From the NCBI GenBank assembly GCA_046563655.1, contig CM102290.1:12834001-12898000 (forward strand): 64,000 bases of DNA, read 5' to 3'. The notes beneath the pieces were generated by a model, which made no database searches, had not been told where the DNA came from, and saw nothing but the letters and a program-made list of their open reading frames with translations. The stretch comes from Yuukianura sp. NJ FZ-2021 (Eukaryota). Position numbers and translations under genes: made by a program. Of the stretch, positions 1 through 64,000 are shown piece by piece. Positions within the stretch are counted from its first letter, which is position 1; each line of letters begins with the position of its first letter.

Positions 1-2001
1 TGATGTCAAATAGTTCGGACCAATTGGAACGAGGATCAGGCTTTCCAGTCTTCATCGCTTTTGAAAGGATTTCATTCACCTTTGAAGCGAATCGGGACTG
101 GTGCTTTTCCGTGTGATCGTCCAGTCCAAACAAAAACCGAAGTAGTAAAGTAATCAATGCAGTGATTCTGATTTCAATCAGGAAATTTAGTCCAGGGGAA
201 ACTTTTTCCTGCCGCAAATCTTGTGTGTCTTCGATGTCTGAGAACATTCGGTGCATTTGTAGCACAAACAGTTCGAATTCAACTACAAATAATCAATTCA
301 TGTAAACACTCTGAATATAGATGACGTTTGATGTACTAAACAGTCTTTCTTACGTGGCAGCGACGAGTCGTGAGTAAACTTCGGCAGGAACTCTTCAAAC
401 TTTGGACACAAAAATCGTTTCACCCCGAGATAATCCAAATATATTTGAATTTCCCGACACAATTTCACAGGGTTCATGTTTTGCAAAAGACCCTTCGTAA
501 TCGTATCATATGAAGCATCAATCTCCAGATTATCTTCCGAAGTCGGATCAATACCGGGAGCAGATTTTACACTTAACGTCCCATCGATAGTTAATCTGTA
601 AGTAAAATTAAAAACAGAGTTTTAAGTTAGGTATTGGTCCTTACATTGCTTTAGAATTGTGGAAACCGATAGACAGTAATAAGTCACCTTATAAAATCCG
701 AAAATACGACGCGGCACCCAATTTGACGACACGCGATGAAAAGTATAATTAAAATCCCTTGTAAACCAAGTCTCTCGTGTCGGAAAAATGATTTTGTAAC
801 TCTTCCTCCTAACACCGAAAGGTGCGATGGCCTGGTAATACAAAGCCGATGTCTGGGTAAAAGGATCTTGAACAGCTTTTTAACGCTTGGTGTAAACGTG
901 GGGGTGACTTTACTGTTTGCGTTCCGTTGTCCTTGTTCTGGAACTATTCCCTCCAAGTCGTTCTGGTTTTGGGATTCCAAGTAAGTTGACTCGAAGGCTT
1001 TGCTCTAATTAATTAAAAATACTAATTTGAGGCCAGGAAAATAACGTCAGCAAAGTTTACGAAACATTTACGCAATCAGCAGTTTAAAATAACGTTCGTT
1101 CTTTTCAAATTCAAGAGCCACACTCACCTTTGATTTTGTTGCTCTCCGGCTGATTGATGCGTTAGTACCCGTTGTTAGTCTAATTCTAGACTTTTTCTTC
1201 CTTTTACTTTTCAGTTGCCAATTGAACAATGCCCGCAAGTTCCTGATAACAAACAGTGAGAGAGAATTTTAGAGTGAGTAAAAATCGGGTCATGGAAAAA
1301 AATCATACGGTCTGTCTTTAACTCCACGAACTGCACAGCAGTAAGCGTGCAATACTAATCTAATAAGTAAGATTACAATATGAACCTGACTTTCTACCCT
1401 TACCACTTGGTTTCTTCTGCAGTGACCAGGAACCCCGAGGTAGATGTTTTATCGTTTTCGTACGATTGACGAACAAGAATACCTCGTCTTAACAGGTAAG
1501 CCTTCCATAGCTGGAAAACTTTCTCTCGCAGAAGTGCAGGAAATCCAATGTTGATTAGTTTCTCAGTCATGGTCTTCAGAATCTTGTTACTGGTTTCCCA
1601 AGTAGTGAATAAAACTTTCTCCTTTCCTAAAAACCAAAAACTACAATTGTTGATCGATAAGTTTAGATTATTAAGCTAGACAGTACAAAGGCAACGAATT
1701 TCAAATTCTTACCTGACGACTTCTTGTTTTCAGCCTTTCCGGCTAATACCGCGGCACGAGTAGACTGCGCAGCTAATCTAACTTGCTCGCCCTCGTCGGC
1801 AGCATATTCTCTCGTTTGCTAGTAAGAAGAACGTAGTGTGTTAGGCTTACTATGAGTATAAATCTTATATATATAACTTATAAATCCACAATTACTAACC
1901 TGTGACTGTGTATTACAAATAAGGCAGTAGTAGAACCCTCCTTCAGAATTGAACTGATCAGAGCCACAAATATCGCAAGAAATGCTTTGTCGAGCAGCCA
2001 T
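1..2001 (-). CDS. TAF1B: RNA polymerase I SL1/core-factor subunit TAF1B (Rrn7-like), multi-exon, 3' part outside window
   Basis: N-terminal zinc ribbon CDICGSDQFNSEGGFYYCLICNTQSQ; after GT-AG splicing, WETSNKILKTMTEKLINIGFPALLREKVFQLWKAYL matches the first cyclin-fold helices of TAF1B. Confidence 0.85.
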
Positions 2002-2278
2002 GTTTACAATATATACTCCGTCTCCGTGTTACGTAAATGAACTGTAACTGAAAAAAAACGAACATATCACATAACCTAAATTCTTGTACAAAGTGTAAAT
2101 AACTTAGTAATCGATTGGTTTCTTACCCGAACCGGTAATTGATTGATACCCCTCGTAGTCAGTTGAATTTTCAACTTTGCGTTTTGTTTACCTAATTGTA
2201 ACTGCTGATTTTCTGGTTGACGTAGGGCCACGGCGTACAATGCAACCGCGACCTTATAAAGAATCAGTTCTGCCTCGG

Positions 2279-2466
2279 CAGTCGAGTTTCTCTCAAAGAG
2301 CAGTAAGCGGATTCGGCGGAATCCGCGGATTGTTATGCATATGACGAAAAACTTAAGGTTTCTGTGTTCCAATTAAGGGCTTTTTGAGGGGTCGTGCTTA
2401 TAAACCTTACATTTTTGCAGTCAGCGGAATCCGTTGAATCCGAGTGAACTCTTTAGGAAGTCACTG
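2279..2466. mobile_element. Degenerate MITE in the TAF1B/SLK divergent region
   Basis: Imperfect terminal inverted repeats (CAGT...AAAGAG...CGGATTC.GCGGAATCCGC versus the reverse complement of the right end). Confidence 0.45.
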
Positions 2467-5400
2467 TCACTGTCATCTAAAATCAATTGTGAATAAGTAA
2501 GTGACGATCAGAATTGAATTAGCATAGATAAGCGAAGACTGTTTTAGTGTAGAATAATTTATGAGATGATATATTGGTACACAGCAGTGTATTGTTCACT
2601 ACCGGTCGCGGCAATCCGTTAACAAGTGTTCGGAAGGTTGTGTTAACGTAATTGTATTTTCTACAACAGGTTGTCGAACAATAACTTTCTACTTCAAAAA
2701 TTTTAAGAAGAAAGTAATTCTTTCCTTTAATTTTTCTCCAATTCTGTTTACGCCTTCTACAATTATTTTTCCAGAGCGGCTGTATTGGAGCGCAACTGAA
2801 GTGCCGAATTCTGCAATTACTCCACCGTGGCTACACAATGGCACTTCTGGTTCCCTTCGACATGTTTTTAAGTGCAGAAATTAAAGCGGACATAGGGAAG
2901 TAAAGTAAAAATTATTCATACGGGGGATGGGCTCGGGCTCCTTTCTACTCTGTCCTGGCCTGCTGAGAGCCTCTATCCTATCCGTATAGCCTTCCGACTC
3001 CACAGCACTTTACACACAAAACTGATACTGACTCATTCTTCATTCAAAAGTGAAATTGAACATGGCTCTGGCAATTAACAGCAGTCACAATCACTAATTC
3101 AATCGATTAGTTCAACCGAGTACCTTCAGTAGAAACTGTCACTGATCCACAACGTCAAACACACCAGCAAACTATTCCTCATCATTTAAAGGTCCAATCT
3201 ACACTTCGTTACCATAAAGTGTCCAGTTAGCCCTACACGGCATATTGTGTAAGTGATAAAACTACTACCAACTTAACAACTTACACCTTACGATTAACAA
3301 TTGGGATCATAACTAAATAGTATTCTTACGACAGAAAGTGTCACATAAGGCTGCACGGTCACGTACGACTCAATCCATCCTGTCCAACTTGATCTCCTAA
3401 GGACTTACAGAAGGGGTAAGTTAAATGTTTAAGTTTGGTACATTTTGTGATGTAATGTAACATAGTAATTGTCGACGATACATCATTTTCCGTAATCAGT
3501 TTTATGTTCAGTGTCATGCTGGGATTCGTCACGGTTAGCTTAACTTGATCTTCATGTTGACTCAAGTTCTAAATTCATGACTCTTTGTCACTGGAGTAAA
3601 CTCTCCAAAGGTCAGGTCATATCCGGTTTTGTACACTTCCAGAATGAGGCTATGACAATTCGCAGCAATTTAGAAATATACAGTACCTGGAAAGTTTTTC
3701 TTTATGTAAAGTTTTTTTTTTCTTTTACTTTACTGGGTTAATTGAATTCTTATCGATTGTCTGCGGGTTTCGGGAGTGACGATGATGTGTAAAAGTGGGA
3801 TCCATTTTTAATTCAAGTAAACATATACTTGTACTTGGGATAACTACGACCATGGGCCCTCGTCAGTACTGGGTAGGCATTACATACATACTAATTTTTA
3901 CAATAGTAGTTGGATTGGATTATCGGTTGTCAGTTCGTGCTTGTTTTTCGGGGCGGGGTCATGAATGACCGGGATAGAAAACTAAAGGCAGGTTCTTGAT
4001 TTAACTGCCGCTCACTTGGGCATTTGCCTTAGGAAAGTTTTCACGTCACGTACGTGCATACACTTACATCGTTACATCTTGCCATGTTTAAGGAGCTTCA
4101 TCTCAACTTTTAACAATGGGCCAATTCCCTATTTCAGGTTGTAAGATGTGATGTTGCGGGGGTACTTACGAGTATACCGGTTCATCTTTTAGGAAGAATT
4201 CATTCCTGATTTCAAGAATGAAATTATGGAGGGGCAACAATGACCGCTCGCGTTGTTTTTATTACAATTTAGTTATTACATTTTTGGTTCACACAGTTTT
4301 TTAATGCTTGACTTCGCTAATCGACAATTATGTAGGGCCAAATCAAAATCTCAACTTAATGTGACCTCTGAATGCTTTGATTTTTTAGTAGTACCTAAAC
4401 ATTAGCTAGAAAAATCCTTTTTAATTTTGGCACATGATGTCACAATTCGTCAAGACAAAACAAGAAATCACGTCATCTTAAATGAAAGCTATTGGCTCCG
4501 AGTCTTTTAGTCTTTGATGCCAATTTGAATCTCTGATTCAAGTACAGCAACGATGCTAATAATACTGTATTTACAGTGTCTCGGAAGTATTAGTAAATGC
4601 TGTTTGTGCTGTCATTACTGCACTTTGCTTAACATCATCATTTTTTGTCACGCTCAGAATGACTAAGCGACAGCCAACTCTGGGAAATGTAAACTTAAGT
4701 ACCACGGGGATGATGAGGGGTTAATTGCAATTAATAATCGTTTAGCCTTATAACCCAACACAATTTCATCATGACCCATTTTCCATGCCTGATCTATTTT
4801 TTCAGTTTTTAGAGATGATGCTGGTTGTCAATAGTCAGTGAAAAGTTTCAGAGTGAAACTCATGTGCCCTGCTGCTCTACTGAAACTTTCAAGTGACCAG
4901 CAGGGCAGACAATAAAGTATGAAAATATCCCACTGTTTTACACCGATTCACAGTTTTAGTCAGTCTGAAAACGAAGTGCTTGGCCATGAATCTTCGTTGT
5001 CATTTATTGCTAAAAGTTGATTTCGTAAAATTTTGTAACCCCACGTACCGCACGTAAAATTGGACGTACAGCACTAGAACGGGGCTGATTTCTGTTTAGT
5101 TTCGGCAATTTGAGAGTTGTGGTACCTATGATGGTCACTATTAGATCTCTTTATGTAGTATTCGGATTAATAATTGCGTGATTTTGCGGATGAGAAGTGG
5201 AACAGCAAAATCGATATCACACTTATCGAGATTATATTGTTCAGACGTAGGATTTGGTACAAATTTTTAGTACTATAATTAGTGTGTAATGGGAACCGAA
5301 TCTGACTCATTCTGTTTGGAGGGTTCCAATGATCCAGAAAGTTCCCATTTTTGGTATTAGTTCGCCCCTTTTCCTACCTTACATCGTTATCATTCGTGAA

Positions 5401-5629
5401 AACACGAGTAATTTTACGCACAATCAGTTGTAAAAACGAATTGGCAGTAAACTGTTTCTTATTTTTTGCAGTTTTTGGAGAGAGTACGACGAAGTACATA
5501 AGGAAATGAACACCGCCGTGGACACACTGGATTGTGGAGCAATTTGAAATTTACAAAAAGATTTGAACCAGTTGCTGATGTGCCTTCGTTTCGGCCTTCT
5601 CGTTACGCTTCATTTGTCCTCAAATCGTG

Positions 5630-13338
<7,709 letters not shown>

Positions 13339-14237
13339 AGGACCTACTGAAGCCCCTTAAGTTCTACTTACCATTAGGATGTAACTGTTTTGACGTATTT
13401 ATTTGATTTGTTAGCCGTTAGTTCCCTTAAGTGCATTCGGATGATTAGAAACTTCTGCTCTTCCAAGACTCGTTACGCTTACGCCTTACAGTTGCTTCTG
13501 GTTCTGATGGTGCCTCTGTTTCTCCAGAGAGAAAAGACGTCTTCCGATAGGAAATTAAGACTTGAATACCAGCCTAAGGCGGTTCTTTCTAGATGCAAGA
13601 CGCCATGTATTCTACCTTATCCTCAGCCTAGGAATTTCTCAATGACAGTGTAGGGTTTTGTTATTGCCAAAAAAAAATCCGTTAATTGGTTGTCATATTT
13701 TTCTGTTTAGAGTTTACCTCTGCTAACCATGAACAAAGAACACCGGGTTAAAGAAACATTAGTTAGATGGTTATTTTTAATAAACAGTTTTGTCGAATGC
13801 GACTGGAGTGAAGGTGATGCTGGCAGTAGTAACCACCGTACATAAGTTGAAATTTGTTTAGGTAGTTACTACTGCTGGGTTGTGATGTTGCTGACAGTAC
13901 ATCGTATTTACTTGGTACAATTACAATCGCTAGGAAGCGATTGTAGAGGTCAACGCAGTCAGATCATGTGATCGTTCCAACAGCTTATTTCAGGCATACG
14001 ATGTAATGCATAGCAACAAGCTCCAGGAAAAAACCAATATAATTGTAATTAACTTTTCAACTGGTTCATTAGCTCTTCTGGACACGATTAGACAACTTTA
14101 ATGTTCTTATAATGCGACGCATCTTTGCAGTACCATTTGGAATGTTACATAAAAAGTACTTGCGAGGACAAGTATTCTTTAGTTTTGTTCATCACTGGAA
14201 TTTAGTAACTTTGTTAACGAAAATCACAAGCTAACGA

Positions 14238-16703
14238 ATGATGGTGACCAGTTTTGGACACTTCGTCGTCATAGTTGCCCTGCTACAGCTTACACGGTAA
14301 GAATTCCTTATAGTTCGTTTTGAATTCATTTGTTAACTTTTGTTTGTTTTTTGTTCCAAGGTTTGCAGTTTGGGCAGACGATGCTTCGCCGCTAGGAAAC
14401 GATGCTTCCGGCTCCGGTGACGCACCAACTATAAACATTACAGATTCGACAGGAGGCGGTGTCAGTATCGTCGTTCCTGGAGCCTCTTCGGATGTCACGT
14501 TTTTGGACGAAACATGTCGCTCCAAAACTTCGGAAGTCGTATCGTCGTTCCGCAATCCGAATTACCCGGGCAAGGAAAACGGTTCACTAATATGTCACCA
14601 TGTTGTGATTCCGCAAGAAGGCTACTGCGGCCTAAGGTTAGTGTATTATTTTATTTATATTATTGTTATTATTATTAGTATATATTATAGTTAGGCTAAT
14701 TATGCAACAATTTCAGGGTGGAGTTCATGGAAGCCACTTTCGCTGCACCAGTAGAAGGATGCTCCACAGATACTTTCCAAATCCTGAACAGCATGGATGC
14801 GCCAGCGGTGATCCAGTGTGGCTATTTAGCTGGTTACCAATGTAAGGCATTCTTTCGAAAAAAAAATTATTAAATATATAGAAAAATGAATAAAAATTAA
14901 TTAAAATAACAAAATTATTCAAAATAATTTCCAGTTTCCGTACGAGCTCGTGCTGGCAGTCGAGTTACGCTTTTGGTAACGAGTCAAACTGAATCTTCCT
15001 GGAGTGTTAAGCTTACGCAGATACAATGTTCCAGTGTTTTGGCAGCCGAAGGTTTGTGTTACTCGAAATCCAACTTACTAATACCATGAAAGTACTGAAC
15101 ATAATATTTGGTGTTCTAAGTCGAGATATCGTTTTCTTGCAGATCTTTTACCCAAGACGTGTGGTGTTCCGGGCGATCCGTCTTCGGCTTTAAGAAATGA
15201 CGTGGAGGATGTGAGAGTGGTTGAGCCAGTGGAACTCCTGAAGTCGTCAATTGATAAGCCGCCATCGTTTCAACCTGAAGCCGCTAGAGGTCTTTTGTTT
15301 AAAAAAACTTGTACTTTTATGTACAGTACATTCTCTAAATAAGCAACTAAAAACCTCAAACCTTTCTCCATTTCTTTTCAATGAGGCCTCAGTGCGGCCT
15401 TAAAGGAAGCCGCACTGAGGCCCACGACAAGAAATGGAGAAAGGGCTGAGGTTTTTAGTTGCTTATTTAGAGAATGAGGTGTACTTCTAATCAATCGAAG
15501 TTCTGATCTGATTTAGAACCGGATGTGTTGCTGCAAAAGGCTGTTTTACGGTACAATACCAACCTCAGAATCGTGAATGGCAATGTGACTGGGGTAACTG
15601 CTGGCTTTAAACGAAAGATACTTTGAATACTTCTGGATTAGCCCTAAAATCGACAATTTCTGTAAAGGTGAACGAATTCCCATGGCAAGTTTTGCTATTA
15701 GTTGGAGGGAAACCTATCTGCGGAGGTTCATTAATATCCGAGTTCTATGTACTGACGGCTGGACATTGCGCTGCTGTCTTGTAAGTTCCAATGTAACTTA
15801 CTTGTTGCAAGTTTCAATCAAGGTGATAATTGGTTTGAATAGAAATGCACTTCCATCGCTGGCTTCTCTTGTGGTTGTGGATTTAGGCGACCACGATCTT
15901 ACCAGTTCAACGGAGAGTCCGAATAGAGCCTATCGTGTGGAAAAGATAATCCCGAACATACAGCACGACGTCGTTATCAACGACATTGCGCTGCTCAAAC
16001 TCAAGAAGAAAGTGGAGTTTACGATTGCCATTGCCCCGATATGTCTCCCTTCAGCACTTGATCTCGGTATTACCTTTAAACTTAACTTCTAAACCACGGA
16101 TTTAACTCAACATCACTTTGCTAAACAGGAACATATGATGGCAAAATGGCTGTGACGAGTGGGTGGGGTAAGACGAGCGACGGCTCAGTTATTTCCCCTG
16201 TTCTTCGAAAAGCTGAATTGCCAATTGTATCGATGGAAGTCTGCAAACAACTTTGGTAAGTTCGTCGCTTAAGTGCTCACTTTTTCCTGCGATAACGCCG
16301 ATAATTTTAACTTTTGTTCTAAATATTGCTTACTTTGTACACTCATTGTTCAAAAATTATGCAGGGAATTGGTCGGGGTGGGCGGCGGAGCTATGATCCA
16401 AGAGTCGATGATTTGTGCTGGCGGGGGTTCAGTGGGTCCATGTAACGTAAGTCAAACGTTTCAATGGGAAACTGCCTACATTCGACCTGCGCGTACTAAT
16501 CACTCAACTTTTGTGTTATTACAATTTAGGGAGATTCTGGTGGGCCATTGATGATCAAAGATTCTAGCACCGGGAAATACAGCCTCATTGGAGTAACAAG
16601 TTTTGGATCACTTCGGGGTTGCGCTCTGGAAGGTGTACCAACCGTTTTCACAAGAGTCCCCGCATTCCTAAACTGGATTCTCCTCAATATTGCTGAAGTT
16701 TAG
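14238..16703 (+). CDS. Secreted CUB-domain S1A serine protease (chymotrypsin/elastase-type pocket)
   Basis: Hydrophobic signal peptide; CUB-like FRNPNYPG...CGLRVEFM...CSTDTFQI...IQCG; activation site NLR|IVNG; triad VLTAGHC, NDIALLKL, GPCNGDSGGP; Gly rather than Asp at the S1 position. Confidence 0.9.
15324..15481. mobile_element. Foldback MITE flanked by TA in a protease intron
   Basis: Almost the whole element is an inverted repeat (CATTCTCTAAATAAGCAACTAAAAACCTCA ... TGAGGTTTTTAGTTGCTTATTTAGAGAATG; inner GGCCTCAGTGCGGC/GCCGCACTGAGGCC). Confidence 0.75.
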
Positions 16704-17050
16704 CACATCTTTGAGTCATTTTATTCCTATATACACAGTACTTCAGAGTAAACAATTATAACTCACAATCATAACAACCATACTACACAAAACATATAGC
16801 ATTGCCATTAACATCGTATTGGTATTGTCAATCCTGCTTGAAGAACTTACGAGTTAAATTAATTAGCTGCACATAGCAATGAGCAAAAAAAAGTGCAAAA
16901 TACAAAATTGATACGGGAACATACCAATACAAAAATGGATCCTAGGAGACTGTGTCTGTAGTAATATTGAGATTCAAACTTTGCAGCGTTCCCGTAAGCC
17001 TATTTCAATCAGACGACAGTGAGTCCGAGTCCATGCTCCCTATTGTATCC

Positions 17051-20000
17051 TCAAGCTAGTAAACAACAGATCAGTGTTAGCTCGCATCAAATCATAAAAC
17101 TAAACGTGAAACTTACTCTTATTGGAGAGTGAACGTTGCGAGCGTAAGAAAGGCGCTCCGTCCTTCGTCAAAGTCGTTTGCGGAGGGCCACGAAGACGAC
17201 TAGTAGATGGACTGACTCCGGCAGTAGGCTTCGGACTAAAAGCAGTCGATGGCCCAGCGGCAGTTGCAATATTGAGAGCATCGACAGTCTTTTCCTCCTT
17301 AGTTGTCATGGACGTTCGGGCACGTTTGTTATCCACGGAAGTCTTAGTTAAGCTTCTGCCAGCTCTTTTTGGTGCCGTTTTTGGAGCAGTAGGTGGCAAA
17401 GAAATCTTCTTGGAAGAGGTTGACGACGTAGAAGATAATCTTGAACGTGATCTGGAGACAGGCCCTTCACTTTCTCTGGGATCTAAATCTGCTTCATCCT
17501 CCTGTTGAAATAAAAGTAACACCAATATTATGTGTATGCAACTTTTAAAGTAAAGGAACCAAGAAAATTAAAAGCAATTCATCTCCAGCTATTACTTACA
17601 TTCATAATCTCCCAAATCTTTTGACTCAACACCTTAACACCAGCTTTCTTCAGAATGGAAGCATTTAGAAGCATCAGATTCAAACTACTAAGAACTTCTG
17701 ATTCAGTCACCAGGGTACCATCCTTGATACTATTCATTACCATTGGAAGTGTGGTATCCCTAAAACATAAATAAAAGCTGTAAGTTTTAAGTTTTTAGGT
17801 AAGTGAATTAGAATCAAAATACGTCTACTTACGCCTTGAAGAATTTGGACATTGTGGCTTTTCCGGAGTTGTCCTTTGCTTTGCGCTTCAAAATGCTACT
17901 TTCCTTCAAGCTCATTACTCGTTCCATTTTACTCAGAAGGTGGCGTTTTTCTTCTTGACTGAAAAAAACGACAATATAACGTTAACACTTATTTAAGTAA
18001 TTATTAATAATTACACATAGTAATAATTATTTAACACTTATTAACGTAAATATTTATTTAAAAAAAACCTGATCCGTTGTGACTGAACTGGCAAACTCAT
18101 GGGAACTTTAATTCGTGCTTGGCTGCTCTTCGTTTCTTTGAATTTGGCCAGGCGTTCTTTCAACAAGGCGAGATCAATTCCAAATTTAAAGAGTTGATCT
18201 GGATCTTCCACGACATTCGTGTCATGATTATCCTTAGCAGTATTTCCGCCGTGTGAAGCAGTATTTCCGCCGTGTGCAGCAGTACTGCGTCTAGCCCTAC
18301 GTAAAAACAATCATCAGTAATGAAGAGCAGTATCTAAGTTTCGAATTCTAACTAAAAATGTATCTGTAATATAACTAATCCGTCTATCTAGAAAACTAAT
18401 GTAAATCCAAAGTACTTTAAAGTAATCTTGCCTCAACTAATTCAATACATGTTAGAGTCAAATACCTGGTCAGGCGTGATGGTTCCACTTTAGGCGTAGT
18501 ATCTTCCACTGGAGAGGGAGAGGCCATGTTTGGCTCCGAATGTGGAAAAAATGTGGTCGCTTCCTTATACAGCATTTCCAGTCGAGAGTTCTGGTTAGGA
18601 AGTAAAGTAAGTCTGGTTATAAGACGCAATACTCAAAAATCTGCGTTCAACTAACCCGAGTTCTTCTTTTCCTCTCACTATTTCGAGCTTTAGCATCAGT
18701 CATTTGTTCATTCGGAGTCTCCACTGGACATTCTACATCCATTGCAGCTTCAGTAGTGGACTCGTTCGTTGCTGGTCGCTCTCTGACGCTAGTAGTCTGG
18801 ACATCATTTTCGTTCTGAAACAAAAACGAATCGGTTAAATTAGTCTCCTGTTAGATTGCAATTTAGTAATTAAGTCCATTGCATAAAGTATGCAGCAATG
18901 CACACAACAAACCTGAGTTGTAACAGAAGGCGTTTCAGCGTCGGCCACATCCAGTAACAAGGTTCCTGCAGTATCCTGGTTTACTATTTCCTCTCCTTCC
19001 TTATCTCCAGATATGGTAGACTTCTGCTCCTCCAATGCGCTGTGTTTGGATTGAACAGAAGACGAGGCATTATTAACTTTGATCACTGCAAATTCCGACA
19101 CTACGACGGCTTGTTCAGCTACGACAGCTCCTGTATCCAAGCATTCAGCATCCTCATTGTCAACAACGTCCTCGTCCACCTCAAGCTCCTCCGCTGTGTC
19201 TTTGGCAAATTCAGGATTCGGTGGAGGTGGTTCCTCTGTGTTATCAATGTCATCATCGGAAGTATCACGTTCCACTGATACATTCTTGGTCATCGGTGGT
19301 GAGACTAGACCATGGTCAGGAAGTTGTTGATCTTCTTCTGTCTCTTGAACTTGTGGGGCACCAGTGCCACTTTCATCATCTGTGTTATCTGACGTCGTCC
19401 GTGCAGAATTTGAATCAGGGTCCATGAGTGCCGTTACATGTTTGATGTTCAGAGCCGGCAGCTGATTGTCACTCTCGGTTCCCGAAGTCGCCACTTCCAT
19501 TTCCTCTGGTTCACTTGTGGCATGAATTTCCGCATCGGCGCCATGGATTTCCTCTTGTAAGACTTTTGCAACCGGAATCGGAGTCATGCGTCTTGGTGGT
19601 GGCGTTTTGTTTACAACGGGTGATTCAAATGAATTGTTCTTCGAGTTAGGTGCGGAAGGAAGCTCCTTATTAGTTTCTGCATCCGAAGATGTAAGAAGAT
19701 CGACACATTCAATTTCAGAACTGCCCGCTGTGTCCATGGACTCTTCTTCCTGATGAGATTCAAGGATTGTGTTAGAACTGATGCCCGTCTTGCACTCAAC
19801 TCCACCGGCATTAGTCTTCTCTATGTGTCCAACAGCCTTTGACGAAGAAGCATCAGCCTTTGTAGGAGACTCTGTTAAATCGATCAGTTCTATCTCTTCT
19901 TCTTCCGACAAATTGGCCATATCTGAAATAAGAATCAAACTATTATTTCACTTTTGACCACAACACCATTTGATCTAACACAGAGTCATTCCAGTATAAC

Positions 20001-21778
20001 GTTAACATGAACAGTGATTCGGTCAAAAGTAGCCAAGTCATTCATATCATACAATCATTCGTATCCGTGTCCATCAGCTGTGACATAATCGAATGGAATT
20101 GAGTAAGCCTAAAGCATACCGTCAGTGTCCGAGTTGGAGCGGACTTCAACTTTGATAGCTGAGCTAGAAAAAGCGCCTACGACTGGCACTGGAACTGCAA
20201 TGCGAGTAGTTGCAGCTTCCTGTACGGTCCGTTCTGCTCCACTGACAACTGGAGGCTGAGTTTGATGGTTATCAGGTTCTGGCATTGACTGTGGAATTGA
20301 GACAAGATTTCCAAGAGGTTTTGTTCTTAACAAACTGGCCAAGGTTATAGTCGATTCTGATGAAACAAGAAACAAAAGTTGCACTTTACCAGCAGTTGTG
20401 TTTTTATAGTAATGTAAAAGGAAATGGATGTTTACACTTGAAAAATACCTTGAAGTGTACGGTTAGCTGTTTTTGAAGGGCCACAGTATGATTCGATCAC
20501 CTTCAAGTCTTGTTGCGGAGGTTGTGAACGTAGGCCAACTCCATATTCTTCGCCACCAGTATTATTCTCTGCGTACTGTTCATACGAAAAATTAGTTAAT
20601 GTGGTGTAAAAATAACGCCACACTTTAGTTGCTATGAAGGATTTTTAAATGGGTAGATTTTTTTTTACTTACATAAGCGTTCATAAGGTCTTCAGAAAGT
20701 TCTTCATCTGTTAGAAAAAAAAAACGAAAACCACTAATGCATTATGTCACACACAGTTCATTGACGGAAGTGAGGCAAGTAACAAACTTTTTGTTACCGT
20801 CTTTTCTCGTGGCACCAACGTCCTCGGGATCGGAGTATTCATCAGAATCAGATAGTTCCTCAGGTGCAGATTTCCTGATAATCAGTCATAAGCATTTTTG
20901 ATTGAATGAATAACTAAATAAATGTTGCCAATTTAATATTTCAAAAAGTGGCTCACATAAACCCTGTATAAAAATCCTCCAGTTCTTCATCAGTTAGCAA
21001 GTCCTTCTCCACGGAATCGGCAGAGTTGATTAAGTCGGTATAAATTCCAGACGCTTTGGCGATATCGTCTTTAAGGGCCTGCGTGTATTCTATTAGGACA
21101 CAACAAAAACTGACATGAAACATTCAGTCTCTTTAGTTCAAATTGTGCAAATCCACATTGCCGTAAAACCATAGTAACAAATTGCATTTCCGGTACTCTT
21201 CTAAAGGGACTAGTAAGTAAAACGTAACCTCACCCGGGACAAGAAGGCTCAGTAGCTTGTCAGCAGCCTCGCCAGTATCCGGATTCTCACTCCACTGAAC
21301 ACTACTGCACATATGAATGAATTGTGACTCGCAATATTCTGGAGAAAACCGAATGTCCGCGTCGGATAACTGTCCAAAGTCAGCCATTTGAACTGCTGTT
21401 TTCGCCCTAAAACAAACATTACTCTACAGTCGTGTTCTGTTTGTTTTCGTTGTTTCAAGTTACAAATTACTTCGTTAGTAATACGTCTATCAACAAACAT
21501 ACCAGTCACCCCCATTTCGTAATACTGAACAGCATAGAGCTATAGCTTCCCTGAGGTCCAGTTGAGTTGCCAGAAGTATAGTCTGGCTGGTATATCCTGT
21601 AATCCGAATACAGAAGAGTTAGATTATACATGGCTCAACGACTGAAAGGAATGGAACTTTAAAGTGATAAGTTGTACACGCACTGACCTGGAAAAGCAAC
21701 GCTGTCTGGGTCATCCTGTTGAAACGTATAGTATTCATTCGATGACGATGCAGTCGGGTCAGCATGATAGAAGGTCAT
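17051..21778 (-). CDS. Divergent BRD8-like protein: N-terminal SANT/Myb-like region plus coiled coil, long acidic disordered middle, degenerate bromodomain, basic S/T tail; last exon uncertain
   Basis: Spliced N-terminus LREAIALCCSVLRNGGDWAKTAVQMADFG...FSPEYCESQFIHM resembles the BRD8 N-terminus; exons 17833-17958 and 17600-17759 give a bromodomain-patterned segment (TTLPMVMNSIKDG...LNLMLLNASILK). Confidence 0.62.
18237..18284 (-). repeat. 21-bp coding tandem repeat (TA[A/S]HGGN x2+)
   Basis: GCAGTATTTCCGCCGTGTG(A/C)A repeated about 2.3 times, in frame. Confidence 0.9.
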
Positions 21779-21878
21779 ATTGATGATGAAGAACCCAAAA
21801 TACTCAATTACTCTTTATGTAATCTGGTTTCAGTCGTGGTTATAACTAATTTCAACTAACCAAATGTTAAGAATGATA

Positions 21879-22111
21879 CAGTAGAGTTTCCCATTTATTC
21901 CATTTGCCAAATACAAAACAAATTGCAATTGAACTACACTGGGGTTAGAAAATTACATGAATCTGAGGTCAAATTGTCATTGGCAAATCCCCCATTTGCC
22001 ATTTCGTGTTTCATTTTGCCAGTTTATCGCCATTGTACGGGTGCGGGTTTTGTATTTGTCAATTGAAATTGTTTTGTATTTGGCAAATGGAATAAATGGG
22101 AAACTCTACTG
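21879..22111. mobile_element. Tc1/mariner-pogo-type MITE with 43-bp perfect TIRs and TA target duplication
   Basis: TA|CAGTAGAGTTTCCCATTTATTCCATTTGCCAAATACAAAACAA ... exact reverse complement |TA. Confidence 0.9.
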
Positions 22112-22610
22112 TACATTAATAATCACTGTCAATCCTTAAGAATTGAAATAGTACCTGACTTTAATGTCCCAGCCAGATTACCTTACACGACATGCCGCCG
22201 AAACGGACAGGAGGAGGCAAATGGTCCAGGTCGAGAGGAAAAAAAGATTGACTAATCCACTGATGCACTACAGAAACGGGGTAGCCTAAATGTCGGTTAC
22301 GTATTATGACTTTTTACTAGCATACGGTGCGTCTTGCTGGGGCTTCGCTCCGCACTCACTCAATCGTCGTGACTTTTTAAAAAAGACACGACAATATTTT
22401 TTTTCAGTTTTTTTTATGTTTCAAGTTGAGGAATGTTGAGGAAAATTTAATAATCATAATTCTGTGAGATTATTGCGAGAATTTAATTTGAACGTCTACA
22501 AGGCAAAGCTTTCACGCGTTTGCTTAAGTGGGTGAAAGCTAAAACATAATAAGATTGGTTATGCACATTGGAACTGGATGAAAGGCAACGCGTAGGGGGT
22601 TTAGTTTATG

Positions 22611-22625
22611 GTTACCAATGACGAC
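22611..22625 (+). promoter_or_regulatory. Candidate RFX X-box upstream of BBS1
   Basis: GTTACC-AAT-GACGAC fits the GYTRYY-N1-3-RRHRAC X-box consensus, ~150 bp before the BBS1 ATG. Confidence 0.55.
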
Positions 22626-22774
22626 GCAAATCAAAATACGTCCAGGCTGGTGTCCTTTTCGTCCTTTTTACACTGGAATATCTAACTAGGATTTGCTAAA
22701 ACGTTCATCAACTACGTACATCGTTCATCATCTAATCCTTCCAGAACAATTATTAGTCCAGATTAGTATTCAAG

Positions 22775-25232
22775 ATGTGGCTCGATGGGTTCAGTGACAT
22801 GCAGGCAACAATTTACACATTTCCGGCATGCCTGACAACAGCAGATTTGGCAGGAGACGGTGACTTTCGACTTATCGTGGGTGACATTGGGACAGGCGAC
22901 ATTCCGAGTAAATTGAAAATTTACAAGGGCACTGGTCTCCATTCAGAGGTCAACTTAGATGACCTCCCGACAGCCATTGCTCCAATGTACATCGACAATG
23001 AAAAAATGCCAGGTCAATTCATTATGTTATTTTAAAAACTAATTTAGTTTACATATTTACATCATATTTAAACTCCAAATTGGCTAATATAAATGGAGGT
23101 AAAATGTAAATTAAATAGGGTGAGCTAGTTTATGCTTTCACATGAGTCTGTCTATGTGTCTGTCATTTTCAAAGCGATACCTCGAAAATGTGACCTTTGA
23201 CCTTTTAATCAAAAACAGTCAGAATTAACAACAGATCGTTTGTTTTTGCAGTTATTACTGTTGCCTCTGCGGACTACGTCTATGTGTACAAGAACTTGCG
23301 TCCATTTTTTCGAGCCGTTTTGCCGGCACTTCCCGTGAACCCAACCGAGAGAGATGCTTGGGGTCAAGTGAGAAGCATTATTGTTAACAACGTTGTAAAT
23401 CAATGATAAAGTTTGTATAAGCGAAGTCTGTTTTCAGTACACATCAATTGAGGAACTGTCAGAGGTTTTACAAAATTTAAAAACGGAATGTGGCATTTCA
23501 TCTCTGAGTCTCAAATCTCAGCATCTTTTGTCACTTGGAGCGCATGAGCGATTGGCCTTTGTGAACACCAACAAAACCATGACACTTCAGAGGAAAAACA
23601 TCATCACATGCATGAGTACACTCAAAAAAGCCCGCCAAGAAGAAACTGCCCTTACATGTTTAGTTCTCGGCACGGAAAACAAGGAACTCCTTGTTCTACA
23701 TCCCGAAACTTTTACTCCAATTGACGAGGTAACTACGCAATTTCCCGCCAAATTTTGAATTTGAAAACACATAATGCTATCGGAACAGGCTAAGCTGTCA
23801 CTCATGGAAGTACCTGTGTCTATTGCAACTTCGGGACTGTTTGACATCGACTATACGCTGACGACCACTTTGAGAAACGGACACTTAGTACTGGGTAGGC
23901 GCGGATGGGTGTCGCCGTTACTAAATTTAGGCAAGCCGGCCATCGGAGTCGTTTGTCTCGATACGCAAATAATTGTGGCTCTCATGGACTCAACACTGAA
24001 CTGCTTCAACGACAAAGGACGACGTCTTTGGCGTAAAGAAATCGGGGAACCAATCACATGCGTCGAACGGATTCAATTGAAGAATAAAAACTTGGACATG
24101 GCTGGCGTTGCATGTAAGGACACTGTGCACATATACTCCACCACTGGAGAACTACTGGACAAGGTCAAGTGTATGGAAAACATAAGCTCTTTATATTTTG
24201 GCCAATATGGACGGGAAACTAACAGCTTAGCAGTGATAAGCGCAGGTACAATGCTTAGCAGTAAATTGCTGGATGGATAAAAAATTTCTTCCACTCTCTT
24301 CCACAGTAGTGGATATATCTGGATGTAATTGGTTTATTCCGGACGAAATTCAATTTCGTCCATCAGAAACTGGATTTCATCCGGATTTATCCATTTCGCC
24401 AGTGTAACCTGGACGAAATGCTCAAAAAGCGGATATCCAGCAACACTGCTAGCAGTGTTTATAAAATCTACGAAGAATGCGAATCAAGGTCATTGACTTT
24501 CAAACGAAATCTTTTGCAGGAGGCAGTTTGCATTTGAAAATCTTAAAGCGCAGTGCCGATTTTACGGCACAGCTTTCATCCGAAACCAAAAATGGTGGCG
24601 GCAAACTTCAAATTCCAAAGAAAACTAAATTGTTTGTGGACCAAACCATGCGAGAGCGGGAAAATTCTATTGGTACGAAAAGTTCAAATTTTTGAAAAAG
24701 AATCATTTTCGAAATTGTACATTTCCTTTTTTGAAAAGCAATGCATAGAACATTTCAAAAATTCCTGTTCCATGCCAAACTGGATACTGCTAGGCAACTA
24801 GTCGACGTCATCGCCAAGAAGCAAACTCCCACGACAATTAACGATGCTGTCAAAATTTCTGCGCAAGTGCTAGGCCTTGGCCCATCATTTCGTCTGCAAC
24901 TTGGAATCTACAACATGAGCTCTGAGGCACTCGTAGGCCTTGGTTTATTTTTTCAATGGGATGACAAATTCTACCAAGTGGAACCTCCATATATTCGCGT
25001 AAGTGTCAAAAATTCACAAAAATTTGGAACGAAATTTGAAATTTAGAATTGAAATGTTTTGAAGGTCCCAATGCTTGTTCCTACTGCGGAGCTTAAGTTT
25101 GTGGCAAAAGCGGATTGCGTTACGACTGATGGAATCGCTGACGTTATAAAAGTTGTCGTTATCAAGGACAGTCAAGTTCTGCTTGTTGCAATTATTAACA
25201 TGCCTCCAAGCGAGCCAATGCTACTCGAATAA
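22775..25232 (+). CDS. BBS1: Bardet-Biedl syndrome 1 protein (BBSome subunit), multi-exon
   Basis: WLD...TADLAGDGDFRLIVGD, KLKIYKGT, VYVYKNLRPFF, ITCMSTLKK, CLVLGTE, FGQYGRE, GGSLHLKILKR, IPKKTKLFVDQTMRERE, VLGLGPSF, terminal AIINMPPSE. Confidence 0.96.
24259..24448 (-). mobile_element. CAGTGTTGCTGG-family (hAT-like) MITE in a BBS1 intron
   Basis: Reverse-orientation copy of the elements at 50030-50211 and 58116-58264; internal GGACGAAA/ATCCGGA motifs. Confidence 0.7.
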
Positions 25233-25499
25233 AGCAATACCAAGTATAAACTACATAAAGTAGTAACGTACGAGTATGGTTTCATCTGGGTTTTCTTCAA
25301 AATCAGAGGATTAGTCAAGCAGCTCATTATAGTTACTCCCGGTTTCCCAGTGTTGCTGACTTTGGTCAAAAAGGTCAAAGGTCAAAAGAAAAGGTCAAAG
25401 GTCACTCCGGAAGTATGACTGGATTGAGTCTATAACGAAACGGGAACATCTTAGAACCTAGTTTTAGTAACGATTTTAAAAGGTGTGAAAGATTTGTCG

Positions 25500-25509
25500 A
25501 AAAAAAAAA
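25500..25509 (-). terminator. Pol III oligo-T terminator of tRNA-Cys
   Basis: Run of 10 T on the minus strand 2 nt downstream of the tRNA 3' end. Confidence 0.8.
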
Positions 25510-25511
25510 TT

Positions 25512-25584
25512 AGGGGGCACGCAGATTTGAACTACGGACCTCTCGATCTGCAGTCGAATGCTCTACCAACTGAGCTATACCCCC
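25512..25584 (-). tRNA. tRNA-Cys (anticodon GCA), intronless
   Basis: GGGGGTATAGCTCAGTTGGTAGAGCATTCGACTGCAGATCGAGAGGTCCGTAGTTCAAATCTGCGTGCCCCCT: 73 nt, full cloverleaf, U discriminator. Confidence 0.97.
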
Positions 25585-25705
25585 AATTAACGTTTCCATG
25601 GAAAAAACGGGCTTTATGAATTTCAAAAGGTCAGTGACCTCAACCAAGGAGAAACCAAATCCTTCCATTTCAAACCACTTCGCGCCAAAACCCAATATCT
25701 TTTTT

Positions 25706-25776
25706 AAAGCAGACGAGATTCGAACTCCAGATACATCTAAACTCGGTCAGCCCTCTACCAATGATGCTAAAATCTC
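25706..25776 (-). pseudogene. Degenerate tRNA-like element retaining Pol III A and B boxes
   Basis: Minus strand TAGCATCATTGGTAGAG ... GGAGTTCGAATCTC with tRNA-like spacing; acceptor and anticodon stems do not pair. Confidence 0.55.
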
Positions 25777-25963
25777 CAGACACTAAAATCAATTAAAGTC
25801 AAATAATTTTTCATACAGGTTGTGTTTTCAAAAAGGAAAAATCGTGCGAAGTTTATTTCTTTTTAATTGGAATTTTGATTCAAGCAAGTAAGTTAGGCTC
25901 ATCCTGTTAGGTTAATTAGCCTAGCTTGATTAGGTTAACAAATAACCAAATGTGAATGACTAG

Positions 25964-28900
25964 TTATTCGACTTTGGACTTCTTTTTAATCTTCTTGTCC
26001 TTATTCTTTTGGACAGATTTGGATTTGAGCCGTCCAGAAGACGTGGCTGCTGCGACTGATGCCATTTTTGTTGTAGAAGCTGCTCTAGCAGCGGGACTAG
26101 GTTTGACAGCGCCAGTAGAAGCGACTGGAGCTGGTTCTTTTTTGCTTCCAGCTGGAACTGACTGTCGTCTGTGCTTCTTCCCACCTTGAGGTGTTGTGGC
26201 TGTTTGGACTGACGCAGTCGCAACGCCACTTTCAGCCTTAGGAGCAGCCTCACCTTCTTCTTCAACCTCATCGTCAGGAATGAAAACGTAGCGTGGACCG
26301 TGGCGCAGAAAAGCTCCGCCTTTGAGTCTGCGCACAACAGTTCTAAGCGTCGTCTCTTTCTTCTTGCGAAGCCACCTTCGACGTGCTCTGCCAGTCATGT
26401 CATTCAGATGATCTGCTTCCTTTTCAGACAAAATGTCGGAAATTGCTCGTTCGAAATCGTCGTCATCATCTTCCGGTGGATCCTCCCCTTCGTGAAACTC
26501 CGACAATCTGGATTGTTGATGCAAAAATTCAACCAATCGGAGTCCTCGTGGTGGAGCTCCAGGAAGGACAGAAATTCCAAAGAAAACCCACATCATTGCA
26601 GCTCCAAGTTTTTCATCAGCTGGAATCAAAAATTCAAAAATTTCAGAAGAAAACTTAAAAAATAGAACATTTTTTTTTGAACTTACGCATAGACGGGTCA
26701 ACATTGACAAACGCTGAAAAAACTTTTGTCATTGAAACGTCCGTTTCTCCAGCCGGATCGTTTTCGCGCTCAGCTGAGCTGAGTGTCACGCCAACATCGG
26801 CAAGTACATCCCTCAAAACGTCGTAAACATACTTGTGTCGATCTTCTTCAAACTGTTTAGCAAATTCTTCAACGAAGTTCCCCACAAGCCCTTCGTCCGT
26901 CATTGCAAAAAATGCAATGTATTTGACAATTGCCGTTTCGGCGGTAATTCCGGTTTGGCGGGAAGCTGCTCCAAGGAGTCCCTTGATCTCCTGCTCCGTT
27001 TTTTCGCCAAACGATTGACGTAAAAGTTTACCAAATTCACCAAACTGAATGGAGCCAAGTGGTTGGCCAGTTTCTGCCGACTTTTGAATAACAGCATTCC
27101 GAAGTTTTGCGACTTGAGCTCGGAAGAGATGATAAACGCCTTCGTCAAGCCGACCTTCCAGAATGTCCAGGAACTGTGTCAGTTTTGGCTCAATTTTCCC
27201 CAGATTTCTGCAAGCTTCGACGATATTGTAGGCCCATTCCATTCGCATGGCAGGAATGCTAAAGCGATTGCGCAAATACTCAACAAAAAATTCTTGAAAT
27301 GAGCCAATGACGGGCATTTCTTCTGGAATGTCAGACAGAGCTGACATTCCGTAATTACCAGACGCCTCTTCCTCTTTGGCCTCTGTGTAGCGACGCAGAG
27401 CTTCCAAGCGTTCGGCACGCATTTGCCAAATCTCTTGAACGATTACAATGACGTCGCGACGTGAAAAAAATCGGCGTCGCATTGGTTTGTCCCATTTCAT
27501 AAATTGGGGTACTTGAGACCCCTTGCCCAGAGGCGTAATGAATTCTGGTGGACCAAGAAGTTTTTTGCCAGTCAATTCTTGAACCAGCGTCGGAACAATT
27601 TCGGCACTAGATTTTCCTTCAATCAGCGATTTCCATTTGGGCATACCGCCTTCAATATGCTCAGCAACTTTTTCCCAACTTGGACGTGGAGTGGGACGCT
27701 TGCGCAGATCTGTGACCAAATCCTAAAAGAAGTTCAAAAATTCTGTTGAAAAACTCCGAAAAATACATTAGAGTTTTTCTACTGAGCGATCAGCGAAAAA
27801 AAAAACGAGCGTTTTTGCCAAAATCTCACATCACCCCGACCTCATTTGAAATTCTTTGAACAATAAGAGAATCAACTAAAAAAGTTAAAAATATTTAAAA
27901 TGAATTTATAACAGAATTTTAAAAAAGTATAAAAAGTTCGTAATTGATTTTTCAGATTTTGAAAATGTCATTTTCTAAATTATTATGAAACATTTTGGAC
28001 TTTGTATCTTATATTGTTCAAACAATTTCGGTTGCAGTTGGGGTGAGGTGAGATTTTTTCCAAAAACGTTCGTTTTTTTTTTCGTTGATCGCTCAGTAGA
28101 AAAACTCCAACGTTTTTTTTTTCAGGTTAGGTTGCTAGAAATAGTAAAAAGTAATTTTGAAAAATTCAAAATATGAAATTTCAGAAACCTGCAATTTGTT
28201 TCTGGAGCCTGTTAAGCTTTCGATTTGATCCTTCATTCCTTTAACTTCAGCAACGACGTTGTTGTACTTTTCGATCAGTTTCGCATGATTAGTTTCCAGT
28301 GTGGTCATGATTGCTTTCAGTTCATCAAAATCACGACGCGGAATCACATCGGAGTAGTCTGCTTCCAAAATCGTGATTCTAAAACATAAAATCAAAACTT
28401 TACAACCAGATACTTTCCAAAACGAAATCAAAATTTTGAAATTTTTGCAAAACTTTACCGATGATGAGCTTGGGTCAAGTTGTTTCGTATAGTTTGGAGA
28501 GCACGACGGAGCACAACTGGATCATCGGTATGCAAGAGCTCCAGTTCTGCTGCGTCTGGATCGTCATCGTCGAAATAACGCCTGACAGGTTTTGGACCAA
28601 TACCGAGTCTACGCCGAAAATCATTCATCTCCACAATCATCAACTGGCGCCGGTCCTCAGATGCACGACGTCTGTCATGTTCGTTACTCAACGAAGTTTC
28701 AAGTCTGGGAAAAACAAAACCACAAAATCAAAAAAGTTTTGTCAAAATTTTCAAGATTTTGGTCTACATACCTTTCCAAGATGTCGGTCATTGTGCGAAT
28801 AGCAACATCCTGTCTGTCGCAATGGCGCATGAGCAGAAACAACTCTTTTTCGAATTCAGTCATTTGCTTGAACCCTTCAACTCTAGCTGTCGCCTCTTGC

Positions 28901-30012
28901 TTGTCCAGACTCACCTCCAGACGATGAACTTTTCTCTTAGCTCTGGTAGTCAGAACAAGTTTTCGCTCATGATCAGACAGGATGGTTTCGTAGTCCGTCT
29001 GGATCTCAGCCAAAATCGGCGCCAACCCTTCAAAGTGACGCATTAACGTGCAGAAGGCTCTGCGGTAAATGTTGAGTCTTGCGTACAACTTCTCCTCCGG
29101 TTCGTTCAGGCCGTTCCGGTTTGAGCAAATTTCGGCAATGGTTAGCGGAGTGGTTTTGGTAGGCGTGGGTTTGGGCTCCTCACCACGCATTATTTCAAAG
29201 AGCCCGTCAATTTCGGAATGCGGTGCTGGACAATCGGTTCGTTGAATTTCCATCTTGACATCCTTCACTAGCCGCCGTATGAAGTTTGATTGGGCAATAA
29301 CATTTCCTTGGAAAGGCTATAAAAAAAAAGTTAGGTTAAATGTCATCATATTTAGTCTGGTTAAAAGTTAGGCTGGTCAGAATTGTCTAGGACTGTTCAA
29401 GTTCCGTTCCGTTTCCACGAGAAACGGAACGAAAAACAGAAACAGAAATGGCACTGGAACCGAGTTTTTGAAAATGGAACGGAACGAGTTTAAAGATTGG
29501 GAAACGGAAACGAAACGAAACGGTACCGGAAATAAGTTCCGTTCCGTTTCTGGTACCGGAACTTGAACAGCCCTGTCCAGTTAAAAAGTGAGATAGTATC
29601 TTACAGCGAGTTTCAACAGAGCCTCACTTCCGTCCGTTTCTTCATCGTCGTCATCCCTCCAATCTTTGTTAAAGTCGTCCATGACTCCACGAGAACGTGA
29701 CTCTGCAGGGTCGCAGGTCACATCTTGAGGACGTAGCGGCAGGTCAAACAGGTCATCGTCCTCGGGACATTGAGTTTCCTCAAAGGCCTTCATGAACATG
29801 GCCTTGGTCGACTTGTCTTGGGTTCCATACGCTTGATCCAGTTGTTTCATGAGCTTGTACGCAAAAACGTCGTCGCGAATCAAGTCAAACTGCGGCTCTG
29901 CTGAGGTGTCGTTGGGCATCTTGGGCGGAATGGGCTCTTCTTCACTCCATTTCACAGATTGACCGCCGCCTTTGCCTTCTCGACCTCCCTCACTTCCGCT
30001 TCCGGAACTCAT
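25964..30012 (-). CDS. TSNAXIP1: Translin-associated factor X-interacting protein 1, multi-exon, with a long K/A-rich C-terminal tail
   Basis: RLNIYRRAF...LAPILAEIQTDYE, YSDVIPRRDFDEL, TPRPSWEK, PLGKGSQVPQFMKW...SRRDVIVIVQEIWQMR, EWAYNIVEAC. Confidence 0.85.
27768..28110. mobile_element. MITE with ~80-bp imperfect TIRs in a TSNAXIP1 intron
   Basis: GAGTTTTTCTACTGAGCGATCA...AAAATCTCACATCACCCC versus GGGGTGAGGTGAGATTTT...TGATCGCTCAGTAGAAAAACTC; AT-rich core; no clear TSD. Confidence 0.8.
29388..29575. mobile_element. hAT-like MITE with subterminal AACGG/CGGAA repeats
   Basis: TAGGACTGTTCAAGTTCCG / CGGAACTTGAACAGCCCTG inverted termini; many GAAACGGAAC units. Confidence 0.8.
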
Positions 30013-30215
30013 GTTGCTCCAGAATCAATACTTTTGAATTTGGTCACTTCAATTGGCCAGATTTTGAAAATTTTGAAACAAGGAGACGACGACTATGGAA
30101 GCATAATTTTCAAAATGAACGTTGAGTTGCAGCAGCAGTGTGCAAGGAGCGCGAGCGAGCGACCAACCCAGCTAGCATTTGTTGACTTCAAGGGACAAAC
30201 TTCCAAACAAAAATC

Positions 30216-30229
30216 ATTGTCATGGCAAC
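30216..30229. promoter_or_regulatory. RFX X-box upstream of TSNAXIP1
   Basis: ATTGTC-AT-GGCAAC, near-palindromic with a perfect GGCAAC half-site, ~200 bp before the ATG. Confidence 0.6.
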
Positions 30230-31016
30230 AGCTCTTGGAAAATAAAGTTTCTAAACTTGGATTTGGAATGTTTAAAAATTCAAGAATCGCAATATACAAA
30301 AGAAACACTTTTTCTCCTAGAACTTTCACTTAAAATTCATTCTCATACTATGAAACGAGGAATGAGCAAGGAAAACGTTTTTGGAACGGTTCAAACTAGA
30401 CCCATCATTTTTAGGATATCGTAGACATTTTTTTTTCAAATTCTCGATTTTTGTTCATTTTTTACGATGTTTGAAGTGAAGTGAAAGTGTTCTCGCACGT
30501 CGCATGGTTTAGCAGTATCTCCTCATAGTCATAAGCTGTCAGGGTTTTCTCCAAACTCAGAGGATTAGTCAAGCACCAAATTAGTTACTCCCACTCCCGC
30601 TTGCGTCCTCGTTATGAATTTGGTAATGAACTTAATTTTAACAACGCCGGAAACCCTATTTTCTATAAACTACAAACAATATTTTTATTACAGTTTGAAG
30701 ACTGAACTGTTCTGGACCGTTTTGCCTTGAGTCAGAATCAGAGTTATGAAACCACAGGACGTCCAAAGGACATTACTAATACATCACAGTACACATGTAC
30801 ACTGCATAACACCCGCCTCGGCCTCACCACATTGATAGACACCGCCATCAAGTGGTCCGTCACATGCGGGACAGGAGTAACTTGGACAATTTGAAGCTTG
30901 ACGGTACATGAAGACTGACTGAACCGACTTAGGACGGGCTCCTCCGCCTTCCGGTCATCGGGGCGTTTTGTATTCAGCAACAACATTGGGTTGGAAGTGG
31001 GCCGTTACACACAAAA

Positions 31017-32878
31017 ATGGTGGTCTTCAGCAAGAATGTGCTGGGTTTAGCTACGGTCGGTCCAAGAATCATTTTTTGCAGTAAACCTATCCTTGCGAGA
31101 CGGCTTTCACGCGTATTGGCGACAAGGTTCTATCGACAGTCACATCAACAACATTCCATTTTCGCTGAAAGCATCCATCGCCAGCCACACGTACGGAATG
31201 ACGAAAGAGATCATATAACGAGATGGACAGGCCAAAAGGAACAAAATCTCCAGGAGACTTACACCGAAAACTTCGAAGCGAAAAGGGAGTGGGTGACAAG
31301 GCTGTTTCAAATTACATTCGTTTGTGGGGCTGTCGTTTCCGGACTACTAGGCTTCAAGACGTTGAAGAAAGCAATTACTGTAGAAGCAGCCAAACCTTTC
31401 GCTACCGAGGGAGATAGGACAAGGTTCCCTAGTTCAACGAAAGAAGACAATTCGTACAAAAAAGACGCCGGTAATAGTAAACGGATGAACTTCAACTTTG
31501 TAGCTGATGTCGTGGAAGCAGTGGGTGACACAGTCGTCTGCATTGAAATTAAAGACAACACCCTAGTTGATTGGATCACGGGCAAACCTGAAGTAATGAG
31601 CAATGGATCCGGGTTTATCATTTCCGAAGATGGTTTAATCCTGACGAATGCTCATGTTGTGGTTGGGCGTAGCAACATGTCACTAATGGTAAACCCGCAT
31701 CAGTTTTCATCAATTGAAATAGACATAAACAAAATTTTCATAAAAGATTTCTGTTTGGTATAACTTAGGTAAAACTGCACGATGGCCGTACATTTCCAGC
31801 TCGTATTGAAGATGTAGACCTAAAGTCTGATTTAGCAATTCTTCGTATCAAATCGGTAACTGACCAATTCAGGAAAATAATGGCGGCCAAAGAATGAAAA
31901 CTAAATTGTGCATTACTTTTCATTTCATCTATAGCGTGGACTGCCTACTATGCCGCTAGGATCGTCTTCCGAAACTCGTATTGGAGAATGGGTTGTTGCA
32001 CTGGGAAGTCCACTGTCGTTAACGAATACAGTTACTGCTGGAGTAATTAGTAGCGTTAGCAGGAAAGCCAACGAGCTCGGGATCAATTTTAACGACATCT
32101 CTTACATCCAGACAGACGCTGCAATTACGGTAAGCAAAGCGTGTTTTTCTTTTGGAAGTGGAACTGTAGTTGTTAAGTAGTTGTGGATTTTAGGCAAGGT
32201 TGAATGTAAAATGTTTTTTTTTCTTAGTTTGGTAATTCAGGGGGACCACTGGTAAATTTAGACGGAGAAGCAATTGGAATCAACTCCATGAAAGTAGCTG
32301 CAGGAATCTCCTTCGCTATTCCTATCGATTACGTCAAGGGGTATCTAGCAGATGCTGAGAGGAGGCGGAGTAAGTCGTCAAGAAACGTTTAGCACCTCGT
32401 CAACATTCATTTTATGAAATCATTTGTAGTTTAACAAAGTAATTGTTTGGTTTGCAGTTACAGGAGCAACGAAACCAAAACGTCGCTACATGGGTGCAAC
32501 GCTTCTTACCCTGACGGAAGATTTAGTCCGAGAACTTCATGCGTCAAATGCAGTTCTGCCCCAAATGTCTCGTGGCGTAATGGTCTGGCGTGTTGTCATA
32601 GGATCTCCCGCTTTCAAGTAAACATTTCATTATTAATTACCTAGACAGTTCAATTATTAATCAAGACTTCGTGTGATAAAAGTTAGTTTATTTTGTCTAG
32701 ATGCGGCTTGAAGCCTGGTGATATCATATACAAAGTAAATGACGTAGACGTTACCAGCACCACTCCTATTTTCGAAGCACTGCAAAAATCAGAATCGCTC
32801 AAGTTTCATGTGATCAGGAGAGACGTTGCAACTCCAAATTTTGTATGCGTTATGTACCCAGAGGAAGTTCCACAATAA
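31017..32878 (+). CDS. HTRA2: Mitochondrial serine protease HtrA2/Omi, multi-exon
   Basis: Arg-rich presequence, TM segment, [65 protein letters not shown] (RRYMGAT...GLKPGDII). Confidence 0.96.
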
Positions 32879-33253
32879 CTAACCCTAAGACTTGACACTA
32901 CTTATGTTAACACTTATTTATTAATTGACGTAAAGTTCGGCAAAGTACTAATTGTGATTAACTAATTAAATATTTTCGGAAGAATGACAAATTATGAAAA
33001 TTATACAGAATGTTCTCTACGCTTTAAAAATTCAATAAAACCAGTAAGTCTGCCTTTCCTGAATTATTTCACTACCCGTAATTATGTAAAAGCTCCAATG
33101 CATGAAAAGATATTGCTGAATGCTGGCGAGTATTCTGAATGATTTGAGTTGATTGAGTGAGATTCTTTTTTTGAAATGTGCCGAGATTATTGTCGCTTAA
33201 TTAGTTTGGCATTTTGTGGACGGATGCTTGAAGCCAAAGCGTTAAGGTTGATT

Positions 33254-33727
33254 TCACAGTTTCCAGCAACAAGTTAGACTTTTGATGCCAGTACGTTTGA
33301 CGTCGTCGTCTAGCTCCCTCGTAGCACTACTGGTACATTGATCCAGAGACTTGTTTGGCAAGTATGATTTACATGCAGAATTTGTTGGAAATACAAACTT
33401 GGATGTAATCGTACCGTTGGAGTTTCGGGTTTGAAATACTTTGACGGAGTTGTAGGTAGTTATACATTCTTTGGCAGCATTATGACCCAAATTTCCACAA
33501 ATCAAGCAACCATGATTTATGGGTCGTGTGTCGATGGATGATTCTGATGAACTAGAATCGACTAGGATAGGGCAATCGTCGTCGTCATCACGTCTGTCTT
33601 TGCTGCCTGCTGTAGTTGATGCCGATCCGCCTTTCAATTTGTGCTCAGATTTACTAGTGATAGAATGTATACGGGGATGAACAGCATCAACGCATGTTGC
33701 GTCAACGTTGCCTCGTTCCGTGTCCAT
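33254..33727 (-). CDS. Hypothetical 157-aa protein with a zinc-knuckle-like motif
   Basis: ATG-initiated ORF, CLICGNLGHNAAKEC motif, plausible 5' UTR intron (~33787-33846); no family recognised. Confidence 0.45.
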   Translation of the reverse strand: MDTERGNVDATCVDAVHPRIHSITSKSEHKLKGGSASTTAGSKDRRDDDDDCPILVDSSSSESSIDTRPINHGCLICGNLGHNAAKECITTYNSVKVFQTRNSNGTITSKFVFPTNSACKSYLPNKSLDQCTSSATRELDDDVKRTGIKSLTCCWKL

Positions 33728-34984
33728 TGCTTGTTTCCGACTTGCCGATCTAGTAGCAGTATCGCAACCGTCCTCTTATGCTGGATGTCTATTAATTAAG
33801 ACCGGAAAATATTTTAGCTTGTTTGGGCCGATAGATTGCAACATACCTGGGGGAAAAAGCGACCTGAATTAAAATTTGTTCTTGTATCGGATTTCGTTGT
33901 CGTTCTTACGTTTCTTGACGACTCCGATGGGATGACCTTAGTGACCTTGGCCGTCCCGCTTTGTACGACTCCGGCCTGAGTTCGTCACCTTCTCGTCGTG
34001 TATAGTATGTCCGAAACCGGGTCAAAAGGTCAAACTAATCCCTACTCCGGGAGTAAAAGTCGTTCTCATTCTTCTCCAGCTGATTTTCCGACCCGCGGCC
34101 CCAACCGAAACCGAAAATAAATCCAGCGAGTTATCTCCCGCGTTTACGCTGTGACGGGGGACGAGGACACGAAAAATGACACGGCGAGATGTCACAGGTC
34201 ATCATTACGGTAATCACTGGACAAAAGTTAATTAAGGCATTATTCTACTAAATTATAATTAAGGTGAAGCCTGAGGAGTGAATAATTTGAAAACGAAAAC
34301 ATTAATATTACCTGCTATTGTACAAAAATTTCTACCAAAAACAACAAACAAAATTGGGGTATTGTGAGATTCTGAATAAGATTTGAACTTGTGGCGGTAA
34401 ATTTATGATTTGAAAGAAAGGGATAAACAAAACAACATCAGCTGTTGAAGTTTACTAAAAATAGTCTGAAGAGTTGACAACGTCAACAATAATTAAAATT
34501 TCGTTAACTTAAACGTTAATTGCATATTTAGTATTAACGTATTGGTTTAGTATTTGTATCGGTTCACCGTTACTGTAACAAAACGGACGGGTATGGGTCA
34601 CATTACAACATTGAGCCGAAGTTTATGTCGTCCTTGTCAGAAATATTTTATGAAGATCACTCGTACTCTTCGTAAACCTACTTGGAATCGACTCTTTTGC
34701 TGGCACAACTATCCGTATCAAACTATCCGCAACTACCATCGTATCTGTAAGTACTTAACTCTTGATTGCAAACTTATTGAATTGGTTTTACACGATTAGT
34801 AACGTGCGAATAATCTAGCTTTGGTTTGTTAGATTGGTAGACTCTGGAACGTGAGGTACCGTTTAGCATGAACTGTCTTTATTTAATTTAAAACATTAGG
34901 ACGATTTAGCATTGTTTTTCACACTATCTGCAGCCTCTATGCTCATCCTCGTTTCCAATTTACGTAAGTTGTGAATCGAAAAAT

Positions 34985-37622
34985 TCACTCTGCATTGAAT
35001 CTTCTATTGATTACGAGTGCTTCGTATGGAAGTGGGCTCAGGATAACGCCAACCTGCGGTACGTCGGTCGGCAGTCCTCTATTTTTTGGAATTGGAATAA
35101 ACGCAAATTCTTGCAGCAAACGCACGAAGATCAGGAATAGTTGATCTCGTGCTAAATTTTCACCAGGGCACGCCCGCTTTCCTAATTACATAAAGATTAG
35201 TACTCTGAGAAACTTATTAGTTTTCATTGGCTGTACTTCATGATTTTTTAGGAAGTGTTAGTGTAATACCGGCGGAGAAGGGCATAAACGCTTCGTGTTT
35301 GATGAGCTGCTTGTCCTTGTCTAGAAATCGTTCGGGACGAAAGTTTTCCGGGTCAGACCAGTAGACTGGATCGTTCAGAACGTTAAAGATGTTGGCCAGA
35401 ATTACCGTATTCTTGGGAATGTCAAAAGTCCGAAACTCTGTGATTTAAAAATAGAACCGCATTTCCTTGTGTCAAAGGTCATTAGTCGAAGTGTATTAAT
35501 TTTACTTGTGTTTTCAGTAACAGAGTGGAATAGGCCCATGGGTACCAGCGACGACTTTCTTAGGATTTCCATCAAAGTGGCTTCTGTGTACGGCATTCTA
35601 GAAATTCAGCATTTTGCATTAGAGTTACATTTCAAAGCAGCAGGAACTTACAATCGACGATGGTCGAAAGTGGGTTTGTCTCCTCCAAGGATTAAGTCAA
35701 TTTCTTGCTGAACTTTGATTTGAACGTGTTGATGAAGAATCATGTACAGAAAGGCCCAGGAAAGTGTCGTACTCTGCGTATCTGCTCCCGCCATGAACAA
35801 ATCCAGAAGAACTACCAAGAGGGAGTGCTCTGAAAGACATGAGTGTTGTAAGGTCATAAGTTCATGAAGTAACGAAAGTGAAACATACCACCCCGTTTTC
35901 CAAAGAAACTGGAAGTAGGGTCAGTAGTTTTCCGAATTTCGAGCAGATAGGCATCAATGAAGTCTCGGATGTTGTCGTAGTCAATCGTCTCCTTGTGTTT
36001 GGCTATGATTCCTTCCAGGAATTTGTGAACAGAGGCAATTGATTCGACGAATTTGTACCACCGAGTGACGCGAGGAGCCACTTTGGTCAGCCATGGTAGG
36101 AAAAGTAGCGGTCCAGTGTAGTGTGTCTCGGACAGGTCACTGTAGGACATAACAGATTTATGTTTGACTGAACCATTGACTTTGTGAATATAAATAACGT
36201 AGATTTCCAAATAGTACCCCGGGTACTAATTTCCTTTTGGCACGGAGCAAGGTGGATAAACAGAAATAATTTTTCTTTAACAGGTTAGGCAATAACTCGA
36301 GTTTTAAGTTTTTTGCGATAAATTTTCAGTACTGAATTCAGCTAGTTTCAATCGCAGTTGGTATGGTAAACGGAATTAAAAAATTAGGAGATGGCTTTGA
36401 ATTGGCAAATTCAAAATAGAAAAGGAGTACCTAAGAGGTAGAAAAAATGGTTTGGGCGAGATTTTTCGAAAGCAGGACTTACAAGCAAACCTCTTAAAGC
36501 AAAAAGCTAAAGCTTTTCGTTGCTAAAGCAACCTTGGCGCGGGTAGTATTTGGAAATTTACGGTATTAAAACCTTACGCTCCTGTGCTTTCAATCAGTTT
36601 TTGGAGGTTAGCATCTTCGTGAGTGTACCGTTCACCGGACGTAATGCTCCACAATGCATTGAGGACGGCCATGTTGAATCGATTATGCAACGAAATTGGC
36701 TTTCCTATGTCTCTCCTTAATTTTTTTTAGTTACAACTTGATTAATTTGTTAACTACTAAACTAATTTAACGCTATGGACCTGATTCCTTGAACGAGTTC
36801 ATCAACTTCTTCTTGGATCAAACCTTCCATACTTGTCTTTCCGAATCCAAAATCCTTGAGATGTCGCATTGTAAACTTACGTTGTTCTGTCCATTCGCGC
36901 CCTTCGGAGCAAACTAGACCTGGTAAACAGTAAACAAATACAATAGTGGCGTCCAGGAAAGTACTAAAAGTTTTTATAGTCGTTTTTACTACCTTTTCGG
37001 ATTCCCCGATTTCTGACTTCCAACATTTTGAGATTTGGTCTTCCACAGAAGATGTCTTCGCGAAAGGCTTCTTTGATGGCTGCGCAGTCGTTGAGAACAA
37101 CCACTCTGTAAATACTTGTGCATACTAACTGCTTTTTGAAAGTATCTATGCCTTAATCAAGGTTTGTAAACAAAATTGGTTTTTTCTCTAACAGGTTAGG
37201 CAATAAGTTGGGTTTTTTTTTAAATTGTTTTCCCCTCAAAATTGCAAAAATCAAATAAAGTTCAGAGTAAAATCAAAGTAAAAAAAAATGTTTGTCGAAA
37301 CATTTTTGGAAAAGGGGACTTATTGCCTAACCTGTTAAACAAAAACTATTCGGTGATACAGGAACCTTGGCCTTAATGAATATTTGGATTGGCGTTACCT
37401 GTAATTTCCAATGAATATTGTGAAAACACTTCCATACCAGTCTCCAAGCAGTTTCAACACTCGCTGCGGATTGGTCGCTAGGAAAGGCATGCATCCCAAA
37501 ATAGGAATTCTGATTGGTCCTGGCGGGTAGTTTGGTCTAGATGAGTCCAGAACGCAGTAATTGACTAATCGGTAAACGACCAGCACAACCAAAGTAATCA
37601 ACAAAAGTATCCAATTAAACAT
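34985..37622 (-). CDS. Microsomal cytochrome P450, CYP2 clan, multi-exon
   Basis: N-terminal anchor, PPGP, WTEQRKF, DFGFGK, I-helix DLFMAGADTQSTT, EILR, FRPERF, heme motif PFSAGKRACPGE. Confidence 0.96.
36197..36563. mobile_element. Tc2/pogo-like MITE (TA-flanked) hosting a nested CAAGG MITE
   Basis: CGTAGATTTCCAAATAGTACCC / GGGTAGTATTTGGAAATTTACG inverted termini. Confidence 0.65.
36248..36536. mobile_element. CAAGG-family MITE (degenerate copy)
   Basis: CAAGGT...TTTAACAGGTTAGGCAATAA left end, AACCTTG right end. Confidence 0.7.
37158..37369. mobile_element. CAAGG-family MITE with perfect 8-bp TSD (P- or hAT-superfamily-like)
   Basis: GCCTTAAT|CAAGGTT...AACCTTG|GCCTTAAT; subterminal AACAGGTTAGGCAATAA/TTATTGCCTAACCTGTT. 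Confidence 0.9.
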
Positions 37623-37832
37623 GGTTGTTCGACGAATTGACGATATGGAAATACTCCAACTCTGTTTCGTCTATCTTTTATAGTAAAGTGGAGAACGTCT
37701 TCAAATAGAAGGTGAAAACTTTCTATGAGGTCAAAGGTCACGGATTTTTGCATGCGTTCTGTGCAGATGTAGCAACTTGATAAAAATTATTGTCATTTTT
37801 GTGAAAACAGCGTCACCAAAATGTAAAAAGTG
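37623..37832. promoter_or_regulatory. Compact divergent promoter between the CYP and SERAC1, with TATA box and DR1 motif
   Basis: 210 bp between start codons; TATAAAA on the minus strand at 37676-37682; AGGTCAAAGGTCA at 37728-37740. Confidence 0.55.
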
Positions 37833-40800
37833 ATGGAAAAAGATGATAACCTTTACTTGCAGACTTCCGGTAAACAATATGTTCGTTGTTACATTTATTT
37901 TTTTCTATTTTTTTCAGATCCTACAGCACTGTTTCCGTCTAGAGCAAAGTTCAAGATTTTGGCAGCGGCGATTGTATCTTCCGGACTTATGTAAGCTAGT
38001 ACCTGGACGCTGTTTTGCCAAATTGATTCAAATCTGGACACTGATTGAATTCCCTACGCACAGATCCTTTGTCTACGAAATTCAAATGCTCAAAAGACAA
38101 CTAACGTCATTGGTTCCGGAGTTTGCATCCAAAATCGGAGAGGAGAGTCCTGCGTCATACGTCTACAGTCCCTTTCCCTGTAAACCTATGGACCTGTACC
38201 TTTGTTTCATTAGATGTATGACGATTAATTCAATTGTTACGAACACATTGCAGTGATGGAGGCTTCTCCATGGTATATGCGTCGGTTTCCCTGGATCAGT
38301 TTATGTGATGAGGCGCCAGTGTGGCATTACATTGCTCAGACCAAAAGCGATGACCCAGTTTTGCGAGAAGAGGCAATTAAAAAACTGGTTTCTCTCAAGG
38401 GCCTCACAGGTACCCTTTAAAAAATTCCGGTTGAAGTAAGGATTAACTATCGTCATGGTAGCGGCACATTGTCGCCACACAAGGTTGCCAGAATGATCTT
38501 GTGTGGCTACACCTGAGTGGCAACATTTGTAACCGCTCCAATCCAACCAAACCTTACATGCTGTGGCAACATTAGTAGCCGCATAGTGTAGCCACCTGTG
38601 GTAACCGCAAGATGGTTGTGCTGTGCGGCTACAATGACGGTAGTTAAACCTTACTCCAACCAAGAATGCCTCTGGCCCACTGGAATACTAATTAATTTTT
38701 TTGGTTGAACAGAAGCTGAGTACGGGACGATTGCGTCGGCAATAGATTTCAAAACTGCTGTTATCCTGGCTCACGCTGGTGCTCATCCCTCCATGGTAAC
38801 ACGTCCTCATCTGCTTCATCCGGAGAAGAAAAATGCAAGTTGATGTTACTGTTATGAATGTTGTAAAGTAATCAGTAACTACGCTCTTATTATGTAAATG
38901 AATCTGTAGATGTGTTTAGCGACCAAGTTCAGAGACATTTTGACCGCCCTGCCGCCAAATTCTATTCACGAGGCCATCCTCGGTGCTTCATTTACTGCTC
39001 TTAAAACTTTCAATCCAACTCATGCCGAGAAAATGGACTCTCACATGGTAAACCTATTCATAAATGATACTTTCATAATTTCAGAATTTATTATTTCATA
39101 ATTTCATAATTGATAATTTTGCTATATTTCAGGAATTGGCTTCTGGATTTCTGAGTGAATTTGAACCACTGCGGCCTATACGCACCTTGGCTGAAGAGTC
39201 TGTTCTCAAACCTTGTCTTCAGGCTCTATTGAGTCACTCACGTATCAAAGAGCAAGTTCCGTGTAAGTTAGCCAAACTTTTTATAATGCGTTTACAATGC
39301 AGAATGGCTAACAGACGTTTTACAGCGATTTTAGAACATGGTGCAATGGACCTGTTACTTGTGATTTCCCGAAAGTATAAGACGGACCATGATATTATGG
39401 GACTAGTCATTAAGGTTCTGAGCAGCCTCACTTGCTGTGAAACTTCCAACGCAGCTTTCGAAGAATCTGGTAAGTATTGCAACAAAATATTGCTAGTTTC
39501 TAGTCTAACGTTTTCAATTCTACGCAGGTATACTGGGCGTGATAGCTGAGTGTGCAGCGAGTGATGATGTGCGACTAGCCTTCCCTGCTAGAAAGGCTCT
39601 GCGTAATCTGGATCGTGAAAACTACAAGTACATTTTACCACCGGGAGTTTACCAAGTATATCCGGATCGTAGAGCTAACGAGGAAGATCGGGAGCTGGAT
39701 ATTGTTTTTGTTCATGGACTTATGGGCGGTGCTTTTCGTACTTGGAGATCTCAGGATCCGAATGCAGGTCAATGTCATACCCTAAAGCGTAGAAGATGTA
39801 CAATTAATTGTTGAATTTAATTGGCAGTTGAATTATTTACCAGTATGGCGGCTGAAGCGGAAGACGGAATCTTCAGCAGATGGACTATGTCCAACGTCTC
39901 ACAACGACACGGGTTCCTTGGCCAAACGTGCAGAATTCTTGCGCCATAAAATTCTAGACGCTGACCATAACGCAGCACAGGACACTGTTATCCCCGTTAC
40001 AGACCAAGCATCGTTTCGTGACAGACTGGAGCATAAGTTGAAGTCAATTCCAAAGAAGCTTTTGAGTCCTCCAGGTTTGTTTTTCCTGAAAAGTTCAGTT
40101 TACTTCAAGAAATCACATTTATGATAATGAGTTTTGTTGTTCTTGTAGAGAAAGACATCCAGCCCAGAAACCGAGAACTCCGAAATGGAGAAATGTATTT
40201 TTATCCACCCGACGAAGAAATACCAGTGGAGCTCCATGTGCTGCCAGCATCACCCATCACGAAATGCTGGCCACGCGATTGGCGTAAGTTCTAGGACTTT
40301 GCGCTTTTCGATGGAAATGTGTTTTTCATGTGCTGCAGCGTATGTTTTTACAGTTCCACTGGATTTTCCTAACATTCGTGTGATCTGTGCTGACTTCGAA
40401 ACTTTCATTACTCATTGGAACCCTGTGATGCCGATTGAGAATTTAGGGTACGTTAGTTTGTATTGACAGCATGAAGTTTGACTTTTTATCTCCCTCTGAC
40501 TTAAAATGTAGAAGAACGATTCAGGAGAGGAGTGACGAGCTGATTGAAAAATTGGCCCAAGCTGGAATAGGGGATCGTCCAATTGTGTGGGTGTGTCACT
40601 CGGCTGGTGGAGTCATTGTCAAAAACATGCTTGGAACAGGTATGTAAAAGTTCTTTTTGAGGAAGTAACTACAGTGCAACTTCTCTTTTTGCAACACTCT
40701 CTGATTGGTTGGTGGAGTGGAGCCTATTCTGATTAGGATATTGGACCACCCAATCCATTGAACAATTTGATTTGTTTATTTTGGAAATCCATCAGTAAAA

Positions 40801-41631
40801 ACACGGTGCCCCTCGAGAAAAAAAGTTGCTATAAGAGAGGTTGTACTGTACTGCCCAACATAATTTGTTAATAAGTGAGAAATTTCGATCACTCACGCTG
40901 ACTGTCATGTTTTTATTTGTAGTTGACGGTAGTGAGAGGGAAGACCTGAAACGGATTGCGCGCATGACCAAAGGCGCTGTGTTCTGCAGCACACCTCATT
41001 TCGGATCTCGAATTATAGGAGTTGGGAAGTCGGGAAAAATTTTGTTGCCTACGGTGGAAATAGTGGAGTTGATGAAAGGTAGGTTTAGTTGGAAAGTCGT
41101 GTGTCAAAAGTTTATCAAGGTGAAGCTATAAACTAATAAACTAATTAACTGCATTCTGTATCTCTTACTTTCAGATTCTGCTGCTCTAAAGAAGATTGAT
41201 ACAACGTTTCAGTCTCTTATGGACAAGCATTCTTATAAGGTTGTAAGCTTTGGAGAGCTGTGTCCAACACTAGGGTCTGTCGGGATTTCAAGGAAGCTTG
41301 TTCCAGTTGACTCCTCTGGTAAACGATTTTTGTCATTCAAGGTCGTTATGAATTTGTGCGTACTTAAATAGTCGGTGGTATTCCTATAGATCCTGGATAC
41401 GGAGATTATTATGGTTTGAGGCTTGACCATCTCAACATTTGTAAACCCAGGAGCAGGTACGTAAAAGGCATAAAAAATAACTCGTTGAACTTGTTGTCAA
41501 TTACTAGTATTCTATTCAATAAGTTCTAATTCGATTAGTTTTACTGTTTTAGGCACTCCTTCGTCTATGTCAAAATCCGTGACCTCATAAACAGAATTCT
41601 TCTGGACAGCGGAAATGACAGCAGCGCTTGA
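37833..41631 (+). CDS. SERAC1: Protein SERAC1 (phosphatidylglycerol remodelling, ARM repeats plus alpha/beta hydrolase), multi-exon
   Basis: N-terminal TM (ILAAAIVSSGLISFVYE), ARKALRNLDR, DIVFVHGLMGGAFRTWRSQD, CWPRDW, AGIGDRPIVWVCHSAGGVIVK, FCSTPHFGS, DHLNICKP. Confidence 0.92.
38429..38661. mobile_element. Mutator-like MITE in a SERAC1 intron
   Basis: ~40-bp TIR beginning GGTTG(A/G)AGTAAGG; flanking 9-mers AAAAATTCC/AAGAATGCC (7/9); internal GTGGC/GCCAC repeats. Confidence 0.75.
40672..40848. mobile_element. TA-flanked Tc1/mariner-pogo-type MITE in a SERAC1 intron
   Basis: TA|CAGTGCAACTTCTCTT ... AAGAGAGGTTGTACTG|TA. Confidence 0.75.
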
Positions 41632-42772
41632 GCCGGAAAATGTTCAACTTTTCATCAATACTCAAAACTCAACGTGTCCACGCTCAAATTCATCTACAAG
41701 TACGGGTCTTGCCATGCCAGTGAGATTAGTTTTATACTTCGCATTATACTTTTGTCATAATGCACAACGCAATTTTGATCCGGCCCCTCTTGTCAGAAGA
41801 AATTCTGATCTGGTCACCTCACGATACCTGAGCAGCAAGCGTTAGATGATGCTCAACCAGTGAGACCGATTGTGTCACACTGCGTACTCTGTCCACCTTC
41901 TTTTGTTATGTAAAACACGTCTGAATAAACGAAGCATGCGAGGCTAACACATTGCTTTTTCCGGATGAATTTCGGAACAAAGTGGCATGGACAGAAAAAG
42001 ATCAAGGCTTCCACCGAATTGGCTCCTGTGAGGGAAACAGAGGTGCAGAATTACAGAATCCGAAAGTAATGAAAGACGAAGAAAGAGCTATTTTTGTATT
42101 TGAGAGGAGCAGTAATTGTAAATGATGATGAGGATATGTGGGGAATAAGGCGCTGCTCACTTGGAAGGAACTGAAGGCAGCTCAGGATTTTTTAAAACTG
42201 TTTTTTCCTTACAAACATTTTTGGAAATATCGGTGCTCTTCAATTTTACTGTTTGTTTGGTCTAATCAGTCATTCTCTTTCTTTACGCCAAGACCAACAG
42301 TTCTGTAAGAAGTCAAGAAGAAGCTTAGATTTTGGAAGAATTGACGTTGTGCACTGTCGTATTTTACGAATAACGTCAACTGTAACCACAATTAGTGTTT
42401 CTATTTGTGAATAACATCAATTAATTTTCAGATGACAAGGACTCTGCCCCTGGATAAAGGTTTGTCACATTTTTTGAAAGTTCATTTTTCAAACAAACTT
42501 TTTTTTAGAGTAGTTTCAAGGTTGGCGTCCTTGAATCCCAGAAATTGGCATGACTAAAGAGCAGCAGGAGTTTTAGGAGGTTAAAAAAAACTTTGAATGA
42601 AAGACATTTTTTTTTTCGAAAAAAGTGTCAATAGGAATAATATTATTAGTAGCTTTTGCCAATTTTGGTTTATTAATGACTTCCTGGTAGCCACTTTCCA
42701 AAATCCAAGTCCAACTGTGTCAAGCCTACAAAGTCATAATTCCGGTCCAATTTCCTGGTACTACTAGCTTAC

Positions 42773-43015
42773 CAAGGTTCCTTGACAACGAAAAATTAAT
42801 TTTTTTTAACAGGTTGAGTACTACCTCGCTTGTTGACAAAGAAACGGAAAAAAAATTGGTACCAATTCGTATGAAGAATTTCAAAAATTCGGCTATATTG
42901 TTATGACTACGAAACTACCATGCCCTGAAATCAAAAGACTTTTTTTTTTGCAAAATCGAAAAAAAAACATGAGGTATTACCCAACTTGTTAAAGAAAATC
43001 AGTCACCAAACCTTG
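42773..43015. mobile_element. CAAGG-family MITE
   Basis: Same termini and body as 48871-49099. Confidence 0.85.
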
Positions 43016-43361
43016 GTAATGTACAGTGAGTGAGAGGTTTTACTGTAAATGTTGCACTAGTTTTGGCACTTTTAATATTGTAATACTCATTTTATCATTA
43101 ATTTATTCATATTCTAGAAGAAAACGAAAGACTTTGCCAAAATTTGGAAAAGTTTCAAAGTTTTTTCACAGAAGGCCAAAAAACGATTAACTCTGCTCTC
43201 TCAGTTACCATTACCACCCTGTTTTGTTCGTAGTGTTATGTAAGCAGCTTTTTAGGCATGAGCATCATCTCTAAATTAATTTTTGGCACTGGTTAACCCG
43301 TCAAGATTAAGATCCGGATCCTCCTCGGTTATACGTTTCGGATGGGAATTTTCTAGACCAA

Positions 43362-43526
43362 ATGCAACTTGTGACTATTCTTAAAGCTCCGTCGTCACCG
43401 CTTGAGCCGAGTCACCACCACCACCGTCATGTTCGATTTCCGGATGAAAAAATACTAAAAGTTTATTTTGGGAAAAACACTTTTTCCATTTCTGTTTTCC
43501 GCAAACTCTACCGACGACACTCTTGA
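43362..43526 (+). CDS. Candidate 54-aa upstream micro-ORF
   Basis: MQLVTILKAPSSPLEPSHHHHRHVRFPDEKILKVYFGKNTFSISVFRKLYRRHS; below the ORF-track length cutoff; lies in a probable 5' exon of the next gene. Confidence 0.3.
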   Translation: MQLVTILKAPSSPLEPSHHHHRHVRFPDEKILKVYFGKNTFSISVFRKLYRRHS

Positions 43527-43669
43527 AGACAAGTTGTCGTCACTGGCAGAAGTACTTCGTGTGTCGCTCAATTCCAATAAGCTTTTTCAAGTTACTTTTT
43601 ATATTTTAATTTTTACTGAACCTAGAGTGCTTTTGATACATTTTATACGTTCCAGAACCAAAAACCAAA

Positions 43670-46600
43670 ATGTTTAGTTTTTTATTTCGAAGAAAAAGTT
43701 CGGACAAAGGTAGTAGTAGTGACCGGAAGAAGGGGGATTCCCGTACGCAATGTTCAGATGTATCCAAGGATACAGAGAACAAACCTTCAGGGTCAAGTCT
43801 AACAGTGGAGCATAACCTTGACAACAGCAGTAGTGACGAACGTTACAGTGTGGCAGCATCGTGTGTTTCTCTGAATGAGTCTTTGCCAAACTCGATGAGA
43901 GATGGGCTGGAGTTCATTGACATTGACGCAAATGGAGAGGACAGTACAGGGTCAAGTGTTGGACTAAATTCTACTGTCGTTGCTAAGTACTTAAACTTTC
44001 CTTTTGGATTTATAGAGCGTACAATCTTAATTTTCATTAGGTTTTAACCAAGTCCAATTTTAGGAGCATCTACTCTTGGTTTTTCAGAAATTAAAACCCT
44101 AAACTTCAAAAATTTTATCCCACACTTTCTCAAGTTTCTTACAAATTAATGTTTTCTTAACTGCGTAAATTAGGAAGGTATTGCGGACGCGAGAAAGAAA
44201 ATTTTGTAGGACGCTTAAGTTTATAAAGCTACCGTATTTCCTGGCGTATAAGACGCACTCGCATCCGGAAAAATTCCATAACTCGAGAGTAACGGAAATT
44301 AAATTTCAGTTTTTACAAAAAAAAAAAGTTTCTTTTGTTTCGAAATTTTCGAAATTTCACAGATAAGTCGCGTGCTATAAACAAGGAAATACGGCAATTT
44401 TTTTGGCTGCTAGCTTCTCAGCAAAAATTTTTTAACAGTCATTTACATTAAATTTTCTTTTAAACAGTCAAGAAAACAGGACGCTAGACGGAGTTTGTGG
44501 GGTGCAGAATACTGCAGAACTCAAGGAATTTCAGTCGAAAGTATTAGAAAAAGAAGAAGAGATCCGATTGCTCAAGTTGGACATTCAAATGTATTCTAAG
44601 GAACGGGATGACAAGTCTTTCGAAAATGAAAGTAAGTACATAATTCCATAATTCGCATGTCTAAATAAAAATTTCCAGCTAATTTATGAGTTCTTTGAAG
44701 TCATAGGCGTATAGAAAAGCTTAGTAGACGATGGTGATGCCACTCGAAAAAGCATTATTTCCGTTCTGACACTAATAATATCCGAATCCTACGTGAAATT
44801 TCAGGCTTGTTATGCCAGCTCAGGAAGCTTCGGGAGGAAAACGAAAGTTGCAGTACAGCACGCCGAAAAATTGAAAAACAAATGGACGACTTGCGGCTAA
44901 AAAACAATCAACTCACGCAAGAACTTATTGAAAAAACAGGTAAACTAACATTGCACTGTAATTTTCAAAAAGTGTGAACTACAACCGGCAAACAGATAAA
45001 AAAAAATTTGACAAAAAAGTATCACGCACACTTTTGACATTTCGCGGTGCTGTTATATGTCCACCGTGTCAAAATTTTTAGGCGAACTCCAAGGACGGAT
45101 TTTGAGACACTTTTCATAAATTAATTCCAGATTCTATTAATTTAAAAAAAAGATTTCCTTTGCTCTAGAATCCCTGAAATCGCTGGAACGAGACGCGAAT
45201 TCCAACAGGAAGAGGATCGCAGAGGCTCAAGAGCGAATTCGTGACCTAGAACGTCAACTGGCTGAAGTGCGAAAGGAGAAGACCGAACTAATTTCGGAAC
45301 ACGAAGCAATTGAGGTTGAACGTGACGAGGAAATGAGAGCCCTTCAAAATGGCCTCGACGGAGCCCTTGAACAACGAATCAAACTGCAACACAAAATGGA
45401 CGCCGAATTCAAAGCTCTCAGGAATTCGTTTTTGTCTCAAGAACAGCAGCTTATTGACGACTTCGAATGGAAGTTGAGGCAGATTGAATCCAGTTGCAAA
45501 GCAAAACTACGCGACAAGGACAACGAGGTTTGTTTTTTATGTTTTTAGATGTACGCTTGCAATAATTTTTTTTCAAAATTTTCAAATTTAGGGTTTACGA
45601 AAAAATTGCAAAATTGGTTTTGAATTTTTTGATGCGACGGAATTACAAAAATATAGTCCAAATTTTGCCAAAAACATCATATTTTAAGATAGTTGTGGAA
45701 ATCAGTTTTCTCGGCGCCATTTGTCATCTTTTAGTGAGAAAAGTTTTGACTTTGGAGTGAGTTTCATATTATGAAGCTTGCCAAGAAAAGAAATGGAGAA
45801 ATCCAAGACGCACTTCAAATTTCACTTTTTTCTGGTTCAACTAAAAGGAATTCGCAAATTACACATTGTAATTATGTTAATCTTTGTTTTTCGTAGACTG
45901 AAGAAAAGTTGGCGGAAGCTAAAAGTAAGCTGCAAGGAGAAATGGCTGTCGAATGGGAAAAATTAAACCAGGAGCGTCGTACAGTTGAGGAGCAAATGCG
46001 ACTGGTAAGTTACGCAAAGCTTTGTTAAATTAAAATCTTTCTGTGAATTAATTACATTTTTAAATACAATTTTGTTTAACAAGCGTAGGTGTGTCACTAC
46101 AAGGCATACGAAGCCGAACTACTGCAGCTACGAGGACTGACACATGAGCAGCAGAGGGCTCTCCGCTCTGCTGCTAGGCAACTGGAACATTTCAAATTTA
46201 ATGAAAAAGTGCTACACGAAGAAGTGCATTCGGCACGAAAACAAATCGAGAAAGAGAAGTCGAATTCAATAGCAGCTCAGTCTACACTTCATGCCAAAAT
46301 GGAAGTCCAGACCAAGAACCTCACGTTAAAACTGGAACAACAAAAGAACGAACTGAATTCCAAGGTTACACAAAAAATACCGTATTTTCTCGCGTATAAG
46401 ACGCACTCGATACAATGCCGGGACTCAGGGTTAACAAAACCCTAAGTTTCGGCGAAGATTTTTCCTAAAAGCTTTTGCTCTAAATTTTTTTTCGAAATTC
46501 CACAGATAAGACGCGTTTTATAGGCAAGAAAATACGGTAATTTAAGAAAAAATATTGTGAGTTTGCTCATGAGCAGGTTATATTTGCAGTGGGAAACGAG

Positions 46601-48807
46601 AATGGAAGCAGAATGCTCAAGGCTGAAACAGGATCTGGCCAAGGTCCATGCCGATGAGAAGCATCATGCTGTCGAATCCGTAAAATCTCAAAAAACTCAA
46701 GAATTTGCAGCAGCAAAGCAAACTTGGATGAAGGAGATGCAACATTTGCAAGAAAAAGTGGGTTTACAAAGCTACAAAACTGGAAAACTGTAACAAATGA
46801 CAATTAGGAGTAAAACTGCCCATAAAACAGCATAAGTTTTACTCCTAAAGTTATTTTTGGATACAAATTTTCCACTGAAAAGTAGCGAGTGCATACAAAT
46901 CTCCGAATATAATTTGCTAACTTTGCTAGATTTCCCAATTGACAGAAACTATCAGAGAAATGGAGTCGACGAGCAAATGTCAACTGGATAAAATCACGAC
47001 AACGAAGGACAAGGAGATTTTGGATCTTCGCGCCAAACTTGAACGCATGTACTTAAACAAAGAATCCTTGGATACATTGAAGAGTGATCACGCCAAAGAA
47101 ATAGGTACCCAAAGTACAGTATTTCCTCGCCTATAACACGATTTTATTTCTGAAATTTCGAAAAATTTTAGAAAAAAAGAATTTTTTCCTGCTAAATACG
47201 AATTTAGTGCTTCCCGAGTTCCGGATTTGAACGCATGCGTCTTATACGCAAGGAAATTCGGTGTAACTTCGATTATCTACTGATTCCTTTTATAATTTTT
47301 TGTTCAAAGTAAATTTTTTATTTTTTAAACACACTAAAACGAATCTTTTTAGCTCTGCTACGTGCCAAATACGAAGCATCTCAGAAAGTCGTAGATGAAC
47401 GCACAGCCCAGGAGACTGCATCTAAGACAGCATTTGCTGTTGTCAATACTACGTCAATTCCGAGTCCAATTAATCAAGTAATCTTGCACTTAGTACTCAT
47501 AAATCAAGGTTCCTTGACACACTTAGTATTCTTTAATAGGTTGTGTAATATCTAAGTTATTTACTCAAAAAAAACTGAAAAAACGGACTATGCAACGTAC
47601 CAATTCCAAAAATTAGAATTCCTGATACCAATTCGTAGGTAAAATTTCCAAAATTCGTGTAAAATTTTAAGGTTACGGTTACCTGGAATTCAAATTAACT
47701 TTTTTGTGAAGTCTAAAAAAAATACGAGTTACGCAACCTGTTAAAGAAACTTAAGTGAACAAACCTTGCTCATAAACGACACCCTGTGATCCAGTTAATT
47801 AACATTAATTAATATCTGTACTAATTGTAATATTTGTACAGAGTGACTCTGGATGTGGTGATGAAGGCTCTTCAGAAGAAAGTGAATATGATATGGACGA
47901 GGGAGAGAGTGAAAGCCCAGAGAAAGTAGTGGACGTGCCAGCGCGAAGTTCAATTGAGTCTGACGGTAGCGTTGACGACGCCGTGGTTCATCATTTGCGT
48001 GTAGAAGTTGCTTCACTACAAGGATCCATTGAGCAGTTGACTACAAATTTGGTAGTAGAGGAAGGGAAGGAAAATGTTGAAGAGTCTGACGACGACGACG
48101 ATTCAGAGCAGTAAGAAAATTGACGAATCCGTGCCAAAACGAGTGTCATTCCTTTCAATTTTTAGCAAATTCAATTAACGTATTACGCTCCTGCTGGAGA
48201 TAAACTCTCGTTTGGCAAAACCACGGCAGTGTCAATTCAAATGCACAAATCAAAAATCGTTAAGCCAAAAGCGAAAAAAATATGACGAATTTTGACTATA
48301 AGGGTTTTTGGTGGTTCGTGGTTTGACGGCTTGACGTTTGCGCATTTGGATCCACATGTTGAAAATTTTTATACCCGCATAATCGTTTTTAGTTTAAAAG
48401 TGAAAAGTGTTATAAATTGACGCGTGTTGAGTAAATGCTGTGCATTTTCAATTTCCTGGCCTACTTCCAGATTTAGTAGTTTTTAATGTGACGTCATTCT
48501 TGATTTGAGTTCCCCACTGACAGCCATTATGTCGCTGTCTGTTAAATTTGTTCAAACCTCTAAGGTCAGAGATTTTTTTAGTGAAATGAGTCTGATTTCA
48601 TCCGGGGGATCCACTTCCCTGGATTTCCGTAACTTCGTCGTCATCTTCAGAGATTTTCCATTCTATTTCAGAATTGTGACGTTCTTGGTGACAGCGTTTG
48701 TGTTGACGTGTGGAATTCCTTTGGCTCTGTTCGTCATCTCCCAGTCTATCTGTCTCTCCTTCTGGACTTTTATGCTTCTAGTCGCTTTCTCTGTTCATAA
48801 ACAATAA
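43670..48807 (+). CDS. Uncharacterised long coiled-coil protein; ends at 48114 or splices to a hydrophobic terminal exon (48672-48807)
   Basis: In-frame spliced exons rich in E/K/Q/L heptads (EQQLIDDFEWKLRQIE, YEAELLQLRGLTHEQQRALR, WETRMEAECSRLKQDL). Confidence 0.8.
44232..44394 (+). mobile_element. Tc2/pogo-like MITE, copy 1
   Basis: TA|CCGTATTTCCTGGCGTATAAGACGC ... GCTATAAACAAGGAAATACGG. Confidence 0.85.
46380..46537 (+). mobile_element. Tc2/pogo-like MITE, copy 2
   Basis: TA|CCGTATTTTCTCGCGTATAAGACGC ... GCGTTTTATAGGCAAGAAAATACGG|TA. Confidence 0.88.
47117..47261 (-). mobile_element. Tc2/pogo-like MITE, copy 3 (inverted, degenerate)
   Basis: TA|CAGTATTTCCTCGCCTATAACACG ... GCGTCTTATACGCAAGGAAATTCGG. 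Confidence 0.78.
47505..47768. mobile_element. CAAGG-family MITE
   Basis: CAAGGTTCC...AAACCTTG with flanks CTCATAAAT/CTCATAAAC. Confidence 0.85.
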
Positions 48808-48870
48808 AATTATTTTCATAAATCAAACTAAAATAAACTAAACTGCACAATAATGTTTGTCCACTAAATT

Positions 48871-49099
48871 CAAGGTTTCTTGACATCAAAAAATTTTCTT
48901 TAACAGGTTGAGTACTACCTCGCTTGTTCACAAAAATAAAACAAACAAAAAATTGGTACCGATTCGTAAGCAAAATTCAAAAATTCGGCTGTATTGTTAT
49001 GACTACGATGCCCTGAAATGGAAAAACTTTTTTTTTTGCATATATATAAAACGTGGTATTACCCAACCTGTTAAAGAAAATCTAAGTCAACAAACCTTG
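48871..49099. mobile_element. CAAGG-family MITE
   Basis: CAAGGTTTCTTGAC...TTTAACAGGTTGAGTACTACC / GGTATTACCCAACCTGTTAAAG...AAACCTTG. Confidence 0.85.
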
Positions 49100-49413
49100 A
49101 CTGAGCTAACCTCTCTTTCATTTTCCACTGAAAACTTCCAAGTATTTACAATTAACGACTCTTTCTACCGAAAATTTATGCTTTTACAGAGAATCGAGTG
49201 AGGAGACTGATGAAGACAGTGAGTAACAAACTAAACAAAATCTAAGGTTGAGGTCACGGATGACTTGCATTTTGGAATTGCATTGGTCCCAATACTTTAA
49301 TCCAATCTTCACTTCCAACGCAATGTAGTTGTATTACAACAATCCTTTGAGAAATAAATCAAGAAAAGCTATAAATGCAATTGGGTGTTTAGAATCCTGG
49401 AGTAATTGGATCT

Positions 49414-51537
49414 TTAGAATTCAATTGAGAATGGGAAGTATGGACTTCCCTTGACCCATTCCAAGGCGACAAGTCGTCCATTACAGTCCAAAGAGTCAAT
49501 GTACTTAACATCCTCTGGTGACAATTCGAAGTCAAACACATTGGCATTCTCAATGAGACGCTCCTTTCGCACAGTCTTGGGGATGACGACAACGTTCTTC
49601 TGAACCTGGAATTTCAAAAGGCGGGAAAATCGAATATCTTTGAACACGGATGGGAAATATGTCAGAAAACAGGAAAATATTTACCAGCCAGCGGATGATG
49701 ATCTGAGCAGGTGATTTCCCGTACTTCTTTCCTTGTTCAACCAATTTCGGATCATCTAGGAGAACTGGATCCTCAGGTTTAGCCCAAGGCCTGTACACAA
49801 AGACAACGTTAACAAATGACACGAAGTTAAAAACTGATTGGACAGTTTACCTGTCCGGTGACCCGAGTGGACTGTAGGCAGTCACAGGAATTCCTTTGTC
49901 CTTACAGAACGCAATCAGTTTGTTTTGGTTCAAATACGGATGGCATTCCACCTAGGTCGTAATCAATTTAATTATGTTTTTACAAAAATTCAAATGCAAA
50001 AATTCAAGTTTCAAAAGTGCCATTTTTGACCGTGTTGCTGGATATCCACTTTTTTTTAGCATTTCGTCCAGGAGATATCTACTGGATACATCCGGATGAA
50101 ACCCCGTTTCCGATGGACGAAATTGAGTTTCGTCCGGAAGAAACCAGTAAAACCCGGATATATCCACCACTTTTGAGGAGAGTAGAAAAAATATTTTATC
50201 CAGCAACACTGCCTAATCTAAATAAACAGTTTACCTGGTTCATTGCTGGTTTGATGGTACAAATATCCAGAATTCGTTGGATTTGTTGACTGTTGAAATT
50301 CGAAACACCAATGGATCTTGCAAGTCCGGCCTTGGCACACTCCTCCATTGCCTTCCATGTCTCAACAAAGTCAATGTCACTCAACAACGTATTCCCTTGC
50401 TCATCCTTTGGGAAGAGTTCATCGCCCTCTTGGTAGCCAAACGGCCAATGAATCAAGTACAAGTCAACGTAGTCTGTCTGCAGAGATTCCAGCGTCTTTT
50501 GCAATCCAACCTTCACGCGATCCTTTGAATGATACGTGTTCCAGAGCTAAAAACAATTATGAAAGTTAACCGAAGGAATTGAAATCTGTGGATTCCAGAA
50601 TAAAAGGTACCGTAAATCTTCTAATAGTGCCCCAGCCAAGTGTACGAGTTCTATTCGACAGCGTTCACGGGAGGGGTACTAGGCAATTACATGGGCAGCT
50701 ATATGGGAATGGGGTACTATTTGAAGATTCACGGTATGCTAGTTTAGTTCCACTCACTTTGCTTGTAAGAAACAAGTCTTCTCGCCGAACAACTCCTTCC
50801 TTAATTTTCTTTTGGATCGCTGCACCAACTTCTGCTTCATTTGCATAGGCAAGAGCACCATCGATGTGTCGATATCCAACATCGATGGCATCCTCCACAG
50901 TTGCCTGTACAACTCCGGGAGATGACTGATTCCATGCAAGAAATAAACGACAAATTAGTTCGAAGGTATTCAAAGGACTACCGATTATAATACTATGACC
51001 TTCAATGACCTTCTTACCTTCCAAGTTCCAAGTCCCAAAATGGGAATTTCGTATCCCGTATTCAACTTTACTCCAGGTACGTTCTACAAAAAAAAAACAT
51101 CGATCAATCGACATCTCCCATTAATCTGGGCGTGTATGGCATTGAACTGTTAATGTAATATTCAAAGGTAGTGCAGAGCCACATCCACATGAGACAATGA
51201 AGCGAAAGTGAGCAGTGATAGGAATATTAAGTTGAGCTAAATGACCGAGGTCATGAATTATTTCCATTTTTTGTAGATTAACACAAAACCACCAATCTAC
51301 TCATTGAATGAGCAATTTTTTATGTAGCAATTGCGAATTCCCACATTTTTTGTGCAATTCTCTGGCTCCAGAATCTTACTGTACCGTCACTCAACTCACG
51401 GTTTACATCCCTATATCCAGTACCAGTATCAGTTACTGTCCCATTGTGGAATCCAAAGCCATACCCTACTTTATGTCAACAACCATTCCCGCCCAAACTA
51501 AATAATTGATTAAATTAACTACTGATACCTTTAACAT
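49414..51537 (-). CDS. Aldo-keto reductase (AKR1/aldose reductase-like), tandem copy A
   Basis: [91 protein letters not shown]. Confidence 0.96.
50030..50211 (+). mobile_element. CAGTGTTGCTGG-family MITE in an AKR copy A intron
   Basis: C(C)GTGTTGCTGGATA / TATCCAGCAACACTG termini; absent from the equivalent intron of copy B. Confidence 0.8.
50610..50734. mobile_element. TA-flanked Tc2/pogo-like MITE in an AKR copy A intron
   Basis: TA|CCGTAAATCTTCTAATAGTGCCCC / GGGGTACTATTTGAAGATTCACGG|TA. Confidence 0.78.
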
Positions 51538-52526
51538 GGTTGAAGTGAAGTATTGGTTGTTGATTGAGATTTGGTCAGCACCGCTTGTTCTCCGGTTTTG
51601 GTTTATCGTTGACAATGACACACCGCTGGACAGAACCCACCGAGAGGAAGACTGGACACCGACTGATACAACTCCAAATGAGCCTCCCACTATAAGAAAC
51701 TAGAATCTTCGGTGGCCTACGGCCACCGAAAGATTCTAGACTGTAGCGTACGTACCAGTTTGACTGACTAATCGCACAAAAAACGATTACACAATAGTTA
51801 AATTTAGAAAAACACGGGCCAAAAACAAATGTTGGGTGCAATTATCCAATATTTAGTTTATTTCAACCGTCGTTTGTACAAAATTGTCATGCGCGCAGCG
51901 GAGGGAGGGTAGATTCGCTATTGGGAGAGTAAATGAGGAGAGTGGATAAGGAGACCACTACTATGACATATAGCTTGTTTTCCTCGTGTGCTTGAGTGAG
52001 AGTTAACTGTTTATGTTTTGCTCCTGTTCACACAAAGTGAATAAGAGAGCCAGGAGTTAACTCTCATTTCACTCACACACAGAGGACAGGAGGACTGTGT
52101 TAGAGATGCTGTAATATGTAGTAGATATGTTTTATCACATTGCCCCACATGTTGTTATGCAAAGCATATGCAATATTTACCACATCTGCGCAGTATTTCA
52201 GCGAGGCACTCGCTGGAGCCAGAAATGCTGCAAAAGTGTGTTGGTCAGATTTTATGGAAGAAAACGAAACAGGACGGATCAGACCAAGGTTATTGTTTGA
52301 CTCACTAAACAATAGAAAATCTGGCAGTAGACAACAGAAGCAATGGTGAGTAATCAATTAATTCGGAGGAGGATTTGGAATTGCATTGGTCCCAATACTT
52401 TAATCCAATCTTCACTTCCAACGCAATAACAATGTAATTGTGCCAAAACAATACTTTGAGGAATAAATCAAGAAAAGCTACCGAATGCTGCAATTGGATG
52501 TTTAGAATGCTGGAGTAATTGGATCT

Positions 52527-54343
52527 TTAGAATTCAATTGAGAATGGGTAGTATGGACTTCCCTTGACCCATTCCACGGCGACGAAGCGTCCATTACAGT
52601 CCAATGAATCAATGTATTCAGCATCCTCTGGTGACAATTCGAAGTCAAACACATTGGCATTCTCAATGAGACGCTCCTTTCGAACTGTTTTCGGGATGAC
52701 GACGACGTTCTTCTGGACCTGCAATTTCAAAAGGCGGGAAAATAAAGTTATTTGAATACTAAAAACCAAAATATGTCGAAAAACGTTCAAATAGTTACCA
52801 GCCAGCGGATGATGATTTGAGCAGGTGATTTGCCGTACTTCTTTCCTTGTTCAATTAGTTTCGGATCATCGAGGAGAACTGGATCCTCAGGCTTTGCCCA
52901 TGGTCTGTACACAAACACAACGTTAACAAATGACATGAAATTAAAAACTGATTGGACAGTTTACCTGTCCGGTGATCCGAGTGGACTGTAGGCAGTCACA
53001 GGAATTCCTTTGTCCTTACAGAACGCAATCAATTTATTTTGGTTCAAGTACGGATGACATTCCACCTAATTCATAAATAAACGTGTAAGTGAATTTAAAA
53101 ACTCCCGCGTTTTAAAACTTCAAATTTGGATTGGAACTATGGTCTTTTTTTTAACCTAGCTAGAATCCAAAAAACTAACCTGGTTCATAGCTGGTTTGAT
53201 GGTACAAATGTCCAGAATTCGTTGGATTTGCTGACTGTTGAAATTGGAAACACCAATGGATCTTGCAAGTCCGGCCTTGGCACACTCCTCCATTGCCTTC
53301 CATGTCTCAACAAAGTCAATGTCACTCAACAACGTATTCCCTTGCTCATCCTTTGGAAAGAGTTCATCGCCCTCCTCTTTGTAGCCAAACGGAAAATGCA
53401 TCAAGTACAAGTCAACGTAGTTGGTCTGTAGAGATTCCAGCGTCTTTTGCAATGCTACCTTCACCCGCTCCTTTGAATGATACGTGTTCCAGACCTAAAC
53501 AAATCCATGACCAATCAACTACACAGAATGCACAGAGTGAATATTTAGCGCGAACGGAGTATAAAATCTGAATTCTAGAATGGAAGGTACCGTAAATCTT
53601 CAGATAACCCCCAAGCGTACTAATTCTTTCCTCGAATCTTTGGGGCGGGGTACCTGTTAGGGAGGGGGCACTATATCTTGATTGACTTCCGGGGGTAGGG
53701 GTACAACATCGGGCAGCTGTATGGGAGTGAGGCACTATTTGAAGATTTACGGTATGTTAGTTTAGTTCCACTCACTTTGCTTGTAAGAAATAAGTCTTCT
53801 CGCCGAACAACTCCTTCTTTAATTTTGTTTTGAATGGCTGCACCAACTTCTGCTTCATTTCCATACACCAGTGCACAATCGATGTGTCGATATCCAACAT
53901 CAATAGCATCCTCCACAGTTGTCTGCACAACTCCGGGAGATGACTGATTCCATGCAAGAAACAAACCACAAATTAGTTCGAAGTTATTCAAAAGTCTACA
54001 GATTATAAGGCTATGACCTTCAATGACCTTCTTACCTTCCAAGTTCCAAGCCCCAAAATGGGAATTTCGTATCCCGTATTTAACTTTACTCCCGGTACGT
54101 TCTACAAAAAAAAATTATCGATTAATCGATGCCATACACGCCCATTAATGCGGACGTGTATATTAATCGGCGTATGTGGCGTGCGTTGTCTGTTGTTTTT
54201 TGTCCCGAGATGAAATTTAAAAACGGATTCTAATCTTATTTTAGTCTTTTCTGATCTTATTTTAAGCCTTTAGTGATCGGCAATGATTATTTCAGCGTTA
54301 TACGCAAGTCCGCGTTATACGCCGATAAATAGTGTACCTGCAT
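52527..54343 (-). CDS. Aldo-keto reductase, tandem copy B
   Basis: [46 protein letters not shown]; same exon structure as copy A. Confidence 0.96.
53590..53752. mobile_element. Same Tc2/pogo-like MITE at the equivalent intron position of AKR copy B
   Basis: TA|CCGTAAATCTTCAGATA / GGCACTATTTGAAGATTTACGG|TA with matching flanks. Confidence 0.78.
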
Positions 54344-55708
54344 TGTTGCAGTGGAATATTGGTTGTCGATTTAGGTAAACACCGCTTGTTCTCCGCGTTT
54401 GGTTTATCGATGATAAGGACGCTGGACAGAACTGACAAAGAGAAAGACCGGACACCGACTGACAGAACTCCAATCGACCGTCCTGTAGAAAAGATTGGGC
54501 CATGCCATGATCGAACAAAATGCAGAGATTGTTGTTTATCACAATGCCCCACATTATGGAGTGCAAAGCATGTGCACTAAAATTTACTTCATCTGCGCAG
54601 CGTAGAAATACCACAAAAACTGTATGTGTTGTGCAGATTTTATGGAAACGAAATAAACAGGGGCATCAGGCCAGTGTTGTTTGAATTACAGTAATAGGAA
54701 AATCCGACAGCAGAAATTTGCGACTAATTAATTCGGAGGAAGGTGTGGATCATGTAATTAATGACAACAAATTTTATTTTTTAGGTCCGAAAAAAAACCG
54801 AAGCATTTTTTCCAATTTGGGTACATACCGTAAGAGTTCTAATAAAAAGCCCTCTCTTTAAATTTTTTGGATTTTTTTTTACCAATGTTGAAACGAATAC
54901 AGTTGCATTGCATCTTGTAGTCATTTACATTACTAGTTTTCAGAAAGAGTAAAGCATGTTACTAGCACATATTACGTTTACTGTTTGAAGAGCTCATCAA
55001 TGTACCTTGGTCCGATTAATCTTGGTACTTAATAGGACTAGGACTGTACTCGTGCCACCACCTTTGATCTCTGTACTATGCTTTGATGATCGATACGATA
55101 AGGCTTGCTGTATTTCAATCCATTATTGTGGCAGTTACATGAAGACTTCTTAACATAATTTAGTCATTTAAGTCATTTTCAACAACTATTGTAGAGCTGG
55201 GAGTCCAAGGTCAAAAGCTGTCGTACAAGGTCTACAACTATAGTAGAACTAGTGGGTTCAAGGTCAAACGTTTGAAGAAAGGTGCAGTTTTATTTATACC
55301 CAATCCAACTAAAACAATTCAATTGAAATTAATGCTCGAAACAAAAAATATTACAAAGAAAAAAACCAAATAAGAGCAGCTCTTTAATCCGTGAAAATCG
55401 GTTACGCCAATTAAAAATGGGAGAACGCTATGGAAAATTTTGCAAAGTTAGGCTATTTTTGCAAAGTAAAAGTCACTTTTACTCCGCGTTGCGCAAATAA
55501 ATATCACTACTGTAGCTGTAGCATGGGCTTTCCACAACTACATATAGCCTTCTCCTCTGCGCCAAGATCTGCACAACTGCAAGAAAATACACAAGAAAGT
55601 TTTAAATCAAAACCAAACCATTCGTTGTGATAGGCACAAAAACTGTACTTTTTATTGTCTTTATTTCTTCCAATATTTTTCACTTCTCAGCAGATTTTTC
55701 CGCAGGAA

Positions 55709-55856
55709 ACTGCATTACTACTGCAGTAATAGGTTTAAGCTGCCATAATTTTTGTCAGCTTTTTCTTAGCAATAGTGTAAGTTACACTATTACTAAGAAA
55801 AAGCTGACAAAAATTATGGCAGCTTAAACCTATTACTACTGCAGTAGTAATGCAGT
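55709..55856. repeat. 148-bp near-perfect palindrome
   Basis: Arms of ~72 bp, one substitution plus a 3-nt indel, centred on GTGTAA-G-TTACAC. Confidence 0.92.
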
Positions 55857-58032
55857 GTAACCCAAGTAAAAATAAGTTGAGAGGAGACTTGAGAGAAAGT
55901 TAGAGTCAGGCTGACCCCGTGACCTCTTTCTGTTTCTCTTAAGTTCATACTCTGACATTTCAAATCCCAAGCCTTGTGAATGGTAAGAGTCCACCATAGC
56001 TACACAAGATTTAACGTCTGGACAAGATATGATATGTTGTGTAAACGATTGACTAGTTAACCTGGCTTAGTTAACAGCTCCACAAGTCTTCAAACTTAAC
56101 CTACCTTCGTTTGTTTAAGTTATTGGTTTGTTTACACAGGTTTCTTCCACAGAGAAAGTGAAGGTCAATCAAGGTCAACTTGAGTCTCAGTGCAGTGCTA
56201 GATTTTGATTGGCACGCCTCTTAGCCCGGTCCAAATCAGGAACACAAACGGTTAATACACTTACTACTAATTGACGAAGCTCCACCTCTATTCAATTATT
56301 CATCGTGCTAGCCAATCACCATTTTCCATTACAGTCACTTCAAGTTACCAACAGCAATGATTGACAAGCATCCACCAAAACAATGTACAGTGAGTTGATG
56401 TGATTTTTTAAATTCTTTATATTTTCCGAAAAGTTCCATCAGTCGCTTCGTAAAAACCTCCGAACCGAACCGAATTGTGGCTTCGTAGAGAGAGTTATTA
56501 GTAAATTGAAAGTTACAACAAAAATCAGCGTAGTTTGATTGATTTGAGCGACAATTTCTTCTCACTTCAAGCGTAGCATAACTGTCTTTTAGATCTTGAA
56601 CCCATCGCGGTAGAAAGTTTTAACGGCGTTTTACAGATCAAGTCGAAGGCCAAGGCCATTCTGTAGTACTAATTAAAGTTAATTACGTTTATCCTTCCAC
56701 TTCCAAGTGTTAACTTGTTTGTTTCTCTGTGGAGACTTAGTTTTTTGAGTTACATCTTCCAGGTTACAACAGTTTCTTGGAACGATTCATCAGAAGAAAC
56801 GAATTACCCTATTTATCGGCGTAGGTATGTAGGTCAATGACCTCCCTAACACTGTTGACTCTTCCATCTGAGCAGTGTTTCCAGTAAAAGTGCTAGGTAG
56901 CTTACTGGTAAACGACAGTGTGGTGCACAACAACAATTTTAATTACCGTAATTAACTTAATGTGCAGTCACGCATGCGCCTACGGAAGTTACCTCAGTTC
57001 AGCCTATTCATGGATACTCCCTCAGTAGATGAGAACTTATTGGAAACATTTTGTTTTTAGAGGGCCCATTACTAGAGTAGTTAGGCACTGGCGACTCATA
57101 CAAACTTTGTATTACAAAGTTAGTTAATTAACAACTATTTGAGTCCTGCATTTAGTGTTAAAAAGTATAACTATTTTCATGGTTAAGATTACAGCAGTGT
57201 TTACAGTGCCTCTTAACATCTAAGAAATGTATTCACTCTCTTCTACTCATCTTGGACTCATCCTGTCTTCGTCAGTCTCTCATCTTGTACTACCAAGAGG
57301 AACAACTACCGTCGTAAAGTATACAACTAATTCCTCAGTTCCAATTAATCTTGAGTCGTTGATCACCAAGACTACCGTGTTCTCTCCCAGTTTGAAAAGT
57401 ACTACTATGCCCATACACACAGTTACTACGCTAAATAGTGTCTCACACAAGTTCGTCTACTGGAACAGAACGAATCAGATTAATTTGCAGTGTTTATAGT
57501 ATTTGCTCCAGGGAATTCCCATTTGGTGCGCCATGGTCATCTTCTACCCAATGTCGTCAATTAGTATGTCAACAACGTCCATTCAAACAACGTCATTCGT
57601 CAACATCGTCTTGTAATAGTTATTTACTGTTCCCCGGTCGTGCCCAGGATCTGGGTAACCCTTGACGTTCAACTTTGACAAGTTGCGATATATTGTCCGG
57701 GAAATACTGTACGATAACAAGAAAACACAAACTAAATGTCATTCTGAAAGTTTATTTAGCCTCCACTCGGACATGGATCACTGCACCAACTCTCCTCATC
57801 TTTTACACTACCAAGTAAACGAGTAGTTTTCCTCTGCTGGAGTGTGTGAATTGGTCAAAATGGTAAATTAACTCAATTGACTTATGTATTTTTTCTGACA
57901 CTATTAGCTTTTCTTCTAGCCGTTATGTCTGCTCTAATTATTTTGGCTTTAACACTGCCTTTAAATCTTAGTTGATAGCAAAGTGGTGCTGGAGAGGCAA
58001 GGAATTACGAGATGGTAGTGGATCTTTTAGTA

Positions 58033-58359
58033 CAGTGGAGCCCCTCTTTTTTCGTTCGGTATACCATAAACCTCGCACTGTTCACCCTAAAAAAAATCGG
58101 TTTATGTTGTTTAATCAGTGTTGCTGGGTATCCACTTTTTTGACGCTTCGTCCAGTGTATAATATATTTCACCCGGTTTTATCCGGACGAAATGGCTGGA
58201 TAAAACGGGTACTGCCAATAATTTGTGTAGGTGGAAGAAATATTTTATCCACACGACGACACTGGGTCTAATAACCTCCGATGTGCTGGAATATGGAATA
58301 TGCAACTTTACGTTTATTCAAACCATTCAGAATGTGTTACGGAATGAGAGGGTTTACTG
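58033..58359. mobile_element. TA-flanked MITE containing a nested CAGTGTTGCTGG-family MITE (58116-58264)
   Basis: Outer TA|CAGTGGAGCCCCTC / GAGAGGGTTTACTG|TA; inner element flanked by TGTTTAAT/GGTCTAAT. Confidence 0.65.
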
Positions 58360-58987
58360 TATTTAAAAAGATGCTGCCATTCATTTTGCATGGCTCTAAT
58401 GAGATTCAGATTAATATAGTTTCTGTCAATTGTGCAACTTAAATTTCCCCGTACCGTCCACTGCTAAATATGAAACAAGTCGTAAGTAGTGCATATGGCT
58501 TCTTCACCCTCCCCCAACTAACACATAAAGTTTAAGTGGAGTGTGCTGGCTCAAACATGGTTGATGGAACTGGAGAACTGGATATAAGGCTTTTCTCAAA
58601 TGCCCAATACCTGCCCCGTAGTAGTTGTCGATCTTGGATTTAAGATTTATGCTCCAGAAAGGACCTAAATGTTACTAGTGGACGAAGATGATATGCTAAA
58701 GTGTCGAGACGAGATCTCTCTGGTTTATTCATTCTGTCGAGAAGACATTCTTCGGCCGATCTCTCTCAAGATACTTGACCAAACCCTATTTCATAAAAGT
58801 CCACTCCTGTTTTCAATGTTAGCATATTATTATCCGAGTTCTCTCACAATTCCCTTCGTGAAGTGGTCCACTTTGCTCTTAAAGTAGGCTAATCTCGACT
58901 TCTTGGAATATGGACTTACTTTTACATAGTCCCGAAATTCGGTGAGTAACAAAAACAATTACAATAAGAACTACTTCTGTGGAACAG

Positions 58988-59142
58988 CAGATCTGTCAAA
59001 AATATTTACTAAAAACTAGCGAAATAATTAAATAAATGCAATATTTACTTGAAAAAGTCGAAATATTTAGTAACAAAAAGATCCGAAATATTGATTTTGT
59101 TAACATTACAGGCATGAGAACTACGTATTTTTGGCAGGTCTG
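58988..59142. mobile_element. hAT-like MITE (family shared with 6416-6602)
   Basis: CAGATCTGTCAAAAATA / TATTTTTGGCAGGTCTG; flanks TGGAACAG/TTGATCAG (6/8). Confidence 0.7.
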
Positions 59143-59632
59143 TTGATCAGGGCTAGTTTTCCCCAACTTTTCATGTAATTTCGTTTCCTTTGTTTTTCGT
59201 TTTGCTCCAATCCAAAAAAAAAGTTATACTAGGAAAGCTCAGAGTGAAAGTTTAGTTGAACATATTTTTTACAGCACTGCGTCACTTTTGAATTGTGTGG
59301 CATTCCACAAATTTACAATAAGGAAGACATTAGTAGACTTTACCAGGGATTTTTTGTTTATAGTTCTAATTTTGCTTGTGTCGCACAATTGCATCATTTG
59401 AGTTTAGTACTTACGCTTCTGAGTATGCTTCCCATGTACTACTGTAGCACATTTATGTTCCAATTCATTGTAACAATGGCAGTTAAAGAATGGACATTAT
59501 TTTGTTTCTTGTAAACAGGCTATCATTGGATATTTGAAGAATATTGGGCAGCTTTTGAAAGACGATCGAACCAGTTTCAAAGAAGGACCGAAGCCTGAAA
59601 CACTGTGAATCTCCTATACAAATTCAATCAAA

Positions 59633-62600
59633 ATGTATTCACCGAGGGGCACTGCACGACCTGGCCATCTCTATTTCAGTCTCCGACTGTGTGTACTAGT
59701 CCTTGTGCCGTTTACGACACTTATACTAGGAAAAGCCATTTTGCCCAACTATGGTTCAACAGTTTGGGCGGGAAATCAAGAACAAAATGGACTCCGAGAT
59801 GTTCCTAACCAGACTTCTAGTCAACTCGTTACCCGGTTTCGGAGAAATTCAAACAGTACTGGCATTGCTTCAACAACGCCTTCTCCTATGTCACTCTTTG
59901 GAGTTGCTTTTGAGTATGACACGGAAAAGCAATATGTCAACTTCGATGATGGTCGGATTTACATCCTGGAAGGAACGATTGTCAACATTAGATTGTTCGG
60001 AATTTTCCTTCCCGGGTCAAAACTGAAGCTATCCAAAACGAATTCAACGTGCGACGAGAATTCGGCAGGCTTACCGGTAAAATTTTAATTCGGATGTTAC
60101 ATGATCAAGTGAGAGCGACATAATGTTAATCCTTTGTTTGTTTTAGATTAAACTTGAAGAAATGATTAGCAAACCTACAAGTCAAGTACGTCAACTGCAC
60201 AACTACACTTTTGGACGTGTGGAAAATGTTATACTGCCTACGAAAGATGAGTATCCCGATGTATATTTTTGTCTCTGGGATCCAGAAATGGAAGTATGGG
60301 AACCCCAAGGAAGCAGTTTGGCTACGCATATTCAACTTACTGGCAAACCACTTCCGATTTGGGTCGAAATCATTCTGATCATCTTCCTACTTTGTCTCTC
60401 TGGGTTATTCTCTGGACTCAATCTGGGACTTATGTCACTCAACAAAACGGATCTGAAGATTCTCATCAACACTGGAACAGAACTGGAACGAGAATATGCT
60501 TCCAAGATTCAACCTGTGCGTAACCATGGAAACTTCCTGCTCTGCTGTCTCTTGTTCTCCAACGTCTTAGTCAACGCTACTCTGACGATTCTCATGGATG
60601 GTCTCACTTCCGGTGCTGTCGCAATTGTCTTTTCGACTCTCTGTATTGTCATCTTTGGTGAAATTATACCTCAAGCAATATGCTCTCGGTATGGCCTTGC
60701 TGTCGGCGCCAAAACAATTTATATCACCAAGTTCTTCATGGTCCTCACTTTTCCGCTGGCGTATCCCCTTAGCCGAATTCTGGACAAATGTCTTGGAGAA
60801 GAAATTGGAAGTGTCTATACCAGAGAAAGACTCAAGGAACTCCTCAAGGTTGATACAAATTTTCACAAAAATTTCGAAAATTAGTCATAAGAGGTCGGTG
60901 TGAAAAAAATTAGTGTAACTTTTCATACATTTCCAGGTCACAAAAGACTATCATGGATTGGAACACGAGGAAGTGGCCTTAATTTCAGGTGCTTTGGACA
61001 TGAAGACTAAAAGTGTCAGTGACATCATGACGAAACTGGATGCTGTAAGTTTTTTCGATTCATACTCAAAGAAATACACTTCAACGCTCTTCTCCACACT
61101 CCAATTGTTAATTGACTTTTCAAACTTTTACTTTTTAGGTCTTTATGTTGCCACTGGACTCAAATTTGGATTACGATACAGTTTCAGAAATTGAATTTCA
61201 AGGTAAATTTTTTGATTGTGAGAGGAATTATTGCATCATTGTTTGGAAAAATGGTAAGTAGGCCGGTTATGTTATTATTTTCAGGGTTTACTCGGATTCC
61301 GGTGTACGACAAAACACGGAGTAATGTGGTAGCAGTACTTAACGTGAAGCAACTGACGCTACTGGACGCTAGTGACAACATTCCTATTCGGACCGTAGTA
61401 GAATACTACCAGAACTCCATATTCTACGTCTTTGAAAACACAAGACTTGATGTCATTTTTCGTGCTTTTCGAGAAGGTAACGTCAACTTTTCAAGTTTTC
61501 CCGCAAATTGTTTCATATTTTTCAAATATTTTGGAATGTTGTGATTTCTAGGGAATCGTGGTCACATGGCGTTTGTTCAAAGAGTGAATGACGATGGACC
61601 GGGAGACCCATTCTATGAAGTCATTGGAGTTGTCACTATGGAAGACGTTCTGGAGGAACTTCTACAAGCAGATATTCTAGATGAAACGGATGGTTAGTTG
61701 TCAATTCCACTTTTGCAGGTTTTACTTAAACTTGTTCCATTGTTTAGCACGGATTTAATCGCCTAACTTTCATTTTTTCAAAACTTTTAGTTGGGAAGTT
61801 CAAGGCCCGTTTAGAAAACAAAGACAGACCGAAACCGTTTCTGTCCAAGAAAAGAACTGCAGCGGCAATTTCCGTTCCGCCGCCTCTGGCTCTAGCAGCA
61901 TGTCAATTTTTGACAACCGGTAAGTCCCATTTTGATTTAATCGATTTTTCTATGTTTTAAATTCAAAATTTCATTTTTATGTTGATGTTTAGCTGTTCCT
62001 GCCTTCAAGCGAGAAACTATTTCAGAAAATATTTTGAACAGACTCGTCAAAACTACTGTCACGATTACGAAACCACCAAAATTTTTGGACAAGGATCTTC
62101 AAAATCATGTTTACCTTTATGAAGCTGTAAGTCAATGAAGTCAATCTGTTTCGCCCTTATTTCTCTTAACTTTTAACACTTTACAAAATGTCTTTTGTTT
62201 TTGTTCAGGGGAAGCCAAGTGATGTGTTCATTATGATCCTGGAAGGAAGAGTTCAAGTGGAAGTTGGCAAAGAAAACTTGACATTTCAGGCTGGGCCATT
62301 TCAATGTTTCGGAGCTGAATTCCTCATGACAAAACCGACGGATGGTAATTCAATGAACAAATTTGTTATACATAGAAAAAAAAATATTACTATCATGAGT
62401 CACAACGTTTAATTATGAATTGTTCGTTCTGTTTAGCTTCTCATGAAAATGATTCTGGTGCTGTGCCGTCTGACCCGGCAGTTACTCGGAAACATTGCTT
62501 TGTCCCTGACTACACGTATGCAAAAAATGCTAACGAAGCGATACATTTTGTTCGAATCTGAATGCTTCATGTTGTTGAATTGACTTTTTACAGGGTTCGA

Positions 62601-63266
62601 GTTCTTAGTGAAACATTTTACATGAAAGTCAGGTAAATTGAAATGTAGTTTACTTAACAATTTTATGTCTCCACTTTTCGGAAATTTTTTCTTAAGAATC
62701 TTGAAAAGACTTGAAAAGAAAAAATCTTGCAAATTTTTTTCAATTGTGAAATTTTTTAGGTACGGAGCCTACTGTGCCGCCAAAGTAGCAACAGAAATGG
62801 AAAAGAAGTATAGTGCAGACCCTAACGCAGCATTTTCTAACCAGAATTGGCGCAAGGAAGTGGAAGACGTGAGAATATTCACTCATGAAACCAATTGTTG
62901 AACATTTTGAAAACAAATTAAATCGTTTTTTTTCTTAGATTTTGACTGTTGCGGATGAAGATTTGTTCAAACATCAACGACGAATGCTCTACGTGAGTCA
63001 CTTATTTTTTGAAATTTTTGAAGAAATAAAAAAAAAACGACTTTGTTATACAGAATGACTCTCAGGACGAGCACTCGAGTTCAGAAACTGACGAAGCAGC
63101 CAAATCGCTCATCCCGGAAGAAGACAAAGACGATGAGCCGGCAAAGGATGTCAATGCAAAACCTCAGAAAGACGTAGTCCTTCCTCCGGCGGGAAGCGGC
63201 GACATGAACGTCCGTTTCAAAAACATGGAATCAAACTCAAAAGGAGCTTCCTCACCTCACACTTGA
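59633..63266 (+). CDS. uex: CNNM-family Mg2+ transporter (Unextended-like), multi-exon
   Basis: Signal-like N-terminus and ectodomain; DUF21 ([49 protein letters not shown]); CBS pair ([48 protein letters not shown]); CNBH domain ([17 protein letters not shown]). Confidence 0.95.
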
Positions 63267-64000
63267 ATTACTGTTTTGACACTGAAATGTTCTTTTTCGT
63301 TTCAAGTTTCTCAAAATCTGCACATCCAGAGCCGAATTTTCGTCTGTTTCCCTTCCCACGCCTCAAACAATCTCATCCTCACAGCATTTTAAGTTTTTAG
63401 TTCACGGGGTACTTATTTGAAGTAGGAATTTTTAAAACTCTTTCTGTACATAATAGATTTGGATTTGAGGGAAGACAGTACTATGGATATTATGATGAAC
63501 AAAATTCATATTTTGTTTGGCGCCGCATGAACCTCCCTCCATTGCCCGGTGCTTCATAGACGCATCACGACTAATACACGACGCATGTGCAAGGATTTGT
63601 TTTATGAGTAAGGTTTATGTAAACTTTGAAAGGTTGTGCCATTTTTTTGTTGTTTGTCGAAACCGTTTTGAACCATATTGAGGCTGAAACGTCCTCCCAA
63701 AGAAAAAGTTTTTTCTCAAAAGAAAGTTACCGAAAGTTTAAAATTTTTTGCTAGTTTTTAAAACTAAATAGTTCCTTTGCATGTTCCTAGTTAAAATATT
63801 TAAATCCAACACAGCAAAAAATATTGTATGACGGTGTTATTGATGTCTGCAAAAATTAATTTTTTTTGGACGGCCTGACACCATATAACATGTTTATGTA
63901 ATAGTGATCCCAGTTTCGGTCGTCCGCCCGAAAGGGTTTTCCGGACATCTCCGTCTTCCAACGGAAAACGTCTTTCGGAGATTTCCGTTGTCCGTCAGAG

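Follow-up and report, generated by a model that had tools for sequence, protein, structure and literature searches.

A fifteen-exon protein-coding gene of Yuukianura sp. NJ FZ-2021 and its doubtful likeness to BRD8

The window, by which we mean the whole stretch of 64,000 nucleotides that was analysed, carries on its minus strand a real, selectively constrained, protein-coding gene of 15 exons. We see about an even chance that this gene codes for a lineage-restricted or very fast-evolving, constrained protein, which by inference would serve as a nuclear scaffold. An earlier note on this DNA had described the gene as a highly diverged relative of BRD8 whose bromodomain appeared to have lost its acetyl-lysine pocket; as judged from the sequence, the likeness to BRD8 appears to be no stronger than chance can give.

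Gene model and layout of the protein

The coding sequence (21778-17103, minus strand) was assembled through frame-consistent GT..AG pairs as a single open frame of 1056 codons, which runs from the ATG at 21778 to a stop codon at 17102-17100, and an AATAAA lies on the same strand at about 16725. All 14 introns, of 65-197 nt each, are of the GT-AG type at splice junctions predicted from sequence, and their A+T content is 62-84%, as against 54% in the exons. The extent of the gene agrees with the span of 17051-21778 given in the earlier note, and both peptides quoted there were found in the model, the N-terminal one in exons 2 and 3 (residues 45-94) and the C-terminal one in exons 13 and 14 (residues 831-909). 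It is also the case, as had been remarked, that the gene is nearly invisible among the open reading frames, since only three of its pieces reach at least 110 residues (370, 155 and 117 residues). The exons are as follows.

Exon 1, 21688-21778, minus strand: residues 1-30; start codon at 21778-21776, with in-frame stops upstream; donor GT after 21688.
Exon 2, 21503-21596, minus strand: residues 31-61; first half of the N-terminal motif (LREAIALCCSVLRNGGD, then a W split by the intron).
Exon 3, 21234-21406, minus strand: residues 62-119; second half of the N-terminal motif (...FSPEYCESQFIHM).
Exon 4, 20963-21089, minus strand: residues 120-161; the hydrophobic-rich N-terminal region ends here.
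Exon 5, 20798-20874, minus strand: residues 162-187; the acidic region begins.
Exon 6, 20673-20707, minus strand: residues 188-199; model frame top-scoring under the codon table.
Exon 7, 20449-20575, minus strand: residues 200-241.
Exon 8, 20120-20356, minus strand: residues 242-320; two differences in run X1, both synonymous.
Exon 9, 18913-19922, minus strand: residues 321-657; acidic low-complexity sequence, 23% Asp plus Glu, pI 4.1, presumably disordered.
Exon 10, 18656-18814, minus strand: residues 658-710; basic cluster ERKRRTR at the end.
Exon 11, 18466-18590, minus strand: residues 711-751.
Exon 12, 18069-18296, minus strand: residues 752-827; basic; in-frame tandem repeat at 18236-18284, 2.3 copies of a unit of 21 nt (7 residues).
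Exon 13, 17833-17958, minus strand: residues 828-869; putative helix Z and ZA stretch, with 0 Pro and 0 Tyr.
Exon 14, 17600-17759, minus strand: residues 870-923; stretch of the putative helices A, B and C, within which LMLLNASILK lies.
Exon 15, 17100-17501, minus strand: residues 924-1056 and the stop codon; basic Ser/Thr/Pro-rich tail, pI 10.8.

The encoded protein, of 1056 residues, is mostly acidic and presumably disordered. A hydrophobic-rich and probably helical N-terminal region (residues about 30-160) is followed by some 600 residues of linker (about 160-750), which is acidic, of low complexity and presumably disordered, then by a basic helical module (about 785-925) and a basic tail (924-1056) with much Ser, Thr and Pro. 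Basic clusters, among them ERKRRTR, KRKAK and NKRAR, resemble nuclear-localisation signals, and on this compositional ground only the protein would be located in the nucleus. Its composition, again, is all that suggests a nuclear scaffold, in which the two helical ends would dock partners and the polyanionic middle may engage basic proteins such as histones. A search of the whole window with Rfam returned one tRNA and nothing else.

Coding constraint

Variation was taken from the contigs of two DNA runs, X1 and X5, for which 40 of 129 substitutions and 12 of 23 indels are listed, and all counts given here refer to these listed differences. X5 represents a relative, whose contigs each differ at about 1-5% of bases. 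Exons hold 32 of the 40 listed substitutions (of 129 in X1 and X5), and of these 32, 20 affect the third base of a codon (binomial p 7e-4); the synonymous ones number 19, against 23% expected (p 1e-5). In exon 15, codon position 3 accounts for 12 of the 19 listed differences, and the three listed for exons 13 and 14, two of them in exon 13, are all synonymous. The 12 listed indels (of 23) are without exception intronic, lying in introns 6, 12 and 14; in intron 12, 92 nt are missing from one X1 contig. With a codon table derived from the genes nearby, the frame of the model scores best in 15 of 15 exons; the test is to some extent circular, since the model was built from open frames in the first place.

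A pseudogene in decay, or a series of open pieces joined by chance, would fit the finding that no relative was obtained from any database searched, but such an origin sits badly with a frame that stays open for 1056 codons over 15 exons with GT-AG at every intron, with the surplus of differences that are synonymous or at the third codon position and with the confinement of the listed indels to introns. These features argue for a functional coding gene more than for chance, and we regard a non-functional locus as very improbable.

Family searches and the likeness to BRD8

The searches were run with single exons of 30-336 residues and without an alignment, the queries that bear on BRD8 or the bromodomain being of 30-75 residues. 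As single exons were queried in this way, the searches are weak for a remote homologue, and none of them would pick up one of about 25-30% identity. This should be borne in mind for every negative result given below, and it also weighs against a lineage-restricted protein, as a remote homologue would escape such queries. Pfam, searched with 11 of the 15 exon pieces, named no family at or above cut-off and gave five sub-threshold chance rows; by comparison, of 19 pieces from nearby genes, likewise single exons, 11 were assigned a family at E <= 0.001, and 8 of these stood above the curated cut-off. The bromodomain proposed in the earlier note did not appear when exon 13 (41 residues) and exon 14 (53 residues) were queried separately, and with low power, by hmmscan (PF00439; E <= 10), which returned 0 families for each. 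No judgement can be reached exon by exon on a domain that introns split into parts as short as 41 and 53 residues, and this is a limit of such searching. In the PDB, phmmer with exons 2, 3, 4, 12, 13 and 14 gave nine rows in total (best E 0.17), of which none was BRD8 or a bromodomain: exons 2, 3 and 13 returned nothing, exon 4 one chance-level row and exon 12 two. In having neither a Pfam Bromodomain match (exons 13 and 14) nor a bromodomain row in the PDB, the protein differs from human BRD8.

An exhaustive HMMER search of exon 3 (57 residues, hence of low power) against 1,835,955,588 representative proteins found no BRD8, and the absence of a BRD8 match among these 1.84 billion representatives is a further difference from the human protein. 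The one match returned (E 1.4e-4) was rejected as spurious, since more than 20 repeat copies were matched in an internally repetitive protein of 2674 residues without a Pfam family. Word-index searches gave no relatives for exon 9 among proteins of 184-588 and 589-2000 residues, nor for exon 3 among longer proteins (E <= 10), and tblastn with exons 9 and 14 found no match in metagenome contigs. An atlas of language-model features yielded no usable match for exon 14 or exon 3, the recognition values being 1680 for the former and 1623 for the latter, where most known families reach 2300.

The N-terminal motifs in exons 2 and 3 read R-E...S-V-x-R-x-G...W, followed by F-S-x-x-x-C-x-S-Q-aromatic. 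Myb/SANT-like domains have a similar general look, namely a helix, G-x-W and then another helix in which a Cys and an aromatic residue occur, and the gene might therefore be a diverged member of another known family, for example one whose proteins carry a Myb/SANT-like N-terminal domain and are unrelated to TIP60. It speaks for this origin that the N-terminal domain is split by an intron and was therefore never seen whole by Pfam; nonetheless, exons 2 and 3 gave 0 Myb/SANT rows in Pfam even at E <= 10, and both the PDB (exons 2 and 3) and the atlas (exon 3) were blank, so that we consider membership of another such family improbable.

BRD8 is a subunit of NuA4/TIP60 and TINTIN and bridges MRGBP-MRG15 to the N-terminus of EP400. 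Descent from BRD8, as orthologue or paralogue, with a bromodomain that has decayed to a reader-dead helical bundle and a protein that acts as a pure scaffold like the bromodomain-less Eaf5 of yeast, is possible, although we hold it at less than an even chance. It is favoured by the two short N-terminal motifs quoted in the earlier note for BRD8, which appear to recur here in exons 2 and 3 at equal spacing. Against the human sequence, we estimate by hand that the N-terminal block would score roughly 25-30 bits, a value that would stand out if a single pair had been chosen but not if a whole proteome were searched, and that the C-terminal block alone would be at noise level. The domain order is also colinear with that of human BRD8 (PMC11462934), in that the N-terminal module leads into an acidic middle, after which come about 100 residues of helical module, at 78-88% of the length, and a tail, the terminal modules being known here by position and composition only. 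According to the same source, bromodomain 1 of human BRD8 comprises codons 705-813 in isoform-2 numbering, and the size is alike, 1056 residues here and 951 (isoform 1) or 1235 in human. This colinearity and the equal spacing of the motifs count, in turn, against a lineage-restricted protein. No Pfam, PDB, HMMER, atlas or fold match, all with single-exon queries, has come to the support of descent from BRD8, which is unproven.

The C-terminal helical module and its meaning

A bromodomain is a left-handed bundle of four helices (Z, A, B and C) with ZA and BC loops, and its acetyl-lysine pocket is made by the anchoring Asn with which helix B ends, a Tyr of the ZA loop and a hydrophobic, Pro-rich ZA loop. 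In the gene model, residues 828-923 hold 0 Tyr and 1 Pro. The stretch from the first helix to exon 14 is rich in Lys and Ser; a short helix and a turn with a Gly then precede a hydrophobic helix with the L-M-x-x-N-A motif, and L-M-L-L-N-A-S-I is followed by Leu-Lys where the alignment in the earlier note puts Tyr-Asn, in which the protein again differs from human BRD8. Because residues 828-923 are without Tyr and have one Pro, the canonical acetyl-lysine pocket is, on this reading of the sequence, absent from them whether or not the protein descends from BRD8, and acetyl-lysine would not be read via a canonical bromodomain pocket. The pocket residues that had been claimed as lost are thus absent, but the same would be equally expected of a segment that was never a bromodomain.

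Descent from BRD8 is favoured by the L-M-x-x-N-A motif within a hydrophobic helix, by amphipathic peaks at the expected places of helices Z, A and C, between which helix B is uniformly hydrophobic, and by the synonymous nature of the differences listed for exons 13 and 14. Structure prediction by AlphaFold from the single sequence, however, gave for exon 13 one unbroken helix (residues 2-40 of 41, pLDDT 88.5), with no loop at the expected place of the ZA loop. Exon 14 alone was modelled as plain helices, fold searches with this model gave generic fold matches only, and Foldseek against the PDB returned nine rows, all generic and with E >= 6. That the C-terminal helices are a bromodomain is thus unproven and has no support from any tool result.

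A degenerate bromodomain would have a precedent in BDF8 of Leishmania (LmxM.33.2300), which is reported to lack the Asn and Tyr and to be detectable only by HHpred (PMC9279504). The common trait is a C-terminal helical region without these conserved residues that is invisible to ordinary searches; in BDF8, however, remote bromodomain homology was found by HHpred, and neither the organism nor the complex is related to those considered here. As for the scaffold itself, two sources treat BRD8 as the functional equivalent of Eaf5, the TINTIN anchor in NuA4 of yeast (10.1101/2021.08.11.456009; PMC11330486), and the latter states that the two share no recognisable sequence similarity. If this equivalence holds, the bridging role does not need reading, and if descent from BRD8 is right, the protein would resemble Eaf5 as a subunit that bridges but carries no acetyl-lysine reader. 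BRD8 is, moreover, reported to bind MRGBP via bromodomain 1 (PMC11462934), which, together with the Eaf5 equivalence, favours such descent. The fuller proposal, that the gene is this lineage's BRD8 and that its bromodomain has turned into a reader-dead helical bundle on which MRGBP and EP400 still dock, seems to us rather unlikely.

As it stands, the gene is an unannotated, fast-evolving or lineage-restricted one for a disordered acidic protein, which is useful for genome annotation and unsurprising. If descent from BRD8 were true, an animal TIP60/TINTIN subunit would have lost its acetyl-lysine pocket naturally, and this would bear on whether the reader or the scaffold function of BRD8 is the essential one. 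Were it indeed the BRD8 of this lineage with a reader-dead bundle, an animal would offer a natural experiment to show that bridging by BRD8 in TINTIN and TIP60 is separable from the reading of acetyl-lysine, and a case of convergence on the bromodomain-less Eaf5 of yeast.

Gene structure and constraint

On the minus strand, a chain of open pieces runs through window positions 16900-22000. All pairs of adjacent open pieces were scanned for frame-consistent GT..AG pairs, and this yielded one single model of 15 exons, with splice junctions predicted from sequence. The joined exons comprise 1056 codons in a frame that is open throughout, all 14 introns (65-197 nt) are GT-AG, and A+T content is 62-84% in introns as compared with 54% in exons. 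The model includes both peptides that the earlier note quotes, one at residues 45-94 across exons 2 and 3, the other at residues 831-909 across exons 13 and 14.

Exons of the frame-consistent GT..AG model
21778-21688, minus strand, exon 1
21596-21503, minus strand, exon 2
21406-21234, minus strand, exon 3
21089-20963, minus strand, exon 4
20874-20798, minus strand, exon 5
20707-20673, minus strand, exon 6
20575-20449, minus strand, exon 7
20356-20120, minus strand, exon 8
19922-18913, minus strand, exon 9
18814-18656, minus strand, exon 10
18590-18466, minus strand, exon 11
18296-18069, minus strand, exon 12
17958-17833, minus strand, exon 13
17759-17600, minus strand, exon 14
17501-17103, minus strand, exon 15
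17102-17100, minus strand, stop codon ending the joined frame

With a codon-usage table trained on 2265 codons from neighbouring genes, the model frame was best in 15 of 15 exons, a result that is partly circular, as the model frames are stop-free by construction. The window was also compared with pooled DNA contigs of two runs, X1, which shares its organism label with the best-matching runs, and X5, which carries a second organism label (organism B), with about 1-5% of bases different in each contig; only the best-supported differences are listed. Among the best 40 of 129 substitutions, 32 lie in model exons, 20 of them at codon position 3 (p 7e-4); 19 are synonymous and 13 are not, where changes scattered at random over this CDS should be 23% synonymous (p 1e-5). 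The three that fall in exons 13 and 14 are all synonymous. The best 12 of 23 indels are all intronic, in three clusters (introns 6, 12 and 14). Given the excess of synonymous and third-position changes, the confinement of listed indels to introns and the frame-consistent codon usage, we take this to be a real gene, subject to purifying selection.

Divergence of X5 from the window is unequal along the gene (17000-17755 compared with 18797-20183), with 35 of 756 and 34 of 934 letters differing at the 3' end vs 9 of 712 and 6 of 700 at acidic exon 9. This is the opposite of what is expected for a fast-evolving disordered linker, and may reflect haplotype structure, not constraint. One X1 contig skips 92 nt of intron 12 (17968-18059), joining 17967 to 18060, probably because the intron is polymorphic in length or a second haplotype is present.

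Genomic surroundings

The window is intron-bearing, of animal type and about 40% G+C, and single exons of neighbouring genes match Pfam families for protein kinase, trypsin, BBS1, TSNAXIP1, cytochrome P450, aldo/keto reductase and CNNM. The trypsin-like serine protease gene occupies about 14300-16703 on the plus strand and has its GDSGGP motif near 16530. Some 400 bp separate its end from the 3' end of the gene studied, so that the two converge tail to tail. About 100 bp upstream of the start codon, a 237-bp element (21877-22113) with 48-nt terminal inverted repeats that are 98% complementary looks like a MITE or hairpin; its arm recurs nowhere else in the window, even with as many as 3 mismatches allowed. 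A tRNA-Cys (GCA) gene (25512-25584, minus strand) separates the BBS1-like gene from a large TSNAXIP1-like gene (26655-30024, minus strand), which has a TSNAXIP1 N-terminal domain and a 355-aa exon (26655-27722) that matches no Pfam family. Two adjacent, near-identical aldo/keto reductase genes (50196-51120 and 53156-54114, minus strand) represent a tandem duplication, with only a few residues differing between exon translations.

Predicted protein and family searches

Regions of the predicted protein by composition
Residues about 30-160, hydrophobic-rich (43% hydrophobic residues)
Residues about 160-750, acidic and low-complexity (17-23% D+E, pI 4.1-5.0)
Residues 752-923, basic (pI about 10)
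Residues 924-1056, basic tail, Ser/Thr/Pro-rich (pI 10.8)

Amphipathic peaks lie near residues 833, 874 and 911-914, and 890-900 is a uniformly hydrophobic stretch. The basic clusters ERKRRTR, KRKAK and NKRAR would suggest nuclear import. In exon 12, an in-frame 21-nt tandem repeat (18236-18284, 2.3 copies, 96% matches) encodes a 7-residue repeat (…HGGNTA…) in the basic region ahead of the helical module. AlphaFold2 models made without an alignment gave exon 14 a short helix (4-12), a six-residue turn and a long helix (19-52; pLDDT 85.1), and exon 13 a single helix (2-40; pLDDT 88.5).

The lack of a canonical acetyl-lysine pocket can be read directly from residues 828-923, which contain no Tyr and one Pro, carry a Lys/Ser-rich stretch in place of the hydrophobic, Pro-rich ZA loop, and have Leu-Lys where Tyr-Asn stands in the earlier note's alignment. 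The canonical pocket is thus absent, whether the protein is a BRD8 relative or not.

Profile and fold tests used one exon at a time, as uninterrupted window translations. Pfam, scanned at E <= 10 with 11 of 15 exons (all except 1, 5, 6 and 7), returned no family at its cut-off; exons 2, 3, 12, 13 and 14 gave no match whatever, and the others five sub-threshold rows, all unrelated. As a control, 19 single-exon pieces from neighbouring genes were run through Pfam; 11 of them matched families at E <= 0.001, 8 above the curated cut-off, but these pieces (110-355 aa) are longer than exons 13 and 14. A PDB sequence search (E <= 10) with exons 2, 3, 4, 12, 13 and 14 singly returned 9 rows, the best a Vps22/Snf8 chain (E 0.17), and no BRD8 or bromodomain. 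Word-index searches found no relative of exon 9 among longer and near-length proteins or of exon 3 among longer proteins (E <= 10), atlas features gave no usable match for exons 14 and 3, and exons 9 and 14 had no relative in metagenome contigs. An exhaustive phmmer search of exon 3 against 1,835,955,588 representatives gave a single match (E 1.4e-4), a 2674-aa protein without a Pfam family, which we rejected as a repetition artefact because the same 30 residues matched at more than 20 internal repeats.

Relation to BRD8

No computed result supports the proposed BRD8 or bromodomain membership, which, judged by profile or structural matches as the earlier note suggests, is so far not upheld; but these tests have little power, as queries were single exons of 30-75 residues without an alignment and an intron cuts the domain at the putative ZA loop. 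Descent from BRD8 would account for a domain order colinear with the human protein, for the alignment of the earlier note's two N-terminal motifs with exons 2 and 3, and for an L-M-x-x-N-A motif in a hydrophobic helix after a short helix and turn. However, no single-exon search supports it, and exon 13, modelled alone, is an unbroken helix where a ZA-type loop is expected. Against what we take to be the human BRD8 sequence, the N-terminal block reaches about 25-30 bits by hand estimate, which is notable for one chosen pair and unremarkable proteome-wide, and the C-terminal block alone is, by the same estimate, at noise level. We therefore regard BRD8 descent as possible, if somewhat doubtful, and consider it an evenly balanced question whether this is a lineage-restricted protein that is unrelated, or no longer recognisably related, to BRD8.

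Under the best explanation, the lineage-restricted protein, the product would be a nuclear scaffold, whose helical ends may dock partners and whose polyanionic middle may engage basic proteins. In human BRD8 (isoform 1, 951 aa), bromodomain 1 spans codons 705-813 by the numbering of isoform 2, and the protein is reported to use this domain to bind MRGBP (PMC11462934); BRD8 links MRGBP-MRG15 with the N-terminus of EP400, and it is considered to do the job of bromodomain-less yeast Eaf5 as its functional equivalent (10.1101/2021.08.11.456009, PMC11330486). Were the gene of BRD8 descent, a pocket-dead bundle could thus still act as a docking module. Leishmania BDF8 (PMC9279504) is a precedent, its degenerate bromodomain lacking the pocket Asn and Tyr and being seen only by HHpred. 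As verified, this is an ordinary, unannotated, orphan-like gene; a relationship to BRD8, if true, would be of moderate interest.
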